Shown here: positions 1 through 59,449 of the stretch, piece by piece
Layout of the letters: the number at the start of each line of letters is the position of its first letter
How positions within the stretch are numbered: the first letter of the stretch is position 1
Source: a virus
Lineage: Duplodnaviria; Caudoviricetes
Reading direction: 5' to 3' (one strand)
Virus record (IMG/VR): IMGVR_UViG_3300020202_000084
Coordinates: 1 to 59,449 of that record
DNA length: 59,449 bases
The notes under the pieces: generated by a model
What the model saw: only the letters and a program-made list of their open reading frames with translations
What the model was told of the DNA's origin: nothing
Database searches by the model: none
Made by a program: the position numbers and the translations under genes

Positions 1-127
1 TGGCACGTCAGATCGAGTCATTGTTACTAATTCTAAAACTACGCCTCCAGATTTTCTTAACGCTGGCGAGTTGTTGGTTAAGTTCTGTGCAGAGGAGATG
101 AGAGATGCTGCGAGACAACAAAGGGAA
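1..127. repeat. 127-bp terminal direct repeat (circular assembly overlap), copy 1
   Basis: Identical to 59323-59449; 127 is a typical assembler k-mer; an ORF (59222->172) reads through the junction. Confidence 0.9.
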
Positions 128-339
128 GCCCAAGAGCTTCAAGTCTTTCCGAGAGTTTTTCCTGGCCTATAAGCAGGCTCGAGGGTGGTGATGGATAGAA
201 AAGAGCTGAAGAGAGTGCTTCGAGAATACGCGGTGGAGGCTTTATTTGGTTCTTCCTTACCTTAGTCGTCTCTTTCTGCATAGTTGCAGAGCAGCATTAG
301 CTATGCTATAAGCATTCCCAGTTCAACTAGGAGGGAGTC

Positions 340-489
340 ATGCGTATCGTCTTTGCGTTGCTCATTGTGGGCTTGCTCGCAGCGTGTGCAGGAGATGGCG
401 GAAGTTCGATTATTCAGCCATCATCCCACCCCGGCAAGATCGGTGGTGAGCAGGCTGCCAAGCAGAACAACTTGCAGCCCATCGAATAG
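340..489 (+). CDS. small lipoprotein (49 aa)
   Basis: SD GGAGGGAG then MRIVFALLIVGLLAAC|AGD..., signal peptide with lipobox; too short for the ORF track. Confidence 0.7.
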   Translation: MRIVFALLIVGLLAACAGDGGSSIIQPSSHPGKIGGEQAAKQNNLQPIE

Positions 490-529
490 AACACAGAGGC
501 ACCGCTTCCCCTCATTGGAAGCGAAACTT

Positions 530-563
530 AGGCCCTAGGGGAAACTCTGGGGCCTTTTCTTTT
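530..563 (+). terminator. rho-independent terminator
   Basis: AGGCCCTAGGG-GAAA-CTCTGGGGCCT stem-loop followed by TTTCTTTT. Confidence 0.75.
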
Positions 564-576
564 GGGGAAATTGGAT

Positions 577-966
577 ATGAGAAAGTTTTGGCTAGGACTG
601 ATGGCTGTCACTTGTTTGGCAGCTGGTGTTGCTGCTTGTGAACGTGACGCTGACGTAGCGTCCCGAAACCTGAGCTATGCTGCTGACCAGTTTCAAATCA
701 TGCGCCGCGTGGTGTTCTATAACGGAATCACCGGAGAATACATGCTGACGATTGAGGGACTGTGTTCTCTCGATAATAACAGCACTTCGGTGCAGCTGGC
801 CCTCACCTGTAAGACTGGGCCTGATACTTACAAAAAACACTTCCTTGGGCTGTCTGACAATGTCACCTACTTTGTTGAACAGTTGGAACCTAAGGGTGTT
901 AGTGTCTATCACTATAAAGTTAGCTTTAAGCCTTCCACCATCATCCCCGATATTGACCTTAACTAA
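577..966 (+). CDS. conserved phage lipoprotein
   Basis: Signal peptide with lipobox VAAC; ADVASRNLSYAADQF..RRVVFYN..IEGLCS pattern recalled from phage lipoproteins. Confidence 0.75.
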   Translation: MRKFWLGLMAVTCLAAGVAACERDADVASRNLSYAADQFQIMRRVVFYNGITGEYMLTIEGLCSLDNNSTSVQLALTCKTGPDTYKKHFLGLSDNVTYFVEQLEPKGVSVYHYKVSFKPSTIIPDIDLN

Positions 967-1022
967 AAGCTCTCTAGGAGACTATCTGTCGATATAGATA
1001 GATATATACTCTCCGGGGGACA

Positions 1023-1058
1023 CTATATAGTTAAGACTAACTTTCGTCACTTTGTGAC
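1023..1058 (-). promoter_or_regulatory. phage-sigma promoter motif GTCACA-N12-TTAGTCTTA (antisense orientation)
   Basis: Same motif and 12-nt spacing as at 8890, 17432 and 51695. Confidence 0.6.
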
Positions 1059-1112
1059 ATTCCCATTAAAATTTTGTCTGGAGAACCTTCTTACTCTAGG
1101 AAGGATAAGAAA

Positions 1113-1502
1113 ATGGAAGTTTATGAGTTCCCTATGTGCTGTGCTGCTACTGTGTTTGCTAATTTTGGCAGCACTCTAGTAGTCCATAATCCGGACGAGA
1201 ATAAAGAACTCGTCTTTGAGAAGAATGAGATTAGACACTGGTTGAGCAAGCATCTTGCACCTTATGCGATGGCCGGTAATGGCGAGCATTATATTAAGAA
1301 AGATGCCTTTGTCTGCATTACCCTCAATGACGAACAACGTTCAAAGTTCGGAGATGTAATAGAAGAATTTGGTTTCAAGGAAGTGGCAAGAGGGACTAAT
1401 GCAAAATACTTGCACAATCATGTGACGCTATTTGTCAAAATCATCAACTCGGCCCCTCCATTCGTTAAAGCGGGAAGCGCTAATGACCAAATTACTTATT
1501 GA
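1113..1502 (+). CDS. hypothetical protein
   Basis: ORF with SD; leads the ligase operon. Confidence 0.6.
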   Translation: MEVYEFPMCCAATVFANFGSTLVVHNPDENKELVFEKNEIRHWLSKHLAPYAMAGNGEHYIKKDAFVCITLNDEQRSKFGDVIEEFGFKEVARGTNAKYLHNHVTLFVKIINSAPPFVKAGSANDQITY

Positions 1503-2202
1503 CACCATCCGGGATGAGCTTCGGCCAGGCGATGGTGTTTTAGTAGAATTGACGTATAACGAGTGGGATTGGGGATATGTCACTATGGTGACTGAGACCG
1601 GTTTTATGGTGGAGTTCTGGCCGAAAGATGGACAGAAGTTTCAACAGCTTTGCCCTAGGGACACCGTCTATCCAGATGACTGGAACTTCCCCGACTATAA
1701 AGGAGAGGCACCTAAGAATAAGGTGTCTGCTGTTCCTTCTACGGCAGTAGCGATTTATCAGAACGCCAGCAACACCAGCAGTTTTCATCCCACTGAGCTT
1801 CCTGATGACGACATGTATGTCTTTGTCTATGGCACTCTGAAGAAGGGCGGTCGATTGAACAAGGCGTTGGCAGAATGCCAATTTATTCAGAAGGACATTA
1901 CAGCTGACAAGAAGTTCAACATGTTCAGCTGCGCGGACAGGTTCCCTGCTGTGTCCACTTGGAAGGGTAAATACCATATTGCTGGAGAGATTTACAAGAT
2001 CACTCCGGAAGTTCTGAAGCGCTTGGATGCGCTTGAGGGTGTTCCTCATCTCTACAGGCGTGACACCGTTTGGACTAAGGGGTTTGACAAGCTCTGCTAC
2101 ATCTACATGTCCAGCCTCAAACTAGAGAACGTATACGAAAACGAATACGGCTCCAAGATTTTCCTTGACGAAGAGAACCATGCACAATTCTGGGTGAACT
2201 AG
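1483..2202 (+). CDS. gamma-glutamylcyclotransferase (AIG2/GGCT-like) with N-terminal extension
   Basis: YVFVYGTLKKG, GEIY, LDALEG..LYRR motifs. Confidence 0.85.
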   Translation: MTKLLIDTIRDELRPGDGVLVELTYNEWDWGYVTMVTETGFMVEFWPKDGQKFQQLCPRDTVYPDDWNFPDYKGEAPKNKVSAVPSTAVAIYQNASNTSSFHPTELPDDDMYVFVYGTLKKGGRLNKALAECQFIQKDITADKKFNMFSCADRFPAVSTWKGKYHIAGEIYKITPEVLKRLDALEGVPHLYRRDTVWTKGFDKLCYIYMSSLKLENVYENEYGSKIFLDEENHAQFWVN

Positions 2203-2454
2203 ATGGTCACTTGGCAGACTAGCAAAGAGTGGTGGGGCAAATCCGCTGTTGCCTACCATAAGGATATGAAGGCTTCTATTCAGGAGATGGATGGCAAGTG
2301 CTTCTGGTATATCCGAGAAGATGAGGAAGTTGTAGCTAGAGGCGTCATTCAGAACACGCTAGAAGCAGCAATGGACTACGTTGCTGGCAAGCTCTCGTGG
2401 CTTTCTTGGAAACACAATTTACGGAGACTCATTCATGGACCTTCCGCAGCTTAA
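2203..2454 (+). CDS. hypothetical protein
   Basis: ORF abutting its neighbours. Confidence 0.55.
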   Translation: MVTWQTSKEWWGKSAVAYHKDMKASIQEMDGKCFWYIREDEEVVARGVIQNTLEAAMDYVAGKLSWLSWKHNLRRLIHGPSAA

Positions 2455-3382
2455 GAAGCTCCCCACTTTTCATCGCCATGTGCAGCATCCCAATAAGATG
2501 GGTCCGTGGGATAATAACTTCAAATACGACTGTTACGAATCTACTCATAAGGGTAAGAAGCGTATCAGTAAGAAGGAACTGATGCAGCGCACGGAAGAGG
2601 CGTTGGCCTGGCTGCGCTCCAACGCTGGCTATAGTCCCTTCGGTTTCGTGTTCACTGACGGAACTTACGACTGCTACCCCAGCAATGAATGTCTGGGGCT
2701 TATCAATTGCACAGAACGTATCTGCCGTGACAAGCCGGTTGCATATTTCATCACAGCTGTGGGCAATCATAAAAGCACCGATGCTGCCTATATTAGAGGT
2801 GTTGATTGGCTGATTAATCGCAGCCCGTATGCCAAGGTGTTCGTCACCAAAGACGCCAAGAGTGCCATTGATAACGGCGTCATCATGAACACTGAGCACA
2901 ACGTGGCCCTTAATGTTGCGTCTGCTGCGATCTACCGTAACATGTATGGCATTGCCAAGAACATGTCTTGCTGGTGGGACCATATCCCCGAGGATATCGC
3001 CTTCCTCTTTGCACATTATTTTCATCCTATTAGTGAGACTGCTGTTCGCTTCTCCGACGAATACGATTGGAGCAGCACGCTTGGTAAGAACATCGGTGTG
3101 GATGGCATCAAGCGTTTCGTTACTAGGGACTGCTCGCTTCATGACACCACGCCTATGAGGGATAAACCCTATCGTTATGGTGACTTTATGCATCTCTGGC
3201 GCACTACTGATAGCAAGGTGCGAAAGCCATTCAAGCCTAAGACTTCTACACTAAAAGTCACTCACGAAGGCTGGGGAGGGAAGCAGTATACCTACACATA
3301 TGAAAATGCCATCGATCTAACTGACATGAAGAAAGCGTGTGACAGCTTGATGGAGCAGATTGGATATCCGTATGCCAGCTAA
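2435..3382 (+). CDS. hypothetical protein of the ligase operon
   Basis: Long ORF with SD GGAG, coupled to the next gene. Confidence 0.7.
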   Translation: MDLPQLKKLPTFHRHVQHPNKMGPWDNNFKYDCYESTHKGKKRISKKELMQRTEEALAWLRSNAGYSPFGFVFTDGTYDCYPSNECLGLINCTERICRDKPVAYFITAVGNHKSTDAAYIRGVDWLINRSPYAKVFVTKDAKSAIDNGVIMNTEHNVALNVASAAIYRNMYGIAKNMSCWWDHIPEDIAFLFAHYFHPISETAVRFSDEYDWSSTLGKNIGVDGIKRFVTRDCSLHDTTPMRDKPYRYGDFMHLWRTTDSKVRKPFKPKTSTLKVTHEGWGGKQYTYTYENAIDLTDMKKACDSLMEQIGYPYAS

Positions 3383-4037
3383 AAAAGTATTCATCATCAA
3401 TAGCGACGAAGCTACTGATAAGATGTTCCTGAGCATGAAGTGGGAGATAGTGAGCAACCCTACTCAGGCAGACATATTCCAGTTCACTGGCAGTGGTAAC
3501 AGCGATGTTGATCCTGCGCTTTATAATGAGCTGCAACATAAAGCCACTTTCACCGATCCTGGTAGAGACAAGCAGGAAGCCATCTATTACAAGATTGCTA
3601 AGCAGCGTGGCATCCCAATGGCTGGCATCTGCCGGGGTGCTCAGTTCCTTTGCGTCATGAATGGCGGTTGGTGTTGGCAGCATGTCAACAACCACGACAA
3701 CAAAGAGCACTACGTCACTGACTGGGATACAGGGGAGATCTACCTAGCCAACTCAGTGCATCATCAGATGATGCGGCTCCCTCGCAACAGGGCCACCATC
3801 CTTGCTACAGCTGGTGAAGCCACTTGGAAGGAATGGGTGAATAGCAGGGGTAATGAATGCACATTTACCTGCAATCCCAAGCATGTGGCCGATCCGGAGG
3901 TTGTCTTATTTAAGGACACCAAATGTCTGTGTGTGCAGTATCATCCTGAATATTCAGGCTGGAGTGCCTTAGTGTCTCGGTATTTTAACCTGATTGAGCA
4001 ACATCTATTCTCTAAGGAAGAATCATGTGCGGCATAG
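3372..4037 (+). CDS. class I glutamine amidotransferase / peptidase C26 (gamma-glutamyl hydrolase-like)
   Basis: GICRGAQ nucleophile elbow, NSVHHQ, QYHPE triad. Confidence 0.9.
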   Translation: MPAKKVFIINSDEATDKMFLSMKWEIVSNPTQADIFQFTGSGNSDVDPALYNELQHKATFTDPGRDKQEAIYYKIAKQRGIPMAGICRGAQFLCVMNGGWCWQHVNNHDNKEHYVTDWDTGEIYLANSVHHQMMRLPRNRATILATAGEATWKEWVNSRGNECTFTCNPKHVADPEVVLFKDTKCLCVQYHPEYSGWSALVSRYFNLIEQHLFSKEESCAA

Positions 4038-5236
4038 TCGGAGTGCTGGGTAAGATTGGAAAGTCTAGGCTCAGCATGTTTGAGGATATGCTGACGATGG
4101 ATGCAGTGCGGGGGAATGATAGCACTGGAGTGGCTGTCATTAATAAAGAAGATGTTTGGTGGGGCAAGGATGTTGTGCTGCCCAACGGCATCTTTGATTG
4201 GCAGGACTACAAGGATGCCAAGAAGGCCAAGCCCTTTTGCCTGATCGGACACAACAGAGCTGCTACTCGTGGCGCTATTAAGTCCGATAATGCTCATCCG
4301 TTTCAGCACGGACACATTACTCTTGTCCATAACGGCACGTTAGATGCAGCTTGGCGTCTTCCTAATTACTGGAAGTTTGGCACGGATAGTGAAGCTATCG
4401 CCTATGCTATTAGCCAACACGGGATTGAGACGGTGTGGCCTGTCATTGACGGTGCTGCTACCTTGGTATTCTGGGATGACAAAGAGAAATCCCTGAATGT
4501 CATCAGTAACAATAAGAGACCGTTCTTTATGCAGCCATTCCCCGGTTCAACCGGGATTGTGTGGTCTTCTGAGAGATGGACCTTGCTCACCGCCGCTGCA
4601 AGGACAGGAGTGGTGCTGGATAAAACAGAAGAAATATTCACCACTAAGTCAGATGTCTTATATACCTTTCTGTATGATCCCGATACAGACAAACTAAAGT
4701 ATCGGGAGAAGAAGCTGGAGCCTTATAAGGTAGGTAATAGTATCCCTGGATATCAGGCTCATGTTCCTGCATCTTATAAAAAAAAGAAAAAGAAAAGGGC
4801 GAAAAGTGCTACTGCGGATATTATACCGTTCAAGAGTGCGAGAGCATCTGCGGAGGTGTTTGGTAGTGCAGAGTGTTTTGCTGAGTGGCAGCAGCGTCAG
4901 CTAGATAAGGTGCAACCTAAGGACAACGGGACGGACGCGGACTTAGACACCCGCGCTGTGCCCTTTCGCGGTCCATACAAACAAACCGAGAAACCTACTC
5001 GAACGGCTGAAGAGTTTTTTCGGCTATTTGATTTGACAGAACTAAACCCTAAGAGCTGCACTCCAGAGTGGTTTATGGCTGCCTATCCCAATTGCTTTGG
5101 CTGTGACGGTAGCATGGACTATTCAGATTATTTCACTGCAAAGATTATGAGTTCTACTGCTGCTCTATGCAGCGATTGCCAGTGCGATATTTGGGTTACA
5201 TCCGGTATCGACCCTAATAACATCCGACAACACTGA
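4025..5236 (+). CDS. class II (Ntn) glutamine amidotransferase
   Basis: MCGIVG N-terminal Cys, RGNDSTG, GHNRAAT, NAHPF, HNGTL, TDSE. Confidence 0.92.
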   Translation: MCGIVGVLGKIGKSRLSMFEDMLTMDAVRGNDSTGVAVINKEDVWWGKDVVLPNGIFDWQDYKDAKKAKPFCLIGHNRAATRGAIKSDNAHPFQHGHITLVHNGTLDAAWRLPNYWKFGTDSEAIAYAISQHGIETVWPVIDGAATLVFWDDKEKSLNVISNNKRPFFMQPFPGSTGIVWSSERWTLLTAAARTGVVLDKTEEIFTTKSDVLYTFLYDPDTDKLKYREKKLEPYKVGNSIPGYQAHVPASYKKKKKKRAKSATADIIPFKSARASAEVFGSAECFAEWQQRQLDKVQPKDNGTDADLDTRAVPFRGPYKQTEKPTRTAEEFFRLFDLTELNPKSCTPEWFMAAYPNCFGCDGSMDYSDYFTAKIMSSTAALCSDCQCDIWVTSGIDPNNIRQH

Positions 5237-5243
5237 GGTAAGT

Positions 5244-6050
5244 ATGACTCCTGAGCTACTAATCGGAGCGGACCCTGAGCTGTTCCTCCGAGAGAAAGGT
5301 CTATTGGTTTCTGCGCATACTCTTTTGCCAGGCAGTAAGCAGTATCCGCATGAAGTTCCGTTGGGTGCAGTGCAGGTGGATGGAACTGCTGCCGAGTTCA
5401 ACATTACTCCAGCTGCTTGCGAGGACGAATTTGTCCTGCATATTAGTCAAGTGTTGGGCACACTTCAAGAGATGCTTAAGCCGGGGGTAGAATTGGACAT
5501 CTCCCCTGTGGCTGAGTATCCAGAAGAATATATGTCGTCGCTGCCCGGCTATGTAAAGAAGCTGGGCTGTGATCCTGACTTCAATGCATACACCAAGGAT
5601 GCCAATCCAAAGCCGAATGAACACCCAACTATGAGAACTGCCGCTGGTCACATTCATGTTGGCTGGGGTAAAGACCTTGACACTCGGGATTGGAAGCACT
5701 TTGAAGCGTGCTGTGTTCTCGCCAAGCAAATGGACTTCTGGGTAGGTCTGCCTAGCACCATTCTTGATCCAGACACCAAGCGCAAGCAGATGTATGGAAA
5801 GGCAGGAGCCTTCCGTCCTAAGCGCTACGGTATGGAGTATCGAGTAGCCTCTAACTGGTGGCTGAAGGATAGCGGCACCATGAGGCTGGTCTATTCAAAT
5901 ACCAAGTGGGCTTTCAACACACTGAATGACGGCATCATGCTGTGCCAAGAGCATGGAGATGTAGCCCGAGACATCATTAATAATAATCAAGTAGACGAAG
6001 CTAAGAAGCTTTGTGACAAGCTGGATATCCCTTATTGGCCTTTGGTTTAA
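5244..6050 (+). CDS. phiEco32-like COOH-NH2 ligase type 2
   Basis: IGADPELF, QVDGTAAEFNI, GCDPDFNAY, RTAAGHIHVG, YGKAGAFRPK.YGMEYR. Confidence 0.9.
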   Translation: MTPELLIGADPELFLREKGLLVSAHTLLPGSKQYPHEVPLGAVQVDGTAAEFNITPAACEDEFVLHISQVLGTLQEMLKPGVELDISPVAEYPEEYMSSLPGYVKKLGCDPDFNAYTKDANPKPNEHPTMRTAAGHIHVGWGKDLDTRDWKHFEACCVLAKQMDFWVGLPSTILDPDTKRKQMYGKAGAFRPKRYGMEYRVASNWWLKDSGTMRLVYSNTKWAFNTLNDGIMLCQEHGDVARDIINNNQVDEAKKLCDKLDIPYWPLV

Positions 6051-6052
6051 AC

Positions 6053-6670
6053 ATGCGAAACAAGAAGTGGTATAATGCTGGACACGCAGAGAACTATCTG
6101 AGCGGTAGTGTCATCCGGATAGATAATGTCCCTTGTTATGTTTGCAGTGTTGGCGAATCTAAGATGGAGTATTACCCGATTACCGAGAAGAACAATCATC
6201 GGGTTATTGATCTAGACCATCCTGCTATTGATCTAAATCCCATGCCTCTGGGGTTTCTCTCTCTTAGAGAGACTGATAATTTCCACTCTTCCTCCTATCT
6301 TAAGCGTGGTCCGTATCGCCAATGGAAGGTAGGGACAACTGCTCGTAACACCATCTCTGCCAATCCTTTCAAGCACGCGATTAAAAGCAGCCCTATGATG
6401 CAATACATCCTGCGTAGTCAGGAGTTCTGCGATACGGTGGCTGGGAAGTATATCGATCCTGAGCAGGCCCATGCTTTGAGCGCTAAGAACGAGCAGGGAG
6501 CGTTTGCTTTCAGCAGGCGCTTTGCCGTGTTTAAAGACTTTCTCCTATATAAAGACCTGCAAGAGCCTGTCGGAACTGTGAGTAAGGACGGCACTGTCTT
6601 GCTACATGAGGACTTCACTTATTTGACCGATATGTTGAATGAGGATTTAGATGCGTGCGGTCACCATTAA
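6053..6670 (+). CDS. hypothetical protein of the ligase operon
   Basis: ORF coupled between two ligases. Confidence 0.7.
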   Translation: MRNKKWYNAGHAENYLSGSVIRIDNVPCYVCSVGESKMEYYPITEKNNHRVIDLDHPAIDLNPMPLGFLSLRETDNFHSSSYLKRGPYRQWKVGTTARNTISANPFKHAIKSSPMMQYILRSQEFCDTVAGKYIDPEQAHALSAKNEQGAFAFSRRFAVFKDFLLYKDLQEPVGTVSKDGTVLLHEDFTYLTDMLNEDLDACGHH

Positions 6671-7874
6671 AGACCATTATGAGTTGACTCCAGTAGATGG
6701 GGAGATTGGACTAGAGATTGAGATGGAGGGGGGAGTCTCATATCCGGACGGAAGCAAGCCGGTGTCAGATTACTGGGTGGGAAAAGCCGATCCCTCCATG
6801 CAAGGTCCTGGTGTAGAGTATGTTCTAAAACAACCAATTCCTAGGACAGAAGTAAGGCCCGCGCTACTAGCCCTTAAGGGGTTCTGGAAAACTACCAAAG
6901 CTAAGCTTACTCCTACTGACAGAGATGGGGTGCACATCCATTTTAACTGTCAGAACCTAATGCAAGAACAAGTGATGACCTTTATCCTCATGCTTGTGTT
7001 GCTGGAGGATGTGCTGGTCCGATGGTGCGGTGAGAGCAGGGAGGGAAACATCTTCTGTCTCCGCTCCCGAGATGCTGAAGAATTTCTGAGCAGGCTTAGG
7101 GACATCTTGATTAAAAAGACCTTTAGCGGTCTGGACTACGAAGTATTGAAGTATGCCGCCATCAACATTGCTCCGCTCTGCTCGTATGGTTCTGTAGAGA
7201 TACGCTGCATGGAAACACCTAAGGATATTATGCGAGTAGAAACCTGGGTGCGTATCCTGTGCTGTGTCTATGACGCTGCTCTTAAACTCCAGAGCGTGAG
7301 GGATGTAGCTGACCAGCTAGCCTTCTCTCGGGGGGAAGAACTAATCTGGCAAATCTTTGGAGATTTGGCCCCTGAATTGCTGGAGCCTGCTGGTGGTGAA
7401 CTCGATCTGATGCTGATGGAAGGTCGCAGGCGGGTTAAGGAGGTGGTTTATTCCAGCTACATCTATAAAGAGCGCAAGAAGAATAAGACACTTATTGCTC
7501 CGCCCCCTCCGGCCAGGAAGAAAATTAGTAAGTCAGAGGCGCTAGCGGCTTATGGTGGAGGTCTGGTTGCTGGATCAGAAGTATCCCTTTCTTCCGTGGG
7601 TAACTACTTTAGTGAGCTGAACGATACAGAAGTAGTAGAAGTTTCTCCTGACTATGCAGTTGCACCAGGGCACCCGTCATTGGGAGATGTTACCCCTAAC
7701 ATGGATTGGTCTGGTTATGTGCAGATAGCTACTCCTCCTGGGACCACGGTGAAGCTGCTTCAAAGCCAGTGGCATTTTGTGGCAATTTCTAATACCGGGA
7801 AATATTGGGTTTATAGTCAGAAGCCCGATTCGCTCAATATTGTAGAGCAGTTTGGTCAACATGCTTTCGCATAA
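6651..7874 (+). CDS. putative amidoligase (COOH-NH2 ligase fold)
   Basis: IGLEIEME, VEYV, GVHIHFN, KYAAIN, YGSVEIR motifs. Confidence 0.85.
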   Translation: MRAVTIKDHYELTPVDGEIGLEIEMEGGVSYPDGSKPVSDYWVGKADPSMQGPGVEYVLKQPIPRTEVRPALLALKGFWKTTKAKLTPTDRDGVHIHFNCQNLMQEQVMTFILMLVLLEDVLVRWCGESREGNIFCLRSRDAEEFLSRLRDILIKKTFSGLDYEVLKYAAINIAPLCSYGSVEIRCMETPKDIMRVETWVRILCCVYDAALKLQSVRDVADQLAFSRGEELIWQIFGDLAPELLEPAGGELDLMLMEGRRRVKEVVYSSYIYKERKKNKTLIAPPPPARKKISKSEALAAYGGGLVAGSEVSLSSVGNYFSELNDTEVVEVSPDYAVAPGHPSLGDVTPNMDWSGYVQIATPPGTTVKLLQSQWHFVAISNTGKYWVYSQKPDSLNIVEQFGQHAFA

Positions 7875-7884
7875 GGACACTCTA

Positions 7885-8706
7885 ATGAAGGCTTATCTGT
7901 TCCGTCCTGAAGATATGGGCAAGAAGAGTTGCGAGGGCATCGCTAAGTATTCCAAGACCGGAATCTTTGTGGTGCAGAGCCAGCACGACAGGCATCCTGA
8001 AGAACCTCATCTGTGTATCCGATATGGCTGCCGATCGAGAGTGCCTCAGGGAAGGAATGTTCTGAATAAGCTGGGTAACATGGACAGCACTATGAACAAG
8101 GGGGGGTTCAGGAAGAAACTACAGGAGCATGGTCTGTGCCCTCCCAGCTGGGGTAGTAATTGGGGGGCCGCTCCAGAGTTTCCTTGTGTGGTGCGACCAG
8201 GCTTCCATGCCAAGTCCCAGCACTTCTATCTGTGCCACAGCCTAGAGGATATTGCTGGCGCTGCTCGGTATTGTGGGGATGACTTCTATTGCAGTAAGTT
8301 CATCGATAAGAAGGCTGAGTATCGCATCAATGTCCTTCAGGGCCGAGTTCTTTGTGTCATTGAGAAGAGCGCCAAGGATCAGACAGACATCACCTTCTCT
8401 CGGGGAGCTACGGAAATCCTGTATTGGTCGGAATGGCCTATTGCGGGTGTGTCTAAAGCCATTAAAGCTGTAGCTGTTAGCGGACTGGACTTTGCTGGTG
8501 TGGACGTAATCGAGGGTAAGGACGGGGAGTGCTACGTTCTAGAGCTTAATACCTGTCCCTATTTGGAAGGTTCCTATCAGCAACAGTGCTTTGCCAGAGG
8601 TTTTGATTGGGTGGTGGAGAAGGGTAGGGATCACTTCTCTGTCCAGCATACAGAGAGTTGGAAGAATTATATTCATCCGTGTATGTCAGAACTAGCTAGG
8701 GTGTGA
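7885..8706 (+). CDS. ATP-grasp peptide ligase (RimK-like)
   Basis: FPCVVRP, EYRINV, DFAGVDV, YVLELNTCP. Confidence 0.88.
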   Translation: MKAYLFRPEDMGKKSCEGIAKYSKTGIFVVQSQHDRHPEEPHLCIRYGCRSRVPQGRNVLNKLGNMDSTMNKGGFRKKLQEHGLCPPSWGSNWGAAPEFPCVVRPGFHAKSQHFYLCHSLEDIAGAARYCGDDFYCSKFIDKKAEYRINVLQGRVLCVIEKSAKDQTDITFSRGATEILYWSEWPIAGVSKAIKAVAVSGLDFAGVDVIEGKDGECYVLELNTCPYLEGSYQQQCFARGFDWVVEKGRDHFSVQHTESWKNYIHPCMSELARV

Positions 8707-8889
8707 TGGAGGTTGTTGTATCTTTTAAGGACGGTGAGAAAGCGATCCATCGTGCCGTCTTATATACTCAGTATGGAAATTCCTTCTACTCTGTAGTGAC
8801 CGTAAATAAGACCTATCGCTATAACACCGATACGATTAGTTGGGTTTCGGAAAACAAAATGTGACACGATAAAAATAAAAAATTTCTAA

Positions 8890-8928
8890 GTCACAGTCCC
8901 CTACAATTTAATCTTTAGTCTTATATAG
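8890..8928 (+). promoter_or_regulatory. phage-sigma promoter motif
   Basis: GTCACA-N12-TTAATCTTT overlapping TTAGTCTTATATAG; AT-rich upstream tract. Confidence 0.6.
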
Positions 8929-8939
8929 GAGAAGTCTCT

Positions 8940-9290
8940 ATGATTAGAGCGCTGCTGTTGATTGCTGCTGCCTTGGGTTTAATGTGGTGGCTGGGGAGTG
9001 TTGCTAAGGCAGAAGAATTGCCGCCTGCTATGCACTCTAAACCGTTTCCATTGCCGTGCTTTACGTCCGACATAAGCAAAGAACTGGAGACATACGAAAT
9101 AGTATTCGAGGGAGTATTGCAAGGGATGACTTTGTATTCCCTATATGTCCGGGATGATGGCAAGTTCATTATGACTATGCGGACCACCATATTCCCCGAT
9201 GTTTGCGTTGTGGCCGCTGGTGACCAACACAATCTAATTGGCATTGTTGCTCCAAATACTGAACCCGAACAACCGGAGAGTGGCTCATGA
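8940..9290 (+). CDS. secreted/periplasmic protein
   Basis: Signal peptide ending AKA|EE; two Cys. Confidence 0.7.
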   Translation: MIRALLLIAAALGLMWWLGSVAKAEELPPAMHSKPFPLPCFTSDISKELETYEIVFEGVLQGMTLYSLYVRDDGKFIMTMRTTIFPDVCVVAAGDQHNLIGIVAPNTEPEQPESGS

Positions 9291-9658
9291 TCGGAAGGTT
9301 TATCGTTCTCAACACTATCGGAGCGGGCCTGCTGGTAGCTGCTTATTTTCTAGGCATCCTCCCGCAACTACTATCAGTGGACAAGTGGTTCGCCATGCCA
9401 GGTATGGGTGTTGTAACGCTCGTAGGGCTGGTGCTGGTGGCTCGTAAGCGCCTTGATGACGCCGAGTGGCTCCACAATCACATGCCCCTCCTTGGCCTTC
9501 TATTGACCGTTCTGGGCACTGTTGTGGGAGCCATTCATTTTCGCACTACGGGGGACTACAAGGCATTCCAGATGGATGTCATTACGGCCATGCTGGGAAC
9601 TCTCTCGGGGATGCTCAGCTATCTCTGGCTCAATCTTAACTTAAAGGTGCTGAGATGA
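9287..9658 (+). CDS. MotA/TolQ/ExbB-like membrane protein
   Basis: Four hydrophobic segments; PLLGLLLTVLG and AMLGTLSG resemble the LGLLGTVxG / ALxxTxxG channel helices. Confidence 0.6.
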   Translation: MIGRFIVLNTIGAGLLVAAYFLGILPQLLSVDKWFAMPGMGVVTLVGLVLVARKRLDDAEWLHNHMPLLGLLLTVLGTVVGAIHFRTTGDYKAFQMDVITAMLGTLSGMLSYLWLNLNLKVLR

Positions 9659-9744
9659 TGAGTGTCTGGGTTTTAGTTGGTTTACTAGTTATTGCCGTTT
9701 TTCTTTTAGTCGCGTTGCCGCTTTATCTAGGATTGAGAAAATGA
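9655..9744 (+). CDS. 29-aa single-pass membrane peptide
   Basis: MMSVWVLVGLLVIAVFLLVALPLYLGLRK; ATGA overlaps with both neighbours. Confidence 0.65.
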   Translation: MMSVWVLVGLLVIAVFLLVALPLYLGLRK

Positions 9745-10322
9745 AACTCTGGTCCCCACAGGCCATTGCTACAATCGACATGCTCTATTGCCTAGTGGCT
9801 GGGCTAATTGTGCTGATGGCGGAGCCCTCTCCTAAGATTGCCGCCGCAGACAAGCCCATCTGTCAGCTGGCTGTGGATGTTAGCTGGCCCAATGGAACTC
9901 CGGTGGATGTAGACCTGTGGGTGAGGGCACCTAGTGACAAACCTGTTGGGTATTCCGCCAAGGATGGGGCTGTCTTTAATCTGGTGAGGGATGATCTTGG
10001 GACTATTTACACGGCTGACGAAAGCAACTCTGAGAGAGCTTGTGCTCGCTTCCTTGCTGATGGCGAGTGGGTTGTTAATCTGCATCTATACAATTCCGGG
10101 ATTGATCCCCCTATTCCGGTGGATATTACCGTTTCCCTTGTTGATCCATCGGCAGCTACCATGACCCCTATCTTAGAACGTCATGTAGTCCTCCAGAAGA
10201 AGGGGCAGGAACTTACTGTAATAAGGTGGAAGATGAAGGACGGGAGAGTAGTGTCCGGTAGTGAACACGATATCCCTGTGCCATTGCGGCATGGGAGTAA
10301 TAATCCAGGAGTGCACCCATGA
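9741..10322 (+). CDS. MotB/ExbD-like single-TM protein with YfaP/DUF2135-like periplasmic domain
   Basis: TM helix starting with Asp (TIDML); VSWP...DVDLWVRAP, RDDLG, NxE, GEWVVNLHLY. Confidence 0.6.
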   Translation: MKLWSPQAIATIDMLYCLVAGLIVLMAEPSPKIAAADKPICQLAVDVSWPNGTPVDVDLWVRAPSDKPVGYSAKDGAVFNLVRDDLGTIYTADESNSERACARFLADGEWVVNLHLYNSGIDPPIPVDITVSLVDPSAATMTPILERHVVLQKKGQELTVIRWKMKDGRVVSGSEHDIPVPLRHGSNNPGVHP

Positions 10323-10365
10323 CCACGCAAGAGGATGCCTTGCTGCCGTGCCATAGGAGGATGAG

Positions 10366-10548
10366 ATGAAACACGCTGTTCACCGCACCAGTCCGAAGGG
10401 GCCTGGCCAGAAGTTCATCGGCCGATGTGTCAACTGCGGGATGCAGAACCTACCAGCATCGGCGGCGCTTGAGGACTGTCCGAACTTGCGCGGCGTCACT
10501 CAGGATGAGGCGCTGATCGAGGCTATCACCGGAGAGACCCATGAGTGA
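10366..10548 (+). CDS. small Cys-containing hypothetical protein
   Basis: SD GGAGG; CxxC. Confidence 0.6.
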   Translation: MKHAVHRTSPKGPGQKFIGRCVNCGMQNLPASAALEDCPNLRGVTQDEALIEAITGETHE

Positions 10549-11215
10549 TGGGCTTCTGGCGTGTCCCTGCTGCGGAGAGCCTGATTGTTTCACAGATATG
10601 GCTGAAGCTGTTGCCGCATGGAATAGTCGCGTCACCCCGCCAGTCGGACAGGCGGCGGATGTGGAGCGGCTACCGGAATGGCAGCGCGATTTTGTCCGAA
10701 GACTGCAGAATATTTCGGACGCTGGATTGAAGATAACGCAGTCCGAGGCTCGCATGCTGCTGGCGATTATGCAGTCTGCCCTCGCCCCCACACCCCAGGC
10801 TCCCGCATCGCAGGAGGTGGAAAAGATGGTGACGGCGCTTGAGCACATTTACAAAAACCACTGTGCCAGTAGGTGTCTCATAGAAGCCGCCACGATGCTG
10901 CGCCGCCTCGATGCGGAGCGTGGTGAGTTGTTGGCGGAATGCCAAGCTGTGGGAGCACATAACATGGAGCAGGCCATAACCATAGCTAACCTCACCGCCC
11001 AGCTGCGGGCCGCGTCTCAGGCTGACGTGCGGAGCGCGCTGGAACCGTTGCTTACGCAGGTCGAAGAAGAAGAGAATCGTGTTTGGGCGCGGCGCTATGA
11101 TGAACCACAGGACGCAGAAACGCTATTCGTCAAACTTACATGGGAACAGGTTAATACGATCAAAGCCGCCCTATCCACCCTCCCAACAGCCGCAGCCGTG
11201 GAGAAGAAGTCGTGA
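10541..11215 (+). CDS. mosaic protein with Lar-like N-terminus
   Basis: LLACPCCG...EAVAAWNSR resembles Lar (restriction alleviation) family ends; GC-rich. Confidence 0.5.
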   Translation: MSDGLLACPCCGEPDCFTDMAEAVAAWNSRVTPPVGQAADVERLPEWQRDFVRRLQNISDAGLKITQSEARMLLAIMQSALAPTPQAPASQEVEKMVTALEHIYKNHCASRCLIEAATMLRRLDAERGELLAECQAVGAHNMEQAITIANLTAQLRAASQADVRSALEPLLTQVEEEENRVWARRYDEPQDAETLFVKLTWEQVNTIKAALSTLPTAAAVEKKS

Positions 11216-11640
11216 CCCTTTCCATCCTCGCCTTCATACTTGCTGTAGTTCTTCTCGGTATTCACACCTTTGTTGTTCTCCCTACCCATGGATGGAGGAA
11301 ATATGCTGGTTCTATCGGCTTCAGTATTGTTTGCCTCTCTGCTCTATTTGGTTTTTCACAAACACTTGGGAGCTGTCTCCCTGAATTTGCAGCCAAAGGC
11401 ACTAAGATGGATGTGCTGGCTATTCTTTATGATCAACCTAATCATATTTATCTATGGGGTATTGATGGGAATAGTCCAAAGTGTGTAGCTCTCCCTTGGA
11501 ATGAAGAGCAGGCTATCCAGATCAGAGGCCATGAAGGGGACGGGGAGCAACTAGAATATGTCTGGGGAGATGGCCCAGAGAGTGAAGGGGCGGTGCATCC
11601 CAAGCCGCAGGAAGCTTTGCCACCGAAGGATATGCAATGA
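11212..11640 (+). CDS. membrane protein, probable third partner of the MotA/MotB-like module
   Basis: Two TM helices; IYLW...P..V.LPW motif. Confidence 0.55.
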   Translation: MTLSILAFILAVVLLGIHTFVVLPTHGWRKYAGSIGFSIVCLSALFGFSQTLGSCLPEFAAKGTKMDVLAILYDQPNHIYLWGIDGNSPKCVALPWNEEQAIQIRGHEGDGEQLEYVWGDGPESEGAVHPKPQEALPPKDMQ

Positions 11641-11831
11641 ATCGATTACCAGAAGAGCCTACTAAGAGGATGATCTTGGCAGGAGAAACAGAGTTAGAGA
11701 ACTGTATGGATACAGACTACGACTCCTGTGAGGATGGGGGTTGTTATCAATATACTACTGTGCACAGCGATGCGCCAGCTAAGATATGGCGAGCAATGGT
11801 GAAGGCTTGGCAGGAAGAGTGTGACGAATGA
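11637..11831 (+). CDS. hypothetical protein
   Basis: Coupled ORF, P.EPT..M..AG motif. Confidence 0.6.
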   Translation: MNRLPEEPTKRMILAGETELENCMDTDYDSCEDGGCYQYTTVHSDAPAKIWRAMVKAWQEECDE

Positions 11832-12049
11832 GAAACCCAAACCCAGTAATCAACAAGCGCACTCCCAACGGTAGGACCCTCTCGCACCTTACCAAGATTG
11901 ACGAGAAGAATGACCGTTACGAATACTACCACGCCACTAAAGGGTGGCGGTCTAGGCGTGCAATGGGTAAGGACGACTACCAGCTGAGGGAAGAACAAAA
12001 TGTCACCAAAGATACTAAGTCCTCTGAGGGACCCTCGCCCACACCGTAA
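11828..12049 (+). CDS. hypothetical protein
   Basis: Coupled ORF, HATKGWR motif. Confidence 0.55.
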   Translation: MRNPNPVINKRTPNGRTLSHLTKIDEKNDRYEYYHATKGWRSRRAMGKDDYQLREEQNVTKDTKSSEGPSPTP

Positions 12050-12313
12050 AGACTGGCGCTGGCAGTATTGCCGGTTAGGCGTAATGAACGACTATGAACC
12101 AAAGAACTCCATCCCAGATATTATTGATAGGGTGTGGAGTGATCGTAAGGAAGAAGAAAGGTGGAGGAATCAAAAGCGTGCTTTCGAATGGAAAGAGCGC
12201 TTGAGATGGATTTAGAAAATTCTCCTACACGATTTGATTATTGGATTACTCGTATATGTGTCCCGCTGATTATTCTATCAGCACTACTTGAAATTTTTAT
12301 TTAAGGAACTATA

Positions 12314-13978
12314 TTGGGAAGTTGCGTGGAGAAGTTGCCGCATAAGACGGCGACTTGCGATAGCAGCGATGCGCTGCAAGTGTTTGTAGAGGACGGGAAG
12401 TATACTGGTTATTGTTTTAGTTGCCACACCTACGTGCCCGATCCTTATGGGGGCAATCCCCCCAAATCTCTCCCCCCTAAGATCACTAAGACGCCAGAGC
12501 AGATTGAGGCAGAGCTTCAAGAAATCGATGAGCTAGTTGCTGTTGATCTTCCTGACCGTGTTCTCCGTAAAGAAACCCTAGACTATTTCGGTATTAAGGT
12601 AGCTGTCTCAGAAGAGGACGGTAAGACACCTACTGCCCACTTCTATCCCTACACCAAGCAGGGTAAGAGGGTGGGATATAAGGGCCGAGTAGTGGAGACA
12701 AAACAGTTCTTCGCTGTTGGCAACACTAAGGGCGACGTGGACCTGTTCGGTTGGCAGCAGGCTATTGCCTCTGGAGCAAAACGACTCATCATCACAGAAG
12801 GAGAGTTGGATGCCCCGTCAGTCTTCCAAGCCCTCAAAGACAAGAATCGAAATACTCAATATGCTGATCGTAACCCAGCCGTTGTGTCACTCATCAATGG
12901 TAGCGGGAGTGCAGGCAAGGCTCTTGCAGATAAAGCAGCAGAAATCAGGGCGCACTTTGAAGAAGTAATTCTCGCCTTCGATATGGACAAGCCAGGTAAG
13001 GAAGCTACCACAGCTGCCCTGCTGTCTTATCCCACAGCCAAGTCTGTTGTCCTTCCTGATCATGACCCTAACAAGTGTTTGCAAGAGGGCAAGGCATTGG
13101 CTCTGGCTAATGCTGTATTGTTCCGAGCAGACGCTCCGAAGAACACTAGGCTGGTCTGGGGGCCTACACTTTACGCCGAGGCTAAGAAGCCTGCTGAATG
13201 GGGCCTGTCATATCCTTGGCCTACTCTCACTAGGCTCACCCGAGGGATGCGTTACGGAGAAACGCACTATTGGGGCGCTGGTGTGAAGATGGGGAAGTCC
13301 ACACTAGTGGACGAATTGGCTGCCCACTTCATGATGGAGCATGGACTGCGAGTGTTCCTCGCTAAGCCCGAAGAAGCCAACCCCAAGACAGTCAAGAAGA
13401 TACTCGGCACTGTCGCTAGCCGGGTGTTCCATGATCCTACTGTAGAGTTTGACCATGAGGCATACGATGAAGCAGCCAAGAAGGTTGGAGACAAGCTGTG
13501 TATGCTGTCTCTCTATCAGCAACTTGATTGGCAGATACTCAGACAAGATATCGTCGCAGCAGTCAATGCCGGATGCAAAGTTGTCTTTATTGATCCCATT
13601 ACCAACCTCACGAATGGCATCTCAGCAGGAGAGGCAAATACGGAATTGCAAGGTATTGCTCAGGACTTGTCCGCGCTGTCTATGGACCTTAACTTTGCCG
13701 CGCATATCTTCTGCCACTTGAAGGCCCCTACCTCTGGCGACCCTCATGAGCGTGGAGGGGAAGTGCTTTCCAATCAGTTTGCTGGCAGCCGTGCCATGAT
13801 GCGCTCATGCAATTACATGATTGGCATGGAAGGCAACAAGCATCCTAACTTGACCGAGGAAGAGCGCAACTGTCGTGACCTTGTCATTCTGGAGGATAGA
13901 GAATTTGGGGCTAGTGGCAAGGTGCCTCTCTATTATAACCCAAAGACTGGAAGATTGTTAGAACGACCGGAGGGATAG
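12314..13978 (+). CDS. T7-like DNA primase-helicase
   Basis: N-terminal Zn finger (CFSC), TOPRIM ITEGELD and FDMD, Walker A GAGVKMGKST, FIDPIT; TTG start with SD AAGGA. Confidence 0.95.
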   Translation: MGSCVEKLPHKTATCDSSDALQVFVEDGKYTGYCFSCHTYVPDPYGGNPPKSLPPKITKTPEQIEAELQEIDELVAVDLPDRVLRKETLDYFGIKVAVSEEDGKTPTAHFYPYTKQGKRVGYKGRVVETKQFFAVGNTKGDVDLFGWQQAIASGAKRLIITEGELDAPSVFQALKDKNRNTQYADRNPAVVSLINGSGSAGKALADKAAEIRAHFEEVILAFDMDKPGKEATTAALLSYPTAKSVVLPDHDPNKCLQEGKALALANAVLFRADAPKNTRLVWGPTLYAEAKKPAEWGLSYPWPTLTRLTRGMRYGETHYWGAGVKMGKSTLVDELAAHFMMEHGLRVFLAKPEEANPKTVKKILGTVASRVFHDPTVEFDHEAYDEAAKKVGDKLCMLSLYQQLDWQILRQDIVAAVNAGCKVVFIDPITNLTNGISAGEANTELQGIAQDLSALSMDLNFAAHIFCHLKAPTSGDPHERGGEVLSNQFAGSRAMMRSCNYMIGMEGNKHPNLTEEERNCRDLVILEDREFGASGKVPLYYNPKTGRLLERPEG

Positions 13979-13979
13979 A

Positions 13980-14171
13980 ATGGATTGGTATGAGAATCGT
14001 GATGAACTAAGTCCCGATCAGGTCTTTCTCACACAGAACGGCAGCCTTGTAAAATTAGATCGCCCTGTGCCGGGAGACTCCACTAAATGGTATGTCGCCG
14101 ACTGGTGGAATGGTAGTTGGGCTTATATGGACAGCACAATTGAACCCGGAGACTTAAAGGAGATGCTATGA
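13980..14171 (+). CDS. hypothetical protein
   Basis: SD GGAGGG; VKLDR.VPGD.TKW motif. Confidence 0.6.
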   Translation: MDWYENRDELSPDQVFLTQNGSLVKLDRPVPGDSTKWYVADWWNGSWAYMDSTIEPGDLKEML

Positions 14172-14276
14172 AGCTAGCCCACTATCAATGCTGCCAGTGC
14201 TTTCATGAATTTACTGGACCGCCTGGCCCCATCACTTGTCCCAATTGTAATTTCATTTATGTGAAGTGGACTAATT

Positions 14277-14813
14277 ATGACACTGACTTTGGTCGTGGAC
14301 AATCACGCGACACAAGCCCAGACGTATCAGACAATCGAGAAACACTACAGGGCAAACTCGGAGAACTTGGTGAGCAAATACAGCAAGTTCTTAAACTCGA
14401 AGGAACGGGCTGAGGATGTTGTGCAGGAGGCATATACAGCCGCTCTGCACTACTGGCCAGCTGCGCCTAGCAATCCTACAGAGTTTTCCAAGTGGTTCGC
14501 TACCATCCTAGGTAATTGCCTGAAGGCCAATCATAGGGATGAGATTACCAAGGGCACTACCAATCGTGAAGAGAACGACAGCACTGAAGAGGGGATGGAG
14601 GGAGCAGCTATTCCTTCTATCATTTTTAAGCAGGTTGTCTCTCGAATGAATTCCAAGTCAGAGGGACCTGCTCGCATCCTTCATCTTGCGCTAGTCCAGC
14701 AAGACCGTCCAGCAGAGATTGCAGCGGTCACAGGGCAGAGCGAGGAAGCAATCAGGCAGACGGTGAGCAGATTCCGGAAAGAGATCAGAGAGGAATTTGG
14801 GTGGGAGATATGA
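14277..14813 (+). CDS. phage sigma-70 ECF-like sigma factor
   Basis: Region 2 AEDVVQEAY...FSKWFATILGN; region 4 HTH PAEIAAVTGQSEEAIRQTVSR. Confidence 0.85.
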   Translation: MTLTLVVDNHATQAQTYQTIEKHYRANSENLVSKYSKFLNSKERAEDVVQEAYTAALHYWPAAPSNPTEFSKWFATILGNCLKANHRDEITKGTTNREENDSTEEGMEGAAIPSIIFKQVVSRMNSKSEGPARILHLALVQQDRPAEIAAVTGQSEEAIRQTVSRFRKEIREEFGWEI

Positions 14814-15015
14814 AGATAGATGTAATGCCAGGAGCCGAGGCTTTCATTTCTACTATGGATGCTCTACGTCCTGAGCCAGAACCTAATTGGCGCAGTATGT
14901 ATGAGCAATTGCGCCAAGCCGCCGAAAAGGTTTTCGATGCAAAGGGCAGGTATCATACGCAATTAGCTATGTGCGAACTTGGGGAACTTATTGGAAAAAA
15001 GGTAACACGTCCGTA

Positions 15016-15246
15016 ATGGTTAAACTTATTGAACCTCTCGACCTTATGCTTAAGGACATCCTGCCGTATTGCCAGCAGTTTATCCAGAGCAAGCTTCAGA
15101 CTCCAGTTGATATCATTTTCATTACGAAGGTGGGAGATCAGGTGCAGATGCGAGACACCTTCACGAAGGACTCCGTCGATATGCAGATTATGATGTTGGA
15201 TGGCATTCTCGCTTCGCTTAGGGCTAAGAAGATTGTGGTGAACTGA
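15016..15246 (+). CDS. hypothetical protein
   Basis: TAATG coupling. Confidence 0.5.
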   Translation: MVKLIEPLDLMLKDILPYCQQFIQSKLQTPVDIIFITKVGDQVQMRDTFTKDSVDMQIMMLDGILASLRAKKIVVN

Positions 15247-15425
15247 TGAAGCGCTACATGGTCCTAGCTGGAGAAAGCTATTATCCAAGTGGTTTCGATG
15301 ACTACTTAGGTATGTATGTCACTCTAGAAGAAGCTCACGAAGCAGGTAAGACGGCTGTAACGAAGAAGGGTTGGTTTGTAGAAGAAGAGAAGGTGGTATA
15401 TCCTGTTAAAGATAGCTACGTTTGA
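15246..15425 (+). CDS. hypothetical protein (59 aa)
   Basis: MKRYMVLAGESYYPSGFDDYLG...; TGATG coupling. Confidence 0.55.
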   Translation: MKRYMVLAGESYYPSGFDDYLGMYVTLEEAHEAGKTAVTKKGWFVEEEKVVYPVKDSYV

Positions 15426-17316
15426 CACAGAAACAGACGGGCTATTAGAAGAAGCTACAGTAGTTCATTGTATAGTAATTCTGGACCACTCTGGTAAGAA
15501 GATATACACCTACCGTCCAGATGAAATTGAGAATGCTATTGTTCATCTGAGCTCGTTTGATGTCCTGATTGGACACAATTCCATCGGGTATGACTTTCCT
15601 CTCTTGCGTAAGCTGTATGGCTGGGAATTTACAGGTGAGAAGATCGATACGCTTCTCATGTCCCGTATGCAGCGACCCGAACGCAAACTCCCCCCTATGT
15701 GTCCCAAGTTCGATGCTCATGGAAAGCCCACTGGTCCACACAGTGTGCTGGCATGGAGCTACCGACTTGGAGGTAACCTGAAGCTAGATCACGAGGACTG
15801 GTCTCAATTTAGCGAGGACATGTTAGCTCGCTGTGTGCGTGACTGTGAACTTCAATACGATATTTACGAGGCCCTTCTAGAAGAAGGGAAGGATGAGGGC
15901 TGGGAACGTGCTCACAAACTCAATCATAAGCTCTTCCACTATCTCCAGATGCAGGAGGAATATGGTTGGCTTATTGACAAGAAATGGTTCGAGTTCTGCA
16001 TCAGGGTGCTGGATAGATACATTGCCCTCATTGACAAGAGGGTGGTCCCGCAGCTGCCGTTGGTGACGGAGATTCTAGAGACTAAAAAGGACGGCGAATA
16101 TGGATACATCCGAAAGCCATTCAAAAAGGATGGCAGTTATTCGGAAGCTGCTAAGGAATTTCTCGGAGAGCGAGTTACGGATTGTGCTGGGCCTTTCTCT
16201 CGAATGGAGTTTCGCCCGACCGATATTAACTCAAATTCGGAAACAAAAGATTTCCTATTAGCCCAAGGCTGGGAGCCTGCTGAATGGAACACCAATAACG
16301 AAGGCAAGCGCACTTCTCCTAAGCTCTCTAAGGATGATCCCTTTGAGGGTATTGAGGGTGAGCTAGGCCGGGCTGTTGCTAGACGTGTCCAAGCCAGACA
16401 TCGCAAGAGCCAGATTACAGGCTGGCTAGAGGGCATTAGACCCGATGGCAGGTTGACACCTGAAGTGGGTGGAGTGGCCACCACAGGCCGTCTAAAGCAC
16501 AAGAACATTGTGAATGTCCCGAACACTGACAGCTTCTTCGGAAAGCAGATGCGTAAGGGATTTATCTGTAAGCCTGGCTGGGTGCTGGTTGGCACGGACA
16601 GCAAGGGCAATCAGATGCGTCAGCTGATTGGTAGGTTGAAGGCATTGGATGGAGTAGGGGACACAGCACTAGAACAAGCTGAGTTGAATGGAAAGAAGGA
16701 ACTTGGAACCGACACCCATACGCTTAACCAGAAGCGAAGCGGAGTGGCTACTAGAACTCTTGCTAAGAACTTCTTCTATGGATGTATCCTCTTTGGAGCA
16801 GGTGATAAGAAAACTGCTAAAATCCTTGGGAGCAACATTGAGCGAGCCCGAGAAAAGAAAGCTGAGTTCTTCAATGAAATGCCGCTCCTTCGACGTTTGC
16901 TAGATACGGAGATAGAGAAGTGGAGAAACACTGCTAACAAGTGGTGGGATAAGCGCCGACAGAAATGGAATTACGAGAATGGCTATATCACTGGTCTGGA
17001 TGGCCGCCCCATCCTTGTCCAATACGAGAAGGACATCCTCGTTTATTACTTGCAGTCCGATGAAGCTATTCAAATGGCCGCTGCCTATTGTGTTCTTCAT
17101 AAGTGGTTGGAGCGGGCTGGTTATAAATGGAAAGAGGATTACGGTTTTGTCATTTGGATGCATGACGAATATGTCATCGAATGCAGAGAGGAAATAGCAG
17201 AGCATGTCGCAGAACTATCTCGCAGGGCTATTGCGTGGGCTGGGGAGTATTTTCGGATACAGTGCCCGCACGAAGGAGCGAGCAAGATCGGGAAGAACTG
17301 GAAAGAAGTGCACTAA
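15403..17316 (+). CDS. polA: family A DNA polymerase with 3'-5' exonuclease (non-canonical CTG/ATC start)
   Basis: ExoI FDTETDGL and ExoII GHNSIGYD lie in frame upstream of the track ORF (15604); TGRL, motif A DSKGNQMR, motif B RTLAKNFFYG, motif C MHDE. Confidence 0.92.
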   Translation: MLKIATFDTETDGLLEEATVVHCIVILDHSGKKIYTYRPDEIENAIVHLSSFDVLIGHNSIGYDFPLLRKLYGWEFTGEKIDTLLMSRMQRPERKLPPMCPKFDAHGKPTGPHSVLAWSYRLGGNLKLDHEDWSQFSEDMLARCVRDCELQYDIYEALLEEGKDEGWERAHKLNHKLFHYLQMQEEYGWLIDKKWFEFCIRVLDRYIALIDKRVVPQLPLVTEILETKKDGEYGYIRKPFKKDGSYSEAAKEFLGERVTDCAGPFSRMEFRPTDINSNSETKDFLLAQGWEPAEWNTNNEGKRTSPKLSKDDPFEGIEGELGRAVARRVQARHRKSQITGWLEGIRPDGRLTPEVGGVATTGRLKHKNIVNVPNTDSFFGKQMRKGFICKPGWVLVGTDSKGNQMRQLIGRLKALDGVGDTALEQAELNGKKELGTDTHTLNQKRSGVATRTLAKNFFYGCILFGAGDKKTAKILGSNIERAREKKAEFFNEMPLLRRLLDTEIEKWRNTANKWWDKRRQKWNYENGYITGLDGRPILVQYEKDILVYYLQSDEAIQMAAAYCVLHKWLERAGYKWKEDYGFVIWMHDEYVIECREEIAEHVAELSRRAIAWAGEYFRIQCPHEGASKIGKNWKEVH

Positions 17317-17431
17317 GCATAGTCCCTATATTTGTATAGATCGACAGCTTAGGTGCTTTGATTGCAAGTCTATTTATACGTCTGGGGTGTGGGTGGACGA
17401 CCAAACCTATTAATAGAATTTAAGCGAGACC

Positions 17432-17467
17432 GTCACAATACCCCTCAATTTAGTCTTATACTATATG
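17432..17467 (+). promoter_or_regulatory. phage-sigma promoter motif
   Basis: GTCACA-N12-TTAGTCTTA-TACTATATG immediately before SD AAGGAG. Confidence 0.65.
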
Positions 17468-17481
17468 TAAGGAGAACATGC

Positions 17482-17745
17482 ATGTGTCTTACTGACATGC
17501 AAGGAACGTTTGTTGCCATCTTGGACAACATGTCCGGCAGAGCCACTAACAAGGCCATGAAGCAGGAACTTGGCTGGGAAGAGGGCCAATATCTACAGGT
17601 GCGCTCTGAGCTAGTTAAAGCCGGTGTCATCCAGCTGGGCCGTTGCCGGGGTGGCATGGTGATGTTTAAGGAACCAGATGAACAATCCGATTACCCGGCT
17701 ATGGGAGCAGCGAGCACTGTTGCCGATCCCTTCCCCAAATTCTAG
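17482..17745 (+). CDS. winged-helix DNA-binding protein (paralog of 58365-58721)
   Basis: G.A.N..MKQELGW...L.K.GV...GR..GG pattern. Confidence 0.65.
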   Translation: MCLTDMQGTFVAILDNMSGRATNKAMKQELGWEEGQYLQVRSELVKAGVIQLGRCRGGMVMFKEPDEQSDYPAMGAASTVADPFPKF

Positions 17746-17834
17746 CGAATTAGAGTTGCTAGATTTCCTCGATGGGATGCTAGATGGCTACCATCATATT
17801 ATGAACCAAGAACTAGGAGCGATAGACGATAAAA

Positions 17835-18041
17835 ATGTTTAAGACTAAAACTGCTGACCAGATTATGTCTGGCTTTACTAAGGTGTTTAAGGAGCTTGAG
17901 CAAGCTGCTGTGAAGGCTCAGGCTGAGGCTGATCGTGAGGAAGCTGAGGCCGCGGCTGCTCGCCAGCGTGCTGAGGCTGCTAAGGACGAAGTGGCTAAGG
18001 CTACTAAGTTCAAGGCTAAGCTGGAAGCGCTGTTTGCCTAA
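17835..18041 (+). CDS. small coiled-coil protein
   Basis: Ala/Glu/Lys-rich ORF. Confidence 0.7.
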   Translation: MFKTKTADQIMSGFTKVFKELEQAAVKAQAEADREEAEAAAARQRAEAAKDEVAKATKFKAKLEALFA

Positions 18042-18185
18042 TGACTGATTACGAATACAAACACATTATGCTGCTTGAGCGTATTGCTAACGCTCTCGAA
18101 GAACAAAACCGATATACTGCCGATTTTGAAGAGCGTTCTAAAGCTCGACATGAGGCAGAAATGAAATATCTTAAGGAGAATACTG

Positions 18186-18869
18186 TTGGCGCTTAATGCC
18201 AGTAAGCTACCGAGTAAGCGTAAAGAAATCCCTGTTCTCCCCATCGCGACTTATCCAACCTACTTGGTTCAAGTCATCGATATGGGCCTTCATCCGAACA
18301 TCTATAAGGGTGAGGATAAGGGACCCGCTCGTAAGATTAGGCTCACTTATGAGTTTGCAGATGAGTTCTTGAAGGACGATGATGGTCAGGACATGCCTGA
18401 CAAGCCTCGCTGGCTTAGTGAGGAAATCAATCTGTTCCCTCTCAAGAGCGAGCGTGCAATCAGCACTATCCGTTACAAGACCCTAGACCCTAACTTGGTG
18501 CATGGCGGTGACTTTGTTGCCTGCCTTGGCACCCCTGTATTGCTGTCTGTGGGGCATCGTAAGGGTGGTGGCAAGTGGGAAGGCCGAGTGTTTGAAGAAG
18601 TGCTGGGCATCAGCGGTGTCCGTCCAAAGGATGCGGCTAAGATGACTGGTCCGGTGAATAAGCCGGTGTTCTTCGACTTGGACGATCCCGACTTGGAAGT
18701 GTTTAAGACGTTGCCCAGCTTTGTCCAGGACACTATTAAGAAGAACCTGGAATACACTGGCAGCAAGTTGGAAGCTCTGCTCAAGACTGTGGACACTACG
18801 ACTCCTGCGAAGCAGCAGACTAATAGTGCTCCCACGGCTGAAGAGCTAGACGACGAGAATCCGTATTAG
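18186..18869 (+). CDS. single-stranded DNA-binding protein (putative)
   Basis: Position in the replication module, VQVIDMG, acidic aromatic tail ELDDENPY. Confidence 0.7.
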   Translation: MALNASKLPSKRKEIPVLPIATYPTYLVQVIDMGLHPNIYKGEDKGPARKIRLTYEFADEFLKDDDGQDMPDKPRWLSEEINLFPLKSERAISTIRYKTLDPNLVHGGDFVACLGTPVLLSVGHRKGGGKWEGRVFEEVLGISGVRPKDAAKMTGPVNKPVFFDLDDPDLEVFKTLPSFVQDTIKKNLEYTGSKLEALLKTVDTTTPAKQQTNSAPTAEELDDENPY

Positions 18870-19431
18870 GGTTCTGGTAGCCTGTGAATTTAGTGGCCGA
18901 GTAAGACAGGCATTTAGGGACAGGGGTCATGACGCTTGGAGTTGTGACCTGCTCCCTGCGGAGGACGGTAGTCCGTATCATATTCTAGAAGATGTTTATT
19001 ATCATCTAGAGAGGGGGTGGGACCTGATGATTGCTCATCCTCCCTGCACCCATCTAGCTAGCTCTGGTGCTAGGTGGTGGCCTAACAAAGAGTTAGAACA
19101 ACAAGAAGCAATTCTCTTTGTTAAGATGCTAGCGATTGCACCTATTCCCCGCATCGCTATAGAAAATCCCATCGGTAAATTATCTAAAGCATGGCGTAAA
19201 CCTGACCAGATTATCCAGCCGTGGATGTTTGGACATGGCGAGACTAAGGCCACTTGTCTGTGGCTTAAGAACCTTCCTCTATTGCAGCCCACCAACATCG
19301 TAGATGGCAGAGAGCCAAAGGTGCATTGGATGAGCCCTAGCAAGGATCGATGGAAGGAACGAAGCAGAACCTATCAAGGCATAGCAGATGCTATGGCAGA
19401 ACAGTGGGGGACTATTGACACTAGTAATTAA
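18865..19431 (+). CDS. phage C5-cytosine methyltransferase-like protein (ATT/ATC start)
   Basis: In-frame upstream extension RVLVACEFSG..GHDAWSCDLLP; HPPC catalytic motif, IENP, K.TCLW. Confidence 0.75.
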   Translation: MRVLVACEFSGRVRQAFRDRGHDAWSCDLLPAEDGSPYHILEDVYYHLERGWDLMIAHPPCTHLASSGARWWPNKELEQQEAILFVKMLAIAPIPRIAIENPIGKLSKAWRKPDQIIQPWMFGHGETKATCLWLKNLPLLQPTNIVDGREPKVHWMSPSKDRWKERSRTYQGIADAMAEQWGTIDTSN

Positions 19432-19942
19432 TTTATTCGCTGGCCCCGGCGCTGGCAAATCTACTACCCGAGCCGGTGTATTTCATAAGCTCAAACTTGA
19501 GGGATATAATGTTGAAGAAGCTCCTGAGTTTGCTAAAGAACTCACATGGGAGAAGCGAGACATGGCATTCACCTGCCAGACTTATATCTTCGCTAACCAG
19601 CTATACACCCTGCATCGATTACAGGGACAGGTTGCCGCCATCGTAACTGACAGTCCGTTGCTTCTCAGCAACATCTATGCATCTCCGAAAGAACCAGAAA
19701 GTCTTAGACAGCTGGCTATCGATAAGTTCAACGAGTTCGATAATATTAACTTCTTCATCAACCGAGTGAAGCCATACAATCCGAAGGGTCGCAATCAAAC
19801 GGAGAAAGAGGCTTGGACTAAGGACGATGAAGTGTATTCCTATCTCTGCAATAACAACATCCCGTTTGGTTCTGTGGATGGAAACGAGAGGGCACCAGAG
19901 ATTATCTGTAAGCGTGTGAGGAAACTTCTTGCTTCCTCCTAA
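19415..19942 (+). CDS. P-loop nucleotide kinase/ATPase (NadR/Ttd14-like)
   Basis: INLFAGPGAGKST, EFAKELTW, TDSPLL, GRNQ. Confidence 0.8.
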   Translation: MTLVINLFAGPGAGKSTTRAGVFHKLKLEGYNVEEAPEFAKELTWEKRDMAFTCQTYIFANQLYTLHRLQGQVAAIVTDSPLLLSNIYASPKEPESLRQLAIDKFNEFDNINFFINRVKPYNPKGRNQTEKEAWTKDDEVYSYLCNNNIPFGSVDGNERAPEIICKRVRKLLASS

Positions 19943-20786
19943 TCTCCTTCCGTTAGTGGATGGAGACATTCTCAGATACGAAATCGGGTATGCCTCAGAG
20001 ACGGGATGGAGGGCTAAGACACAAAGACAAGAGAGCCCTCCGTTCTCCTACGTGGAGAGTGTCTTGCAACAGCGGCTAGCAGACATATGTTCCGCTCTCA
20101 ACACTAACCAGACACCGAAGATATATTTTACTGAAGGCCGCACCTTCCGTTACGACATTGCCAAGAAGAAGCCCTATAAAGGATCGCGTGTAGAAAAGAA
20201 GCCAGACCACTTCGATAATCTGACTTGCTACATGCGGGACATCTTGGGAGCAGAGGTAGTTACAGGGATAGAGGCAGATGATCGTTTGGCAATTGATCAT
20301 TACAGCAGTGCTGGGACTACTGTTCTGTGCAGCCGTGACAAAGACCTCAGACAAGTTCCAGGGTGGTTCTACAGCTGGGAACTGGATAGACAGCCGTCCT
20401 TTGGTCCGACCAAGATCACAAAAGAGGGCACACTTGCCCTTACACCGGCTAAACCGGAATTAAAGAAGCCAGCCAAGTTAATGGGCACAGGACTGAGTTG
20501 GTTCTATGCTCAGGTGCTTATGGGAGATCCGGTAGATAACATTCCCGGATTGCCCCAATGCGGGCCTGTGGCAGCCTTTGAGCTGTTGCAGGGTAGGACA
20601 CCAGCCGAGCAGCTAGAGACCGTCCTGAGGGCTTATACGGACTACTACGAGGGGTGTATTTCCCCGAATAGTTTCCCGTTTAATCCTGATGCTGAACTTC
20701 TAGAACAAGGACGTCTCTGCTGGCTCACTAGGAGACTTAATGAGGATGGGACGCCAGAACTCTGGCAGATAGGGATGGAGGAATAA
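19929..20786 (+). CDS. 5'-3' exonuclease (T7 gp6-like)
   Basis: VDGDI, YKGSR, EADD, SRDKDL, GDPVDNIPG. Confidence 0.92.
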   Translation: MLPPNLLPLVDGDILRYEIGYASETGWRAKTQRQESPPFSYVESVLQQRLADICSALNTNQTPKIYFTEGRTFRYDIAKKKPYKGSRVEKKPDHFDNLTCYMRDILGAEVVTGIEADDRLAIDHYSSAGTTVLCSRDKDLRQVPGWFYSWELDRQPSFGPTKITKEGTLALTPAKPELKKPAKLMGTGLSWFYAQVLMGDPVDNIPGLPQCGPVAAFELLQGRTPAEQLETVLRAYTDYYEGCISPNSFPFNPDAELLEQGRLCWLTRRLNEDGTPELWQIGMEE

Positions 20787-21036
20787 TGTTTAAAGATGTC
20801 ATAACGCAAGTAGCTGTATGGGTTCTGATTGCAGTAGTATTTTTTGTGGCAGGCGCTTGGATATTCTAATATGAAGTTCAGGATTGTCCCGATCAAACAT
20901 GACGGTGGTTACAAGTGGGAGCTTCAGAGGTATATCGAACAGTATGCTGGGTGGTATAGAGTTAGCTGTTACACTTGGAAGTGGCAAGCCAAGCGTATGG
21001 CTAAACACCTAGCTACCGCTCCTGAAGAGTTCACTG

Positions 21037-21408
21037 TTGGCTGAGTGGACACAGAGCCGTCTTAACGCATTTATCAAATCGGCACTGAGAGCAGCGTCTA
21101 ATCGCTACCCTCCCAAGTTTGAATGCAAGAAGAACGCTAGAGTAGAACGAGGCATCTATCTCTGCGCTGGCTATAAGCACAAGGCCCATCGGGTGCCTGC
21201 CTCCCTCCCACCTCTACCCGGTAAAAAACGAAGAATAGACAATGCAGTAGTTGACCACATTATTCCTGTAGGTGGCCCAGATGATCCAGGCGGATGGAAT
21301 GGAGTCATTGAGAGGATGTTCTGCGGAGCAGAGGGACTACAGGTGCTATGCCATGAGTGCCATAGCAGAAAGACAGCAGATGAAAGGGAGCAAAGGAGGC
21401 AGAAGTGA
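21037..21408 (+). CDS. HNH endonuclease-like protein
   Basis: VDHIIPV...LQVLCHECHSRKT. Confidence 0.8.
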   Translation: MAEWTQSRLNAFIKSALRAASNRYPPKFECKKNARVERGIYLCAGYKHKAHRVPASLPPLPGKKRRIDNAVVDHIIPVGGPDDPGGWNGVIERMFCGAEGLQVLCHECHSRKTADEREQRRQK

Positions 21409-21977
21409 AAAAGTTTTTAGCACCAATTGCGTATCTGACATCAATAGTAGGAGTTAACGTTCTATTCGCCAGCTGGCCTGAACTCTCATGGCTTTGGGCT
21501 ATTATTGTGGGTGGCATTTTCGTTACCCGAGACTACGCTCAGAAAGCTATAGGGCATTGGGTTTTGCCTCTTATGGCACTTGCTGGAATACTGACTTGGT
21601 TTATGGCTAGCCCGTTCATTGCCATTGCCTCCATTGCAGCCTTTGCTGTGGCAGAGCTGGTGGACTGGGCAGTGTATTCGTTCACTAAGAAGACGTTTAG
21701 CCAACGTGTTCTGTATAGTTCAGCACTTAGCGTTCCGTTAGATAGTGCAGTGTTTTTGTTAGTGGCCGGGTTCTTCTCTTGGCCTGTGTTCCTTGCACAG
21801 ATCGCCGCCAAGATGGCTGTGGCTTGGTTTATTTGGGCACGCCTCTCTTGCAAGCTAGGTCATGATTTTAGAACGGTCCCTTGTGAAAATCAGGAGCTTA
21901 TTGGTTGGAGCGTTTGGTGCGGTAGATGTTCTCGTTGCGATAAGAAAACTAGTTATAGAGGTTCATTAGTAGGATAA
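21405..21977 (+). CDS. yhhQ: VUT/YhhQ-family preQ0/preQ1 transporter with C-terminal Cys/His tail
   Basis: Multi-TM; RDYAQ, AIAS..AF..AELVDW.VY, R...S...S..LDS.VF signature. Confidence 0.75.
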   Translation: MKKFLAPIAYLTSIVGVNVLFASWPELSWLWAIIVGGIFVTRDYAQKAIGHWVLPLMALAGILTWFMASPFIAIASIAAFAVAELVDWAVYSFTKKTFSQRVLYSSALSVPLDSAVFLLVAGFFSWPVFLAQIAAKMAVAWFIWARLSCKLGHDFRTVPCENQELIGWSVWCGRCSRCDKKTSYRGSLVG

Positions 21978-22382
21978 ATGAAAACGTATTTATGTGGTCC
22001 GATTAATGGTTGCACCGATGATGAGGCAAAGGGTTGGCGCGAGGTAGCTACAGAACTATTGGGTGGTGAGGTGTATGACCCGATGGTTCGTGACTATCGT
22101 GGCCGAGAACTCGAACCCGGCATCGCTGCTGAGATTGTGGAGAATGATAAAGAGGACATCCTCATGTGTGGCTACGTCCTCGTCATGTATGAGAAGCCGT
22201 CTGTCGGCACCAGCATGGAAGTGTTTTATGCCTGGGAGCGAGAGATTGAAGTGATTGTAGTGGACAAGAGCGGTAAACCTTTGAGTCCATGGCTTCTGTA
22301 TCACTCTCATAAGGTTGTTTCTACATTGCAAGAGGCTTGTGACTACATCAATGAACGTAACGCACGAACTAAAGGTAACTAA
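21978..22382 (+). CDS. nucleoside 2-deoxyribosyltransferase-like N-glycosidase
   Basis: YLCGPI, WR, DP, D..DI, SVGTSME. Confidence 0.8.
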   Translation: MKTYLCGPINGCTDDEAKGWREVATELLGGEVYDPMVRDYRGRELEPGIAAEIVENDKEDILMCGYVLVMYEKPSVGTSMEVFYAWEREIEVIVVDKSGKPLSPWLLYHSHKVVSTLQEACDYINERNARTKGN

Positions 22383-22653
22383 GCGCTGTCCTGTTAATGG
22401 CGCAGAAGATATTTATGATGTTACCATCGAGACAGATGCCCTAGTAAATGTTGAGCGTATTATGGAAATCGTTGATGCCTTGCCGGAGACAATCTTCCAA
22501 GAACACTTAACTGAAAGGTTAGCGACTGAACTGGCAAGTGAGGCTGCCGCATATCATCACTTTCGTGTGCAGACAGTAGGTTTTCACTCTGGGATTAAGA
22601 CCACTTGTGTTGCTTCCTACGGCATGTCGCAGCCACAAGGCTATCCGCTCTAA
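22351..22653 (+). CDS. QueF-like T-fold protein
   Basis: RCPVNGAED.Y.VTI (catalytic Cys/Asp as in QueF CPxTGxPD), FQE, H.G. Confidence 0.6.
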   Translation: MNVTHELKVTKRCPVNGAEDIYDVTIETDALVNVERIMEIVDALPETIFQEHLTERLATELASEAAAYHHFRVQTVGFHSGIKTTCVASYGMSQPQGYPL

Positions 22654-23333
22654 TGATCCACTATCACGGCACTCCCATCACCCCGAGAGGCGTCCTAAAG
22701 ACCTTGAAGGGTAGAAATTTCTGCGTGAGCTATGCTCGTCCAGAGGATGTGGAATGGGTGCATGAATACGGACAGAGCGTCATGCTAGACAACGGTGCGT
22801 TTAGTTTCTGGCGCACTGGTAAGCAAGTGGACTGGGAGGGATACTACAAGTGGGCTGAGCAATGGCTACGCTATCACACCACTTGGGCGGTCATCCCAGA
22901 CATTATTGATGGGACGGAAGAGCAGAATGATCAGCTGGTTGAGCAATGGCCGTATGGGCAAAAGGGCGCACCAGTTTGGCACATTAACGAAAGCACGGAT
23001 CGTCTGAAGCACCTGTGCCAACATTTTAATAGGGTGTGTGTTGGCAGCGCTGGCGAATACGCCACAGTGGCAGATAAGAAGTGGCACGCCAGAATGAGTC
23101 AAGTTTTTGACGAACTATGTATCGATGGCGTCCCTCCCGTATGGTTGCACATGCTGAGAGGTATGCGAGTGTCTAAATATAACTATCCGTTCGCATCAGC
23201 AGACTCCACAGACATTGCTCGCAACCATGCTGCTCCGCAGAACGACGCGGTAAGTATGGCTAATAGATGGGACAGAGTTAATCCTCCCGCCGTGTGGATT
23301 GGTAGTTATAAGAGAGTAACAAAGGAAGCGTAA
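22653..23333 (+). CDS. TGT/DpdA-like base-exchange transglycosylase
   Basis: MLDNGAFS, IPDII, PVWH, HML, SADST match TGT-fold motifs. Confidence 0.7.
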   Translation: MIHYHGTPITPRGVLKTLKGRNFCVSYARPEDVEWVHEYGQSVMLDNGAFSFWRTGKQVDWEGYYKWAEQWLRYHTTWAVIPDIIDGTEEQNDQLVEQWPYGQKGAPVWHINESTDRLKHLCQHFNRVCVGSAGEYATVADKKWHARMSQVFDELCIDGVPPVWLHMLRGMRVSKYNYPFASADSTDIARNHAAPQNDAVSMANRWDRVNPPAVWIGSYKRVTKEA

Positions 23334-23597
23334 GTGAACAAAGAAGTGCATGTAGAGGACACTACTAACGAAAACTACACAGACCTTATTGCAGTGGAGA
23401 TGGCCGAGGCTTTCGAGGACAATTCCAAGTGGCACATGGGGGCTGTCTATCTGACACAGGAGGGTATGGACGAACTAGCAGACATCTTTGAAGAAGTGCC
23501 TATTCCCTTGCGAGGCATTGTGTTTGGGAAGTTCCTGAACGAACTAGATAATCGGGGAGTGAAGTATGACAAAGAGCAATTTCAGAGGCCGCATTAA
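23334..23597 (+). CDS. acidic hypothetical protein
   Basis: Coupled ORF. Confidence 0.6.
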   Translation: MNKEVHVEDTTNENYTDLIAVEMAEAFEDNSKWHMGAVYLTQEGMDELADIFEEVPIPLRGIVFGKFLNELDNRGVKYDKEQFQRPH

Positions 23598-24358
23598 TGA
23601 CTTCTCACCTGTTCATCCCCGATCCCCACGCAACCCCGGAGCACAACAATAAGCGCTTTGGCTGGCTGGGAGAGCTAGTTGTAGACCTGAAGCCAGACGT
23701 TGTTATCTGTGCTGGCGACTGGGCCGATATGAATGCTCTGTGCTCTTATGACAAAGGCACCAAGGGCTATGAGGGAAGGCGATATAAGCACGATGTAGAC
23801 GCAGTCATTGATGCTCAGGAACGGTTCTTTGCTCCCATTAAGCGGGCCAAGAAGAAGCTCCCTCGGTTTGTAATGCTAGAGGGAAATCATGAGCATAGAA
23901 TTGAGCGTGCTATTTCCTTGGATGCTGCTCATCTGGACGGTGTTATTGGTCAGGATGATTTGGCTTACGAGGACTTCGGGTGGGAGTATGTCAGATATGA
24001 AGGCTCCACTCCTGGTATCATCGTTATTGATGGCATTGCTTACGCTCACTTTTTCACTTCGGGTGTCATGAACCGTCCGATTAGTGGCAACCATCCTGCC
24101 TATCAACTGATCGTAAAGCAGTTCATGTCCTGCACTCAGGGACACGCTCATGTGCTCGACTATTGTATTCGCACTAACGCTGATGGCAGGCATATTCGTG
24201 GGCTTGTTGCTGGCTGCTATACTGACCAGCGTCCTGATTATGCGGGTGTTGCTAATGATCTTTGGTGGAGAGGGGTAGTGTTCAAGCAGGGTGTAGATAA
24301 TGGCGTCTATGAGCCCACCTTCATCGGTTTGGATCAAATCAGGGAGGCATATGCGTGA
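23597..24358 (+). CDS. calcineurin-like metallophosphoesterase
   Basis: DPH, GDWAD, GNHE, GHAH. Confidence 0.9.
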   Translation: MTSHLFIPDPHATPEHNNKRFGWLGELVVDLKPDVVICAGDWADMNALCSYDKGTKGYEGRRYKHDVDAVIDAQERFFAPIKRAKKKLPRFVMLEGNHEHRIERAISLDAAHLDGVIGQDDLAYEDFGWEYVRYEGSTPGIIVIDGIAYAHFFTSGVMNRPISGNHPAYQLIVKQFMSCTQGHAHVLDYCIRTNADGRHIRGLVAGCYTDQRPDYAGVANDLWWRGVVFKQGVDNGVYEPTFIGLDQIREAYA

Positions 24359-24705
24359 GTGAAACTAAAATTCCGACTGGGTTTCAGGTCGGCGAGGTAG
24401 TGTATTTCTCTACAGGAGGCTACAGCGACTACAGTGTTGATGGTGTGTTCTCGGTCGAGAAAAACTTCGAATTAGACGATGTAGTCAGCACCTATCGTGA
24501 GAAATACTGCACCAAGCACGAGTATCCTAGTTACTTCGACAAGACACAAACCGTAGTTACTTGGAAGATTACCAATCATTATTCAGATGATCATGTCAGC
24601 TTCATAGCTTGGCTTACTAAGGAGGGCTATATTTCCCCGGTAGACTCCAAAGAAATCCATATTGGCGATTACGGACAGTGTGACCCGTATATCGCAGGAT
24701 GGTGA
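24355..24705 (+). CDS. hypothetical protein
   Basis: Coupled ORF, G.YSDY motif. Confidence 0.6.
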   Translation: MSETKIPTGFQVGEVVYFSTGGYSDYSVDGVFSVEKNFELDDVVSTYREKYCTKHEYPSYFDKTQTVVTWKITNHYSDDHVSFIAWLTKEGYISPVDSKEIHIGDYGQCDPYIAGW

Positions 24706-24706
24706 C

Positions 24707-25123
24707 ATGACGTGCGTAGCATATCGCGATGGTGTGATTGCCGCCGATAGCATGTCTGTGGTCGAAGAAGTTAAGATGGATAACGAAGTGAAGGTGGCTA
24801 AGCGTAAAGGCCACCTCTTCGGACTAGCGGGAAATGCCTTGCCGCCTATGGATAAGGCGATTGCATGGTATTTCAATAAGAACAGAGGGCCATTCAAGCC
24901 CTACAAGTTCTCCCTGCTAGTCATTACACCTGACAAGAAGGTCTATGACATTGACCAGAACAACGGACAAGTCGCTGTCACTGCGCCTTTCTATGCAGTG
25001 GGTAGTGGGGCTATCGGGGCTATATGCGCAATGGAGATTGGTGCCACGGCAGAGCAAGCCGTAGCAGCCTGTATTAAATGGTGCCCAGAAGTGGGTGGGA
25101 AGGTAGTGACGAGGAAGCTGTAA
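24707..25123 (+). CDS. HslV/proteasome-beta-like Ntn peptidase
   Basis: N-terminal Thr (MTCVAY), IAADS, K, AVGSG. Confidence 0.75.
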   Translation: MTCVAYRDGVIAADSMSVVEEVKMDNEVKVAKRKGHLFGLAGNALPPMDKAIAWYFNKNRGPFKPYKFSLLVITPDKKVYDIDQNNGQVAVTAPFYAVGSGAIGAICAMEIGATAEQAVAACIKWCPEVGGKVVTRKL

Positions 25124-25264
25124 TGGAGTGGCAATTCTATTGGAAGTCCTGGGGGCTTAGCCGGACAAAGACTTGGGACAATGCTTGGTGTGTTTATTGG
25201 AACTATCTAATTATAGGACCGCTACAATTACGATGGGTGTCTTTGCGAAAGAAGAATTGGAATA

Positions 25265-25696
25265 ATGCTTAAAGGACAAATCTATCTCATCGGGTCCCTC
25301 CGCAATCCTCTAGTCACTGATCTGGGAAACGCCCTCCGCAAAGAGGGCTTTTCTATATTCGATGATTGGATGGCGGCTGGGCCAGAAGCAGACGACTACT
25401 GGCAGAAGTATGAAACAGAAAAGGGCCACACCTATGGTGAAGCCCTGAGGGGAGCAGCTGCTCGGAATGTGTTTGAGTTCGATAAGCGCCATCTGGACGC
25501 CTCAGCTGGTGCTGTATTGGTTATGCCTGCTGGCCGCTCAGGTCATCTGGAGCTTGGGTATATGGTTGGCTCTGGAAAGTGGACGGCAATCTACTTTGAT
25601 AAGACGCCTGAGCGTTATGACGTTATGTATCAGTTTGCCGACAACATTTGTTTTAATTACGATGAGTTGCTAGGAGCACTAAAGAATGCCAAGTGA
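25265..25696 (+). CDS. nucleoside deoxyribosyltransferase-like protein
   Basis: IYLIGSLRN, F.FD..HLD, PAGRSGHLELGY. Confidence 0.7.
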   Translation: MLKGQIYLIGSLRNPLVTDLGNALRKEGFSIFDDWMAAGPEADDYWQKYETEKGHTYGEALRGAAARNVFEFDKRHLDASAGAVLVMPAGRSGHLELGYMVGSGKWTAIYFDKTPERYDVMYQFADNICFNYDELLGALKNAK

Positions 25697-25943
25697 TTAT
25701 TCTGTCGAGTGTCCTGATTGGATGACTGACGCACTCTATGATGTTGTCGAGGAATTAGAAAAGGCCACTAAGAAATTCGGTTCCTTCAGTAACATGCACG
25801 AGGGCTATGCGGTGTTGCTAGAAGAAGTAGATGAACTCTGGGATGAAGTGAAGGGTAACGACAAAGAAAAGGCGCTCAAGGAAGCTGTGCAGGTTGCTGC
25901 AATGGCACTTCGGTTTATTATTGACCTTAAGTATAAGGACTAA
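25686..25943 (+). CDS. MazG-like all-alpha NTP pyrophosphohydrolase
   Basis: HEGYAVLLEEVDE...KEAVQVAAMA. Confidence 0.7.
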   Translation: MPSDYSVECPDWMTDALYDVVEELEKATKKFGSFSNMHEGYAVLLEEVDELWDEVKGNDKEKALKEAVQVAAMALRFIIDLKYKD

Positions 25944-25944
25944 C

Positions 25945-26145
25945 ATGCAGCTTAAAGATATTACCATCACCAGCCTCTCCATCACCAGCAATCAGGATGG
26001 CAGCGAGAATCTCTACATCGCTGCTGCCTATGGTGCGCCAGGTGCAGAGGTATTTATCACTAAGACCATCTCCAAGTCTACCATCACTGCACAGACGTTG
26101 ATGGATGCGCTTGAGAGTATTTCCGAAACAGCAGGAGTGAAGTAG
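25945..26145 (+). CDS. hypothetical protein
   Basis: SD AAGGA then ATG. Confidence 0.5.
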   Translation: MQLKDITITSLSITSNQDGSENLYIAAAYGAPGAEVFITKTISKSTITAQTLMDALESISETAGVK

Positions 26146-26514
26146 TTGAACGGTTATTATTATCTCGCTAGTCCGTATAGTAAATTTGCTACTGGTATTG
26201 AACAGGCTTGGATTGACGTCTGTAAGCAGGCTGCCATTTTGATTGAGGCAGGTATCCCTGTTTATTCCCCTATCGCCCATACTCACCCTATCGCTGTGCA
26301 TGGCGGGATCGATCCGTATGCACATGCTATCTGGCTTCCAGCTGATCTTCCTTTGATGCAGGGTGCTAAGGGCTTAATCATTTGCATGATGCAAGGGTGG
26401 GAAGAAAGTTATGGTATTAGCGAAGAGATTAAGGAGTTCGAGAAGGCTGGTAAGCAAATCATCTTCATGACCCCCGGTATTGTTCCAGAACACATTCTTG
26501 CAAAGGCTGCCTAA
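26146..26514 (+). CDS. DUF1937-like (NDT-fold) protein
   Basis: YLASPYS, SPIAHTH, GWEES.G..EE. Confidence 0.8.
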   Translation: MNGYYYLASPYSKFATGIEQAWIDVCKQAAILIEAGIPVYSPIAHTHPIAVHGGIDPYAHAIWLPADLPLMQGAKGLIICMMQGWEESYGISEEIKEFEKAGKQIIFMTPGIVPEHILAKAA

Positions 26515-27075
26515 TTGAACATTACTAAAGACACTAATCCAAAAGACGCAGTAGGTATTCGTAAGGCCCCTATGTCCTGTGTCCCTAGTCAGCCTGTGCT
26601 AGAGATGGGGTTAGCAATGATGGAGGGTGCCAGGAAGTATGGGAGACATAATTATCGGATTGCTGGTGTTAGGGCAAGTGTTTACTATGATGCTTGTCTT
26701 AGACACCTTATGGCGTGGTATGAAGGCGAGGACATTGATCCGGACTCTGGGCTACCGCATCTCGCCAAAGCTATGGCTTGTCTCTGTGTCATTCGTGACA
26801 GTGTCATTCGTGACAACTGGGTTGACGATAGGCCACCTTCTATGCGAGCTGGTTGGCAGATAGACCTAAACAAAAAGGCAAGCGATCTGATTGACCGCCT
26901 GCCTGTTTCTAAAGAGCCGTATGTTAAAGAGAGTGTTATTCAGGATTTCCGGACTTTGCGGGAGTTGACTGATTGTTCCACAATCGATCCCAAACAGAAC
27001 CCTCTTCCTCCTGTTTGGACTCCGGAGTATCAGTCTTGGTTGAATTCTCAGGTGACGGAGGAACGTGACGCCTAG
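26515..27075 (+). CDS. dATP/dGTP diphosphohydrolase-domain protein
   Basis: TNPKDAVG, GARKYG..N, RHL..W..GED.DPDSGLPHL. Confidence 0.85.
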   Translation: MNITKDTNPKDAVGIRKAPMSCVPSQPVLEMGLAMMEGARKYGRHNYRIAGVRASVYYDACLRHLMAWYEGEDIDPDSGLPHLAKAMACLCVIRDSVIRDNWVDDRPPSMRAGWQIDLNKKASDLIDRLPVSKEPYVKESVIQDFRTLRELTDCSTIDPKQNPLPPVWTPEYQSWLNSQVTEERDA

Positions 27076-27325
27076 TCCATTCCCGACCACCATTCACCTT
27101 CCCCTCACAGTCGTTCCCGTAGCGCTTCAATTCTAGCTGGTAGTCCTTCCAAGCTTTATTGGAAGCGCCTACAGGGGGCGGAGAGGGCTCTGTGAGACAG
27201 TGCTGGTAGATTTCCGGCTCAGTCACATAGATAGTCTGATGTTCAATGATTACGTCCCGACTTACGCAACCGCTCACCAAGAGCGTCCCAATAAGGGCCA
27301 GCGGGATCGTTAGCGCCTTGAACAT
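26936..27325 (-). CDS. o-spanin (Rz1-like lipoprotein)
   Basis: Lipobox LVSG|C, Pro-rich segment, overlaps the i-spanin 3' end. Confidence 0.7.
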   Translation of the reverse strand: MFKALTIPLALIGTLLVSGCVSRDVIIEHQTIYVTEPEIYQHCLTEPSPPPVGASNKAWKDYQLELKRYGNDCEGKVNGGREWTRRHVPPSPENSTKTDTPESKQEEEGSVWDRLWNNQSTPAKSGNPE

Positions 27326-27614
27326 TGTCCATATCCTTCTTAATCTCGTCTATAGCGGTAGCTCTCTTCTGGGCTTCCGCTATTTCTTTTTCTGTAGCCT
27401 TGCGCTCTTCAGCAGCTTGCTTCTCCATCCGTTTGATAGTGGCACTCTGCTTCTTGTTAGTTTCTACAGCAAGGGACAAAGCCTTCTCTACTCGCTTCAC
27501 TTCAGCAGTGGCTTGAATGGCTTCAGAGCGGTACCAGAGGGCTGTGCCTACAGCACCTAGGAAAGCTACTAGAGCGAGCAGGGCCAGAATGGCTTTTACT
27601 TTAAGCCCAAACAT
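27243..27614 (-). CDS. i-spanin (Rz-like)
   Basis: N-terminal TM plus coiled coil, after the endolysin. Confidence 0.8.
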   Translation of the reverse strand: MFGLKVKAILALLALVAFLGAVGTALWYRSEAIQATAEVKRVEKALSLAVETNKKQSATIKRMEKQAAEERKATEKEIAEAQKRATAIDEIKKDMDNVQGANDPAGPYWDALGERLRKSGRNH

Positions 27615-28057
27615 AGTTCCATTTCCGCTTGTCGTCTATTGACAAGCCCTCTTAGTTTTTTTCCTTTAGCATAAACCCACTTAGGAAGCTCATGACAAGC
27701 ATCACGCCATTTACCTTCATTGACAAGCTTAAGAAGTGTAGATCTTTTAAGATTTGTAATTCCGACATTATACGTAAAAGAGATCATTGCCGCCTTTGTA
27801 TATTCGGGTATCTCAACCTTAACGAGACGACTGACAGCATCAGAAGCAATTCTGAGGTCAGATACCAAGAGTTGATGGCAAGCCTCCGCAGAGAACTCGG
27901 TTCCGACAGCCACTACGTCAGGGACCACATGACCGTAGCATACAGTGGGTATACCTACTGGATCAATGTAGACTTTCCGCTCATATCCCTCCCAAGCAGT
28001 GACAACACCGAGAGCAAGAACAAGTGCCCCTGCTGCGGCTCTACTCTTTAGTCCCAT
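27596..28057 (-). CDS. endolysin, GH24 lysozyme with probable SAR anchor
   Basis: EG..YIDPVGIPTVCYGH (E-D-T), FTYNVG, GLVNRR..E. Confidence 0.95.
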   Translation of the reverse strand: MGLKSRAAAGALVLALGVVTAWEGYERKVYIDPVGIPTVCYGHVVPDVVAVGTEFSAEACHQLLVSDLRIASDAVSRLVKVEIPEYTKAAMISFTYNVGITNLKRSTLLKLVNEGKWRDACHELPKWVYAKGKKLRGLVNRRQAEMELCLGLK

Positions 28058-28253
28058 TCTTCTTACCCTTAAATCTGTCTCGATACTTCAGGTAAACCAG
28101 ACCAAGCTGTCCCACCAGAAGCACGACAGTGAGGGCTCCGATGATATTATTGAGGGTCAGGTAGTAAGCCAATCCGGCTCCAGTAGTGACACTGGCTTGT
28201 GACTCGGGTTGAACAATAACGTCAGAAACTTTATGAAGAAACTCTTTAATCAT
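28041..28253 (-). CDS. holin/pinholin (putative)
   Basis: Small hydrophobic ORF with basic C-terminus directly upstream of the endolysin. Confidence 0.65.
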   Translation of the reverse strand: MIKEFLHKVSDVIVQPESQASVTTGAGLAYYLTLNNIIGALTVVLLVGQLGLVYLKYRDRFKGKKNGTKE

Positions 28254-28615
28254 GCTGAAAGTGTAGTTCCGAGAGTGAGCGTTACAGAAGTGGTGCCGAC
28301 AACAATATCTCCTGTAGTAGACACCCAATACAGGCGTCTGGCGTTGGTCGTGCCGCGAGCAACCAACACCATAGTTCCTGTTACAACATCCTCATTACCG
28401 TCCCAGTCTGGAGCACGCTCCCATGCTCCAGTCCGGACAATGTAAATGCCATTATCTGTAGTGCCGTTCTTATAGAGAACACGGTCACCGTCAGTGCACG
28501 CAATACCATCAATAGTCTGCTCACCAGAAAGCGTAAGCGTTCCAGTAGAGGCAGCTAGGACAGGGGCCTTCATACCGAGGAAGGGACTCGCATTGCTTCT
28601 ATCTTGCCACGTCAT
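28250..28615 (-). CDS. short tail-fibre-related protein
   Basis: LSGEQTIDG..GDRVL.K..NGIY...GAW.RA.D domain seen at fibre N-termini. Confidence 0.65.
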   Translation of the reverse strand: MTWQDRSNASPFLGMKAPVLAASTGTLTLSGEQTIDGIACTDGDRVLYKNGTTDNGIYIVRTGAWERAPDWDGNEDVVTGTMVLVARGTTNARRLYWVSTTGDIVVGTTSVTLTLGTTLSA

Positions 28616-31600
28616 TATTCGCCCAACAATTGCTTGCGTTTAAGTTTCATAGCCTGTCGCATAATATCGTCAGGAGTATTCGCATACTGCCACATGATAT
28701 AGGTGCGGGCCGTTTCTCGCGCCTGATCGATACGGCTTTTAGCTACCTCTGCCCTAACACCCTCAGGAAGTTGACTCCATCCTGGTGCTGAGAAGAGGGT
28801 CTTAAGTTGCATATAGACTAGTCGGCCAGCAACACGCCGGTAGTCGTCTTCTTGCTTTCTAGTAAGCTCTACTCCCCTAATCTTTTTATCTACCTTAGCA
28901 GGCCATGCATTAAGAGCGTATAGCTCTTTGGCTACCGGATCAGACCTAATAAGATTAGGAAGAAGCTTGCTGTCTCGGGTAATTGCGTTACCGAAGATGT
29001 CCCTATAAGGATAAACTTCAGTGCTCTTACCGGGGAGCCTAGTCTTATAGGCTTCCAGAATAGTGCGAGCATCACGGAGATAGGGGTCCTCAGCCCGAGT
29101 GTATTGGCCTAGAGCAGCCGGAACCGGACGAGTAGATAAGTTCTCTAAGTAGTTCTGCATGAACCTTTCGGGATTATTAATAAATGCATCAGTAGCATCC
29201 GTTAGTCCCTTGAGGAACGTTTTATTGCTGATATTCTGACTAGCCGAATAGGCGATAAGTGTTGCAATCTCAGCACTCTCATCCGCTGTCAGCTTGTCCT
29301 GCATATAGGCGAAATCCGCAGAGATACCTAGGAGCGTAGCAATAGGCTCCACACGACCATAGGGAACCCAATAATCTCCTACTTTGATACTATACGGCTG
29401 ATTACCGCCACCTAACATCCAAGCGGCTCTCTCTGTAGGATCATCAGGACCAGAGCCAGTCATACGACCACTAGCGGCTGCCATATAAGCACCCATAGTG
29501 ATGGCAGTTCCTAGCACGATCTTGGCATAAGTTTCATCCCTGACAGCCGCACCGTGTTTACCACGAAGCTTGTCATAGATTTCCTTGTGCATGGGAGCGA
29601 GAATGGTGCGCTCCAGAGGGAACTTAATCAGGTTGATGGGAGTGCGAATAAACGGAGCAATCCATGCCTTAAGAATAGGGTGGCGCTCTCCTAGACGCTG
29701 TAGCTGCTTACCAGTCTTACCAAGCTCCTTAGTGAAGGTGACATAATCAGCCTCAGCACGAGCCGCTTCCATCATCTGCTTAGTCGGATTATTCACCAAC
29801 TTAGCAACATGGTCGGCAAAGTCCTGACCCTTTAATCCCTTCTTAGAAGCACTACGGTAGGCCAGAGCTTGCAAGTTGGCCCTATAAGCCATTGCCTGAA
29901 AGATTTCGTCTTCCATCATCAGGGCTGTGCCGGGCAGCCGAACAGCCGACCCGAAGGGGATAGTCTTGCCCTCCACCTTGATGTCCGGGATGGACTTACG
30001 GTTCTCGACAGGAACCTCTATGGTTTTGCCATCTGGCAGCGTCACCTTGCGGAGTCGCTTAGTCTCCAGCTTGGACACCGTAGAAGGGTCCCCAGTCCGG
30101 AGGGTGTTTACAGCTGCTTTTAGGCCCTCTGGGAGCCCTTGGATCATCCCGTAGAGCTTTGCCCCGGATTCTCCCATATAGACCCTATCGCCCGCTAATG
30201 CGGTTTTAGAGCCCATTGCCGCTCGACCTGCCCCGATAGCCCCAGCCACCCCCGTCTCAGCCACACGCCACAGCTGCGCCACCGTGTTACCGATGATGTT
30301 GGCCATATGAGTGGTGGGACCGGAGAGCATGGCGTTGTAGACATACTCAAGGGCCATATCGACAGCCCCCGGCTTGCTTAAGTCATGGACCAGCTTATTA
30401 ATCTGGCCAGGCTCAGCATTGTCCATCTTGCGGAGGGCTTCCATAATCTCATCGACATTAGCCTTCCCGCCAAGCGTATCGAGCGCCTTAGTCAGCTGAT
30501 CTAGTTCCTCCATCTCCTGCTTGTGTTTCTTCAGGATGTTGAGGGCACGACCAGCTTCGGTCTTAGCGCCAGTGACAGCTTCGTTATAAAGCGCAGCCTT
30601 ATGCCACGCCTCTACAGCCGCCATAGTATCTGCATCGGAGCCTGTAGCACGCGCCTTACGGCTAGCTTCAATAAGCTCCTTAGCTCCCTGCTTAAGTAGA
30701 TTGCGGGCACCCTCTAACTGAGTGCTGTTCCAAGCCTCACCAATGGCGCGCTTAAACAACATCTCCGGAGGAACACCCGCGTCAAGCGCGGCTGCCTCAG
30801 TCTCGGCCCATGTCACCTTCCCACGAGTGGCGAGAGGGGCAACACCAGGATTGGCTTGAGAGAGTTCCTCAATGGCCGAGTAAACGTCCTTGAGTTCTTG
30901 TATCTTGGCAGTGTCTACAGTGACACCGTCTGCCTTGACAAACTCCGGAGAGATGCCAATGGGTTTGGGAGGAATGGGCTGGGCCGGCGCTTTATCAGAA
31001 AAGATGATTTTACGTTCTCCAGCGACTTCACGTAGTTCCTCTAGTTGCTGTTGTGTTTCGTCAGAGTTCTTTTTAAGATTCTCTTCAATTTCTTTATACC
31101 TAGGATGATCTTCAGCTACGCCTGGCTTATCCAGCTTGCTTCGAGCCGCTTGCTTTTCAGCGCGTGCTAAAATAGCATCAGCAATATCATCACGTCCATT
31201 AGCCCTAGCCCATACGACTGCTGCCTTAGTTTCCACCAGTGTCATGCCTCCACCGAGAACACCAGAAGAAGAAGTGGCGCTGTGCAATGCCTTGACTAGC
31301 GGATCGCTAACGGATGCACCAGAGGTTTCAAGAGCATACCGCTCGTCAGCTAATGCATCTAGTTTAGTATTAAGGTCTATTACGTTAGTGCCAGGAGCTT
31401 CCGGAACAGCAATAGGGTCGGGGGTCTTAGCTTGCGGCTCCACTACTTCCCGGATAGCCTGTGTAGACTTCTGGGCCTTAGCAGTATTAATACCAGTGCC
31501 CATGAAGGCAGGCTCACCCATAGCGACAATGCCGCCGATGTTGATGAACTCTTCTACACTGGCTACAAAGCGCTCCTTGTCATGAGACTTATACTCGGTA

Positions 31601-32127
31601 GGAACAAGAGTTCCGCCAAAGGTAATACCCGTCTCAGGATCATAGGTTCCGCCAATTTGTTTATAACCAGGCTTAGTCTCATCAATAAGACCCATCTCTA
31701 CTCCAGCCTGCCCTAGACCGCTAGCAACGCTGCGAGCGGCCGCAGGGAAGAGACGAAAGAAACTATCCACACCAGCAGCGAGAGGACGAATAAGTCCCTC
31801 ATTAAAGGCACGCTGAGGCTCATAAAGATTAGGTCCGCTCTGCGAGAACAAGCCAACGTCCTTCAGAGCTTTCACACTCTCATCTGACAAACCCAGAGGC
31901 TCTGTGCCCCAGCCTTCAGCAGCCCCTTGACCGAAAGCATCTAGAATGCGTCCGACAGAAGTAGAGGACAGGAGTTGCTCTTGCGGAGTCATAGGCACAG
32001 CACCGCCCTTACCGCCAACCCATTTGACTGGCAGCTTAGCTGGAGCTTCCTCTTCGACAGGAATAGCTTGACTACGCCAGTTAGCAGTAGTCTCAGGGAT
32101 TGCTGTTTGACGCCAGTTATCAGTCAT
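28615..32127 (-). CDS. large internal virion/ejection protein (gp16-like)
   Basis: 1170 aa helical protein, PFIRTPINL, QPYSIK.G; position after the ejection genes. Confidence 0.75.
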   Translation of the reverse strand: MTDNWRQTAIPETTANWRSQAIPVEEEAPAKLPVKWVGGKGGAVPMTPQEQLLSSTSVGRILDAFGQGAAEGWGTEPLGLSDESVKALKDVGLFSQSGPNLYEPQRAFNEGLIRPLAAGVDSFFRLFPAAARSVASGLGQAGVEMGLIDETKPGYKQIGGTYDPETGITFGGTLVPTEYKSHDKERFVASVEEFINIGGIVAMGEPAFMGTGINTAKAQKSTQAIREVVEPQAKTPDPIAVPEAPGTNVIDLNTKLDALADERYALETSGASVSDPLVKALHSATSSSGVLGGGMTLVETKAAVVWARANGRDDIADAILARAEKQAARSKLDKPGVAEDHPRYKEIEENLKKNSDETQQQLEELREVAGERKIIFSDKAPAQPIPPKPIGISPEFVKADGVTVDTAKIQELKDVYSAIEELSQANPGVAPLATRGKVTWAETEAAALDAGVPPEMLFKRAIGEAWNSTQLEGARNLLKQGAKELIEASRKARATGSDADTMAAVEAWHKAALYNEAVTGAKTEAGRALNILKKHKQEMEELDQLTKALDTLGGKANVDEIMEALRKMDNAEPGQINKLVHDLSKPGAVDMALEYVYNAMLSGPTTHMANIIGNTVAQLWRVAETGVAGAIGAGRAAMGSKTALAGDRVYMGESGAKLYGMIQGLPEGLKAAVNTLRTGDPSTVSKLETKRLRKVTLPDGKTIEVPVENRKSIPDIKVEGKTIPFGSAVRLPGTALMMEDEIFQAMAYRANLQALAYRSASKKGLKGQDFADHVAKLVNNPTKQMMEAARAEADYVTFTKELGKTGKQLQRLGERHPILKAWIAPFIRTPINLIKFPLERTILAPMHKEIYDKLRGKHGAAVRDETYAKIVLGTAITMGAYMAAASGRMTGSGPDDPTERAAWMLGGGNQPYSIKVGDYWVPYGRVEPIATLLGISADFAYMQDKLTADESAEIATLIAYSASQNISNKTFLKGLTDATDAFINNPERFMQNYLENLSTRPVPAALGQYTRAEDPYLRDARTILEAYKTRLPGKSTEVYPYRDIFGNAITRDSKLLPNLIRSDPVAKELYALNAWPAKVDKKIRGVELTRKQEDDYRRVAGRLVYMQLKTLFSAPGWSQLPEGVRAEVAKSRIDQARETARTYIMWQYANTPDDIMRQAMKLKRKQLLGE

Positions 32128-33743
32128 TAGGGTTTAGTATATACCTTACCGTTTTCGTCTTTGAACTTAGCCCCCTTAGGGAGCTTGGCGAAATCTTCAT
32201 CAGTGACAATCACCGGCAACTCATCGCTCTGTGGGACAGCCCTAGCTCCGGGGCCACCAGGTGTAGCCTCATCAGCCTCCATAAATTCGCCCCCGACACT
32301 GTCATCCATAACATCCTTGATGACCTGATCGGGAGAACGCTTAAGCTGATTAATTATCTTGCCTACATAATTGGGATTATCCGGGTCTGTCATCTCGTAT
32401 GCTGACAGGCCCTTCTTTTTACCCTCATCAAAAGCTTTCAGGATATTATTATAAGCCCGAGTAAGAAGCTCTTGGCCCTTAGGGTCCTTCCATCCCAGCA
32501 TTTCATTCTCTGCTAGAAGCGTTCCCTTAGCGGCATCTAGGACACGCTGAAGCATGTCATTATCGGCCTTACCCTCAGGAGTTCCGTTCTTGATAACTTC
32601 TTGGCGCAACTGTTCCCAGTCACTAAACTTCATTTCCCGCTGAAGCGGAATTAGTTCATGCCAATCCGTAATCTTATCTGGATGACCTTCTGGATAGTGG
32701 ATGCGAGCAAAGGCATTATTCCAAGTAACGTGATTGGTAGTAGGCTCTTTATTAGCCCTAGCTTCCAAAGCATTCGCTAGAGCAAGCTTACTTTGGCCAT
32801 CTAAGCGACTATCCATAGCAATGGCCTTAGGATCGGCAGAGCCAGTTAGAATAGCCGTAGCGTGTTCCGTAAAAGCTGCTTTATCTAAATCCGCTAGGGC
32901 TTGTCTGCGCTCAGCTTCAGCCAAACGCTTCTCTACTTCCTCGGCCTTCTTTGCCTGCTTAATGTCCTGCTCAATCTCAATACGCAGGTCACCGTCAATC
33001 ATATCCTTGGTCTTGGCATATATCGCCTCTCCAGAGGCAGCATCGGTCAAGAGCGCATGATTGATGCGGGCACGAGCAGCCTTACTAATGGCCTTCTGGG
33101 TTTCCGTATTAATCGTCTCTTGCGACCAACCCTGCTCATCGCCTAGAGAGGCTACCTCATAGGCAATCCTATCTACTGCACCTTCCCACTTATTATCATC
33201 GCTGAAGTAGGTAGCAGCCTGCTGTTGGGCTTCTTCAATAGACGCCTGAGCGCTGAGGATATTTGCTTCTCTACGCTGAGCAATGGTGTAGCGATCCACT
33301 TGCTCCAGTTCACCTTGCAGGCTGGCATTAGAAGAAAGATCAAACGCTTCCTTAACTCGGCTGTTACCAGCCTTACCGAGTAATTGAGAGCGCGCCTTGT
33401 TAAGAGCCTCTTCTACACCCTTACGGTTATTAAGAGTATCCTCTCCCGAAGTGGAATAGAACCCTGGCTTATTGGGAGTGCCATCACCGAAGAGAATTTC
33501 CCTACGCTTTTTGGACCACTCTACTTCAAGGTTCTTTACGGCACGCTCTTCATCTTTTAGCTGCTCTTCATAGAGCGCATTGGAGGCTGCCTGTAGCCCT
33601 CTAGCAATGTCGTCATAACCATCCCCAACCGCTGCTGCACCGCGCCTGGTGAGGCTGATACCGGCAGAAGGATCGAAGGACGCCATACGTCGGGTAGGAC
33701 GGGGAACAGCACGCTCCCCGAGAGTAGACGGCATACGTGCCAT
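32127..33743 (-). CDS. internal virion/ejection protein (gp15-like)
   Basis: Helical protein, T7-like gene order. Confidence 0.65.
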   Translation of the reverse strand: MARMPSTLGERAVPRPTRRMASFDPSAGISLTRRGAAAVGDGYDDIARGLQAASNALYEEQLKDEERAVKNLEVEWSKKRREILFGDGTPNKPGFYSTSGEDTLNNRKGVEEALNKARSQLLGKAGNSRVKEAFDLSSNASLQGELEQVDRYTIAQRREANILSAQASIEEAQQQAATYFSDDNKWEGAVDRIAYEVASLGDEQGWSQETINTETQKAISKAARARINHALLTDAASGEAIYAKTKDMIDGDLRIEIEQDIKQAKKAEEVEKRLAEAERRQALADLDKAAFTEHATAILTGSADPKAIAMDSRLDGQSKLALANALEARANKEPTTNHVTWNNAFARIHYPEGHPDKITDWHELIPLQREMKFSDWEQLRQEVIKNGTPEGKADNDMLQRVLDAAKGTLLAENEMLGWKDPKGQELLTRAYNNILKAFDEGKKKGLSAYEMTDPDNPNYVGKIINQLKRSPDQVIKDVMDDSVGGEFMEADEATPGGPGARAVPQSDELPVIVTDEDFAKLPKGAKFKDENGKVYTKP

Positions 33744-33747
33744 TTAG

Positions 33748-34356
33748 TTATCCGTAAGCAACTTGACTTGAATATTTACCGAACTTACCGCTACCAGTGT
33801 AACTGCGGTTGGTAAGTGTATTACTAGATAGCTCTGTAGTAGCCTCTTCTGGCCAATACTTCTCATAGAAGCTGGCAGACCCTTGCAGGGCATTGCCAAC
33901 CGCAGAAAGGTAGGAAGCACGCCTGATATTCTTAGCGGCGTATCGCCCGGCAGCATTCGCATATTGCCCTTCAGCCTGACTTGCGGCTGCTTGGGCCTCC
34001 ATGCCTCGGGCTGCTTCCTCTCCTTCATAGATCGCAGCAGCAGCGTTCCAATCTCCCTCTGCGCGCAATCTACTCAGGATGTTCTGGACAGAACCACCAG
34101 TGCCGCCGCCAGAAGCAGCAGCAATCGCCTTGGCACGCGACATAGCCAGCCGTGCCTTACGCTGTTCCTCGATAGCCTGAAGCTGCGAAGTGGCCCGGTT
34201 CTGACCGGCCTGCTGCCTCAGCTGCGCAGCTTGGAAATTAGCTACAGTTTGCTGCGCCTTGCCCTCATACCTAGCCTGCGCAGCCTGAGCTTCGCCACCT
34301 ACTAGGGTGCCTACTGTGCTCACTGCTGTCGCTGCAATAGCTAGTGACTGTGCCAT
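33748..34356 (-). CDS. internal virion protein (gp14-like)
   Basis: Ala/Gln-rich with hydrophobic N-terminus, A..AASG motif. Confidence 0.7.
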   Translation of the reverse strand: MAQSLAIAATAVSTVGTLVGGEAQAAQARYEGKAQQTVANFQAAQLRQQAGQNRATSQLQAIEEQRKARLAMSRAKAIAAASGGGTGGSVQNILSRLRAEGDWNAAAAIYEGEEAARGMEAQAAASQAEGQYANAAGRYAAKNIRRASYLSAVGNALQGSASFYEKYWPEEATTELSSNTLTNRSYTGSGKFGKYSSQVAYG

Positions 34357-34700
34357 TTATAAACTCTACCTTGAGAATTAGTCATTACGTATTCAAATCC
34401 GCACCGCTCTAGGAACTCAGAAGAGGTAGGGATGCTGGGCTCTGCCACTGCTAGGACGGGCTTGTTTATCTCTTTTAGCAGTCTCAAAACCTTTATCGCA
34501 CCCCTACCTAGTCCTGCTTTCAGGTGGGCATATTCAGGAAGTATCTTCGAGAAGGCTACCACCTGATCGGGATAGTAATATACGCCAGCTACAGCCACGG
34601 CTGCCCCGTCACAGATAGCAGCATATGCCCTCATAGTTCTGAGGGGTCCATGACCATATACTGTGCGAATATCTGCTTCTGTAGCTGGACGTATTTCCAT
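34341..34700 (-). CDS. GNAT-like protein (T7 gp13-like)
   Basis: IRPATEAD...FLERCGF; position after the nozzle. Confidence 0.65.
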   Translation of the reverse strand: MEIRPATEADIRTVYGHGPLRTMRAYAAICDGAAVAVAGVYYYPDQVVAFSKILPEYAHLKAGLGRGAIKVLRLLKEINKPVLAVAEPSIPTSSEFLERCGFEYVMTNSQGRVYKWHSH

Positions 34701-37700
34701 TATCCCGTAGTCTCTAGTCCAAATGTCAGGCCCAAGATAGTAGCCGGTTTAGGAGCCGTAGCCTCTAAACAGATGCGACTATCTGTAGACCATTTGGTGT
34801 TATATGAAGTAGGTTCGTAATCAAGGGTGGCATGAATGGTGTCAGTGGCCACCGGCTTATTATCGATTATTGTAGGCAGGGCTCGGAGGAAACTATAACT
34901 ATCTCCAATCCGAAGTCCCTGATGGTGGGTATTGTAGAGAATTAAGCCAATGTTCTCGACACGCTTACGGCGGTTGAGAGCCGTGCCATTAGCAGCCGCA
35001 TAAGCCAGCTTAGTAGACTTATATCGGGCCGTATAAGGCAAGCCTACGATAGCATTAGACACAGATGAACTGAGTGTGATGCTTCCGCTAGCCACTGTGA
35101 AGGTGCCCTTGTAGACGCCATCGGCCCAGCAGACAACCGTTTCTCCTTCCAAGTGATCCAAGCCTGTGAGTGTGGCTGTGGAAACGGAAGTATATTCGAC
35201 AAAGCTGTCTGCTTGTTTGTTTTTGGTCCCACCTTGGCAATCCTCTTCAATGGCCCAGCGTTCCAAGTAGCGCATATCGACGCCGCCGATGTTACGCTTC
35301 ACTGTGTAGTAGACAGCATCTTCCGGTGTATCGGGAAGGACACAGACATCTTCAATGTCTCCGTCAGTCTCGATATTCACCCAGCAGATCGTATCTTCTT
35401 CTTTCTCAAAGACCAGCATTGCCACAGTGCCATCACCTAGAACGCAATGGATGCGTGTATCGGGACGACGCTGCACAGCGATACGCTCAATACCGCTCTC
35501 GGCAATCTCAGGCACCAACCTAGTCAACTCGCTGGCGCTATAGTCGTAAGTATCGAAGTTATAGATCAGCTGGAATAGACGCGTGCCAGTTCTGTCCACG
35601 AACGCACCACCGCTATCTACAATGACAGCCCCAACTGCAGCGCTGCCCTGTGTAGAGGCAGGCTTCATGTTGAAGTTATCTGGCGTAAGTGGTTCATCGA
35701 AAGATGTAGATCGGCAGCTTCTCTCGCTACCCTGAGCACCCACAATCAATCGCTGAAGCGGCAGGAGCCAATTGATATCATCAACCGGACCCTCACCAAT
35801 GGTGCGGGAGATAGGGCCACTATCACCCTCTACAGTGTCATCAAAGCTCTCGTATTCATCCGAGACTGACAACACCACTCGGTCATTACCTGCCCATGCT
35901 AGGCGGCTTTCATAGATAGCCACCGCAGAAGGATAACCTCTGTAGTCACTCCACATGCCTTCATTCCAGGTTTCAAATGCACTTGTGCCACCCATAGGGG
36001 ATAACACAATAGCATCGACCGAAGTGGTGCTATTAAACCCGGTAACGCGAGCAATGCCATCAATCGTGCCAGAGGCATATGACAGGCTGACAACAGCAGT
36101 TCCGCTGGTGTAGTTACCAGTCTTAATACCGATACGATAGTAGATTACTTGGTTGTCCAGACCATCATTGTAAGTAGCTGTGCCGTTGGCAGTGAATGTG
36201 GCTACATCCACCCAAGTGCCTGGCTCAGAGATGGAACGCTGAAGCGTAACTGTGGCAGTCCAAGTGCCGCTCCGGACAATCGTAATATCACGAGTGGTTC
36301 CGGTGCCAGTAACCTTAATAGCGCTACTAAATTGATTAGCGCCATTGAAGCTATCTTGCGTAGCTTGTCCGACTGAGGCGATGCGAAACAATGTTCCTAT
36401 CATCTCCTCTTTGAACAACTCTCGGCTTGCTGTGAGAGTAATGTCCCCTGTTAGCGCCGAAGCAGTTAGGGTAATCTGTGAGGTATTGACATCGCGCCAA
36501 GGGCCGTCTGCTGGAAGATAGTCAGCAATGCCCCAAGAATGTTCTCCATAACGCAATACCTTCATCTGCTTGACGCCATTACAGGCCAAGAACAAGACAT
36601 CACCGGACTGCCAATACCGGATGTTCTCCAAGTCGCTTGTGGTGTATGGTGTTGGCAAAACCATATCCCCAGAACCTTCGACTTGGATAGATGTTACTAT
36701 ACTAGAGTATTTCGTATTGGCCTTTATATCAATGAAAAACAGATTGCTATTAGGCGTAAAGGAGAAGGTATAAGTCCCCTTCTCCAAATTCTTTTGCCCC
36801 ACCAAATCATCACTATTAAACTCGGTGCCGACTGCAAAAGTGACTATCCCTTGATCTACGACCACTCGAAGAGAATGCTCTACCGTCTTATCCGTATTAA
36901 GAACGGAAATAGCCTCCACTCGCCGGGCCTCATTATATCCGGTGCCCACTAGGAACATACCGGTGCCGCCGTCCGCAGTATCAAGGACTTCTATCTTGGT
37001 CAGACCAGCCAAATCCCGGCTCATATCTGTATAACCGGTAGCATTGACAGTTCCACTGTCATCAGCCGCATTCTTGTAATACGCCTGCATCGCACTAGAT
37101 GCAGCGGTCTTTACCGAGAAGCCTTCACCAGTGTTGCTTACAGTATGAAAAGAGACAATGATATCGCTCCCATCGAAGTCAAAGACAATCTCATCCGATG
37201 CAAGCGTGTTGCCTCCATTTGTAATTGTGAACCCAGAGGAGCCGCCATTGAATGTGACTTGGGTAGGAGCAGAGGCAAAGTCATAAGCATCACCAGATGA
37301 TGCTGCCTTTCCGATGTAGCACTTATCGATGATAAAGTTTTGAGAACCACTTGTGGCGGACTTAAAAGTTAGTTTTACCTTGTCGCCCGTTCGCGTGAAT
37401 AACGAACTATCTATTACATTGCGAACGTTCATACCGCTAGCGCCCGCAGCCACCGGAGAAGCGCCCGTAATCGTCTGGGTAAATGCAGTCTCGAAACTTG
37501 CCGGGGCAACGCCGCCATAAGTGCTGCTCGCCCCGCTCCCATCCATGTCGAGCCACTGATAGGCTTGATAGAACGTATGGAATGGACTGGTCGGCCCTGT
37601 CGTGAACAGCAGGTTGTTGTTTGGAGAGAATGCTACTCCCTGACAGTCGTCATCAGGAAGTGTTGCTGGATTGGACTGTTTCGTCCAAGTGCCAGAGACA

Positions 37701-38893
37701 TTTCGATAGATGGATATGAATGGCGAGACATCGTGCCCCACGGCCAAGAACTGGTTATCGGAACTGAAAGCACAATCGAACGCACCGCCAGTAGGCAGTG
37801 TGGCCGGATCGGTTACCTTGGTGAACGTTGTCCCGGAGATAGAATAAATGGTAATGAAGCGAGACGTGCCGTGAGCAACGGCCATATAGTTGCCGTCCCT
37901 GCTGAACGTCACACCGTTGCCGTTGGCGTTCGGTAGCGTGCCAGGGTCACTTAGTTTTGTGAACGTAGTGCCGTTGACTTCATAGATGGTAACAAACGGT
38001 GTCGTCGTATGCGCCACGGCCAGAAACCTGCTGTCATACGACCAGCCCACACCATTTCCAGTGCCCGCAGGAAGGGTCGCTGGATTGGAGAGAAGCGTGA
38101 AGCTCGTTGATGCTCCGCTACCGCTAATCTGATAGATGCTGACAAATGGACTAACGGCATGTGCCAGGGCAAGGAACTGCCCATCCGGTGAAAATTCCAC
38201 GCCATTGACGGCATCGCCTGGATTGAGCGCTGGGGTGGTCAGAATGCTGAAGGTGGCGCTCGCCCCTGTGCCACTAATCGACCATGCATCCCAACCAGAA
38301 GCGCTATCATTACCAACGACAAGAACATCCCCGGCGGGGGAGAAGGCCACCGAAAGACCATTGGCCGTGGTACTGCCGCCCGTTGGATTTGTAAGTGCGG
38401 TAAGAGTGGTTCCGGAAACCGAGTAGCACGTAACCGTGCGGCTGCTGCCGTTGTTGTGGGCAACCGCCAGAATAGTCCCGTCTGGACTGAAAGCCACTTC
38501 GTTGCCGATCGCTGGAAATGCAGCAAGATCGGTCTGCTTGTTGAAATTAGTTACGTCGGCGGAGAAGTCACCGCCACGAACAGTCGTGCTAACGCTGTTA
38601 CGGGATACAATGTCGTCATCAACATAAACCCTCAAGCTCTCATTAGAGAACTCCAACAGCGCCGTATCGTCAGTGGACTTGATGAACTCGACATGATAAG
38701 CACGATTGTCGCCAAGGGTAGAGCCAAGATACTTCCACCCAGGACGCAGCATCATAGAACCAAGAACGCGTGGAACAAAATTCGTCTGCTCTTCAGCGGA
38801 CAATTCCACGCGTTCAATGTCAGTTCTGGAAAGTGCAAGGGGACTGACACGACCGCGATTGAACGCAAGTCGTGCTACATTCTGCTGAGCCAT
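34700..38893 (-). CDS. tail nozzle (tubular protein B) with inserted WD40-like propeller and beta-sandwich domains
   Basis: AFNRG..SP, N..P...G...RPG, LP.PY, QSGDV, GYPS.V..YESRL, GLPY; insert of ~45-aa FSPDG repeats. Confidence 0.85.
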   Translation of the reverse strand: MAQQNVARLAFNRGRVSPLALSRTDIERVELSAEEQTNFVPRVLGSMMLRPGWKYLGSTLGDNRAYHVEFIKSTDDTALLEFSNESLRVYVDDDIVSRNSVSTTVRGGDFSADVTNFNKQTDLAAFPAIGNEVAFSPDGTILAVAHNNGSSRTVTCYSVSGTTLTALTNPTGGSTTANGLSVAFSPAGDVLVVGNDSASGWDAWSISGTGASATFSILTTPALNPGDAVNGVEFSPDGQFLALAHAVSPFVSIYQISGSGASTSFTLLSNPATLPAGTGNGVGWSYDSRFLAVAHTTTPFVTIYEVNGTTFTKLSDPGTLPNANGNGVTFSRDGNYMAVAHGTSRFITIYSISGTTFTKVTDPATLPTGGAFDCAFSSDNQFLAVGHDVSPFISIYRNVSGTWTKQSNPATLPDDDCQGVAFSPNNNLLFTTGPTSPFHTFYQAYQWLDMDGSGASSTYGGVAPASFETAFTQTITGASPVAAGASGMNVRNVIDSSLFTRTGDKVKLTFKSATSGSQNFIIDKCYIGKAASSGDAYDFASAPTQVTFNGGSSGFTITNGGNTLASDEIVFDFDGSDIIVSFHTVSNTGEGFSVKTAASSAMQAYYKNAADDSGTVNATGYTDMSRDLAGLTKIEVLDTADGGTGMFLVGTGYNEARRVEAISVLNTDKTVEHSLRVVVDQGIVTFAVGTEFNSDDLVGQKNLEKGTYTFSFTPNSNLFFIDIKANTKYSSIVTSIQVEGSGDMVLPTPYTTSDLENIRYWQSGDVLFLACNGVKQMKVLRYGEHSWGIADYLPADGPWRDVNTSQITLTASALTGDITLTASRELFKEEMIGTLFRIASVGQATQDSFNGANQFSSAIKVTGTGTTRDITIVRSGTWTATVTLQRSISEPGTWVDVATFTANGTATYNDGLDNQVIYYRIGIKTGNYTSGTAVVSLSYASGTIDGIARVTGFNSTTSVDAIVLSPMGGTSAFETWNEGMWSDYRGYPSAVAIYESRLAWAGNDRVVLSVSDEYESFDDTVEGDSGPISRTIGEGPVDDINWLLPLQRLIVGAQGSERSCRSTSFDEPLTPDNFNMKPASTQGSAAVGAVIVDSGGAFVDRTGTRLFQLIYNFDTYDYSASELTRLVPEIAESGIERIAVQRRPDTRIHCVLGDGTVAMLVFEKEEDTICWVNIETDGDIEDVCVLPDTPEDAVYYTVKRNIGGVDMRYLERWAIEEDCQGGTKNKQADSFVEYTSVSTATLTGLDHLEGETVVCWADGVYKGTFTVASGSITLSSSVSNAIVGLPYTARYKSTKLAYAAANGTALNRRKRVENIGLILYNTHHQGLRIGDSYSFLRALPTIIDNKPVATDTIHATLDYEPTSYNTKWSTDSRICLEATAPKPATILGLTFGLETTG

Positions 38894-39531
38894 TACAATC
38901 CGCTATAATCTCGATTAGAACGCATTCCACGCCAGCCTCGACGGGAACGGTTCCAAGAAGTCTCAGGAGGGAACTTGGTGGGATCGCGCAGGGCGCATTC
39001 CGACCTAGCAATAGTTTTAAGTTTCCTTAAATCTTCCTCTAGCCGCTCTTTCTTGGTGTCACTCCCGCTGATACGAGGGAGTGCCCAGAAGCCCAGCTGT
39101 GCCTCTACAAACGTGACAAAGCTGCCTGGCCAGAGAGAGTAGTCTGCTCCGTAGCTGGCTCCATTGGAGACGTAGCGAATATAGAGCGTAGACTGATAAG
39201 AGTAGATGTAGTCGCCCTCGCTCTGGTATCCCAGATCGGGCTCTGTGAAACTAGGATCAGTGCTAACCTGTGCTATCTTGATAACGTCGCTAGGAAGCGT
39301 AAAGCGCTGCCAGCCAGCACCGAGAGGGTCCGTGTATCCGCTATCTGCATCAATCACAATCGTGCGGAAGGCAAACTTCCACAGACCCATCTCAAGCACT
39401 TTATCGATAAAGCTGTCATCCCAGATTTCATCCAAGACATAACGCTGCTCTACATCATCCGTCAGAGTGGAGATGCTTCTTTCTTCAGCAAATCGTAGGG
39501 CACCTTTATAGAGAGACAGCTTGGTGGTCAT
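38893..39531 (-). CDS. tail adaptor (tubular protein A, T7 gp11-like)
   Basis: W.FA, F.LPSD, IRYV; position. Confidence 0.8.
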   Translation of the reverse strand: MTTKLSLYKGALRFAEERSISTLTDDVEQRYVLDEIWDDSFIDKVLEMGLWKFAFRTIVIDADSGYTDPLGAGWQRFTLPSDVIKIAQVSTDPSFTEPDLGYQSEGDYIYSYQSTLYIRYVSNGASYGADYSLWPGSFVTFVEAQLGFWALPRISGSDTKKERLEEDLRKLKTIARSECALRDPTKFPPETSWNRSRRGWRGMRSNRDYSGL

Positions 39532-39532
39532 A

Positions 39533-39976
39533 TTACTTCGCTAGTGATTTCCGATATTCAAACAGCCAGTCTTCAGCAGCCTTCTGGGTAGCGTGCCCCG
39601 AGGACATCACTTCGCCATCTGCCGTGCGAATAACACGATGCTTATGGAAGTTGCCGCCGAAAGTAATCTTGTATTCAGGAGTTCCCTGATTAGTCATGCC
39701 ATGCTGAGCAGCATTGGCACCAAATTCTTCAAAGCGAAGCAATCCAACCTTAGCCCAGTTAGAACCTGCCTCAAACACGTAGAGTTCGCAGAAGTAGGAG
39801 TTATCCTCGCAAGTAACCTCAATGCGATCTTTAGCTTTCAGGTTACGGGCTACATGGGACCAATAGGCGGGGTTCATCAAATCCACTAGGGTGTCACCCA
39901 CAGCGCTATCAGCATCCCAAACGGTTCGCTTATGTTCGCTATTGCCAAAACGCTTATTTTCAAGCACTCGTGCCAA
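39533..39976 (-). CDS. hypothetical protein
   Basis: TTG start with SD AGGAGAG. Confidence 0.7.
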   Translation of the reverse strand: MARVLENKRFGNSEHKRTVWDADSAVGDTLVDLMNPAYWSHVARNLKAKDRIEVTCEDNSYFCELYVFEAGSNWAKVGLLRFEEFGANAAQHGMTNQGTPEYKITFGGNFHKHRVIRTADGEVMSSGHATQKAAEDWLFEYRKSLAK

Positions 39977-40008
39977 GTTGTCTCTCCTTGAGGGTTGGCA
40001 TTGAGAAA

Positions 40009-40045
40009 TAGAAGAAAGAAGGGGAGAGAGGGTTAGTCTCTCCCC
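40009..40045 (-). terminator. rho-independent terminator after the capsid genes
   Basis: GGGGAGAGA...TCTCTCCCC followed by TTCTTTCTT on the - strand. Confidence 0.75.
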
Positions 40046-40053
40046 TACTTGTA

Positions 40054-40341
40054 CTAGTCGGAGTTGGTCGAGACGCCGATATCGGTGCCGTTAGCAGCAT
40101 CGATAGTCGTGCTGGAAGTATTCAGCACAGTATGGGCCGACCAAATCTTGTTGCCCGTGTCATAAACGAACAACAGGTCACCATCACGCATACCAAGGTT
40201 GTAGCCATCGGTAAAATAACCGGAGGCATCCACAGTGGCCTTGGCATCGGCCGAAGAGTAGACCCACAGATTACGCGGGGCTTCACCCATCAGACCAAGC
40301 TCAAGAACCTTACGCGGAGGATTAGTAGTTGCATATGCCAT
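40054..40341 (-). CDS. capsid decoration/cement protein (putative)
   Basis: Small ORF between the major capsid gene and its terminator; V...GYF, GM..GD. Confidence 0.6.
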   Translation of the reverse strand: MAYATTNPPRKVLELGLMGEAPRNLWVYSSADAKATVDASGYFTDGYNLGMRDGDLLFVYDTGNKIWSAHTVLNTSSTTIDAANGTDIGVSTNSD

Positions 40342-40359
40342 TAGCTATCTTCCTCCCTA

Positions 40360-41208
40360 TTAGCTAATATCCATTGCCGAACCGTCATGGAGCATCTGAG
40401 CAACGCCAGAGTTCTGGAGCAGCTTGGAGCCCATGTAGATCGACACGCGAGCGAACGAATAATCGTCCTCGTCGTTGTAACCGAGGACCACGTCCATGCC
40501 CGCGCTATTCACAGCGTGGCCAATGGCCGACTTGTGGAACATGTAGCACTTCTCAGAGCTAGTCCCGACGCCAGTCAGCTGGTTAGACACAATCCACTTA
40601 ACACCGTGCCAATCCCAGTAGCCCGGCTTATCAGCCCAAGCAGGACCGTTCTCATACGGCTGCTTGCTCACATAGTCAGCGGAAGTAAATTCCGTAGTCT
40701 CATAGAGGTAGCTCAAGAAGGCAGGGGTAATGACAGCCCAGATATTGCCATCGAAGGGCACGCCATTGTTGCCAAGGCCAGCAATAGCCTTGTTGACCAT
40801 ACGCACCGAAGCGGGAGCCGCAGCGCCAGTAGTCAGAGTAGCCGTGTCCAGCTGGGCGATAATGTCGGCATCGATCTTACGATTGATGACGGCCATCGCG
40901 TTCTTCTGCATAATCGCGTTACGGTCACCCTGGGACGCGAAGATGTTGAAACTGGTCACAACCGGCTTGTAGTGCCACTCGGCCAGCGTAGCGCTAGTCT
41001 GAGTGAGATTATCGACGCCATTCGGAATCTTGCCGTTGACGCCACGAGTGACGGCAGTAGCCGCATTGCTATCAGCAATGAGGAAGGTAGCCGTATTACC
41101 CTTAAGGACAGCCTCAGTAGTCACCGCATCACGGAGGACAGACTGACGCTGCTCAAAACCGGCAATGAACTCCTGCCGATAATGAGTTTGAAACGCGGTA
41201 GATGCCAC
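40360..41208 (-). CDS. major capsid protein
   Basis: F.Q.QS.LR..VT, A..RKID..II, HKSAIGHA; follows the scaffold. Confidence 0.85.
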   Translation of the reverse strand: MASTAFQTHYRQEFIAGFEQRQSVLRDAVTTEAVLKGNTATFLIADSNAATAVTRGVNGKIPNGVDNLTQTSATLAEWHYKPVVTSFNIFASQGDRNAIMQKNAMAVINRKIDADIIAQLDTATLTTGAAAPASVRMVNKAIAGLGNNGVPFDGNIWAVITPAFLSYLYETTEFTSADYVSKQPYENGPAWADKPGYWDWHGVKWIVSNQLTGVGTSSEKCYMFHKSAIGHAVNSAGMDVVLGYNDEDDYSFARVSIYMGSKLLQNSGVAQMLHDGSAMDIS

Positions 41209-41333
41209 GTTAGTTTCTCCAAAGTTGAGGGGAAACCTTCGCAGTTGGTTGTCTGAATTTAGATTGGCGGGTTGCCTGTGACGGGCCGCTTAGCTAAATG
41301 CAGGGCATTTGCTACGGTCTTAATTGATGGGAA

Positions 41334-41846
41334 TTAACTTCCCAGTAGTGTGCCGCCTGCACCAGCAAGCAGCTTAAAGCCTTTAGACAAAGGCTGTTTC
41401 TTATTCTTAATCTTGGCTTTGTTGGCAGCGTTCTGAGTAGCCGGGTCCATCATACGATTAGTGGAGTCGCTACCCTGAGCATAACCTGCTCCCACAGAAG
41501 GAACATCCCCCATAGGGCCAGAGAACGGATCAAGAGCCCCAGAGATAGGATTAGTGCCATTAGCTATAGCGTCAGCAGCCGAATAGCCACCAGCAATCAT
41601 GCTACCAACTGGTCCACCGACAAGGCCGCCCATAATGGTGCCGACCTTTGCTAAGTTTTCTAGGGAAGCCTCGTATTGTTTAGTTCGCTTACCCTTGGCA
41701 CCGGGATACTTATTGTCTAACAGACTAGGGGACATCCCCCCGCCGCGACCTGTGCCACCACCTAGCGCTCGCTCTCTTTCGTTCTGAGCACGAGATGAGC
41801 GCTCGCCACCTGTCCTCCCCGGATGGCTACCACTTGGACCTGCCAT
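41334..41846 (-). CDS. Gly-rich hypothetical protein
   Basis: ORF in the head module, glycine-zipper-like segment. Confidence 0.6.
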   Translation of the reverse strand: MAGPSGSHPGRTGGERSSRAQNERERALGGGTGRGGGMSPSLLDNKYPGAKGKRTKQYEASLENLAKVGTIMGGLVGGPVGSMIAGGYSAADAIANGTNPISGALDPFSGPMGDVPSVGAGYAQGSDSTNRMMDPATQNAANKAKIKNKKQPLSKGFKLLAGAGGTLLGS

Positions 41847-41859
41847 TAGTTAGTTTTCC

Positions 41860-42810
41860 TTAAACTTGGATGCCTAATTTCATAGCGGCATCAATCAATC
41901 GAGTATGCTCTTCGCGGCGAGACGCATTAGCAGGCGACTGCCACGCATTAATATTCTTCTTCATCTCTGCGAAGTTGGCATCAAGCTGTTGCTTAATAGT
42001 GGCCGTCTTGTCGCCACCAGTCTGGCCAGGCATGACCAATGCAGCCGGATTAATCTGAAGAGCCAAGCTGCCCATCCAACGCATGAAGCCCGGATGATTG
42101 AAGGCCAGCGAGCCATCGGCCAACTGCATACCTTCCACTAGCTCTTTTACTTCAGGGTCCATACCGTCAAACATCGTCTTAATCGAGTTGACAGTAGAGC
42201 GGTAATCCGCACCCCATTCCTTACGCAGAGCATCTTCTGTGGCCTGTCGCAGAGACTTCTGTGCCTCAATCATATCGGCATGGTTCTGCTCTTGAATCTT
42301 GTAGTAGACATCCACGACATCGGCCACAATGTCGGGAGAAACATTCTTAGCGTGAAGGCGTTCTGCCAGCATATTCATAGCTGGCTTGTCTTCCTCACCA
42401 ATCACCAGACCTTCTGGAAGCTTCTCGTAGTAACCTTCAAACTTCTCAGGCACACCCACCTGCTTACGGTATTCAGCAAGCTGCTCAGGTGTAGGATTCT
42501 CAGGGAGAGTAGGCGGCAGCTTCATGCTGCTCATCTTCTTCTCAAGCTCTCGATAGGACTTATGAAGAGCCTCGGGAGAAGCGATACGCTGTAGGCGCTC
42601 TAGTTCTTTCTGATCCCCATTCGCCATAGCCTGACGCCAATCATCGCGCCAAGTAGGGGTTACAGTAGTATTCGTATTCGTCTGTGTATTACCGGTCGTA
42701 TTAGTATTCGTCTCGGTAGCACCAGTCGTGTTATTCGTAGTGCCCTGTTCCGGGGTCTGGGTTGACTGAGTGTTATCCTCAGTGCCAGACGTTGCCGTCT
42801 GATCGGTCAT
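41860..42810 (-). CDS. capsid scaffolding/assembly protein
   Basis: Thr/Asn-rich N-terminus, KSY.ELEK, G.PE, LRKEWG. Confidence 0.8.
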   Translation of the reverse strand: MTDQTATSGTEDNTQSTQTPEQGTTNNTTGATETNTNTTGNTQTNTNTTVTPTWRDDWRQAMANGDQKELERLQRIASPEALHKSYRELEKKMSSMKLPPTLPENPTPEQLAEYRKQVGVPEKFEGYYEKLPEGLVIGEEDKPAMNMLAERLHAKNVSPDIVADVVDVYYKIQEQNHADMIEAQKSLRQATEDALRKEWGADYRSTVNSIKTMFDGMDPEVKELVEGMQLADGSLAFNHPGFMRWMGSLALQINPAALVMPGQTGGDKTATIKQQLDANFAEMKKNINAWQSPANASRREEHTRLIDAAMKLGIQV

Positions 42811-42819
42811 TACTATTCC

Positions 42820-43095
42820 TTAGAAATTGTCTGGATTACTATTCAGTAGCTTTACTATCTGAAGTCCGACAAAGCGCTTGCCTTCAGCAAAGGCAGTCTC
42901 TCTGTCTCCCTCAGTCCCTCCGGGTCTGAATGACAACCCGTAAGTTTCACATATACGATTAACTATAAGATCGATTATGCGCTTCTGTTGGAAGTCTGTA
43001 GCCGCCCCCTGCGCTAAGGCAATGAGGGCGGTTACATCAGCTTTTTCATACTTAGGAGGCGCATACGTTGGAGTAGGCGTAGGCTTCTTCGGCAT
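42820..43095 (-). CDS. Bbp19-like protein
   Basis: TAFAEGKRFVGLQI after the portal. Confidence 0.75.
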   Translation of the reverse strand: MPKKPTPTPTYAPPKYEKADVTALIALAQGAATDFQQKRIIDLIVNRICETYGLSFRPGGTEGDRETAFAEGKRFVGLQIVKLLNSNPDNF

Positions 43096-44780
43096 TAGAC
43101 AGCAGCATCCATGTTATTAATGGCAGCACCGGCATTGCCGACCTGTTCAGCCACAGCGCCACCTTGACCAATCATCGCAGCAGCCTTCATGACTTCCTGC
43201 TCTTCCTGAGCCTTGGCAGCAAGCTCCTCGTAGGTAGCTTCATCACGCAACCACACCGCAGGGGCACCAGCGCCGCGCAGAGCGTCACGTAGGGCCACAG
43301 TGGTATCGATCATATATTGAGCACCAGGATCGAGAGCGACAGCTGCATCGATCAACATGCGACTATCCATGAAGGTAGAAGCCAATTGCTGATCACGAGC
43401 CTCAATAAGCGGACTCTCAAACTTAAATTGAATTTCACTACCACGTAGGCTTTCAGGAATGTTCTGAATAGGGCCAAACGCATTGACACCCATCAGCAGC
43501 TCAAATGTCTGCTCACAGACTGGAGCGTTGTATTCCTGCTCTACAGGCTCAAAGAGAGGGAGAGCCTGACGGATATACTGCTGCACATGATACTTTACTT
43601 CTTCAGCCGTAACACGCTCACGGTTGCCCATAGAGGGCATCTGGAGCTTGTTCAGGTAGAAAGCATCGGCAATCATGGCCATCTGCTTCTGCTGAAGCTC
43701 TAAGCCCACAGGAAGACCGCGGTAGTCCGAAGGGATGGGCCGCAGAACTTCACCAGTCTTTTCGTCGTAGTCAGCATCAACCCATGTGACACCGCTTGGA
43801 TAGATGGCTAGGTCACTCCTAATCATCTCCTGCACAGCAATCATCGGAGGGTCTACAGCCTTCTCTCCAGCACGCAAGAGCGTGTAGGTCATTGCCTGAA
43901 TAAGCCGTGCATCCGGAAGGGCAGCGATGGTAGCAGGGGAATGTGCATACTGACTACCAGACACGGTCTGCCAACGCGGGATGATGTAGTAGCTTGTCAG
44001 GCGAGGGGCTTCCTCCATGACATGCTTATTCTTGCAATCAAGCCACAGGGAGATATAGGGGGCAACTCGGCCAGCCCTTACTCCAGCGGCATACTCATAA
44101 GCCTCAGCACGAAGAACAATGTGCAGAAACTCGCATAACTCATAAGCTCTATCGCCGTTATTGGCAGTGGCCAGCTTACTGACTTCAGGGTGGACACGGC
44201 CTTTGAAATACCTAATGGCATCGGCTGCCTTGCATTTCCATTTACGAGCAACTAGATCAATCTCGCCATTCTCATTCTCGCACCACACGACATCCCTAAG
44301 ATGCCAGTTGCGATAGAGAAGAGTGTTGGTATTGAAGTTCAACTCAGCACTAAGAACACATTGTCCGAAGGTGGCGTAGTCGTGATCTCCTTGCTTGGTT
44401 GCCTTGGTGAACTGCGCAAGCCGGTCATACATGGCCCGCTTCTGTGCTTTGGTGGCAGCCTCTAGGAAACGCCTACCGGCATTGTCAACTAGGCTGTCGT
44501 CTTTATTCACCTTAATCGCGAACCAATCCTGACCACTAGGACGCAACATACCGCCAATGCTATCGCCCAACTCGCGTCGTGCAAGAACTGGGTAAGAGGT
44601 TGAAAGATGGTCAGCAAACTCTTCTCCGAGAGAACGCGAGAGGGTAAAGTCAGCCCGCTCTGGATAGAAGTTATCAGCGATATTCTGCCACAGGCTGAGC
44701 AGCGACCCGCGATTAAACAGGTCATTCACTTTCTTCTCTAGGCTCTTGTGCCTCTCAGTCCAAACCAGAACATCAGCCAT
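43095..44780 (-). CDS. portal (head-tail connector)
   Basis: P.G.DWF, PRW....G..Y..SP, VDPP, TAEEV. Confidence 0.92.
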   Translation of the reverse strand: MADVLVWTERHKSLEKKVNDLFNRGSLLSLWQNIADNFYPERADFTLSRSLGEEFADHLSTSYPVLARRELGDSIGGMLRPSGQDWFAIKVNKDDSLVDNAGRRFLEAATKAQKRAMYDRLAQFTKATKQGDHDYATFGQCVLSAELNFNTNTLLYRNWHLRDVVWCENENGEIDLVARKWKCKAADAIRYFKGRVHPEVSKLATANNGDRAYELCEFLHIVLRAEAYEYAAGVRAGRVAPYISLWLDCKNKHVMEEAPRLTSYYIIPRWQTVSGSQYAHSPATIAALPDARLIQAMTYTLLRAGEKAVDPPMIAVQEMIRSDLAIYPSGVTWVDADYDEKTGEVLRPIPSDYRGLPVGLELQQKQMAMIADAFYLNKLQMPSMGNRERVTAEEVKYHVQQYIRQALPLFEPVEQEYNAPVCEQTFELLMGVNAFGPIQNIPESLRGSEIQFKFESPLIEARDQQLASTFMDSRMLIDAAVALDPGAQYMIDTTVALRDALRGAGAPAVWLRDEATYEELAAKAQEEQEVMKAAAMIGQGGAVAEQVGNAGAAINNMDAAV

Positions 44781-44784
44781 TCAC

Positions 44785-44979
44785 TTAACCTAAATAATCT
44801 TCATCAGAGATAATAGTTGATGCTCTGCCAGACTTCTTGCGCCTAGCCTCATTCACCATAGCGTTCTTCTTCAGAACTTCAGGATCAGGAATTTCAGCAG
44901 GCTTCTCTGGCTCAGGCAGCTTAATCTCGGGGGTCTTTGGCCTACTGCCAAACCCCAGCACCTTCGCTACTTTCTTCAT
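44785..44979 (-). CDS. small virion protein (T7 gp7.3-like position)
   Basis: GRASTI...LG motif before the portal. Confidence 0.6.
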   Translation of the reverse strand: MKKVAKVLGFGSRPKTPEIKLPEPEKPAEIPDPEVLKKNAMVNEARRKKSGRASTIISDEDYLG

Positions 44980-46523
44980 CGTCTGGGCCTAGGACCTTTA
45001 GCAATAACTTTAGGAACAAAATGTTTTCTATTCTTCGATGCTTCATGGCTGCCCTCTGTGAGTGCATAAACCACAGCATCTCCCTTGTTAGGGGACCGAC
45101 CTAAGAGTTCTTTAATCTCATCCTTCGGCTGCAATCTAATCTTGCCATTAGGAGCGTCCCAACACACAGCAGTAAGGTCGGACTTAAGTTCTGTATCTGG
45201 AGGGAGCGCAATGATGCTGCCTCCCTCTTGGTTGGGATCAAGCGCCTCACGAAAGCGCCAATACGCTTCAGCCCTCTTATTGAGAAAGGGAAGGCTGCTA
45301 TTGATTGCTTTGCCGGTTGCGGCATTGTTTCCATTAAACCTAGCGAATGGGATGTTGTTGTCCTTCAGGCGCTCAATGATGGCACCGGCATAGCCGCCGC
45401 CAACATCCAGCACTACTGGGGCACCATCCCGACGCACCTGTAATAGCTCCATAGCCATCACCGTGCCGTCTTTAGTGTCCTTACCTTTAAGGCTGATTAG
45501 TTCGTTATACCAACCACCGTGCCTACGAGCGATTACAGCAGCGTCGTTACCGCCACCAGCAGGATCAAAGCCAATACTGGTCATGCTGTTCTCGCGCCAC
45601 CCATCGGGCTTCCAACGGGCTTGAGCAGCGACTACCCAGTCAGTAGGGATAACTTGGTTCGGAGCGTCTGCACGGACTGCCATGAAATTCCCGTCTCGCA
45701 CAGCACTACGAAGTGGCTCGGGTAGTGCGTCAAGCTTGGCTTCGTAATCGGTCCTCGCGAGATACGGGTTGTCCGAGAGACGGGCAGGTATAAAGGAACG
45801 AGACATCGGCCTAGCTGGCTTTTTCTGTCCAGGGAAATACACGGGCTCTGGTCCTGGGACTTCGACATCTTCACCATCAGGGTTAGTTACGAACCAACGG
45901 AGTTCTCCGGGCTTTGCCGGATTGGGATGAAGCGGATCGAGCCAAGGTCGGAACATTCCGACGATCCAGTCACCTTCGGCGCTGATAGGAGGATTAGTCC
46001 CGAGGATAATTCGACAACGCTGATTAGGTTCTGTAGTTCGCACCCACCCCATAAGAAGTCGGATTTGGGATTGAAGGAAGTGGGTTGCTTCATCGATATA
46101 CAAGAAATCATGAGCACGGCCCATCCACGCCATTTCATCTCCTGGCGTCTTGGCCGCACCAAATTCAATTAGTCTGCCATCCCTAGTGCGGAGAGTTCCG
46201 TGAGCACTCCCATTCCAGCCATCACGACTGCCATAGAAACGCAGGAGTTCTTCCTGCATTGCCGACAGGTCAACACCCTGACGGCGCATAAGTAGGGATC
46301 GCTTATGACAACAAAGTGCCAGTCCAATACCTAGAGCGGTCTTACCGCCACCAGCCTGCCCGCCATACAGAAGAACATCAGCCGGATGAAACCAAGCTTC
46401 AGTCTGCGGACCAGGATTGGGAATAAACTTGGGAGGGTCCTGAGAAAACTGTTGCGCGATTGCCTGTAATTCTTTTTGATCCAGTTTACTCAGTTTTTCG
46501 ACAATCGACGCAACAGTATCCAT
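44976..46523 (-). CDS. terL: terminase large subunit
   Basis: YGGQAGGGKT, IDEA, TNPP, GFDPA.GG.D, SP..GDA. Confidence 0.95.
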   Translation of the reverse strand: MDTVASIVEKLSKLDQKELQAIAQQFSQDPPKFIPNPGPQTEAWFHPADVLLYGGQAGGGKTALGIGLALCCHKRSLLMRRQGVDLSAMQEELLRFYGSRDGWNGSAHGTLRTRDGRLIEFGAAKTPGDEMAWMGRAHDFLYIDEATHFLQSQIRLLMGWVRTTEPNQRCRIILGTNPPISAEGDWIVGMFRPWLDPLHPNPAKPGELRWFVTNPDGEDVEVPGPEPVYFPGQKKPARPMSRSFIPARLSDNPYLARTDYEAKLDALPEPLRSAVRDGNFMAVRADAPNQVIPTDWVVAAQARWKPDGWRENSMTSIGFDPAGGGNDAAVIARRHGGWYNELISLKGKDTKDGTVMAMELLQVRRDGAPVVLDVGGGYAGAIIERLKDNNIPFARFNGNNAATGKAINSSLPFLNKRAEAYWRFREALDPNQEGGSIIALPPDTELKSDLTAVCWDAPNGKIRLQPKDEIKELLGRSPNKGDAVVYALTEGSHEASKNRKHFVPKVIAKGPRPRR

Positions 46524-46531
46524 ATTACCTA

Positions 46532-47065
46532 TTAAGAGACAGTAGCAGAGAAGGGGGTGGCTTCAGTGCCAGTAGCCGAAATAGCGCCACGAACCGAATA
46601 CAGGTCGCTAGCCACATCCTGAAGAATGAACCAGTCGCCCTTAAGACCACCAGTCGTGCTGCCATTCAGCGTGATCGTGTCATCCGTGGCCGCAGTGCCA
46701 AAGGCTTCAGCAGCGTTCGCAGCCGTATCACCATTCACCAGCACAATGCCCGACATGGTGTCAGTCGCATCAGCCACCTTAATGGTGGTCGTATTGGACG
46801 TAACAGTAGTGCCAACGAAGAAGGTGTAGATCGCACCAGTGCCCGTAGCGGCAGGAAGCGTCACGGCAATACCAGCCGCACGGTTCAGAGTAATCGTCTT
46901 ACCATCGTGCAGGTCGCGAGTGACGGTGAGAGTAGACGCAGTGACGTTGGTAATGTTGTTGTCAGGAGAGCGCACAACAGGCACTCCATCTTTACCAACC
47001 AAGTCACCAGTAGAAAGATCAATACCAAAGAAGCGCCCCAACAGGGACTTATACGCGACAGCCAT
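46532..47065 (-). CDS. beta-rich virion protein (putative head fibre/accessory)
   Basis: Thr/Gly/Ala-rich, VTLPAA.G.G..Y.F. Confidence 0.6.
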   Translation of the reverse strand: MAVAYKSLLGRFFGIDLSTGDLVGKDGVPVVRSPDNNITNVTASTLTVTRDLHDGKTITLNRAAGIAVTLPAATGTGAIYTFFVGTTVTSNTTTIKVADATDTMSGIVLVNGDTAANAAEAFGTAATDDTITLNGSTTGGLKGDWFILQDVASDLYSVRGAISATGTEATPFSATVS

Positions 47066-47143
47066 AATATTTCCTTAAATGCTTATTGCTTTTACAACAT
47101 GTAGACCGACATGCGGCGGAGCCGGTTATCCTTGTGGGAGCGG

Positions 47144-47983
47144 CTAATCAGATGGACTGGTTGCAGCGGTAGTTAGAGAACCACCGGAAGCGTCCACAAA
47201 ATTGCCGCCACTACCGGCATTCACCTTGAAGTTCGCAGCAGTCTCACCATCGTCGATGTGCAGGTAAACGAGCGGCTGAGAGCCGGTGGGGATTGATCCC
47301 GTTGCACCCAAATCCACTGGCTTGCCCCCGGCGCTCCGGAACTTGGTGTGATCGGTCACATTCACGCCTGCGGTATACCAAAGCTCAGCCAAATCGAAGG
47401 GGTTGCTCGCATGGACAATACTCCAGTCGCCTGCGCTCGAAAGCGGAGCGCTGAAGGCAGACCCGGTATCGGAAATTATGTTGATCGTCTCGGAAACACC
47501 GTCCAACTTAATTCCGACTATGCGGGCGCCAGGAGCCGCATTCGTATCCCACCACATCAATACGTGATGCCAACCAGACAAGGCCGTAATGTCGGTTGAC
47601 CCTTTGATCCAGAACTCAGAGCTTCCATCCGTGGAGTATAACGCCACAGTGCCGTCTGCCTCCAAAAGGGCTTGCATCCCAAAATTGTTGGCCTGCAAAA
47701 AGATTGGCTGATCGCCGGCTACTGCGGATAGATTTGTCGGCTCAACCCAAAAGCTGATTGTTCCCTGACCGGAGTCCGTGATGCCAGTCAGGTCGCCGCT
47801 CCGCGCGAGGGCGTCGGGATCGCCTTCATCAAAGCCGCCACGAAAGGCAACAGCGTCGCACGAGAAAGACGCAGGAGCTTCGCTAACCGTCACCCGCATT
47901 AATCCACTAAATCTAATATCAAAAACGCGATCGTAATTGCCCATTCCACCACTATCTGAAAAAGAAGCACGCTTACTCTTCAT
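47144..47983 (-). CDS. LamG/ConA-like lectin-domain protein
   Basis: GTISFWV, GWHHVL.WWD. Confidence 0.6.
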   Translation of the reverse strand: MKSKRASFSDSGGMGNYDRVFDIRFSGLMRVTVSEAPASFSCDAVAFRGGFDEGDPDALARSGDLTGITDSGQGTISFWVEPTNLSAVAGDQPIFLQANNFGMQALLEADGTVALYSTDGSSEFWIKGSTDITALSGWHHVLMWWDTNAAPGARIVGIKLDGVSETINIISDTGSAFSAPLSSAGDWSIVHASNPFDLAELWYTAGVNVTDHTKFRSAGGKPVDLGATGSIPTGSQPLVYLHIDDGETAANFKVNAGSGGNFVDASGGSLTTAATSPSD

Positions 47984-48526
47984 TTAAACGGCCTTAAGCA
48001 GAGCAGCTAGCTTTTCAGCCTTAGCTTCACGCTCTGCAACAGCAGCTTCTCGAACAGCAAGCGCATCAACACGCTCGTCATGTTCCTTACTCAAGCGAGC
48101 CTCAATAGACTTTAGCTCAACCATGCGAGCATCAATCTCTCGCTCACGCACCTTTAATCGTGCAGACAATTCTTCTAGGTCGTTACCTCGGGCAAGAAGA
48201 TCAGCCTGCTGTTGGAGTCGAGTATTCTCCCAAGCCACTACGTTGGCCTTGAAGACTTCACGCTTATTATCAAACTCAGAAACTTCCTTAGCAAAACCCT
48301 CTTTGGCGCTATTAAATGCTGCCTCAGTTTCTGCCAGTTGGTTATTAAGTTTATTAAGAGACGCTACTTCATCCCTCACAGAGGCCTGTAGAGCCTCATA
48401 CTCCTTCCGGACCTGCTCATACCTAGCCCAAAGCTCAGCAGCCTTCTGTGGCTCGCTAATGAGCTTTACGAGGGCAGCTGTATCAAGTGCAGGAACCGAA
48501 TCAGGGAAACGATGATTAAATGCCAT
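47984..48526 (-). CDS. coiled-coil protein
   Basis: Long heptad-rich ORF with SD. Confidence 0.65.
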   Translation of the reverse strand: MAFNHRFPDSVPALDTAALVKLISEPQKAAELWARYEQVRKEYEALQASVRDEVASLNKLNNQLAETEAAFNSAKEGFAKEVSEFDNKREVFKANVVAWENTRLQQQADLLARGNDLEELSARLKVREREIDARMVELKSIEARLSKEHDERVDALAVREAAVAEREAKAEKLAALLKAV

Positions 48527-48535
48527 GATGGTTCC

Positions 48536-48874
48536 TTAAGAGTAGAAGGTGACAGACAACTCGCAAGCTGCCTTGGCAATAACGCTAATCTCACCTACGC
48601 CATACAGATAACGAGTAGTGGGATTCACTTCATGGGCATTGTTGGGAGTGGCGTCACCGAAGGCAGCAGCATCAGTCCCGGCCGCCGTGGCGTTATATCG
48701 GGCCATAAACGAAGTGGAAGAACCGAAGATGGCATACTTGGCACCAGTAGGCACCGTAATGTATTCAGCCGTATCTGCAGCCAGTGTCTTAGTGACAGTG
48801 TAGGTGGTGGGACGAATGACCGGAGCAAAGCTGCCATCCGGCAAAATATGTAGATTATCGACAGTTCCAGCCAT
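48536..48874 (-). CDS. hypothetical virion-associated protein
   Basis: Coupled to terS, TVP.GA motif. Confidence 0.65.
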   Translation of the reverse strand: MAGTVDNLHILPDGSFAPVIRPTTYTVTKTLAADTAEYITVPTGAKYAIFGSSTSFMARYNATAAGTDAAAFGDATPNNAHEVNPTTRYLYGVGEISVIAKAACELSVTFYS

Positions 48875-49320
48875 TATTCAGTCTTAGGTTTGGAGGTTTC
48901 AAAAAGAATGCGACGGGCAATAGATTCAAGATCGATATTGACTAGCGGGGAACCGTCTTTTCCCGTAACTTCATTAGTCACCTTGTCTCCCCACTTGCGA
49001 CCATTAATGCGGGCCAGATACCATTTAATCGTATCTACTCGGAGACGGGAGCGGTTGATGGCTTCATGATCGATAGAGCCATCTGCCCTACGATCAGCAG
49101 AACTATCACCAGCGATATCTAGGATTTCATCGCCAAGAAGCTCAGCCTGGATTTGGCGAGCAAAGTTATACATCTCAGCAAACTCGGGCTTCTTGAACAC
49201 CCAAGTCGTCACCGTGCGCTTATTGGGCATGCCCGGATCACGGCAAATCTTGGCTAGGCTTTCACCCTCAGCAATACGCAGGCAGATAGCCTCGCCAAGC
49301 TCAGGCGAGTATTCGACCAT
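48874..49320 (-). CDS. terS: terminase small subunit
   Basis: YSPE...IC.RIA.GESL..IC....MP...TV..W; RL.VDT.KW. Confidence 0.9.
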   Translation of the reverse strand: MVEYSPELGEAICLRIAEGESLAKICRDPGMPNKRTVTTWVFKKPEFAEMYNFARQIQAELLGDEILDIAGDSSADRRADGSIDHEAINRSRLRVDTIKWYLARINGRKWGDKVTNEVTGKDGSPLVNIDLESIARRILFETSKPKTE

Positions 49321-49360
49321 TGAGAAACTTTCAGTAATGCGGCGAAGCCGCCGAGTTGGG

Positions 49361-49514
49361 ATAAATTGGACTGGGGAGAATAAATTGGACTACGCTAAGT
49401 GCTTGACACTGCAGGAGAGGGAAATTCCGCCCCTGGGCACCTTACTACCCAGTAACGTATTGAACCACCGACACTTTTTAGGCGTTGGACTTTTTTAAGG
49501 AGAGCAGTTGGACT
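49361..49514. mobile_element. putative attP (core 49424-49441 resembling a tRNA-Phe 3' end; arm and IHF-like sites)
   Basis: ATTCCGCCCCTGGGCACC = T-loop/acceptor end of a tRNA; TTGGACT repeats at 49361, 49380, 49484, 49507; TAANNNNTTGA at 49396 and 49453; adjacent to int. Confidence 0.75.
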
Positions 49515-50539
49515 ATCTTACTGCTTCCCGATTGTGCAAGCTTGCTACGGTTCGCCTTTCGGGTGTAGACTCCAGCTTGCTTAGGAGAGGCCCAGCCGAA
49601 CAGAGACATAAGCTCTTGCTCGGTGCAGCCAGCCTCAGCTGCCTCGCAAGCAGCCGCCTTTCGCAACCCGTGGCAGGAACAATGCGGAAGCCCAGCCTCT
49701 ACACATCGATCCTTGAACCAATTGCCAAAGCCGTTAGACGTGAACGGCTCATTGAACGCAGTGACAAGATAAATCATCTCCCCGGTAGGGCACTTATCGA
49801 TAGCTTCCTGAAGGGGTGGGATGATTGGAACGAAGCGCTCAGTTCTGGTGCGCTTCTTGCCTCGGCCCTTCCAAGCAACGTAGTGGAAAGCGCCATCCTT
49901 CACCATCTGCCGCCCAAGTCGGACAACATCAGAACGCCTGCCGCCCCCATACATCAGGAGCATTAACGCGAGATATGGCTTGGTGCCGAGAGGGTGGCGT
50001 TGTATGAACAACGCTATTTCTTCTGGCGTCCACGTATGGAACCCATCGGGGTTATCGGCACTAAGGTAGGCTACTTCAGCAGCGGGGTTAGTCGAAACAT
50101 GCTTAGCTTCCTTCCCCCATTTAAACACCTGCCGCAAAGCCTTCACTACAGAGTTACCAGCTTCAGCGCCGCCATGAGACCACTTGTCCCGAATAGCCAT
50201 CACCCAGCCGGAGTCAATACTCTTAAACGGCTTGGAGCCATGCGTCTGACAGAGCCGATCTAGTATCTTCTTTCGGACTGTCTGGGTCTGCTTAGAGAGC
50301 TCTCTCGTGAACGCAGCACTATCCATGTAGGCTAGGCAGAGCCACCTCAGGGTCCCTTCGGTTTCTTCCTGCCGGGGCTGGGGATGGGCTGCTGCCTTAG
50401 CCATCGACAACTCTTCAAAGAATGAAGGGTGGTCGGGGGAGGGGAGCTTTATCTTCTTGCAGCCGGGAGCACGATAATACCAGCGGACGACTCCGTAACG
50501 ATCCACGTCTTTAATGACGTATTTGACCTTCAGGTCCAT
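49478..50539 (-). CDS. int: tyrosine integrase
   Basis: R (GGRRSD), HGLRK, FGW, Y (VYTR); N-terminal arm-binding DRYG..R.YYR; alternative TTG start at 50557. Confidence 0.93.
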   Translation of the reverse strand: MDLKVKYVIKDVDRYGVVRWYYRAPGCKKIKLPSPDHPSFFEELSMAKAAAHPQPRQEETEGTLRWLCLAYMDSAAFTRELSKQTQTVRKKILDRLCQTHGSKPFKSIDSGWVMAIRDKWSHGGAEAGNSVVKALRQVFKWGKEAKHVSTNPAAEVAYLSADNPDGFHTWTPEEIALFIQRHPLGTKPYLALMLLMYGGGRRSDVVRLGRQMVKDGAFHYVAWKGRGKKRTRTERFVPIIPPLQEAIDKCPTGEMIYLVTAFNEPFTSNGFGNWFKDRCVEAGLPHCSCHGLRKAAACEAAEAGCTEQELMSLFGWASPKQAGVYTRKANRSKLAQSGSSKIVQLLSLKKSNA

Positions 50540-50571
50540 ACCGCTAATCGTCCCCAAACCGCGAATCCCTT

Positions 50572-50600
50572 CCTATACACTGTTCGTTAATACTTGTCAA
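50572..50600 (-). promoter_or_regulatory. sigma-70 promoter of int
   Basis: TTGACA-17-TATAGG. Confidence 0.7.
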
Positions 50601-51102
50601 ACGCAAGGGCACCGGAGCGGAGATATTGAACTCCAGCCCCTTGCTCTCATCGTGGCCCGCTATCTCCCTCGGGCCTCTAGAACTGAAGGGAGCACTTCTA
50701 TCCCGCATTACTCCCGCTGCGGACGCCCCAGAAGCGCTAACGGGGATAATAGCGCTTACCATGAGGCATTTGCGTCATAAGACGCCTTGTTATTTATCCA
50801 GAAGACCGCCAGCACCGAAGAGCTTCCCCCAGCCCTGCACCAGCAGACGATAGGGCCATTCCCATTCCATAGGAGCCGCCCCAGAAGTAACTAGCTTGGG
50901 CCAAGCCGCCTTAGCGACATAGACAACGCCAAGCATAAGAAGAAAACCAACCATCTATCTAACCCACTCTTGCTTATCGCCGCATTCATCGCACTGGAGG
51001 TATCCCTCCCAATCGCAATAAATGCTGTTTTCCTGATATCGACCTTTGCAGCCCGGCTTAAAACACTTATAACCTCTGTCGCATTTTCGTTTAGGGGCAG
51101 AC

Positions 51103-51348
51103 TTATTCCTCACCATTAAACCCTAATACATCCAACTTAGCCTGCTCTAGAAACCAGAGCATCTTATATCGATCACCTGTGGAGGACGCTAAGAACGCAC
51201 CCCCATCCTCTCTAACCCCGATAAGAACGATAGTATCAAGCTTTTCGTTCTGAATGATGGCAGAGAGTATATCGTTTACAGGGACATCTTCGATAATACC
51301 GACCTTAGGAAACTCAATAACGTTATCTTCGGTCATTAGATGCCTCAT
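51103..51348 (-). CDS. hypothetical protein
   Basis: NVIEFP...V.IG....G...ASS...LW.LE.AK pattern. Confidence 0.65.
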   Translation of the reverse strand: MRHLMTEDNVIEFPKVGIIEDVPVNDILSAIIQNEKLDTIVLIGVREDGGAFLASSTGDRYKMLWFLEQAKLDVLGFNGEE

Positions 51349-51520
51349 CTAGTTGACGGATGATATCGGCATCCATCTCTCTACCCCAGCGCTCTAGCTT
51401 TTCCTTGTGAGCTTCAAAGAGCTTCTGTCGATATATCTTCTCGAAATCTAACTGAGCATTCTCTTGGAGTATCCGCTCTAGTAGCTTCTCATTACCAGTA
51501 ACGAAGACAGTATAAGCCAT
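51323..51520 (-). CDS. hypothetical protein (first late-arm gene)
   Basis: SD AAGGA then ATG. Confidence 0.55.
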   Translation of the reverse strand: MAYTVFVTGNEKLLERILQENAQLDFEKIYRQKLFEAHKEKLERWGREMDADIIRQLDEASNDRR

Positions 51521-51660
51521 AATATCCTTAGAGACTCCCCCCTCCCCCATAGAAAGCTTCTAGAAGCGCTCTATAGTGTTCCGATATATCTTCTATCTAT
51601 CTGCTAACAAAGAACAGAAGAAACCCCCAAAAAGGGGAAAAGAAGAAAGAAACTGTTTAC

Positions 51661-51695
51661 ATATAGATTAAGACTAAAAGTAGGTGGTTTGTGAC
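51661..51695 (-). promoter_or_regulatory. phage-sigma (late) promoter
   Basis: GTCACA-N12-TTAGTCTTA-ATCTATAT heading the whole - strand arm; AT-rich UP tract. Confidence 0.7.
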
Positions 51696-51751
51696 AAAGA
51701 ATTTTAAATAATTTTAAATTATTTTTAATTCCGAATACCATTAGTGTTATT

Positions 51752-51984
51752 TATCAATTACTTAGAAGAGTCCAACTTTAGTAGAAATTTTTAGAAAAAG
51801 TCTGTAGAGCTAGCAATAACGCATGGAGCGCTATTTGTCCCCCCCGTAGTCCTCCTGTAGCGCGCTAGGTAGTCGCCTGGCAGTTTTCCATAATGCATAT
51901 TATGCGTCCGGGAATAGCGTTTGATTTCAATATGTTAGCACACACCTAGTCCTATTAGCATTCTCTAGCGTTATCAATGACTTA
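51752..51984. other. probable genome terminus/packaging region with IHF-like boxes
   Basis: WATCAANNNNTTR matches at 51752 and 51972 (near match 51925), C7 run at 51839, palindrome 51889-51904; between the divergent arms. Confidence 0.45.
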
Positions 51985-52218
51985 CTAGGTGCTACTAGAG
52001 TGCTACTTAGTCTGCTCGCGCGTATGCATGTAGGGAGGAGTAGGGGGCTATTTAGTCGCTACTCCTCTGGTAACACTCTGGTAGCTCTCTGAAGCCTTCC
52101 GAGCATCATCTAGGCAGGTATGAGCGTAAATAGGGCTTGACATGTCCTAACTAGCTCAGGCAATAATGCAGCGTTTAACGAAACTGATACGCTCTAACCC
52201 AGGAAGGAAAACTGCCAA

Positions 52219-52722
52219 ATGACTACCTACGCTAACCTAGCAGCTGCCCACAGTGTGCTTCATAGCGCCATGATGGACCTTACCAATCACATCAAGGCAG
52301 AGACCAATCCAGAGGCTATCGCGGTCCTGTCAGCGGCACATACGGCACTCTATAAGGCTTCCGGGCGCGTGTTCGATACAGCTAGCAGAAGGAATAGAAC
52401 TATGACTAAGGATCAAATCGAGCGGACGGTAGAACGCAGAATGAACGCTTTAGACTATCAGCTGATAACCAAGAACACTCTGACACAGGCTCAATACGAT
52501 ATTGAGGTAAAGAAACTGAATGACTGGGCAGAATTGCAGTATGCCAAGCTGAACAAGCCCGCCAAGCGCTATCAGGTAGAAAATACGACTAGTGTTTTCG
52601 ATTTCTCCAACCACTATTCAGTGATAGACACTTGGACTAAACAGTGTAAAGGCGACTACGCTACCGAGTCACAGGCCCAAGCTAGAGCCCGCACTCTCAA
52701 TAGCAGGAACGGAGGGAAATAG
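52219..52722 (+). CDS. early hypothetical protein
   Basis: SD AGGAAGG; first + strand gene. Confidence 0.65.
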   Translation: MTTYANLAAAHSVLHSAMMDLTNHIKAETNPEAIAVLSAAHTALYKASGRVFDTASRRNRTMTKDQIERTVERRMNALDYQLITKNTLTQAQYDIEVKKLNDWAELQYAKLNKPAKRYQVENTTSVFDFSNHYSVIDTWTKQCKGDYATESQAQARARTLNSRNGGK

Positions 52723-52724
52723 AC

Positions 52725-52961
52725 ATGGTATGGAAAACACTCCGCTATGACGCCATAGAGGCTTTCAAGCATTCATGGCCTTGTCATGGCCTACCGGATA
52801 ACTTGCACTCCCTATCATGCGACTTTGCCAGCAATGGTGATTTAGTCGATATAGAGGCATATGACAGTGACGGTAGACTGCTAGACACTCACGACTTTGA
52901 CGGACCAGCCCTGTTAGCTCTTACCCAAGACTGTCAGGCTAGTGGCGATACATCCGACTAG
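52725..52961 (+). CDS. early hypothetical protein
   Basis: SD GGAGG; F..SWPC..L, NGDLVD motif. Confidence 0.7.
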   Translation: MVWKTLRYDAIEAFKHSWPCHGLPDNLHSLSCDFASNGDLVDIEAYDSDGRLLDTHDFDGPALLALTQDCQASGDTSD

Positions 52962-52983
52962 CACTCTCCCAACACCCGCCAGC

Positions 52984-53017
52984 AAGCCCCTTAGAGCGCT
53001 CTGAGGGGCTTTCTTAT
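52984..53017 (+). terminator. terminator (repeat copy 1)
   Basis: AAGCCCCTTAGA-GCGC-TCTGAGGGGCTT plus U-tract. Confidence 0.8.
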
Positions 53018-53294
53018 TGCCCTTAGCGAGCGTAGCTAGCGCTTTCGGTCTAGTCCAAACGCAGTACAACCCGTACGTGTACAGCTGCCCTGTGTGACTC
53101 GCAGAAAGAGTCAACCTGTTCTTAAGCAATACTGCCTATACCTGTGGATAGGTGACAGCACGTCACAGCAGATAGGCCGGAAGATATAGGTAAGAGTTGC
53201 CTAGTAATAGCGTGACACTAAGTCACGACTAAGACTATGACTTATCTAGACTAATTTAGTCGTGACATGTCGTAACAGAATGTGGATAAGTCAA

Positions 53295-53332
53295 TTGACA
53301 GGGAGACTGAATAGGAGTAATGGTTAACCTGT
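53295..53332 (+). promoter_or_regulatory. sigma-70 promoter with ACAGG-N25-CCTGT operator-like flanks
   Basis: TTGACA-17-TAATGG; same architecture as 58746-58783. Confidence 0.65.
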
Positions 53333-53349
53333 GACATGGCAGTGTCACA

Positions 53350-53620
53350 TAGAGGCTAGAGCCTCACAGGGTGGCGGGTTCCCATAACTCGCAAAAAGAC
53401 GGGGACCAAAGGACTGGCAGGTCCGATGATCCCCTAGCCAAGCAACCGGGACACTTTTGGGAAAGCTTCCGTCACAAGGCTGGCAAGGGTCTAAACCTTT
53501 TCAGTCTAAAAGACAAGAGGGAATCAGGCTCAGTCATGCGGGAATAATCGCCCGTAATGCTGAAGCCTGTTTTCATTCATAAGGGGCAAACAATAGCGTC
53601 CTAGTTCTTGGCCTGTATGA
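53350..53620 (+). ncRNA. candidate structured RNA/leader
   Basis: ORF-free with consecutive stems (GCGGGTT/AACTCGC, GGGGA/TCCCC, CAGGCT/AGCCTG, closing ACAGG/CCTGT). Confidence 0.45.
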
Positions 53621-53632
53621 AAGGCTAAGGCT

Positions 53633-54448
53633 ATGACTATCCGTTCCTCTGAGACCTTTAGGTCTTCTCTGTCTTGCATGTTCACAGTGCAAGGCTTCAA
53701 TTACGATTGGATTGAGGCTAACAACCATCCTAGCCATACGTTCCCTAGGCTTGAACTACCTTCAAGCGGCTTTGAAAGTCTTCCTAGGAGCTATCAAGAG
53801 GCTTTGAAGCAAGAAGCCTATAAGGCGCTAGCGGCTAAAATGGCCACTAGTGCAGCTGAGATTGCCATTATGGCAAAGCAGCACAGGCTCGCATTGTCGG
53901 CTGAAGCTACCTTTGTGCGAGACACTGCGAACAGGCCCGACACTATCCCCAGCAACATGGAAGCAATGCGGGTTAGTCACTGGATTGAACCCAAGCGGGT
54001 GTTCATTCCGTTGCCTGCTAAGGCCGATGCTTCTCTGAAAGAGCTAGTCAAGGCTAACAGCAAGCCTGACGGGTTCATGATGGACCTACCCGGCACTCCA
54101 CAAGGCAAGGTGCTGGGCACTCTCAGCACAGAGGCTTGGCGCAAGGGGGAGGTGAATAGGATTGCTATTCACAACCCTGAGCCTCTACCGCCCTATCAGG
54201 TTCCCCAGCGTCCTATGACGGCCAGCGAACAGCAGGTTGCGGAATGGCTGGCACAGCCGGGACGCACTGTCACAACGTCTAAGCAGTCCAGCCGCCTTGC
54301 CAAGCTTATGGCGAAATTCTGGGAGCATGGGGACGGGAAGGACGGATTACAGCCTGTCATGGCGTCTAATGCGGCGCACAGGGCATTGGGCCGGATTGCC
54401 AAGGCGGAACGCTATAACGCTACTCCGCTTGCCGTTGCGGCACAGTAG
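53633..54448 (+). CDS. early hypothetical protein
   Basis: 271-aa ORF. Confidence 0.65.
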   Translation: MTIRSSETFRSSLSCMFTVQGFNYDWIEANNHPSHTFPRLELPSSGFESLPRSYQEALKQEAYKALAAKMATSAAEIAIMAKQHRLALSAEATFVRDTANRPDTIPSNMEAMRVSHWIEPKRVFIPLPAKADASLKELVKANSKPDGFMMDLPGTPQGKVLGTLSTEAWRKGEVNRIAIHNPEPLPPYQVPQRPMTASEQQVAEWLAQPGRTVTTSKQSSRLAKLMAKFWEHGDGKDGLQPVMASNAAHRALGRIAKAERYNATPLAVAAQ

Positions 54449-54552
54449 GGGGAGGGGCAAGCTATGAAACGGATTGCCCTAACCCTGTTCTGTGGTGTCG
54501 TTCTATGGGGAGGTATTTGCCTAGGATGGTATCTGGCCTTTGGGGGGACACT

Positions 54553-54765
54553 ATGACCGTCCTACAGGCTGACATATCGCTCTATTGGAAGTGTTCCAAC
54601 GTCCTGAGGGGACACAGCTACACAGTAGCTCCCACGGTTGCTACTGACTTGCTGGACACTATCGCCAGAAACAACCCTAACACCCGCCTTGCCAAGCTTT
54701 CCCTGAGCAATGGCGAAAGCATGTGGAAGGAAGGGCAGGACGCTAAGGTTATCTCTATCGCCTAG
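54553..54765 (+). CDS. early hypothetical protein
   Basis: SD GGGGGA then ATG; followed by a terminator. Confidence 0.55.
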   Translation: MTVLQADISLYWKCSNVLRGHSYTVAPTVATDLLDTIARNNPNTRLAKLSLSNGESMWKEGQDAKVISIA

Positions 54766-54783
54766 CGACTAAGCTTGACTAAC

Positions 54784-54821
54784 GGGGACTAGCGGGTTTA
54801 TAGCCTGCTAGTCCCTTTTCT
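54784..54821 (+). terminator. rho-independent terminator
   Basis: GGGACTAGCGGGT/GCCTGCTAGTCCC plus TTTTCT. Confidence 0.75.
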
Positions 54822-54834
54822 ATGGAGGTAGCTA

Positions 54835-55057
54835 ATGGCTAGCAAATTCCAACACAGACACTGTAAAGCGATTGCCGAAATTCTCATGAATAATACGCCA
54901 CTAGCTCAAGACGGCGAAACAGCTATGCGGCAATGGGCGTATACTGTGTAGGGAAATGGCGGGAATGTTCTTGAGGGATAATCCGCGGTTTAATCGTGAT
55001 AGGTTCATAGCGGCTTGCAATGGTGACTATCAGAACGGCAGGGACAAGCCACGCTAG
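54835..55057 (+). pseudogene. frameshifted small phage gene (DNPRF..RF..AC family)
   Basis: SD GGAGG; frame stops at TAG 54949; conserved-looking C-terminus FLRDNPRFNRDRFIAAC continues in the +1 frame. Confidence 0.6.
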
Positions 55058-55087
55058 CGCCCCCTATCCCTTTCCTCCCTAACCCCC

Positions 55088-55125
55088 AAAGCCCCTTAGA
55101 GCGTTTCTGAGGGGCTTTTTCTTTT
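55088..55125 (+). terminator. terminator (repeat copy 2)
   Basis: Near-identical to the hairpin at 52984-53012. Confidence 0.8.
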
Positions 55126-55441
55126 CCCCTAGTCCAATACGTCCAAATAGCTCAAAAGCCGCTGGCGGGCTTCTATTGCGGATTGGCAGCTATTCCGACT
55201 TAGCAGCCTAGAGCTAGTCACAGCTGAAAACCTAGAATTATTCTAATTCTAAGTAAGAGGTTCTTACATTAACAGCTTGAACTATTCCAATAACCTGGCT
55301 AATCCATTGATATTACGTAGTTATTTTACTCTGGCTAATCGCAGTTAGTTTTGAGATACTAGTGACTGTTCGGAAGGCGGGTAGCAGAGAGTAAGGGGCT
55401 AGCCTTCCAGCCCTTCCTACCGTTTATCGGAGGTGACAGAG

Positions 55442-55684
55442 ATGAAACTTGGCAAGCGCGAACGTCAAGCTAGGCGCGAATTAATGCGTGCTAGTGAGGC
55501 AATCCGGGCGCGTATTGCTAGGGCAGAAAACCCTGGCATTGACGCGGCGGCATGTTCTGGGCGCGTATCTAGTCCGCTGGCCGCTTTGTGGCCTAGCCAA
55601 TCGGCAAAGCCTAGAGTTCCAGCCGGATGGACTACTGAGCAGGCTAGAAAAGCCGCTCATTTGGGCGGCAAGGTTTACGCCTAG
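55442..55684 (+). CDS. early hypothetical basic protein
   Basis: SD GGAGG. Confidence 0.55.
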   Translation: MKLGKRERQARRELMRASEAIRARIARAENPGIDAAACSGRVSSPLAALWPSQSAKPRVPAGWTTEQARKAAHLGGKVYA

Positions 55685-55714
55685 GCCCATTGCCCCATTG
55701 CGGCAATGTGAGAC

Positions 55715-56135
55715 TTAGCTGTTAGTGCGGGATTAGTGGCAGATTTTCCCGCACTAGCAGATACGTCTATCGTATCCCTTTAGATTTGTCCCGTGGCAGC
55801 GGGCATAGATACCTGTGTTTTGGGCGGATAGCTCATTACATGGCCTATTGGGTGTCGCTGTAATAAATACAGGCAGGCAGCCTGTATAATCCGGGGGAGG
55901 CTGATTAACGACGGCTAGGCTTATTGCTTAGGAAGAATTGTTAATCCCCTCTAAATGGTAGGTCGGGTGAGTTGTCTTACAAACAACTCTAGCCGAGAAA
56001 CCCACGCAAACCAGCAACCGCCTTTAGTGGCGCGTAGCTGAGGGTTGGACCGGCTCATAGCTAGGGCCTTGATTGGTTCCTAGCTGAATATGCCACTAAT
56101 ACCTCTGGCTATGGTTGCCTAGTAGCGGCAAACTA
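55715..56135 (+). ncRNA. candidate structured RNA (~420 nt)
   Basis: ORF-free with many stems; loop ATTAGTGGCA (55732) complementary to TGCCACTAAT (56091). Confidence 0.5.
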
Positions 56136-56187
56136 ATTGACACATATTTTCCCTAGGTTTTGACTAGTGGCGCGGAAAGGATGCGCC

Positions 56188-56397
56188 ATGCTCAGTCCAG
56201 ATAAACTGCGAATTTACCGCAGTCACGGTGAACACTACCAGGCTTTGCAGCAAGAGTTGGCCAAAGCCAAGGCTCACATCATGGAATCCGAAATCGAAGC
56301 TGGGTTGCAAGTTGTAACTCAGACTGCACGGGGTTATCTCAAGCGTACAACAATCGCCTTGATTGGCCGTATGGCTATCAGGGACTACAGCCGATAA
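56188..56397 (+). CDS. small early protein enclosed by a 25-bp inverted repeat
   Basis: SD AAGGA; IR 56149-56173/56408-56432. Confidence 0.6.
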   Translation: MLSPDKLRIYRSHGEHYQALQQELAKAKAHIMESEIEAGLQVVTQTARGYLKRTTIALIGRMAIRDYSR

Positions 56398-56487
56398 ACT
56401 TTCAATGGCGCCACTAATCTAAACCTAGGGAACAGCAAGCTAATTGCAATCTGCTAGCCCTTCTCACAGCTAGAAGGAATAGCAGAA

Positions 56488-57057
56488 ATGGAACGTGCGA
56501 TTTTTGACAAAAAGCGGGAATCTTTCCGCAAGTCCATCACTCGGACCAAGGATATGGCCATTGAGTTGGCCGTGGCCGCTCTTGCGCAGTTTAAGGCGCA
56601 TGGCGACCTGTCCTATGTCCAAGACTTCTATGGCGACCTGCGTGGTGCGGGCAAGAACGTGATTCGTTCGGCTCCGTTCCTCGCCTGGCTCACCACCTTT
56701 GCTCCGGTGGAGTTGAAGGAGAACAAGTTCGTGAAGGATCACGACTTGGCCGCCAAGCTCAAGTGGGACGAGAAGGACGCCGAAGGCAACTATCCGGCGC
56801 GTGAGGCGTTGTTCGCCAAGGCGCAGGAGAAGTCGTTCTTCGATTTCGCCCCTGAGCAGGTGGCGCAGAACTTCAAGGCCGGTGATTTGGTCGAAGCGGT
56901 CGAGAAGCTCATCAAGCGTTACGAGAACAGCAAGCATTTCGTGGCTGCCGATGAGGAAGCCAAGAACACGCTTGTTCGGCTGAAGGACGTGGCCAAGACG
57001 CTGCGTGCTCCGGCTGCCAACAGCAATGGCTCCCTGCCGATTGAGCAGGCTGCCTAG
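56488..57057 (+). CDS. conserved-type early protein enclosed by a 25-bp inverted repeat
   Basis: Strong GC3 codon bias, HGD...R..F.AW...F.P pattern; IR 56436-56460/57177-57201. Confidence 0.8.
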   Translation: MERAIFDKKRESFRKSITRTKDMAIELAVAALAQFKAHGDLSYVQDFYGDLRGAGKNVIRSAPFLAWLTTFAPVELKENKFVKDHDLAAKLKWDEKDAEGNYPAREALFAKAQEKSFFDFAPEQVAQNFKAGDLVEAVEKLIKRYENSKHFVAADEEAKNTLVRLKDVAKTLRAPAANSNGSLPIEQAA

Positions 57058-57219
57058 TTACCCTCACCAGGCATCTTAGGGTCGCGCCCTGAGCGACGAG
57101 TGAAATCGTGACAAGACGGGAGAGACCGTCACATCCATTGCACCCGAAAGGGGACTGGGCTATCCGGCCCCTAATTGGGCTAGCAGATTGCACTTGGCTT
57201 GTAGATGATGGCTTTCTCA

Positions 57220-58170
57220 TTAAGGGCTGCTAAACAGCCTTATAAGCCAAGACCCTGATAGGAAATAGAACATGGGCAGCTACCGGCCCGTCAAGGCGAC
57301 TGTAACGGGTAGCACGGCCTAGCTGTAATGGAGCAGCTTATGCGAAGTAACTAATCCCTGATTTGTTATAGCTCAGATAGTTGTAAATTGAATCGCTGCT
57401 TTTGTTTGTGAGGCACCCGAGAGGAAACTTTGGACACTCTCGGGTGTTCTCTTGGTCATTCTCGCCAACACAGCTGGTAGCGTTTGCGTAACTCCACAAA
57501 CGCAAGTAACACAGATAGGGACTATAGCCGTTTCCAGTGGAAACCGATTCTGGGTAATAGCCCAAATGCTAGCTTCTGTGGCTGTGTTGGCGTGAGTGAC
57601 TAGCTATGCAACGGCAGTGAACCCGTTTGAGTCGGAAGCTGACCTAGATAGAAAGCGCTCTAGTCACTCTTCCTGTTAGGGAACGAATGCCGATGGGACT
57701 ACATGGCAAAAGAAGTCTCATCACCCTTAGTCGTTCCCTAGCTTTTGTGCCCGATGGTCCCACACCCAGAGTGTGACGAATGGACTGCTTTTATGTAAAG
57801 CTAGGCGATCTAGAGCGCACCTAGCCATCGGGCTCTTATTATGCGCAGGTGCCAGTGAGGCTGGCTTAAATCCAGATGACGCCGATGGAGCCTGCGAGGA
57901 TGACAACACAGGGTATTTACTCCTGCACACTTGGCTAGCGCGCCTCGTGTTCAACTGGTAATACGTCGTGGTATCCAGAAAAGCCGGTTATACTCGTGCC
58001 GGATACGTTAGGTGTGCAGGCGTAAGCATCCACTAGGGTGGCTGAGCGGGAAATGCCATCTAAATCATGCCTATTAACAACCGGCATAGCCCTAGTGTCG
58101 CGGTGCCCTCCGAGCCAAATGGGGTTGAGGGTTAAATGACTGATCTGATTCGCTAGTCAGCCGCAAGTCT
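57220..58170 (+). ncRNA. large ornate ncRNA candidate (GOLLD-like)
   Basis: ~950 nt without a credible ORF, successive multistem junctions and pseudoknot-type complementarity, directly 5' of a tRNA. Confidence 0.6.
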
Positions 58171-58171
58171 T

Positions 58172-58247
58172 TGGGATGTAGCTCAGCAGGTAGAGCAGCA
58201 GACTGTTACTCTGTAGGTCCTAGGTTCGAGCCCTAGCTTCCCAGCCA
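58172..58247 (+). tRNA. tRNA-Asn (GTT)
   Basis: Cloverleaf: TGGGATG/CTTCCCA, D-arm GCTC/GAGC, GCAGA-CTGTTAC-TCTGT, TTCGA T-loop, G73, encoded CCA. Confidence 0.95.
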
Positions 58248-58250
58248 AAT

Positions 58251-58284
58251 AAAAAGGGGCACCTGTTAGGGCACCCCTCTTGTT
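58251..58284. terminator. probable bidirectional terminator
   Basis: A-tract, AGGGG...CCCCT stem, T-tract between the convergent tRNA and wHTH gene. Confidence 0.6.
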
Positions 58285-58364
58285 AGCTGTTCCTCAGAAT
58301 GACGCCAGAGGATTTAATGGGAGCAGGCGTATGCCTGTAGAAAAGGTGATAAAACTCCCAGCAG

Positions 58365-58721
58365 CTATTCCACCACTGCCACCACCATGTCATTGGTGAC
58401 AGCAAGCTCCCCGATCTTCATGGGCTTGCCCTGAGGTTTTCCCTCATTGTCCATGATGATGAGACGCTTGCCCGTCAGAGCCTCGTAGGAGCCCGTAGGG
58501 ACCTTCTTCTCCGGGAAAGGCTGGATAGCCATTGCTTGGTCCGCAAGCACCAGACGGCCACCAAAACCGCGTCCCGGCACCACTACGCCGCTCTTGAGGG
58601 CGGTCTTCTTAATCAGGTCCCATTCCTTGTCCTTCACCCCGAGAGCCTGCTTCAGATCGGGGTTGTTGGCCGAGCCTCCGAGTTCCTTCAGCTTGGCAAC
58701 CAAGTTCTCAACAGTAGCCAT
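58365..58721 (-). CDS. winged-helix DNA-binding protein, candidate repressor
   Basis: Strong SD AGGAGGT, own sigma-70 promoter, only credible - strand gene in the early arm; LGGSA.N..LK.ALG...GRG.GG. Confidence 0.75.
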
Positions 58722-58745
58722 TATTCACCTCCTATGTGTTGGCTT

Positions 58746-58783
58746 ACAGGTTGCCATATAGGCTAGTCGGGAGTCCCTGTCAA
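58746..58783 (-). promoter_or_regulatory. sigma-70 promoter of the wHTH gene
   Basis: TTGACA-17-TATATG, ACAGG-N25-CCTGT. Confidence 0.7.
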
Positions 58784-58798
58784 CTAGGAGTTTTAAAG

Positions 58799-58969
58799 AT
58801 GTTGTATTGGGCTTTGCTTTTCTTAGTTATTGCCATTGTTTCAGGTATCTTTGGATTTGGGGGTATCTCTGTGACTGTCGCTAATATCGCCCAAATTATG
58901 TTTTTTGTTTTCTTGGTCTTATTCATTGTCAGTCTGTTCTTCGGCTGGCGTGCAGGCAATTTGGATTAA
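58799..58969 (+). CDS. DUF1328/UPF0391 (YtjA-like) small membrane protein
   Basis: ML.WAL.FL.IAI...IFGFGGI....A.IA.I.F..F..LF..SL. Confidence 0.85.
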
Positions 58970-58973
58970 AATT

Positions 58974-59222
58974 ATGACCAAATCTATTTCCATCCTCTCC
59001 CGTGCTGAACTTGCCACCCGTGCGGCTAAGTATGCCGATTCAGTTAAGTGGAGAGGTGGCCCTAATTTCATCTTCTGTTCCCGCTTTGGCTCCAAGAAGA
59101 GCAATAGCGGTGGTGGAGGTAGGGGACGTGCCCATTATTCCTGTGGCACCCCTAGGGCCTACATAGGGGACATCCGTAAGGAACTCCATGCCAGCTGGGT
59201 AGCTAGGTCTGGGAGGCACTGA
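58974..59222 (+). CDS. hypothetical basic protein
   Basis: ORF coupled to the next gene. Confidence 0.5.
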   Translation: MTKSISILSRAELATRAAKYADSVKWRGGPNFIFCSRFGSKKSNSGGGGRGRAHYSCGTPRAYIGDIRKELHASWVARSGRH

Positions 59223-59449
59223 TGTTTGTCGTGTGGTTCATAGAGCAAAACAGTTGGCTGAAGTATAGAGAATACTCCAAACTAGATAACGCTTTAGATG
59301 CTGCGAAATTGGACGCACTCTATGGCACGTCAGATCGAGTCATTGTTACTAATTCTAAAACTACGCCTCCAGATTTTCTTAACGCTGGCGAGTTGTTGGT
59401 TAAGTTCTGTGCAGAGGAGATGAGAGATGCTGCGAGACAACAAAGGGAA
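59222..59449 (+). CDS. hypothetical protein spanning the circular junction (continues 128-172)
   Basis: SD GGAGG, open frame through the overlap to TAA at 170-172. Confidence 0.6.
   Translation, partial: MFVVWFIEQNSWLKYREYSKLDNALDAAKLDALYGTSDRVIVTNSKTTPPDFLNAGELLVKFCAEEMRDAARQQRE
59323..59449. repeat. 127-bp terminal direct repeat, copy 2
   Basis: Identical to 1-127. Confidence 0.9.

Follow-up and report, generated by a model that had tools for sequence, protein, structure and literature searches.

A tailed-phage genome encodes a candidate streamlined three-subunit membrane module of the MotA/ExbB/TolQ/ZorA ion-motor class

Only a handful of systems, namely flagella, Ton, Tol, gliding/T9SS, and Zorya, are known to use ion-driven 5:2 motors (MotAB, ExbBD, TolQR, GldLM, and ZorAB), and the motors MotAB, ExbBD, TolQR, and ZorAB need an intramembrane aspartate in their B-type subunit. 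A short gene run in the 59,449-nt sequence of a soil virus studied here (hereafter the window; IMG/VR record IMGVR_UViG_3300020202_000084) raises the question whether a phage can encode a machine of this kind. A first-pass annotation had read this run either as a proton-motive-force device of the phage or as a dominant-negative decoy of Ton, Tol, or Zorya motors. A megablast search of the region against phage records gave no match, and with its own proteins as queries no significant family came up in Pfam, PHROGs, NCBIfam, or PADLOC. Two soil-metagenome DNA runs, possibly the source of the record, were the only sequencing runs listed as containing it in full, and no RNA run was among those listed.

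The genes at 8940-11831 lie on the plus strand as one translationally coupled run behind a promoter-like motif that is specific to this genome. A GGAG/AGGA-like site precedes every start, and all junctions are 4-nt ATGA or GTGA overlaps except for the one at 10322/10366. The features of the run and the copies of the motif are as follows:

1032-1058 (-), 8890-8923 (+), 17432-17458 (+), and 51669-51695 (-): copies of GTCACA-N12(19)-TTAGTCTTA found by genome search
8890-8923 (+): bipartite motif resembling a promoter, GTCACA-N19-TTAGTCTTA, located 17 nt before the operon's first ATG
8940-9290 (+): 116-aa protein whose N-terminus resembles a Sec-type signal (by hydropathy), first gene of the coupled run
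9287-9658 (+): subunit A, 123 aa, predicted from profiles to be a minimal four-helix protein of the MotA/ExbB/TolQ superfamily
9655-9744 (+): hydrophobic 29-aa ORF whose two ends overlap the A stop and the B start, each at an ATGA
9741-10322 (+): subunit B, 193 aa, with a predicted single transmembrane (TM) helix and periplasmic beta-sandwich
10366-10548 (+): 60-aa CxxC-containing ORF between B and C, outside the module (by viral locus clustering)
10541-11215 (+): 224-aa ORF between B and C, outside the module, whose N-terminus (CPCCG...C) resembles a zinc ribbon
11212-11640 (+): subunit C, 142 aa, with two predicted TM helices and a small periplasmic beta-barrel (residues 65-130)
11637-11831 (+): 64-aa ORF that overlaps the end of the C gene and is not conserved together with the module

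These ORF positions agree with the first reading, and the run as such was confirmed. However, the uninterrupted gene order proposed there did not hold, because the 60-aa and 224-aa ORFs, both unrelated to the module, separate the aspartate-bearing protein from the two-TM protein. The run had also been placed behind a phage-sigma promoter. The 75-nt gap upstream of 8940 indeed contains one copy of the bipartite motif, whose spacer is 7 nt longer than in the other three copies. Four copies in the genome vs none in 100 shuffles mean that a recurring promoter-like element is real; its function as a promoter is putative, as is its reading by a phage sigma factor. The module lies in an early/middle block of the plus strand, far from an endolysin-like gene at 32127-33743(-), and membership in a lysis cassette was rejected on these grounds.

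By hydropathy, subunit A has three segments above threshold and a fourth, amphipathic one at about residues 97-119. On profile evidence it is, at the family level, a minimal member of the MotA/ExbB/TolQ/ZorA superfamily. The window's own copy has no Pfam match even at E<=1 and nothing significant in PHROGs, and it is placed in the MotA/ExbB family because profiles link it: A is matched by a profile built from bacterial operon members only (E 7.6e-8), and hhalign joins its phage clade to the bacterial one over the full length (97.1%, E 5.4e-11). Across the A family, 62 of 87 members match PF01618 (MotA/ExbB/TolQ) at E<=0.01 with a best value of 3e-10, and an A protein from a bacterial operon reaches 37 bits vs a cut-off of 22.9. 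When the family profile was compared with the PDB, all 23 matches at E<=0.003 (E 1.2e-5 to 2.7e-3) were ZorA, MotA, TolQ, ExbB, or PomA, i.e., A subunits of solved 5:2 motors, and the alignments fall on the GLxGT...ALxTT helices. The best of them is ZorA (8qyy, E 1.2e-5), and MotA (8gqy) is matched at E 2.4e-5 with the family profile and at E 4e-4 with the bacterial-only profile. The early description of this ORF as a four-TM MotA/TolQ/ExbB-like protein is borne out, with the structural match to MotA/ExbB found at the level of profiles.

Both pore threonines, T74 and T105, are kept in the A protein of the window; from the PDB-profile alignments we take them to be the equivalents of the ExbB, TolQ, and MotA threonines. 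The T74 column holds threonine in 79/79 bacterial and 35/45 viral A proteins (asparagine in the other ten viral ones), and the T105 column does so in 76/79 and 38/45. At the glycine of GLxGT, which is present in 79/79 bacterial and 40/45 viral members, the window has leucine. The most systematic difference concerns the TM2-TM3 loop, with a median of 66 residues in bacterial loci (exactly this length in 62 of 79 proteins) vs 16 in viral ones, so that about 50 residues of the cytoplasmic loop are lost in phage copies. With its own loop of 16 residues, the A protein of the window lacks any sizeable cytoplasmic domain of the type that engages FliG in MotA or forms the cytoplasmic bundle of ExbB/TolQ.

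Subunit B is predicted to consist of an N-in TM helix (residues 8-26 by hydropathy, 6-26 in the structure model), a linker, and a periplasmic beta-sandwich (43-166; model pLDDT 88.6). Its D13 lies inside the TM helix and is invariant in 27/27 aligned sequences from relatives of the window (48-77% identity). An aspartate occupies the cytoplasmic edge of the TM helix in 245 of 248 B homologues, and the three exceptions start inside the helix. The single-TM protein with a conserved intramembrane aspartate noted at first reading was thus seen correctly. The sandwich carries the invariant acidic motifs DVDLW, RDD.G, and N.E and may bind metal, and an invariant cysteine pair (C41 and C101) is specific to the clade of the window. 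Its best fold match is TerD at a Z of 8.6 (and 8.5; rmsd 4.4 over 136 aligned residues), a level at which the tool warns of a common arrangement. Foldseek gave one match at E<=0.001 followed by weak TerD-like rows, and a B profile found no PDB sequence at E<=10. Neither ExbD/TolR (PF02472) nor MotB/OmpA-like domains (PF00691) match any of 31 B members even at E<=10. The YfaP-like label proposed earlier is weakly supported. DUF2135 (PF09906) matches 4 of the 31 members, at E 7.9e-4 in the best case and short of its 22-bit cut-off; the B protein of the window has no match to it, and the best fold match is TerD. One Atlas structural neighbor cluster of B carries DUF2135. A complex prediction with four (not five) copies of A and two of B(1-45) scored 0.29 vs a mark of 0.32, which we take neither as support for binding nor as a sign of its absence.

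Two TM segments of subunit C were evident from hydropathy, and its structure model (pLDDT 86.8) places the IYLW..(L)PW motif in the beta-barrel, followed by a proline-rich tail, PQ..LPPK. Foldseek returned weak OB-like rows only (E>=7e-3), and a wide structural search matched just the helical hairpin of residues 1-54, so that the beta-barrel was barely sampled. It is its genomic context that makes this protein a genuine third subunit, as its inclusion in the device at first reading implied: C is found downstream of B in 80/80 bacterial loci and is present in 121 of 128 loci altogether.

In the bacterial genomes searched, mostly of Alphaproteobacteria, A-B-C is an autonomous operon, with strains of Azospirillum and Denitrobaculum among its cultured carriers. 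The A gene lies directly upstream of B in 79/80 bacterial, 2/2 named-phage, and 43/44 IMG/VR loci (126 of 128 altogether), the three-gene linkage recurs in more than 120 loci, and no other neighbor is conserved in more than 16 of the 80 bacterial loci. Profiles from bacterial operon members alone have the three subunits as their sole matches among the 430 ORFs of at least 40 aa in the window (E 9.6e-50 for B and 3.1e-10 for C, beside the value for A given above). B is encoded in 90/101 genomes of one alphaproteobacterial order, in 30/101 of a second, and in 1/151 of a third, to which the only host-like cultured genome that was tested belongs. Among viruses, the module occurs in 44 IMG/VR contigs and in 17 cultured Rhizobium/Sinorhizobium phage records; of 50,697 phage records, these 17 alone have B. 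The 80 bacterial loci returned, by contrast, include none from a Rhizobium or Sinorhizobium genome. The B tree contains separate viral clades, with 31 rows in that of the window (SH-aLRT 97) and 21 rows in that of the rhizobiophages (99). Judging from these sequence relationships, the module appears to be cellular in origin and to have been captured by phages several times and kept in large phage clades. An HtrA-like protease gene lies directly upstream of A in 22 of 47 viral loci and is absent from the neighbors conserved in the 80 bacterial loci.

The secreted protein and the 29-aa peptide, like the two ORFs that separate B from C, do not belong to the conserved parts of the run. The 116-aa protein shows an N-terminal signal-like segment ending in AKA|EE and has no family in Pfam, PHROG, NCBIfam, or PADLOC, and the 29-aa ORF, with one TM segment by hydropathy, is possibly a small membrane peptide. 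Both had been counted as parts of the device at first, but neither has a counterpart in the other 46 viral loci clustered. Small hydrophobic ORFs unrelated to the 29-aa ORF sit at the A/B junction in loci L087, L102, and L104. The one relative obtained by a primase-helicase search, locus L128 at 53% identity, is without the A-B-C module, and of two metagenome scans for close relatives the first found none and the second nothing closer than 56% identity.

How does this module compare with known motors? Like ExbB-ExbD-TonB and TolQ-TolR-TolA, it comprises three inner-membrane proteins encoded together, in which A shares PF01618 and the two pore-helix motifs with ExbB/TolQ, B shares the N-in single TM helix and the aspartate near the cytoplasmic face with ExbD/TolR, and C is membrane-anchored with a proline-rich periplasmic part like TonB/TolA, so that its output would be expected in the periplasm. 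However, A has four TM helices and in phages no large cytoplasmic domain, B carries a TerD-like beta-sandwich rather than the ExbD/TolR fold, C combines two TM helices with a small beta-barrel and has no TonB/TolA C-terminal domain, and neither a TonB-dependent receptor nor a Pal/TolB partner is linked to the module. With the flagellar stator units MotA-MotB and PomA-PomB the module shares a four-TM A subunit of the same helix order, with profile matches to MotA 8gqy, and an aspartate-bearing B helix, but it lacks a torque-generating cytoplasmic domain, a plug, an OmpA-like peptidoglycan-binding domain, and flagellar genes nearby. ZorA is the best match of the A family profile, bacterial A proteins show weak ZorA matches in NCBIfam and PADLOC, and a context of phage conflict is conceivable. 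Yet the long ZorA tail as well as ZorC, ZorD, and ZorE are missing, B is not ZorB-like, and the near-universal presence of the cellular operon in one order is unlike the patchy occurrence of a defense island. Assignment to a Zorya-type defense system was rejected given that A, B, and C of the window have no PADLOC match, A measures 123 aa, and no neighbors beyond A-B-C are conserved.

The same module is present, unannotated (as pNNN or hypothetical proteins only), in p038, p040, and p042 of the Rhizobium phage 16-3, a temperate phage that is cultured and has long been studied. The relationship to the window is clear for A (hhalign 98.8%, E 1e-16) and B (37% identity, E 3e-26), and for C it appears at E 0.005 by BLASTP and 9.7e-36 by profile. 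Unlike the window, 16-3 has a trypsin-like protease and a 44-aa ORF before A and other small ORFs separating the subunits, and its B belongs to another viral clade. The first-pass annotation knew of no characterized phage example. Our full-text literature search likewise returned no paper on the module or on a phage-encoded MotA/ExbB homologue, but 16-3 and other cultured phages with known sequences do carry uncharacterized copies. In the passages covered, a classification of MotAB relatives (PMC12505986) mentions phages only with regard to Zorya.

Taken together, the phage probably encodes a complete, streamlined copy of an undescribed three-subunit inner-membrane machine of the MotA/ExbB/TolQ/ZorA ion-motor class, possibly with a role at the cell envelope. 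The motor half of the initial interpretation thus gains from the homology of A to this class, the aspartate of B, and the A-B-C linkage, while its decoy half does not. By analogy with characterized motors, a ring of A subunits would enclose the TM helices of a B dimer, and ions passing via D13 of B and T74 and T105 of A would make A rotate against B. In phages, A has hardly any cytoplasmic part, which would leave the membrane or the periplasm as the place where work is done, possibly through the TerD-like beta-sandwich of B or through C, whose TM helices, beta-barrel, and proline-rich tail would put it in a position analogous to TonB/TolA. In this phage, the module would be expressed with early/middle genes, and it may most likely serve to re-energize or remodel the host envelope during infection, e.g., in phage exclusion or a periplasmic process; in other phages it may be coupled to the HtrA-like protease. 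Any such biological role in the phage is a guess. Several observations count against this explanation: the missing Pfam match, the leucine for glycine in the window's A, and the asparagine for threonine in 10/45 viral proteins; the lack of an ExbD, TolR, or OmpA-type domain in B, which puts its anchoring in doubt; and a TerD match at warning level next to weak fold matches of C.

Among the alternatives, the one that fares best, though we consider it unlikely, is that A and B make up a gated channel for protons or other ions instead of a motor, with which the phage depolarizes or re-sets the membrane for superinfection exclusion, abortive-infection-like competition, or lysis timing while the periplasmic domains of B and C sense envelope disturbance. 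The aspartate and threonines serve conduction in all family members, the shortened loop of phage A could have removed a regulatory element, and the early/middle operon position would suit such a channel, as would the fact that in both the PDB and PADLOC the A family is most similar to ZorA, which belongs to a defense system of the sensor type. However, near-universal presence of B in one order (90/101) and the lack of any conserved effector or defense neighbor are easier to reconcile with a housekeeping machine of the envelope than with a channel for suicide or defense, and the three proteins of the window match no PADLOC model.

We find it still less probable that the phage merely brings extra or shut-off-resistant copies of a host function for envelope maintenance, which would keep the cell intact until lysis without any phage-specific activity. 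Such replacement would agree with the cellular origin, the repeated capture, and the conservation of all three subunits, but it leaves unexplained why the A loop is systematically shortened in phages, why the B proteins of one clade have acquired an invariant cysteine pair, and why the HtrA-like protease has been added upstream in so many viral loci. Moreover, the module is carried by rhizobiophages even though the bacterial loci returned include none from Rhizobium or Sinorhizobium.

The decoy proposal, in which phage subunits would poison Ton, Tol, Mot, or Zorya motors of the host or its own A-B-C, appears very unlikely. Truncation of phage A relative to cellular A is what one might expect of a poison subunit, and hosts in the relevant bacterial groups often have the cellular operon. 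We disfavor this reading because the phage carries a complete, residue-intact set of its own: all three subunits are kept with the aspartate and threonines across 27 sequences, which would be unnecessary for a decoy, and B and C have no domain in common with ExbD, TolR, MotB, or ZorB. The host counterpart would often be missing, with B in a single genome of the order of the host-like genome, and the phage records that hold B are confined to Rhizobium/Sinorhizobium. A chance resemblance of unrelated small membrane proteins without joint function, for which one might cite the absence of significant Pfam or PHROGs matches for the window's own A and the compositional bias of TM segments, is hardly credible and already contradicted by the synteny, by profile E-values down to 1e-50, and by the exclusive matches of the profiles to A, B, and C in the window.

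Beyond the probable assignment to the ion-motor class, we tentatively propose a more specific scenario, which we regard as less likely than not: A-B-C may be a new branch of 5:2 rotary motors in which B and C are novel and the rotor subunit, at about 120 aa and with almost nothing outside the membrane, is the smallest known in nature. Phages would have repeatedly captured and miniaturized this machine for a periplasmic task of their own, making it the first virus-encoded ion-driven motor. This task might be, e.g., the powering or positioning of the HtrA-like protease or a block to the entry of rival phages.

With each ion-driven 5:2 motor that came to light, another route by which membrane energy reaches the cell envelope has been discovered. 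In one alphaproteobacterial order, the module described here is an uncharacterized cellular system of near-universal occurrence. The phage version, naturally minimized to an A subunit of 123 aa, might be used to study the coupling mechanism in its simplest form, and the cultured rhizobiophages that carry the module, including 16-3, offer a tractable genetic entry point. A virus-encoded motor, if true, would be a new category in the conflict of phages and their hosts over the cell envelope.

The genes that we call A, B and C, a putative three-subunit inner-membrane ion motor, lie between an amidoligase block and a primase-helicase gene in a complete phage genome of 59,449 bp. An exact direct terminal repeat is consistent with a complete linear genome, in which early and middle functions including a DNA polymerase are encoded on the + strand from ca. 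1 to 27 kb and structural and lysis genes on the - strand.

1-127 and 59323-59449: direct terminal repeat, 127 bp, exact
1032-1058 (-), 8890-8923 (+), 17432-17458 (+) and 51669-51695 (-): copies of the genome-specific bipartite motif GTCACA-N12(19)-TTAGTCTTA
4025-8706 (+): glutamine amidotransferase, COOH-NH2 ligase, amidoligase and ATP-grasp (RimK-like) genes by PHROG matches
8940-9290 (+): secreted protein, 116 aa
9287-9658 (+): A, 123 aa
9655-9744 (+): small ORF, 29 aa
9741-10322 (+): B, 193 aa
10366-10548 (+): cysteine-motif ORF, 60 aa
10541-11215 (+): cysteine-motif ORF, 224 aa
11212-11640 (+): C, 142 aa
11637-11831 (+): ORF, 64 aa
12314-13978 (+): T7-gp4-like primase-helicase

The block at 4025-8706, directly 5' of the module, is a peptide-ligase gene set. 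The eight + strand ORFs from 8940 to 11831 are joined by ATGA or GTGA overlaps at all junctions except one, with ribosome-binding-like sites upstream. Hydropathy matched the signal peptide, the transmembrane (TM) counts and the Asp within a single TM helix that the first-pass annotation had described for this run, with helix 4 of A being amphipathic and under the hydropathy threshold used. The 75-nt gap before 8940 contains one copy of the bipartite motif, with a spacer 7 nt longer than in the other copies. Four copies in the genome against none in 100 shuffles indicate that this recurring promoter-like element is real; the motif probably represents a class of phage promoter or operator.

A, B and C are a conserved module, and the linkage of A to B and C is obligatory. 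A word-indexed protein search with B returned 157 relatives at E ≤ 0.01, none with a Pfam domain and some on large bacterial contigs, while a scan of species-representative genomes confirmed at least 523 places. The best 80 of these bacterial loci were used and come mostly from Alphaproteobacteria, with some from Gammaproteobacteria and others. IMG/VR contributed 44 B loci, and in the GenBank phage set B occurs in 17 records, each from a phage of Rhizobium or Sinorhizobium. Of 128 loci, two of which are copies of the window itself, 126 have an A-family ORF immediately before B and on its strand; only L045 and L099 (at a contig end) do not. C-family ORFs are present in 121 of the 128; most of the seven loci without one end shortly past B. 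C directly follows B in all 80 bacterial loci, and viral loci can carry inserted ORFs of up to 1.3 kb between the two (890 nt in the window). Beyond A, B and C, at most 16 of the 80 bacterial loci had any one gene in common, and the clusters that rank next are ORFs antisense over the module. When profiles built from bacterial members alone were compared with the 430 window ORFs, the sole matches were A (E = 7.6e-8), B (E = 9.6e-50) and C (E = 3.1e-10).

Judged by sequence comparison, the 116-aa secreted protein and the ORFs of 29, 60, 224 and 64 aa are outside the module. None of them had a counterpart in the other 46 viral loci, which argues against the secreted protein and the 29-aa peptide as parts of the device, as first envisaged. 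Since small unrelated hydrophobic ORFs occupy the A-B junction in three other loci, the 29-aa ORF may be a real small membrane protein. Of the two cysteine-motif ORFs inserted between B and C, the 60-aa ORF has CxxC and the 224-aa ORF begins CPCCG...C, which we take to resemble Lar-type zinc ribbons; no family match was found for either. A trypsin-like protease (Trypsin_2, HtrA/DegP-like) is encoded directly upstream of A in 22 of 47 viral loci (within L082-L126, e.g., L096:2500-3603 and L085:2505-3581), and two of five of these proteases scanned also have a PDZ domain. No such protease was found in the window or among the neighbors conserved in the 80 bacterial loci. In one IMG/VR lineage (L091, 877-1245; L096, 2129-2500), C lies ca. 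2.4 kb upstream of B, ahead of the protease.

By its sequence, A is a minimal MotA/ExbB-family protein. An indexed search found only four close relatives of the window's A, and a HMMER search with their profile returned 111 cluster representatives at E ≤ 0.001, mostly of 120-140 aa. Of these, 87 entered the family alignment; the rows omitted were mainly partial matches, along with some of the weakest. PF01618 is matched at E ≤ 0.01 by 62 of the 87; the window's own A sequence gave no match to PF01618. The family profile found 23 PDB sequences (E = 1.2e-5 to 2.7e-3), all ZorA, MotA, TolQ, ExbB or PomA chains, in alignments that cover the two C-terminal helices, with the next matches at E = 0.3. 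Such exclusive recovery of motor A subunits bears out the earlier description of this ORF as MotA/TolQ/ExbB-like. In one cultured bacterium (L004), the gene upstream of B scores 37 bits on PF01618 (cut-off 22.9).

The window's A clade aligns over its full length with 25 bacterial A proteins (hhalign 97.1%, E = 5.4e-11) with a single gap of ca. 59 residues in the TM2-TM3 loop. Among 79 bacterial proteins, 62 have a loop of 66 residues here, versus a median of 16 in 45 viral ones (16 in the window), and some viral loci have intermediate loops of 40-50. The T74 column is Thr in 79/79 bacterial and 35/45 viral proteins and the T105 column in 76/79 and 38/45, respectively; in the window's A, Leu replaces the otherwise conserved Gly before T74. 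These comparisons show that A is homologous to the motor class and keeps its signature residues. Three Stellaceae-like bacterial loci (L027, L064 and L067) have the phage-type 16-residue loop and a B that groups with viral sequences; they may be prophage-borne copies.

The AlphaFold model of B (pLDDT 88.6, 31-row alignment) has a helix (6-26) that a linker of low confidence joins to a beta-sandwich of eight strands (43-166). Of the 248 relatives whose N-terminus was usable, 245 have an Asp at the N-terminal (cytoplasmic) TM edge; one further sequence without DVDLW and two with N-termini too short to judge were set aside. The three relatives that lack the Asp begin within the TM, apparently through wrongly called starts. 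D13 does not vary across an alignment of 27 sequences from the window's relatives. C41 and C101 are likewise invariant in these 27 sequences and absent from the bacterial members of a further B alignment (A2), and we infer that they possibly form a clade-specific periplasmic disulfide. Neither Pfam nor a PDB profile search found ExbD, TolR or OmpA-like character in the periplasmic domain. TerD proteins match its structure best (Z 8.6 and 8.5), in weak agreement with Foldseek; C-terminal beta-jelly-roll domains from subtilisin-type proteases come next (Z ca. 5.5). A sub-threshold sequence match to DUF2135 occurs in 4 of 31 members. A metal site is suggested by the resemblance to TerD in combination with the invariant acidic motifs DVDLW, RDD.G and N.E.

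In the model of C (pLDDT 86.8, 39-row alignment), two TM helices precede a small beta-barrel that includes one helix (65-130), and the conserved PQP..PPK motif closes the tail; fold matches are weak and OB-like. Given the basic residues between the helices, the positive-inside rule would put the inter-helix loop on the cytoplasmic side and the barrel on the periplasmic side.

Genomes sampled by order, many of them incomplete MAGs, encode B in 90 of 101 cases for the order of a Geminicoccaceae MAG, 30 of 101 for that of Denitrobaculum (these two tallies each including one positive genome flagged unpublished, G332 and G165) and 1 of 151 for that of Meinhardsimonia. In some bacterial genomes (L014, L017, L037, L079; G003-G005, G323, G349 and others), B-like genes number from two to six, and a second copy can be within a few kb of the first. 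A quick maximum-likelihood tree was built from 155 B sequences, without the window's duplicate L001 and ORFs lacking DVDLW, and with N-termini cut back to 58 residues ahead of DVDLW. The window's B falls into a clade of 31 rows (SH-aLRT 97) with 29 metagenomic proteins, several encoded on contigs of ca. 58-59 kb, and one IMG/VR row. Rhizobiophage B forms a separate clade of 21 rows (SH-aLRT 99), and two more IMG/VR clades and several single viral rows are nested among bacteria; the starred branches require at least six changes of IMG/VR label. Because the tree is unrooted with long branches, we claim only what these patterns suggest, several exchanges of the module and long retention in phages, and assign no direction to any exchange. 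The module itself appears to be cellular in origin, captured and miniaturized by phages.

The mechanism of MotAB, ExbBD, TolQR and ZorAB motors offers a template for how the module could work. By analogy with their solved structures, a ring of A would encircle a B dimer, and ions would flow via the B Asp and the A Thr. Since A is without a cytoplasmic domain, work would be passed to the periplasm through B and C. In this working outline, the module would resemble Ton/Tol-type energizers, but it falls outside ExbD/TolR, MotB and Zorya on the features tested. Full-text searching found no description of it in the literature, and it would best be grouped with the 5:2 motors, as a so far undescribed variant. 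As its role in infection, we rank a gated ion leak second; our favored guess is an envelope-directed activity in the early/middle phase. Testable copies of the module are present in phage 16-3 (p038, p040 and p042).

What the first reader, a model, noticed from the sequence alone, without database searches (positions are those of the whole stretch)
56149..57201. Consecutive ORFs each looped out by a 25-bp long-range stem
Seen: 56149-56173 pairs with 56408-56432 (23/25) around ORF 56188; three bases later 56436-56460 pairs with 57177-57201 (one G-U, one mismatch) around ORF 56488 and its structured 3' UTR. Established: this is the architecture of RNase III processing stalks in rRNA operons, whereas T7 early sites are local hairpins. 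Inference: an rRNA-operon-like transcript cut into stabilised (possibly circularised) mRNAs, ncRNAs and tRNA. Invertible or MITE-like DNA ends are the alternative.
Basis: partly seen in the sequence, partly recalled or inferred. Interest (0 to 1): 0.72.

Follow-up and report, generated by a model that had tools for sequence, protein, structure and literature searches.

The report
RNA stalks enclosing early phage genes
In a soil phage, two neighbouring early genes are each bracketed by a long double-stranded RNA stem, and the stem around one of them is kept (with completely different sequence) throughout a whole clade of uncultured phages, which suggests these mRNAs are cut out of a longer transcript much as ribosomal RNAs are.

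Summary
56149-56173 pairs with 56408-56432 around ORF 56188. Three bases later 56436-56460 pairs with 57177-57201 around ORF 56488 (phrog_1448 family). The window is a complete 59.4-kb podovirus-like genome from soil. I tested 28 loci carrying a phrog_1448 homolog. In 14 (13 of 27 distinct sequences) a 22-44-bp stem encloses the gene and beats 100 of 100 shuffles. Four of these were found only after the test was fixed. Arm sequences are unrelated between lineages. The 13 distinct stalks hold 53 G·U pairs and only 2 A·C mismatches, so pairing is selected in the sense RNA, not in DNA. On the protein tree the stalk-bearing sequences form one group (support 100/99); 12 cultured T7-like phages lack the stalk. 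Best reading (0.6): these are RNase III-type processing stalks that excise single-gene mRNAs with paired ends from a transcript that also carries structured RNA and tRNA-Asn. Cleavage itself could not be tested, because no RNA data were found. Stalk 1 encloses an orphan gene, cannot be tested by comparison, and is only moderately significant alone. DNA inversion and MITE ends are rejected. Nothing supports circular RNA.

The parts
55433..55684 (+). Small ORF (83 aa, 'KLGKRERQ' motif), the first gene of the putative transcription unit. Homologous small ORFs lie upstream of the stalk in L006 (985-1200) and L009 (1692-1970), and L020 (2184-2243) matches the start of this ORF.
   Evidence: codon-usage score +0.147 in frame
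55685..56148 (+). 464-nt ORF-poor leader with a local hairpin (55711-55732 / 55747-55768). Relatives have a 380-440-nt leader in the same position, with no detectable sequence similarity.
56149..56173 (+). Stalk 1, 5' arm
   Evidence: score 50 on +, 55 on -
56188..56397 (+). ORF enclosed by stalk 1: 69 aa, an orphan with no homolog, but with coding-type codon usage
   Evidence: only itself among 5.8 billion clusters; +0.21 in frame, -0.31 and -0.32 out of frame
56408..56432 (+). Stalk 1, 3' arm
56435..56460 (+). Stalk 2, 5' arm. It ends 27 nt before the ATG, leaving the Shine-Dalgarno sequence unpaired.
56488..57057 (+). Gene enclosed by stalk 2: 189 aa, phrog_1448 family, function unknown. 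It is the first early gene in 10 of the 12 cultured phages tested (the T7-like ones). Codon bias is strong.
57058..57176 (+). 119-nt 3' UTR inside the stalk-2 loop
57177..57202 (+). Stalk 2, 3' arm
57452..57603 (+). 25-bp stem (57452-57476 / 57579-57603) with a 102-nt loop: 19 WC + 5 G.U + 1 mismatch as + RNA, 6 mismatches as - RNA
57911..58031 (+). 25-nt stem (57911-57935 / 58007-58031) with a 71-nt loop. Score 43 on the + strand; not among the - strand helices scoring >=40.
58172..58247 (+). tRNA-Asn (GTT) on the same strand, followed by a terminator-like hairpin at about 58250-58285
51866..52229 (+). Third long-range stem (51866-51889 / 52206-52229, 316-nt loop) at the start of the + strand early region. 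Unlike stalks 1 and 2, its 3' arm covers the Shine-Dalgarno sequence and ATG of ORF 52219.
   Evidence: z -3.9

Best explanation
The stems are double-stranded RNA 'stalks' that form in the sense transcript of the phage's early region. Each is made by pairing a sequence just upstream of a cistron's ribosome-binding site with a sequence just downstream of its stop codon. At 22-44 bp and nearly perfect, they are of the length and regularity that bacterial RNase III cuts.

The most likely mechanism is as follows. Host RNA polymerase makes a roughly 3-kb transcript (about 55.2-58.3 kb) carrying a small ORF, a leader, stalk 1 (orphan ORF), stalk 2 (phrog_1448 gene), about 1 kb of structured RNA with two more long stems, and tRNA-Asn. 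Host RNase III then cuts both strands of each stalk. This releases single-gene mRNAs whose 5' and 3' ends stay paired in the remaining half-stem, which shields them from end-dependent decay and insulates them from their neighbours.

Shown: the pairing exists, is selected, acts in the sense RNA, and leaves the ribosome-binding site free. Inferred: that RNase III is the enzyme, that both strands are cut, that the effect is stabilising, and that all parts belong to one transcript.
For: (1) Uniform test: best local helix between the 300 nt before the homolog and the 200 nt after its stop, with 100 dinucleotide shuffles each. The enclosing stem beats all shuffles in 10 of 16 loci, 0 of 2, 4 of 4 loci fetched after the test was fixed, and 0 of 6. 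That is 14 of 28 rows, or 13 of 27 distinct sequences.
(2) Arm sequences are unrelated between lineages: blastn aligns only coding parts across lineages. In 220 unrelated cross-locus pairings the score averages 32.1 (sd 5.0, max 51), against 48-66 for a locus's own arms.
(3) Strand asymmetry: 53 G.U pairs and 2 A.C mismatches in the 13 distinct stalks. Sense scores higher than antisense in 13 of 14 rows.
(4) On the protein tree, stalk presence maps to one side of a single branch with 100/99 support (13 vs 14 rows). Pairing was therefore kept through end branches of 0.03-1.7 changes per site.
(5) Geometry: the 5' arm ends 17-40 nt before the start codon chosen (8 loci) and about 21-25 nt before the upstream ATG in L015 and L020. 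The 3' arm starts -2 to +126 nt after the stop. The RBS is therefore not sequestered.
(6) Length: every stalk is >=22 bp, the idealised E. coli RNase III substrate (PMC3867540, Fig. 5 legend, passage seen). RNase III cutting large stems that flank 16S and 23S rRNA is the norm (PMC6582327, abstract in the listing).
(7) Loci without the stalk have a 22-26-bp stem with a 43-79-nt loop beside the gene. This suggests dsRNA sites next to this gene are general and the enclosing form is one variant.
(8) The MFE and centroid folds contain the stalks.
Against: No RNA ends, no cleavage data and no host are known, so RNase III involvement is inferred only from helix length and regularity. The phage has no RNase III or dsRBD gene of its own, so everything depends on an unidentified host enzyme.

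Stalk 1 and the 51866/52206 stem score slightly better as antisense RNA (55 vs 50 and 50 vs 45). They have no comparative support, and a helix scoring 50 arises in about 0.15 per shuffled genome. L015 and L017 do not exceed the best unrelated cross-pair (49 and 48 vs 51), and L015 scores 49 sense vs 51 antisense.

All stalk-bearing sequences form one clade, so the origin is a single event. The G.U bias would also fit pairing in single-stranded + strand DNA. All 12 cultured relatives lack the stalk, so it is not needed for the gene to work. A single transcript spanning all parts is not demonstrated. No boxA-like element that might help long-range folding was found.
Confidence: 0.6

Rival explanations
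1. Closed-loop mRNA without cleavage. The stalk itself is the function. By holding the 5' and 3' ends of the cistron together it could insulate the gene from flanking RNA, hide ends or entry sites from RNases, or bring the stop codon next to the ribosome-binding site so that terminating ribosomes re-initiate on the same mRNA.
For: All the conservation, covariation and strand evidence fits this equally well. The RBS is left free, and in most loci the stop codon lies only -2 to +24 nt from the 3' arm, so start and stop sit at the base of the stalk. The enclosed gene has unusually strong codon bias (0.456, against 0.279 +/- 0.079 for long genes), as expected for a highly translated mRNA.
Against: From established knowledge of the enzyme, near-perfect helices of 24-41 bp should be cut by bacterial RNase III unless antideterminant base pairs are present (PMC3867540, passages). 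A structure that must stay intact would be expected to be shorter or more interrupted. The stop-to-arm distance is 62-126 nt in the window, L021 and L031.
Confidence: 0.22
2. RNase III cutting the stalk is a negative control (retroregulation-like). Cleavage removes the protective 5' triphosphate and the 3' structures, which shortens the life of the early mRNA or limits expression of a protein that is harmful in excess.
For: The helix properties are the same as for the best explanation. The 51866/52206 stem covers the SD and ATG of ORF 52219, so at least one stem in this region is positioned to repress rather than to release.
Against: In stalks 1 and 2 and in the relatives, the arms avoid the RBS and the coding sequence. 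After a double cut, the ends of the mRNA would remain base-paired, which usually protects them. The strong codon bias of the enclosed gene argues for high expression.
Confidence: 0.08
3. DNA-level element: an invertible segment, terminal inverted repeats of a MITE-like or cassette-like mobile element, or a hairpin or cruciform formed in (single-stranded) DNA.
For: Inverted repeats flank discrete segments. A tyrosine integrase gene lies at 49478-50557. Stalk 1 encloses an orphan ORF that looks like an inserted module between the leader and stalk 2. G.T wobble is also tolerated in single-stranded DNA, so the strand bias alone does not exclude a + strand ssDNA hairpin.
Against: 53 G.U vs 2 A.C rules out selection on duplex-DNA symmetry. 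Arm sequences differ between I1, I2 and I3 and between loci, so there is no shared recombinase site. Each arm matches only its partner in the genome. One contig runs collinear through 51500-57484, and no strand-changing joint is listed in two DNA assemblies (weak, because contigs drop rare forms and may be the source data). The favoured strand is always the sense strand of the enclosed gene. Arms 520-780 nt apart are unlikely to meet in the DNA of a dsDNA podovirus.
Confidence: 0.03
4. Chance complementarity (relevant only to stalk 1 and the 51866/52206 stem).
For: Three of 20 whole-genome shuffles gave a helix scoring 51-53; stalk 1 scores 50 and the third stem 45. Neither has comparative support.
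Against: Three helices >=50 are observed against 0.15 expected, all within about 6 kb. Stalk 1 encloses an ORF exactly (14 nt and 10 nt margins) and abuts stalk 2. For stalk 2, chance is excluded by the comparative data.
Confidence: 0.05

Closest known systems
RNase III processing stalks of bacterial rRNA operons (stems flanking 16S and 23S rRNA)
   Same: Long-range pairing of the sequences flanking the RNA to be released. Helices of two or more turns. Consecutive stalks on one precursor, with a tRNA on the same transcript. Structure conserved while sequence varies.
   Different: The enclosed RNAs are protein-coding cistrons of 0.2-0.6 kb with a free ribosome-binding site, not stable RNAs. They lie in a phage early region. 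Cleavage is not demonstrated. No boxA-like antitermination element was found.
RNase III sites of the phage T7 early polycistronic mRNA (five processing signals)
   Same: Position in the early region of a T7-like podovirus genome, next to the first early gene. The presumed role is to cut a polycistronic early transcript into stable mRNAs. Stalk-less relatives have local 22-26-bp stems beside the same gene.
   Different: T7 sites are local hairpins between genes, often with an internal loop that gives single-strand cuts (recalled; general statement in PMC3867540). Here one helix is built from both flanks of the gene, so a single recognition event would define both ends of the mRNA.
Bacillus subtilis scRNA precursor processing by Bs-RNase III
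   Same: [quoted passage not shown]
   Different: The product is a non-coding RNA of 271 nt. It is a host gene and not part of a series.
5'UTR-3'UTR pairing in bacterial mRNAs (S. aureus icaR; hok-type fold-back inhibition)
   Same: The ends of an mRNA pair over a long distance. In icaR the duplex is an RNase III target (PMC3868564, title and abstract in the listing).
   Different: Those duplexes cover the Shine-Dalgarno region and repress translation. Stalks 1 and 2 and all 13 relatives' stalks leave it free. Only the 51866/52206 stem resembles the icaR type.

Membership tests
rRNA-operon-type RNase III processing stalk | Long-range helix formed by the two flanks of the excised RNA | tested here: met
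   arms lie just outside the cistron, 234-778 nt apart
rRNA-operon-type RNase III processing stalk | Helix of about 22 bp (two A-form turns) or more | tested here: met
   22-44 bp in all 14 positive rows; criterion from PMC3867540
rRNA-operon-type RNase III processing stalk | Pairing conserved through sequence change (covariation) | tested here: met
   Stalk 2. Stalk 1 cannot be tested (orphan ORF).
rRNA-operon-type RNase III processing stalk | Both strands cut by RNase III in vivo | not testable with these tools
   No RNA run holds the sequence; the host is unknown
rRNA-operon-type RNase III processing stalk | The enclosed product is a stable non-coding RNA (rRNA) | tested here: not met
   The enclosed segments are ORFs with coding-type codon usage; one belongs to a protein family of 280 clusters
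T7-type early-mRNA RNase III site | Lies between cistrons of the early region of a T7-like phage | tested here: inconclusive
   T7-type portal, PolA and primase-helicase. The homolog is the first gene after the early promoters in 10 of the 12 cultured phages tested. Timing of expression in this phage is inferred.
T7-type early-mRNA RNase III site | Local hairpin, often with an internal loop | tested here: not met
   Loops of 234 and 716 nt contain whole genes. The stems at 57452/57579 and 57911/58007 are closer to this type.
Invertible DNA segment (inverton) | Both orientations present in sequence data | tested here: inconclusive
   No strand-changing joint in two DNA assemblies; one collinear contig across 51500-57484. 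Contigs drop rare variants.
Invertible DNA segment (inverton) | Inverted repeats are recombinase sites: symmetric in DNA and similar between sites | tested here: not met
   53 G.U vs 2 A.C; arm sequences are unrelated between the stems and between loci
MITE / IS terminal inverted repeats | Several copies of the element or of its ends | tested here: not met
   Each arm matches only its own partner in the genome; no arm appears in a direct-repeat family within 55000-59449
Translation-blocking 5'-3' UTR pairing (icaR / hok fbi type) | The duplex covers the Shine-Dalgarno sequence or the start codon | tested here: not met
   Stalk 1 ends 14 nt and stalk 2 ends 27 nt before the ATG; relatives 17-40 nt. 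The feature is met only by the 51866/52206 stem.

The most novel reading that the evidence does not exclude
A clade of uncultured soil and water podoviruses handles its first early gene the way cells handle rRNA. The mRNA is transcribed inside a precursor together with other stalk-enclosed modules, structured RNAs and a tRNA. One dsRNA stalk built from both flanks defines both ends in a single RNase III event. The product is a 'closed-loop' bacterial mRNA whose paired ends both stabilise it and place the stop codon next to the start, so that ribosomes are recycled. Stalk-enclosed ORFs such as the orphan 56188 would then be portable expression cassettes that can be inserted into the precursor.
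Probability: 0.3. Interest if true: 0.75.

Novelty: new variant of a known kind. Interest (0 to 1): 0.62.

Why it matters
RNase III processing of phage early transcripts (T7) and of rRNA precursors are both textbook cases. A long-range stalk that encloses a protein-coding gene, conserved by covariation across a deep phage clade, did not turn up in five full-text searches.

If the stalks are cut as proposed, they would be a natural example of a self-contained mRNA 'insulator': one structural element sets both ends of an mRNA, independent of genomic context. This bears on how phages secure fast, strong expression of their first gene. It also bears on closed-loop mRNAs in bacteria, and on the design of processing cassettes for synthetic operons.

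The finding also flags phrog_1448 as worth studying. It is a widespread first early protein of T7-like phages, with a confident predicted structure and no match to any solved fold.

Tried and rejected
- RNA evidence: the look-up of sequencing runs listed no RNA holder, only two soil DNA runs that may be the source of the window. Expression and ends therefore could not be examined.
- Read laying on those two runs (contigs only) showed no inversion joints. It did show low-depth contigs from other sequences sharing 24-52-nt pieces of 57455-58414.
- Close relatives seen as proteins (P0002-P0007, about 50% identity, on contigs of 5-59 kb) could not be fetched as DNA. Both genome-contig scans found nothing, so no prophage and no host.
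- Alignments A3 and A4 were too diverse for pattern scans.
- RNA.duplexfold on long flanks over-extended the duplexes and timed out. I replaced it with a local-helix aligner.
- The first version of the helix test depended on my choice of start codon and missed L015 and L020. It was replaced by the start-independent version.
- Rfam: only tRNAs at gathering score. At E<=1 the early region gave only weak hits, including suhB/mmgR at 55052-55130 (E 0.11, below gathering), which overlaps a terminator-like hairpin.
- boxA-like motif: 18 matches vs 18.2 expected.
- No RNase III or dsRBD gene in the phage. The PF00940 RNA-polymerase search rang in no control genome, so it says nothing.
- Protein function: no Pfam hit. 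Foldseek against the PDB gave nothing at E<=0.001. VIA-align gave a best Z of 5.7, generic helical hairpins.
- tRNA-Asn synteny with Pseudomonas phages TL and PaP3: their tRNA lies next to the late genes, not next to the homolog.
- A formal count of structure pairs was dropped. MAFFT put L034's 5' arm out of register, and the remaining three sequences amount to a single comparison.
- CTAG enrichment in the early region (11.8 vs 3.6 per kb) has an observed/expected ratio near 1, so it only reflects low coding density.
- The search of earlier findings returned nothing for this genome.
- Supplementary files of papers were not consulted.
Full report
WHAT THE WINDOW IS
The window is a complete viral genome of 59,449 bp with direct terminal repeats. 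It is held at full length by two soil DNA runs, which may be its source. It encodes a T7-type head-tail connector, a family-A DNA polymerase, a primase-helicase and a tyrosine integrase. Its portal is only 22-28% identical to those of cultured podoviruses. Genes run on the + strand from 1 to about 27 kb and on the - strand from about 27 to 51.5 kb. An AT-rich zone at 51.54-51.84 kb is followed by an ORF-poor + strand region up to about 58.3 kb. The finding lies in that region.

THE OBSERVATION
- I1 (56149-56173 / 56408-56432) has 23 Watson-Crick pairs of 25.
- I2 (56436-56460 / 57177-57201) has 23 WC pairs, one G.U and one mismatch, and extends to 26 positions.
- Three bases separate the two stems.
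- ORF 56188-56397 fills the first loop. ORF 56488-57057 plus a 119-nt 3' UTR fills the second.
- Both stems appear in the MFE and the centroid fold of 56130-57220.

In a strand-specific census of ungapped helices with loops of 40-1600 nt, the five best + strand helices of the whole genome lie in 51.8-58.0 kb (scores 56, 50, 50, 45, 43). Nothing elsewhere on the + strand exceeds 42. Twenty dinucleotide shuffles of the genome gave on average 0.15 helices scoring >=50 (3 observed) and 0.45 scoring >=45 (4 observed). The best shuffle scores were 40-53. I2 is therefore clearly non-random. I1 taken alone is only moderately so.

COMPARATIVE TEST
The 189-aa protein in the second loop belongs to phrog_1448. 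It has six homologs at about 50% identity, and a profile finds 280 clusters at 50% identity. I could not fetch DNA for the closest homologs. More distant loci came from viral and metagenome contigs and from cultured phages.

I applied one test to every locus. It finds the best local helix (WC and G.U scored, small bulges allowed) between the 300 nt before the tblastn match and the 200 nt after the stop codon, and compares it with 100 dinucleotide shuffles of both flanks. An earlier version depended on my choice of start codon and missed two loci, so I replaced it.

Results:
- 10 of 16 loci beat all shuffles: window, L006, L009 and L015-L021.
- 0 of 2: Pseudomonas phages TL and PaP3.
- 4 of 4 loci fetched after the test was fixed: L031, L032, L033 and L034, where L032 and L033 are identical over the 1,100 nt compared.
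- 0 of 6 further cultured phages: Cd1, Babayka, RSJ5, RSB3, IPa-2 and BMB50.
- Overall 14 of 28 rows, or 13 of 27 distinct sequences. That is 14 of 16 uncultured rows and 0 of 12 cultured phages.
- The negatives score like their shuffles (20-99 of 100 shuffles as high), so the test does not fire by default.

In the relatives, the enclosing stalk is the highest-scoring + strand helix of the locus, or ties for highest. The one exception is a local hairpin in L017.

The arms are not conserved in sequence. blastn between loci aligns only coding parts across lineages; flanks align only within the close pairs L017/L018, L022/L023 and L010/L013. Pairing the upstream flank of one locus with the downstream flank of another unrelated locus gives a mean of 32.1 (sd 5.0, max 51, n = 220), against 48-66 for a locus's own flanks. 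Eight of the ten positives in that matrix exceed every cross-pair; L015 (49) and L017 (48) do not. L006, L017 and L018 share a short core, so their arms can be read in register. There, one position changes from G-C to A-U on both sides, and four positions differ on one side through G.U.

WHICH MOLECULE PAIRS
The 13 distinct stalks contain 53 G.U pairs (44, 9) and only 2 A.C mismatches. An A.C mismatch is what would be a G.U pair on the other strand. The sense strand scores higher than the antisense in 13 of 14 rows; the exception is L015, 49 vs 51. The loci were oriented by the enclosed gene, so the favoured strand is always the mRNA strand. This excludes selection on duplex DNA (inversion sites, transposon ends). 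It fits the transcript. A + strand single-stranded DNA hairpin is formally not excluded, but arms 520-780 nt apart make it unlikely in a dsDNA podovirus.

Within the window, I2 and the stems at 57452/57579 (5 G.U, against 6 mismatches on the other strand) and 57911/58007 favour the + strand. I1 and the 51866/52206 stem are each better by one wobble on the - strand, which is uninformative.

PHYLOGENY
A maximum-likelihood tree of the 27 proteins puts all 13 stalk-bearing sequences on one side of a branch with 100/99 support and all 14 stalk-less ones on the other. None of 500 label shuffles needed as few changes. Because relatives share labels, this counts as one origin (or one loss). The informative point is that pairing has been kept along end branches of 0.03-1.7 changes per site while the arm sequences were replaced.

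GEOMETRY AND MECHANISM
The 5' arm ends 17-40 nt before the start codon chosen (8 loci) and about 21-25 nt before the upstream ATG in L015 and L020. The 3' arm begins -2 to +126 nt after the stop, and in most loci 8-24 nt after it. The ribosome-binding site is therefore left free, and the stalk is not a translational block.

All stalks are 22-44 bp, and two are perfect apart from G.U pairs (L031, L034). The idealised E. coli RNase III substrate is 22 bp, two helical turns. Regular helices allow both strands to be cut, while loops, bulges or mismatches restrict cutting to one strand (PMC3867540, passages seen). RNase III cutting large stems that flank 16S and 23S rRNA is the rule in bacteria (PMC6582327, abstract in the listing). 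T7's early precursor carries five RNase III signals (PMC3867540).

From this I infer that host RNase III cuts the stalks and releases single-gene mRNAs whose ends remain paired. The phage has no RNase III or dsRBD gene of its own. I could not test cleavage, because no RNA run holds the sequence.

Loci without the enclosing stalk have a 22-26-bp stem with a 43-79-nt loop beside the gene. This suggests that dsRNA sites next to this gene are general and that the enclosing stalk is a derived arrangement.

THE TRANSCRIPTION UNIT (inferred)
- A terminator-like hairpin at 55088-55118 is followed by an AT-rich stretch.
- Then comes ORF 55433, whose homologs precede the stalk in L006, L009 and L020.
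- Next is a 464-nt leader, stalk 1 and stalk 2.
- About 970 nt of ORF-poor sequence follows, with the two further long stems.
- The unit ends with tRNA-Asn at 58172-58247 and a terminator-like hairpin near 58250-58285.

A same-strand tRNA also follows the stalk in L017 (Tyr) and L020 (Trp).

STALK 1 AND THE THIRD STEM
ORF 56188 has no homolog among 5.8 billion protein clusters. It does have coding-type codon usage: +0.21 in frame against -0.31 and -0.32 out of frame, while ORF-poor windows reach at most 0.016. Relatives go straight from leader to stalk, so the 284-nt stalk-1 module looks like an insertion. Its function as a stalk rests on analogy and placement only.

The 51866/52206 stem differs in kind. 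Its 3' arm covers the Shine-Dalgarno sequence and ATG of ORF 52219, as in repressing 5'-3' pairings.

THE ENCLOSED PROTEIN
AlphaFold gives a confident, mainly helical model (pLDDT 94.5). It has no solved-structure match. It does match uncharacterised proteins of many podoviruses. In 10 of the 12 cultured phages tested (the T7-like ones) it is the first annotated gene after the early promoters. Its function is unknown.

VERDICT
The DNA-level alternatives are rejected. RNase III cleavage remains an inference, and nothing supports circular RNA.

I rate this a new variant of a known kind: an rRNA-style processing stalk applied to a protein-coding early phage gene and conserved across an uncultured clade. 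Five full-text searches found no description of such an arrangement. This covers only the open-access library searched.

Noticed in passing
window 1-51799 vs 51800-58300: GTAC is almost absent outside the early region (3 sites in 51.8 kb, observed/expected 0.03), while 4 sites lie in the 6.5-kb early region. This looks like avoidance of a GTAC-specific restriction system that is relaxed, or not yet purged, in the early region.
   Followed up: partly
window 52984-53011 and 55088-55118: Two terminator-like hairpins share nearly the same stem sequence. They look like a repeated terminator module closing successive small transcription units in the early region.
   Followed up: no
window 51866-52229: The 3' arm of a 24-bp long-range stem covers the Shine-Dalgarno sequence and ATG of ORF 52219. 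A TTGACA box at 52138 inside the loop could give a shorter transcript that lacks the 5' arm, which would amount to promoter-dependent translational control. The promoter reading is my own inspection; the scan tool did not list it.
   Followed up: partly
L020 3484-3620; L006 2260-2387: The outer half of the stalk's 3' arm can alternatively pair with a downstream sequence (L020 3500-3525 / 3595-3620, ending at the first base of tRNA-Trp; L006 2274-2291 / 2370-2387). The two helices are mutually exclusive, which suggests an ordered folding or processing cascade.
   Followed up: partly
window 57455-57484, 57683-57734, 57864-57887, 58251-58414: Low-depth contigs in one soil run share only these short pieces of the ORF-poor region and then diverge. 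Related phages in the same sample may therefore conserve small elements of the structured RNA zone.
   Followed up: no
window 56488-57057: The phrog_1448 protein has a confident AlphaFold model (pLDDT 94.5) with no match to any solved structure (best Z 5.7). It is the first early gene of many T7-like phages of Caulobacter, Brevundimonas, Ralstonia, Rhizobium and Pseudomonas. In Cd1 and Babayka a gp0.7-like protein kinase gene lies about 0.6 kb downstream.
   Followed up: partly
L010 443-567; L013 2244-2365; L022 571-665; L027 43-189: Relatives that lack the enclosing stalk carry a 22-40-nt near-perfect stem with a 43-79-nt loop next to the gene. These may be local RNase III sites or excised small RNAs.
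   Followed up: no
window 55052-55130: Weak Rfam hit to the alphaproteobacterial sRNA family suhB/mmgR (24.5 bits against a gathering score of 41; E 0.11). It overlaps the terminator-like hairpin and is probably driven by that hairpin.
   Followed up: no
window 58736-58969: A small membrane protein of the DUF1328 family (E 3.4e-13) is encoded just after the unit. It lies next to a 118-aa ORF on the - strand (58365-58721) that converges on the tRNA terminator.
   Followed up: no
window 4025-5236: A class-II glutamine amidotransferase domain protein lies among the + strand middle genes. I did not examine it further.
   Followed up: no

What the first reader, a model, noticed from the sequence alone, without database searches (positions are those of the whole stretch)
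57220..58170. ~950-nt giant ornate ncRNA (GOLLD-like) abutting tRNA-Asn
Seen: successive domains closed by GGCACCCGAGAG/CTCTCGGGTGTT, CGCCAACACAGC/GCTGTGTTGGCG (57463/57581), GAGTGACTAG/CTAGTCACTC, TAGGGAACGA/TCGTTCCCTA, GCCCGATGG/CCATCGGGC, CGCAGG/CCTGCG, GGATG/CATCC, CCTGCACAC/GTGTGCAGG and ACTAGGG/CCCTAGT. There is also cross-domain GCCGGTT/AACCGGC complementarity (pseudoknot). Established: GOLLD and ROOL are large phage-associated, tRNA-adjacent RNAs of unknown function that form multimeric cages. Inference: a GOLLD relative or a new class; I cannot confirm family membership by eye.
Basis: partly seen in the sequence, partly recalled or inferred. Interest (0 to 1): 0.8.

Follow-up and report, generated by a model that had tools for sequence, protein, structure and literature searches.

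The report
Hairpin-string non-coding RNA before phage tRNA-Asn
A soil phage keeps about 1.1 kb of gene-free, unusually hairpin-rich sequence just upstream of its own tRNA-Asn gene; it is probably a non-coding RNA made of a string of separately closed hairpin modules, it matches no catalogued RNA family (not GOLLD or ROOL), and no relatives could be fetched to prove selection on its fold.

Summary
Window 57058-58171 is the largest ORF-free stretch of this complete 59.4-kb soil phage genome and shows no codon signal in any frame. It holds 8 perfect inverted repeats of 9 bp or more, against 0.34 expected from shuffles. It ends 1 nt before a good tRNA-Asn(GTT).

The GOLLD interpretation is not supported. 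Rfam 15 gives no GOLLD, ROOL or other large-RNA hit, even at E<=10.

The architecture looks modular rather than ornate. About ten hairpin domains follow each other, each closed by its own local stem. No pseudoknot is supported, and the first ~190 nt of the claimed RNA are not significantly structured.

The same "beads on a string" pattern continues upstream. Two adjacent 25-nt long-range duplexes, the strongest in the genome, bracket the two preceding ORFs.

My best reading is one early + strand transcript, cut at long duplexes by RNase III and at the tRNA by RNase P, which releases a ~1-kb multi-hairpin RNA or smaller pieces of it. Its function is unknown.

No homologue could be fetched, so covariation is untested. 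Two short metagenome contigs hint at relatives with a different module content. This is a candidate new large phage RNA of moderate interest, and it is unproven.

The parts
56149..56173 (+). 5' arm of a 25-nt long-range duplex (partner 56408-56432) that brackets the SD and 69-aa ORF 56188-56397
   Evidence: 25 nt, 92% complementary, the joint strongest long-range inverted repeat of the genome. It forms in both the MFE and the centroid fold of 56140-57260.
56408..56432 (+). 3' arm of the first ORF-bracketing duplex
56436..56460 (+). 5' arm of the second 25-nt long-range duplex (partner 57177-57201). It brackets the 189-aa ORF 56488-57057 (phrog_1448) and starts 3 nt after the first duplex ends.
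   Evidence: 25 nt, 92% complementary; BLAST E 3.7e-4 within the genome. It forms in the MFE and centroid of 56140-57260, but not in the MFE of the longer 56400-58300 fold.
57177..57201 (+). 3' arm of the second ORF-bracketing duplex. Inferred RNase III site and therefore the inferred 5' boundary of the released non-coding RNA. It overlaps the next hairpin by 9 nt, so the two pairings are alternatives.
57193..57251 (+). Branched hairpin closed by CUUGGCUUGUA/UAUAAGCCAAG
   Evidence: (I9): fold of 57177-57260 is -27.7 kcal/mol, z -1.94.
57252..57411 (+). Weakly structured, AT-richer linker. No significant fold and no recognisable promoter.
   Evidence: 57300-57412 has z +0.45; no sigma-70-like site.
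57412..57448 (+). Module D1: 11-12-bp hairpin with a 13-nt loop
   Evidence: -20.1 kcal/mol, z -4.82, 0 of 200 shuffles as good..
57452..57603 (+). Module D2: a 12-bp perfect stem, extended to about 22 bp by a 10-bp stem with 3 G-U pairs, closing a three-way interior with two hairpins
   Evidence: -62.0 kcal/mol, z -5.57; all helices have P>=0.9; a 293-nt contig of another soil study is identical over 57489-57603 and then diverges.
57594..57669 (+). Module D3: 10-bp perfect closing stem with a poorly structured interior. Its 5' strand competes with the D2 extension.
   Evidence: (z -1.96).
57675..57742 (+). Module D4: 12-bp closing stem, internal loop, then a 9-bp upper stem
   Evidence: -29.9 kcal/mol, z -4.47.; a 580-nt contig of run X1 matches 57683-57734 with 1 substitution and 1 insertion.
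57749..57833 (+). Module D5: 9-bp closing stem around a three-way interior
   Evidence: -31.6 kcal/mol, z -3.19; the X1 contig is laid with a joint 57734->57864 that skips this module (24-nt side; weak).
57844..57896 (+). Module D6: 7-bp closing stem around two small hairpins
   Evidence: z -2.00. P>=0.9.
57911..58031 (+). Module D7/D8: 14-bp stem (3 G-U) plus outer 5- and 4-bp helices around a multi-hairpin interior
   Evidence: -50.9 kcal/mol, z -3.21, against -41.8 and z -1.78 on the - strand.
58031..58097 (+). Module D9: 8-bp closing stem with a weak interior
   Evidence: z -0.24, so not significant on its own.
58100..58165 (+). Module D10: weak two-hairpin element just before the tRNA
   Evidence: -23.4 kcal/mol, z -1.49.
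58172..58247 (+). tRNA-Asn(GTT) with encoded CCA. Its RNase P site (58171/58172) is the inferred 3' boundary of the non-coding RNA.
   Evidence: (66.8 bits, E 2.3e-12).
58251..58290 (-). Intrinsic terminator of the convergent 118-aa gene: a 12-bp stem with G-U pairs followed by UUUUUAUUU on the - strand. It blocks antisense transcription into the region and is only a weak hairpin on the + strand.
   Evidence: - strand -27.9 kcal/mol, z -3.71, 0 of 200 shuffles as good; + strand -17.8 kcal/mol, z -1.04.

Best explanation
The stretch is the non-coding tail of the phage's last rightward early transcription unit. That unit runs roughly from behind the terminator at 55088-55118 to the hairpin at 58251-58290. 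Its RNA is built as a string of separately closed modules:
- a 482-nt structured spacer (55685-56166);
- two ORFs, each enclosed by its own 25-bp long-range duplex;
- about ten ORF-less hairpin modules (57412-58165);
- tRNA-Asn.

I infer that host RNase III cuts the long duplexes (about 22-25 bp) and that RNase P cuts at 58171/58172. This would free a stable multi-hairpin RNA of up to about 970 nt (about 57202-58171), or several smaller hairpin RNAs.

Shown:
- the non-coding status;
- the excess of closed stems;
- the linkage to the tRNA;
- the ORF-bracketing duplexes;
- the absence of any Rfam family match.

Inferred:
- transcription on the + strand;
- the two processing events;
- stability of the product.

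Guessed:
- that the product acts in trans, for example as a sponge or decoy for host RNA-binding or RNA-cutting factors, or as a scaffold around the phage tRNA, rather than only as a cis stabiliser.

It is not a member of GOLLD or ROOL.
For: Non-coding:
- It is the largest ORF-free gap of the genome, and best-frame codon log-odds are negative against +0.25 to +0.45 in genes.

Structure beyond chance:
- 8 perfect inverted repeats of >=9 bp against 0.34 +/- 0.60 in 200 shuffles.
- Module z-scores are -4.82, -5.57, -4.47, -3.19 and -3.21 for D1, D2, D4, D5 and D7/8.
- The core 57400-58171 folds at -295.0 kcal/mol, z -4.25.

Modular layout:
- Confident helices (P>=0.9) are almost all local closing stems of consecutive domains.

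The pattern continues upstream:
- The strongest long-range inverted repeats of the genome are 56149-56173/56408-56432 and 56436-56460/57177-57201. They are 25 nt, 92% complementary and 3 nt apart.
- Each encloses one ORF with its SD, and both form in the MFE and centroid of 56140-57260.
- Region 55685-56166 folds at -186.1 kcal/mol, z -4.58 on +, against -155.4, z -3.07 on -.

Length fits RNase III:
- An idealised E. coli substrate is 22 bp, and RNase III processes the polycistronic T7 early precursor at five signals (PMC3867540, passages read).

Strand by context:
- The tRNA and all flanking early genes are on +.
- The convergent gene ends in a terminator that is strong on the - strand only.
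- 9 of 12 segments are more stable on +, 1 ties and 2 favour -.
- The whole 1114 nt folds at -431.6 on + against -407.2 on -.

Hint of relatives with swapped modules:
- One contig from another soil study is identical over 57489-57603 and then diverges inside D3.
- One contig of run X1 keeps D4 at about 96% identity with unlike flanks.
Against: - No homologue of the region was obtained, so there is no covariation and no proof of selection on any helix.
- No expression data exist.
- Thermodynamics does not call the strand. The z-score of the core is -4.25 on + and -4.58 on -. Confident pairs number 119 on + (10 G-U) and 156 on - (8 G-U).
- Most closing stems are perfect Watson-Crick, which fits DNA palindromes equally well.
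- No promoter was recognised: 0 sigma-70-like sites in 52000-59449, against 5.6 expected.
- No terminator separates the 189-aa gene from the region, so a discrete RNA depends entirely on the inferred processing.
- The second long-range duplex is absent from the MFE of the longer 56400-58300 fold.
- D3, D9 and D10 are not significant on their own.
- The host, and therefore its RNase III specificity, is unknown.
Confidence: 0.5

Rival explanations
1. One integrated giant ornate RNA of a new class. On this reading the modules pack through tertiary or quaternary contacts, such as loop-loop contacts or multimers, into a single functional particle. It would be functionally analogous to GOLLD and ROOL, and co-expressed with or acting on the phage tRNA.
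For: - The context matches what is described for GOLLD and ROOL: phage-encoded, next to a tRNA, 0.6-1 kb, highly structured (passages of 10.1101/2024.12.08.627333 and PMC5737381).
- Many hairpin loops are large (13 nt in D1 and D4) and none is a GNRA or UNCG tetraloop, which leaves them free for contacts (reading of the sequence).
- 1.1 kb is a high price for a 59-kb phage if only cis hairpins were needed (inference).
Against: - There is no Rfam hit, even at E<=10.
- No enclosing helix, multistem core or supported pseudoknot appears.
- The whole-core MFE (-295) exceeds the sum of the separate modules (about -255 to -265) by no more than long random RNAs usually gain.
- The two relatives' contigs suggest that modules are swapped or lost, which is easier to reconcile with independent modules.
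- There is no covariation data.
Confidence: 0.2
2. A purely cis-acting untranslated region. On this reading it is a long structured 3' UTR of the 189-aa gene plus a 5' leader of tRNA-Asn. Its hairpins only protect the early mRNAs and the pre-tRNA from exonucleases or set processing order, with no trans function and no stable product.
For: - No terminator or recognisable promoter lies between the 189-aa gene and the region.
- All other intergenic parts of this early region are also structured on the + strand.
- The ORF-bracketing duplexes show that RNA stems are used here in the service of mRNAs.
Against: - Protection needs one hairpin, not ten modules over 750 nt.
- It is the largest gene-free stretch in a compact genome.
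- Parts of it are kept identical or nearly identical in relatives' contigs whose flanks differ.
Confidence: 0.15
3. A DNA-level element, such as a replication origin, a packaging or recombination site, or cruciform-forming palindromes, rather than an RNA.
For: - The closing stems are mostly perfect Watson-Crick.
- The fold statistics are as good on the - strand.
Against: - Every inverted repeat has a different sequence, so there are no iterons and no shared binding motif.
- Loops of 13-106 nt are too long for easy cruciform extrusion (inference).
- Several stems are extended only by G-U pairs on the + strand, namely the D2 extension and D8 with 3 G-U each.
- The cumulative GC-skew turning points and the AT-rich divergent region lie at about 27 kb and about 51.6-53 kb, not here.
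Confidence: 0.08
4. Non-functional remains, such as decayed genes or tRNAs, or several unrecognised very small genes.
For: - Small ORFs exist, for example 57773-57961 (62 aa, GTG) and 57452-57595 (47 aa, TTG).
- Phage early regions are rich in tiny genes (general knowledge).
Against: - There is no codon signal in any frame.
- None of the ORFs of >=30 aa on the + strand within 57058-58171 starts with ATG.
- Decay would erode, not create, eight perfect stems.
- No tRNA-like hit other than tRNA-Asn appears, even at E<=10.
Confidence: 0.05

Closest known systems
GOLLD RNA (Rfam family; large ornate RNA of phages and prophages)
   Same: It is phage-encoded, lies directly beside a tRNA gene on the same strand, is 0.8-1 kb long, is densely base-paired and has no known function (description in 10.1101/2024.12.08.627333, passages).
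   Different: There is no match to the Rfam model, even at E<=10, so GOLLD's universally conserved 3' region is not there. The fold here is a row of locally closed hairpins, not a junction-rich ornate fold. Nothing is known about multimers.
ROOL RNA (Rfam family; about 581 nt, six multistem junctions, three pseudoknots)
   Same: It shares the phage and tRNA neighbourhood and the large size (PMC5737381, passages).
   Different: There is no match to the Rfam model. No supported pseudoknot and no comparable set of multistem junctions appears in single-sequence folds.
RNase III processing signals of polycistronic phage early transcripts (T7) and the long-range stems that bracket 16S and 23S rRNA in rRNA operons
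   Same: Duplexes of about two helical turns punctuate a polycistronic early transcript. Here the duplexes pair the two flanks of a unit, as in rRNA operons (PMC3867540 passages). The rRNA-operon comparison is from general knowledge.
   Different: T7 signals are local hairpins between genes, not stems that enclose whole ORFs. Here about 750 nt of ORF-less modules follow. Cleavage is not shown and the host is unknown.
Small stable RNAs co-transcribed with phage tRNAs (T4 'species 1 and 2' RNAs in the tRNA cluster; recalled, not checked in a paper here)
   Same: Non-coding structured RNA sits in one transcription unit with phage tRNA and is released by tRNA-processing enzymes.
   Different: The T4 RNAs are single RNAs of about 120-140 nt. 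This stretch is about 1 kb with about ten modules.

Membership tests
GOLLD | Significant match to the Rfam covariance model (sequence plus structure), carried by the universally conserved 3' region | tested here: not met
   cmscan of the whole window at gathering thresholds found only tRNA. On 56900-58400, both strands, E<=10, there was no GOLLD hit.
GOLLD | Encoded in a phage or prophage, often next to tRNA genes | tested here: met
   The window is a complete virus record with terminal repeats and phage genes. tRNA-Asn starts 1 nt after the stretch.
GOLLD | Homo-oligomeric (14-mer) nanocage | not testable with these tools
   This needs cryo-EM or mass photometry (feature taken from 10.1101/2024.12.08.627333).
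ROOL | Significant match to the Rfam covariance model | tested here: not met
   no hit.
ROOL | [quoted passage not shown] | tested here: inconclusive
   Single-sequence folds give consecutive locally closed modules. The one proposed pseudoknot is at chance level. Without an alignment, tertiary pairings cannot be excluded.
RNase III-processed polycistronic phage transcript | Duplexes of about 22 bp (two helical turns) at unit boundaries | tested here: met
   There are two 25-nt duplexes with 23-24 of 25 positions paired. The D2 closing stem is 12 + 10 bp.
RNase III-processed polycistronic phage transcript | Actual cleavage at these duplexes | not testable with these tools
   There is no RNA data. 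Only DNA contigs of three runs were available.
New structured RNA class (Breaker/Weinberg-type criterion) | Homologues with covarying base pairs | not testable with these tools
   All searches of the held collections returned no homologue of the region. The contigs of the 189-aa protein's relatives could not be fetched.

The most novel reading that the evidence does not exclude
The stretch is the founding member of an undescribed class of about 1-kb phage RNAs. It would be excised from an early transcript between an RNase III duplex and the RNase P site of a phage tRNA. Its ten hairpin modules would assemble, alone or as multimers, into a particle that works with the phage tRNA during takeover, a soil-phage counterpart of GOLLD and ROOL. 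It would also belong to a so far undescribed way of organising a phage operon, in which every unit, ORFs included, is enclosed by its own long-range RNA stem.
Probability: 0.2. Interest if true: 0.8.

Novelty: new variant of a known kind. Interest (0 to 1): 0.45.

Why it matters
Large structured RNAs next to phage tRNAs (GOLLD, ROOL) are among the least understood bacterial and phage RNAs. Every independent family with the same context sharpens the question of what such RNAs do for a phage.

This case adds two testable features:
- predicted ends, an RNase III duplex at about 57177-57201 and the RNase P site at 58171/58172, which would define the RNA;
- neighbouring ORFs that are each enclosed by a 25-bp long-range stem, an arrangement known from rRNA operons but not, to my knowledge, from phage mRNAs.

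If the stretch is only a cis-acting spacer, it is an ordinary, if extreme, example of structured phage intergenic RNA.

Tried and rejected
1. Rfam. The whole window at gathering thresholds, 56900-58400 at E<=10 and 55000-57300 at E<=5 gave only tRNA-Asn and sub-threshold chance hits: mir-3617, SpR20 and BjrC68, plus suhB/mmgR at 24.5 bits on the 55088 terminator.

2. GenBank phages. blastn 'distant' with 57058-58260 gave 270 records, all matching only the tRNA part. tblastn with the 189-aa protein gave no match.

3. Relatives through proteins.
- The 189-aa and 118-aa proteins alone found nothing in viral contigs.
- The alignment A1 of 7 homologues found one 30%-identical locus in viral contigs, L003, with no comparable gap and no tRNA. 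It found none in metagenome contigs and none in genome contigs.
- The terminase gave 8 loci of <=50% identity. Four records were searched whole with the region, 0 of 4 matched, and L012 has a different organisation.
- The glutamine amidotransferase found none.

4. DNA probes from the window.
- The tRNA probe found 1 unrelated tRNA cluster.
- The first D2 probe found two metagenome contigs, both 21-27-nt chance matches inside high-GC coding DNA.
- The D4 probe and two further D2 probes found nothing.

5. Sequencing runs. No RNA holder was listed.

Earlier findings of this scan show no look-alike stretch.

7. The 189-aa neighbour.
- Pfam, NCBIfam and PADLOC gave nothing; PHROGs gave phrog_1448, unknown function.
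- The PDB profile search gave only E 0.086.
- The AlphaFold model has pLDDT 77. It has no PDB fold match at E<=0.001. In BFVD it matches only uncharacterised podovirus proteins.
- One of those proteins is from Pseudomonas phage TL. There the tRNA-Asn sits near the genome end, before the terminase small subunit gene, which is a different context.

8. Considered and dropped as chance: short similarities of D4 and D10 to the tRNA's T-arm and 3' end and to the terminator loop (12-14 nt with 1-2 mismatches). About 6 such pairs are expected in 1.9 kb by my estimate.

9. No paralogy was found between this region and the other structured intergenic regions.

The restricted one is noisy, because 200-nt windows cut modules.
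Full report
WHAT THE WINDOW IS. The window is a complete virus record of 59,449 bp with direct terminal repeats. It encodes a T7-type portal/head-tail connector, a large terminase, a primase-helicase, a DNA polymerase, an integrase and an amidoligase/glutamine-amidotransferase cluster. Its closest cultured relatives are only 23-53% identical in protein. Two soil-metagenome runs hold the stretch whole and may be its source. A third run, from another study, holds a small part. The host is unknown.

THE OBSERVATION.
- 57058-58171 holds 8 perfect inverted repeats of >=9 bp with loops <=150 nt. 200 dinucleotide-preserving shuffles give 0.34 +/- 0.60, maximum 3.
- It holds 4 of >=10 bp, against 0.07 +/- 0.27 in shuffles.
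- 4 of the 12 such >=10-bp repeats of the whole genome lie here.
- The median of 105 same-sized windows is 0.
- The stretch lies within the largest interval of the genome without an ORF of >=80 aa on either strand (57221-58364, 1144 nt).
- Its best-frame codon log-odds are negative (mean -0.14, maximum 0.035), against 0.25-0.45 for neighbouring and late genes.
- tRNA-Asn(GTT) with encoded CCA follows at 58172-58247 (66.8 bits).

Three details do not hold up. The 5-bp GGATG/CATCC pair and the 7-nt 'pseudoknot' are at chance level: shuffles already give 27.6 +/- 6.3 complementary 7-mer pairs. The first ~190 nt of the claimed RNA are not significantly folded (z -1.64 and +0.45). The strongly folded core is 57412-58031.

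ANATOMY.
- Folded one by one on the + strand, the modules score: D1 -20.1 kcal/mol (z -4.82), D2 -62.0 (-5.57), D3 -23.5 (-1.96), D4 -29.9 (-4.47), D5 -31.6 (-3.19), D6 -20.0 (-2.00), D7/8 -50.9 (-3.21), D9 -17.2 (-0.24), D10 -23.4 (-1.49).
- The 772-nt core folds at -295.0 kcal/mol, z -4.25 with 20 shuffles.
- In the partition function of 57190-58175, the helices with pair probability >=0.9 are almost all local closing stems and inner hairpins of consecutive modules.
- I found no enclosing helix and no supported pseudoknot.
- The 5' strand of the D3 stem can instead extend the D2 stem to about 22 bp through G-U pairs.
- The picture is a row of separately closed modules separated by 2-10 nt, not a junction-rich 'ornate' fold. 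Single-sequence folding cannot exclude tertiary contacts.

STRAND. Thermodynamics alone does not decide it.
- 9 of 12 segments are more stable on +, 1 ties and 2 favour -.
- The whole 1114 nt gives -431.6 on + against -407.2 on -.
- However, the z-score of the core is -4.25 on + and -4.58 on -, and the - strand has more confident pairs (156 against 119).

Context decides for +. The tRNA and all flanking early genes are on +. The convergent 118-aa gene ends in a hairpin that is a strong intrinsic terminator only on the - strand: -27.9 kcal/mol, z -3.71, followed by UUUUUAUUU, against -17.8 and z -1.04 on +. That terminator should stop antisense transcription before the tRNA.

SURROUNDINGS. The three strongest long-range inverted repeats of the whole genome lie in the early region.
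- 56149-56173/56408-56432 and 56436-56460/57177-57201 are each 25 nt and 92% complementary, and lie 3 nt apart.
- Each encloses one ORF together with its Shine-Dalgarno sequence: the 69-aa ORF 56188-56397 and the 189-aa ORF 56488-57057.
- Both duplexes form in the MFE and in the centroid of 56140-57260.
- The second is lost in the MFE of the longer 56400-58300 fold, as happens easily in long folds.
- Upstream of both, 55685-56166 is another ORF-free region of 482 nt. It folds at -186.1 kcal/mol (z -4.58) on + against -155.4 (z -3.07) on -.
- + strand terminators stand at 52984-53011, 54784-54816 and 55088-55118. None lies between 55119 and the tRNA.

So the last early transcription unit (about 55.1-58.3 kb) is more than half non-coding, and it is organised throughout as stem-closed units.

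MECHANISM.
- Duplexes of 22-25 bp are what bacterial RNase III cuts. The idealised E. coli substrate is 22 bp, and the enzyme processes the polycistronic T7 early precursor at five signals (PMC3867540, passages read). Stems pairing the two flanks of a unit are the rule in rRNA operons (general knowledge).
- RNase P must cut at 58171/58172 to mature the tRNA (general knowledge).
- I therefore infer that the non-coding RNA is released between about 57190-57201 and 58171, about 970 nt. It may be cut further at the 22-bp D2 stem.
- The trans function is a guess. Ten modules over 750 nt are far more than cis protection needs, which points to a product that acts as a decoy, sponge or scaffold. Nothing here tests that.

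COMPARATIVE EVIDENCE. This is the gap in the case.
- The 189-aa protein has six relatives at 47-52% identity on contigs of up to 59,084 nt, so sister phages exist.
- None of them is in the collections I could scan, and the tool that fetches encoding contigs is closed.
- All other routes failed.
- The only glimpse comes from contigs of public runs. A 293-nt contig from another soil study is identical over 57489-57603 and then runs on unlike, starting inside the D3 loop.
- A 580-nt contig of run X1 (which may be the window's own source sample), at a fifth of the depth, matches D4 (57683-57734) with one substitution and one insertion. Its flanks are unlike, and it is laid with a joint to 57864 that would skip D5. 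The second side of that joint is only 24 nt, so the joint itself is weak.
- These contigs show that relatives with partly conserved, partly replaced modules exist. They fit modular evolution, but they are not covariation.

COMPARISON WITH KNOWN FAMILIES.
- GOLLD and ROOL share the context: phage or prophage, near tRNAs, large, function unknown (10.1101/2024.12.08.627333 and PMC5737381, passages).
- Membership fails on the defining test. There is no covariance-model match, even at E<=10.
- A survey of IMG/VR structured RNAs reports candidates of only 29-151 nt (PMC10690425, passages). I could not see its supplementary tables, which might list individual hairpins of this phage.
- Earlier notes of this scan describe similar gene-free, hairpin-dense stretches next to phage tRNAs. 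One is a ~1.1-kb case in another soil phage, and one was resolved as swappable hairpin modules. None is a sequence look-alike of this one, and I did not test them.

VERDICT. The GOLLD reading is not supported. 'New class' remains open for lack of homologues. I rate it a candidate new large, modular phage non-coding RNA linked to tRNA-Asn, with confidence 0.5 in the processed multi-hairpin transcript model. I give 0.2 to a single integrated GOLLD-like particle and the rest to cis-only, DNA-level or junk explanations. I set interest at 0.45. The ORF-bracketing stems and the predicted ends make it experimentally approachable, but nothing yet shows selection on the fold or expression.

Noticed in passing
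window 56149-56173/56408-56432 and 56436-56460/57177-57201: Two adjacent 25-nt, 92% complementary long-range duplexes each enclose a whole ORF with its ribosome-binding site (69 aa and 189 aa). They are the strongest long-range inverted repeats of the genome. They resemble rRNA-operon processing stems applied to mRNAs.
   Followed up: partly
window 51866-51889/52206-52229: The third-strongest long-range inverted repeat (24 nt, 88%). Its 3' arm covers the Shine-Dalgarno region and ATG of the 167-aa ORF at 52219, and its 5' arm lies 316 nt upstream in the divergent control region. It may act as a translational trap if both arms are in one transcript.
   Followed up: no
window 55685-56166: A second ORF-free, strongly folding region of 482 nt with clear + strand preference (-186.1 kcal/mol, z -4.58, against -155.4, z -3.07). 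It has no Rfam match and no similarity to 57058-58171.
   Followed up: partly
window 53130-53350: A cluster of GTGACA/TGTCAC-type palindromes in the 670-nt gap before the 271-aa gene, including an 11-bp perfect inverted repeat at 53222-53232/53256-53266. These look like operator sites of a DNA-binding regulator. 53501-53700 folds with z -9.07 on the + strand (12 shuffles).
   Followed up: no
window 52984-53011 and 55088-55118: Two + strand intrinsic terminators share a nearly identical stem (AAGCCCCTTAGAGCG...). The second gives a sub-threshold hit (24.5 bits, E 0.031) to the alphaproteobacterial suhB/mmgR sRNA model, probably on the terminator alone.
   Followed up: no
window 51000-59000: The tetranucleotide CTAG is 2-4 times denser in the non-coding parts of the early region (18 in 55001-56000, 12 in 57001-58000) than in most of the genome (0-8 per kb). 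CTAGCT occurs 4 times in 57058-58171 against 0.35 expected.
   Followed up: no
window 51640-51800: A very AT-rich stretch (the 51-52 kb bin has GC 0.408) sits between the leftward integrase arm and the rightward early genes, next to the cumulative GC-skew minimum. It is a candidate replication origin or divergent promoter region.
   Followed up: no
window 52000-59449: No sigma-70-like promoter match at all was found where shuffles give 5.6 +/- 2.7. The early promoters of this phage may follow another consensus.
   Followed up: no
window 58736-58969: A small membrane protein of family DUF1328 (50.1 bits) is encoded just beyond the convergent 118-aa gene.
   Followed up: no
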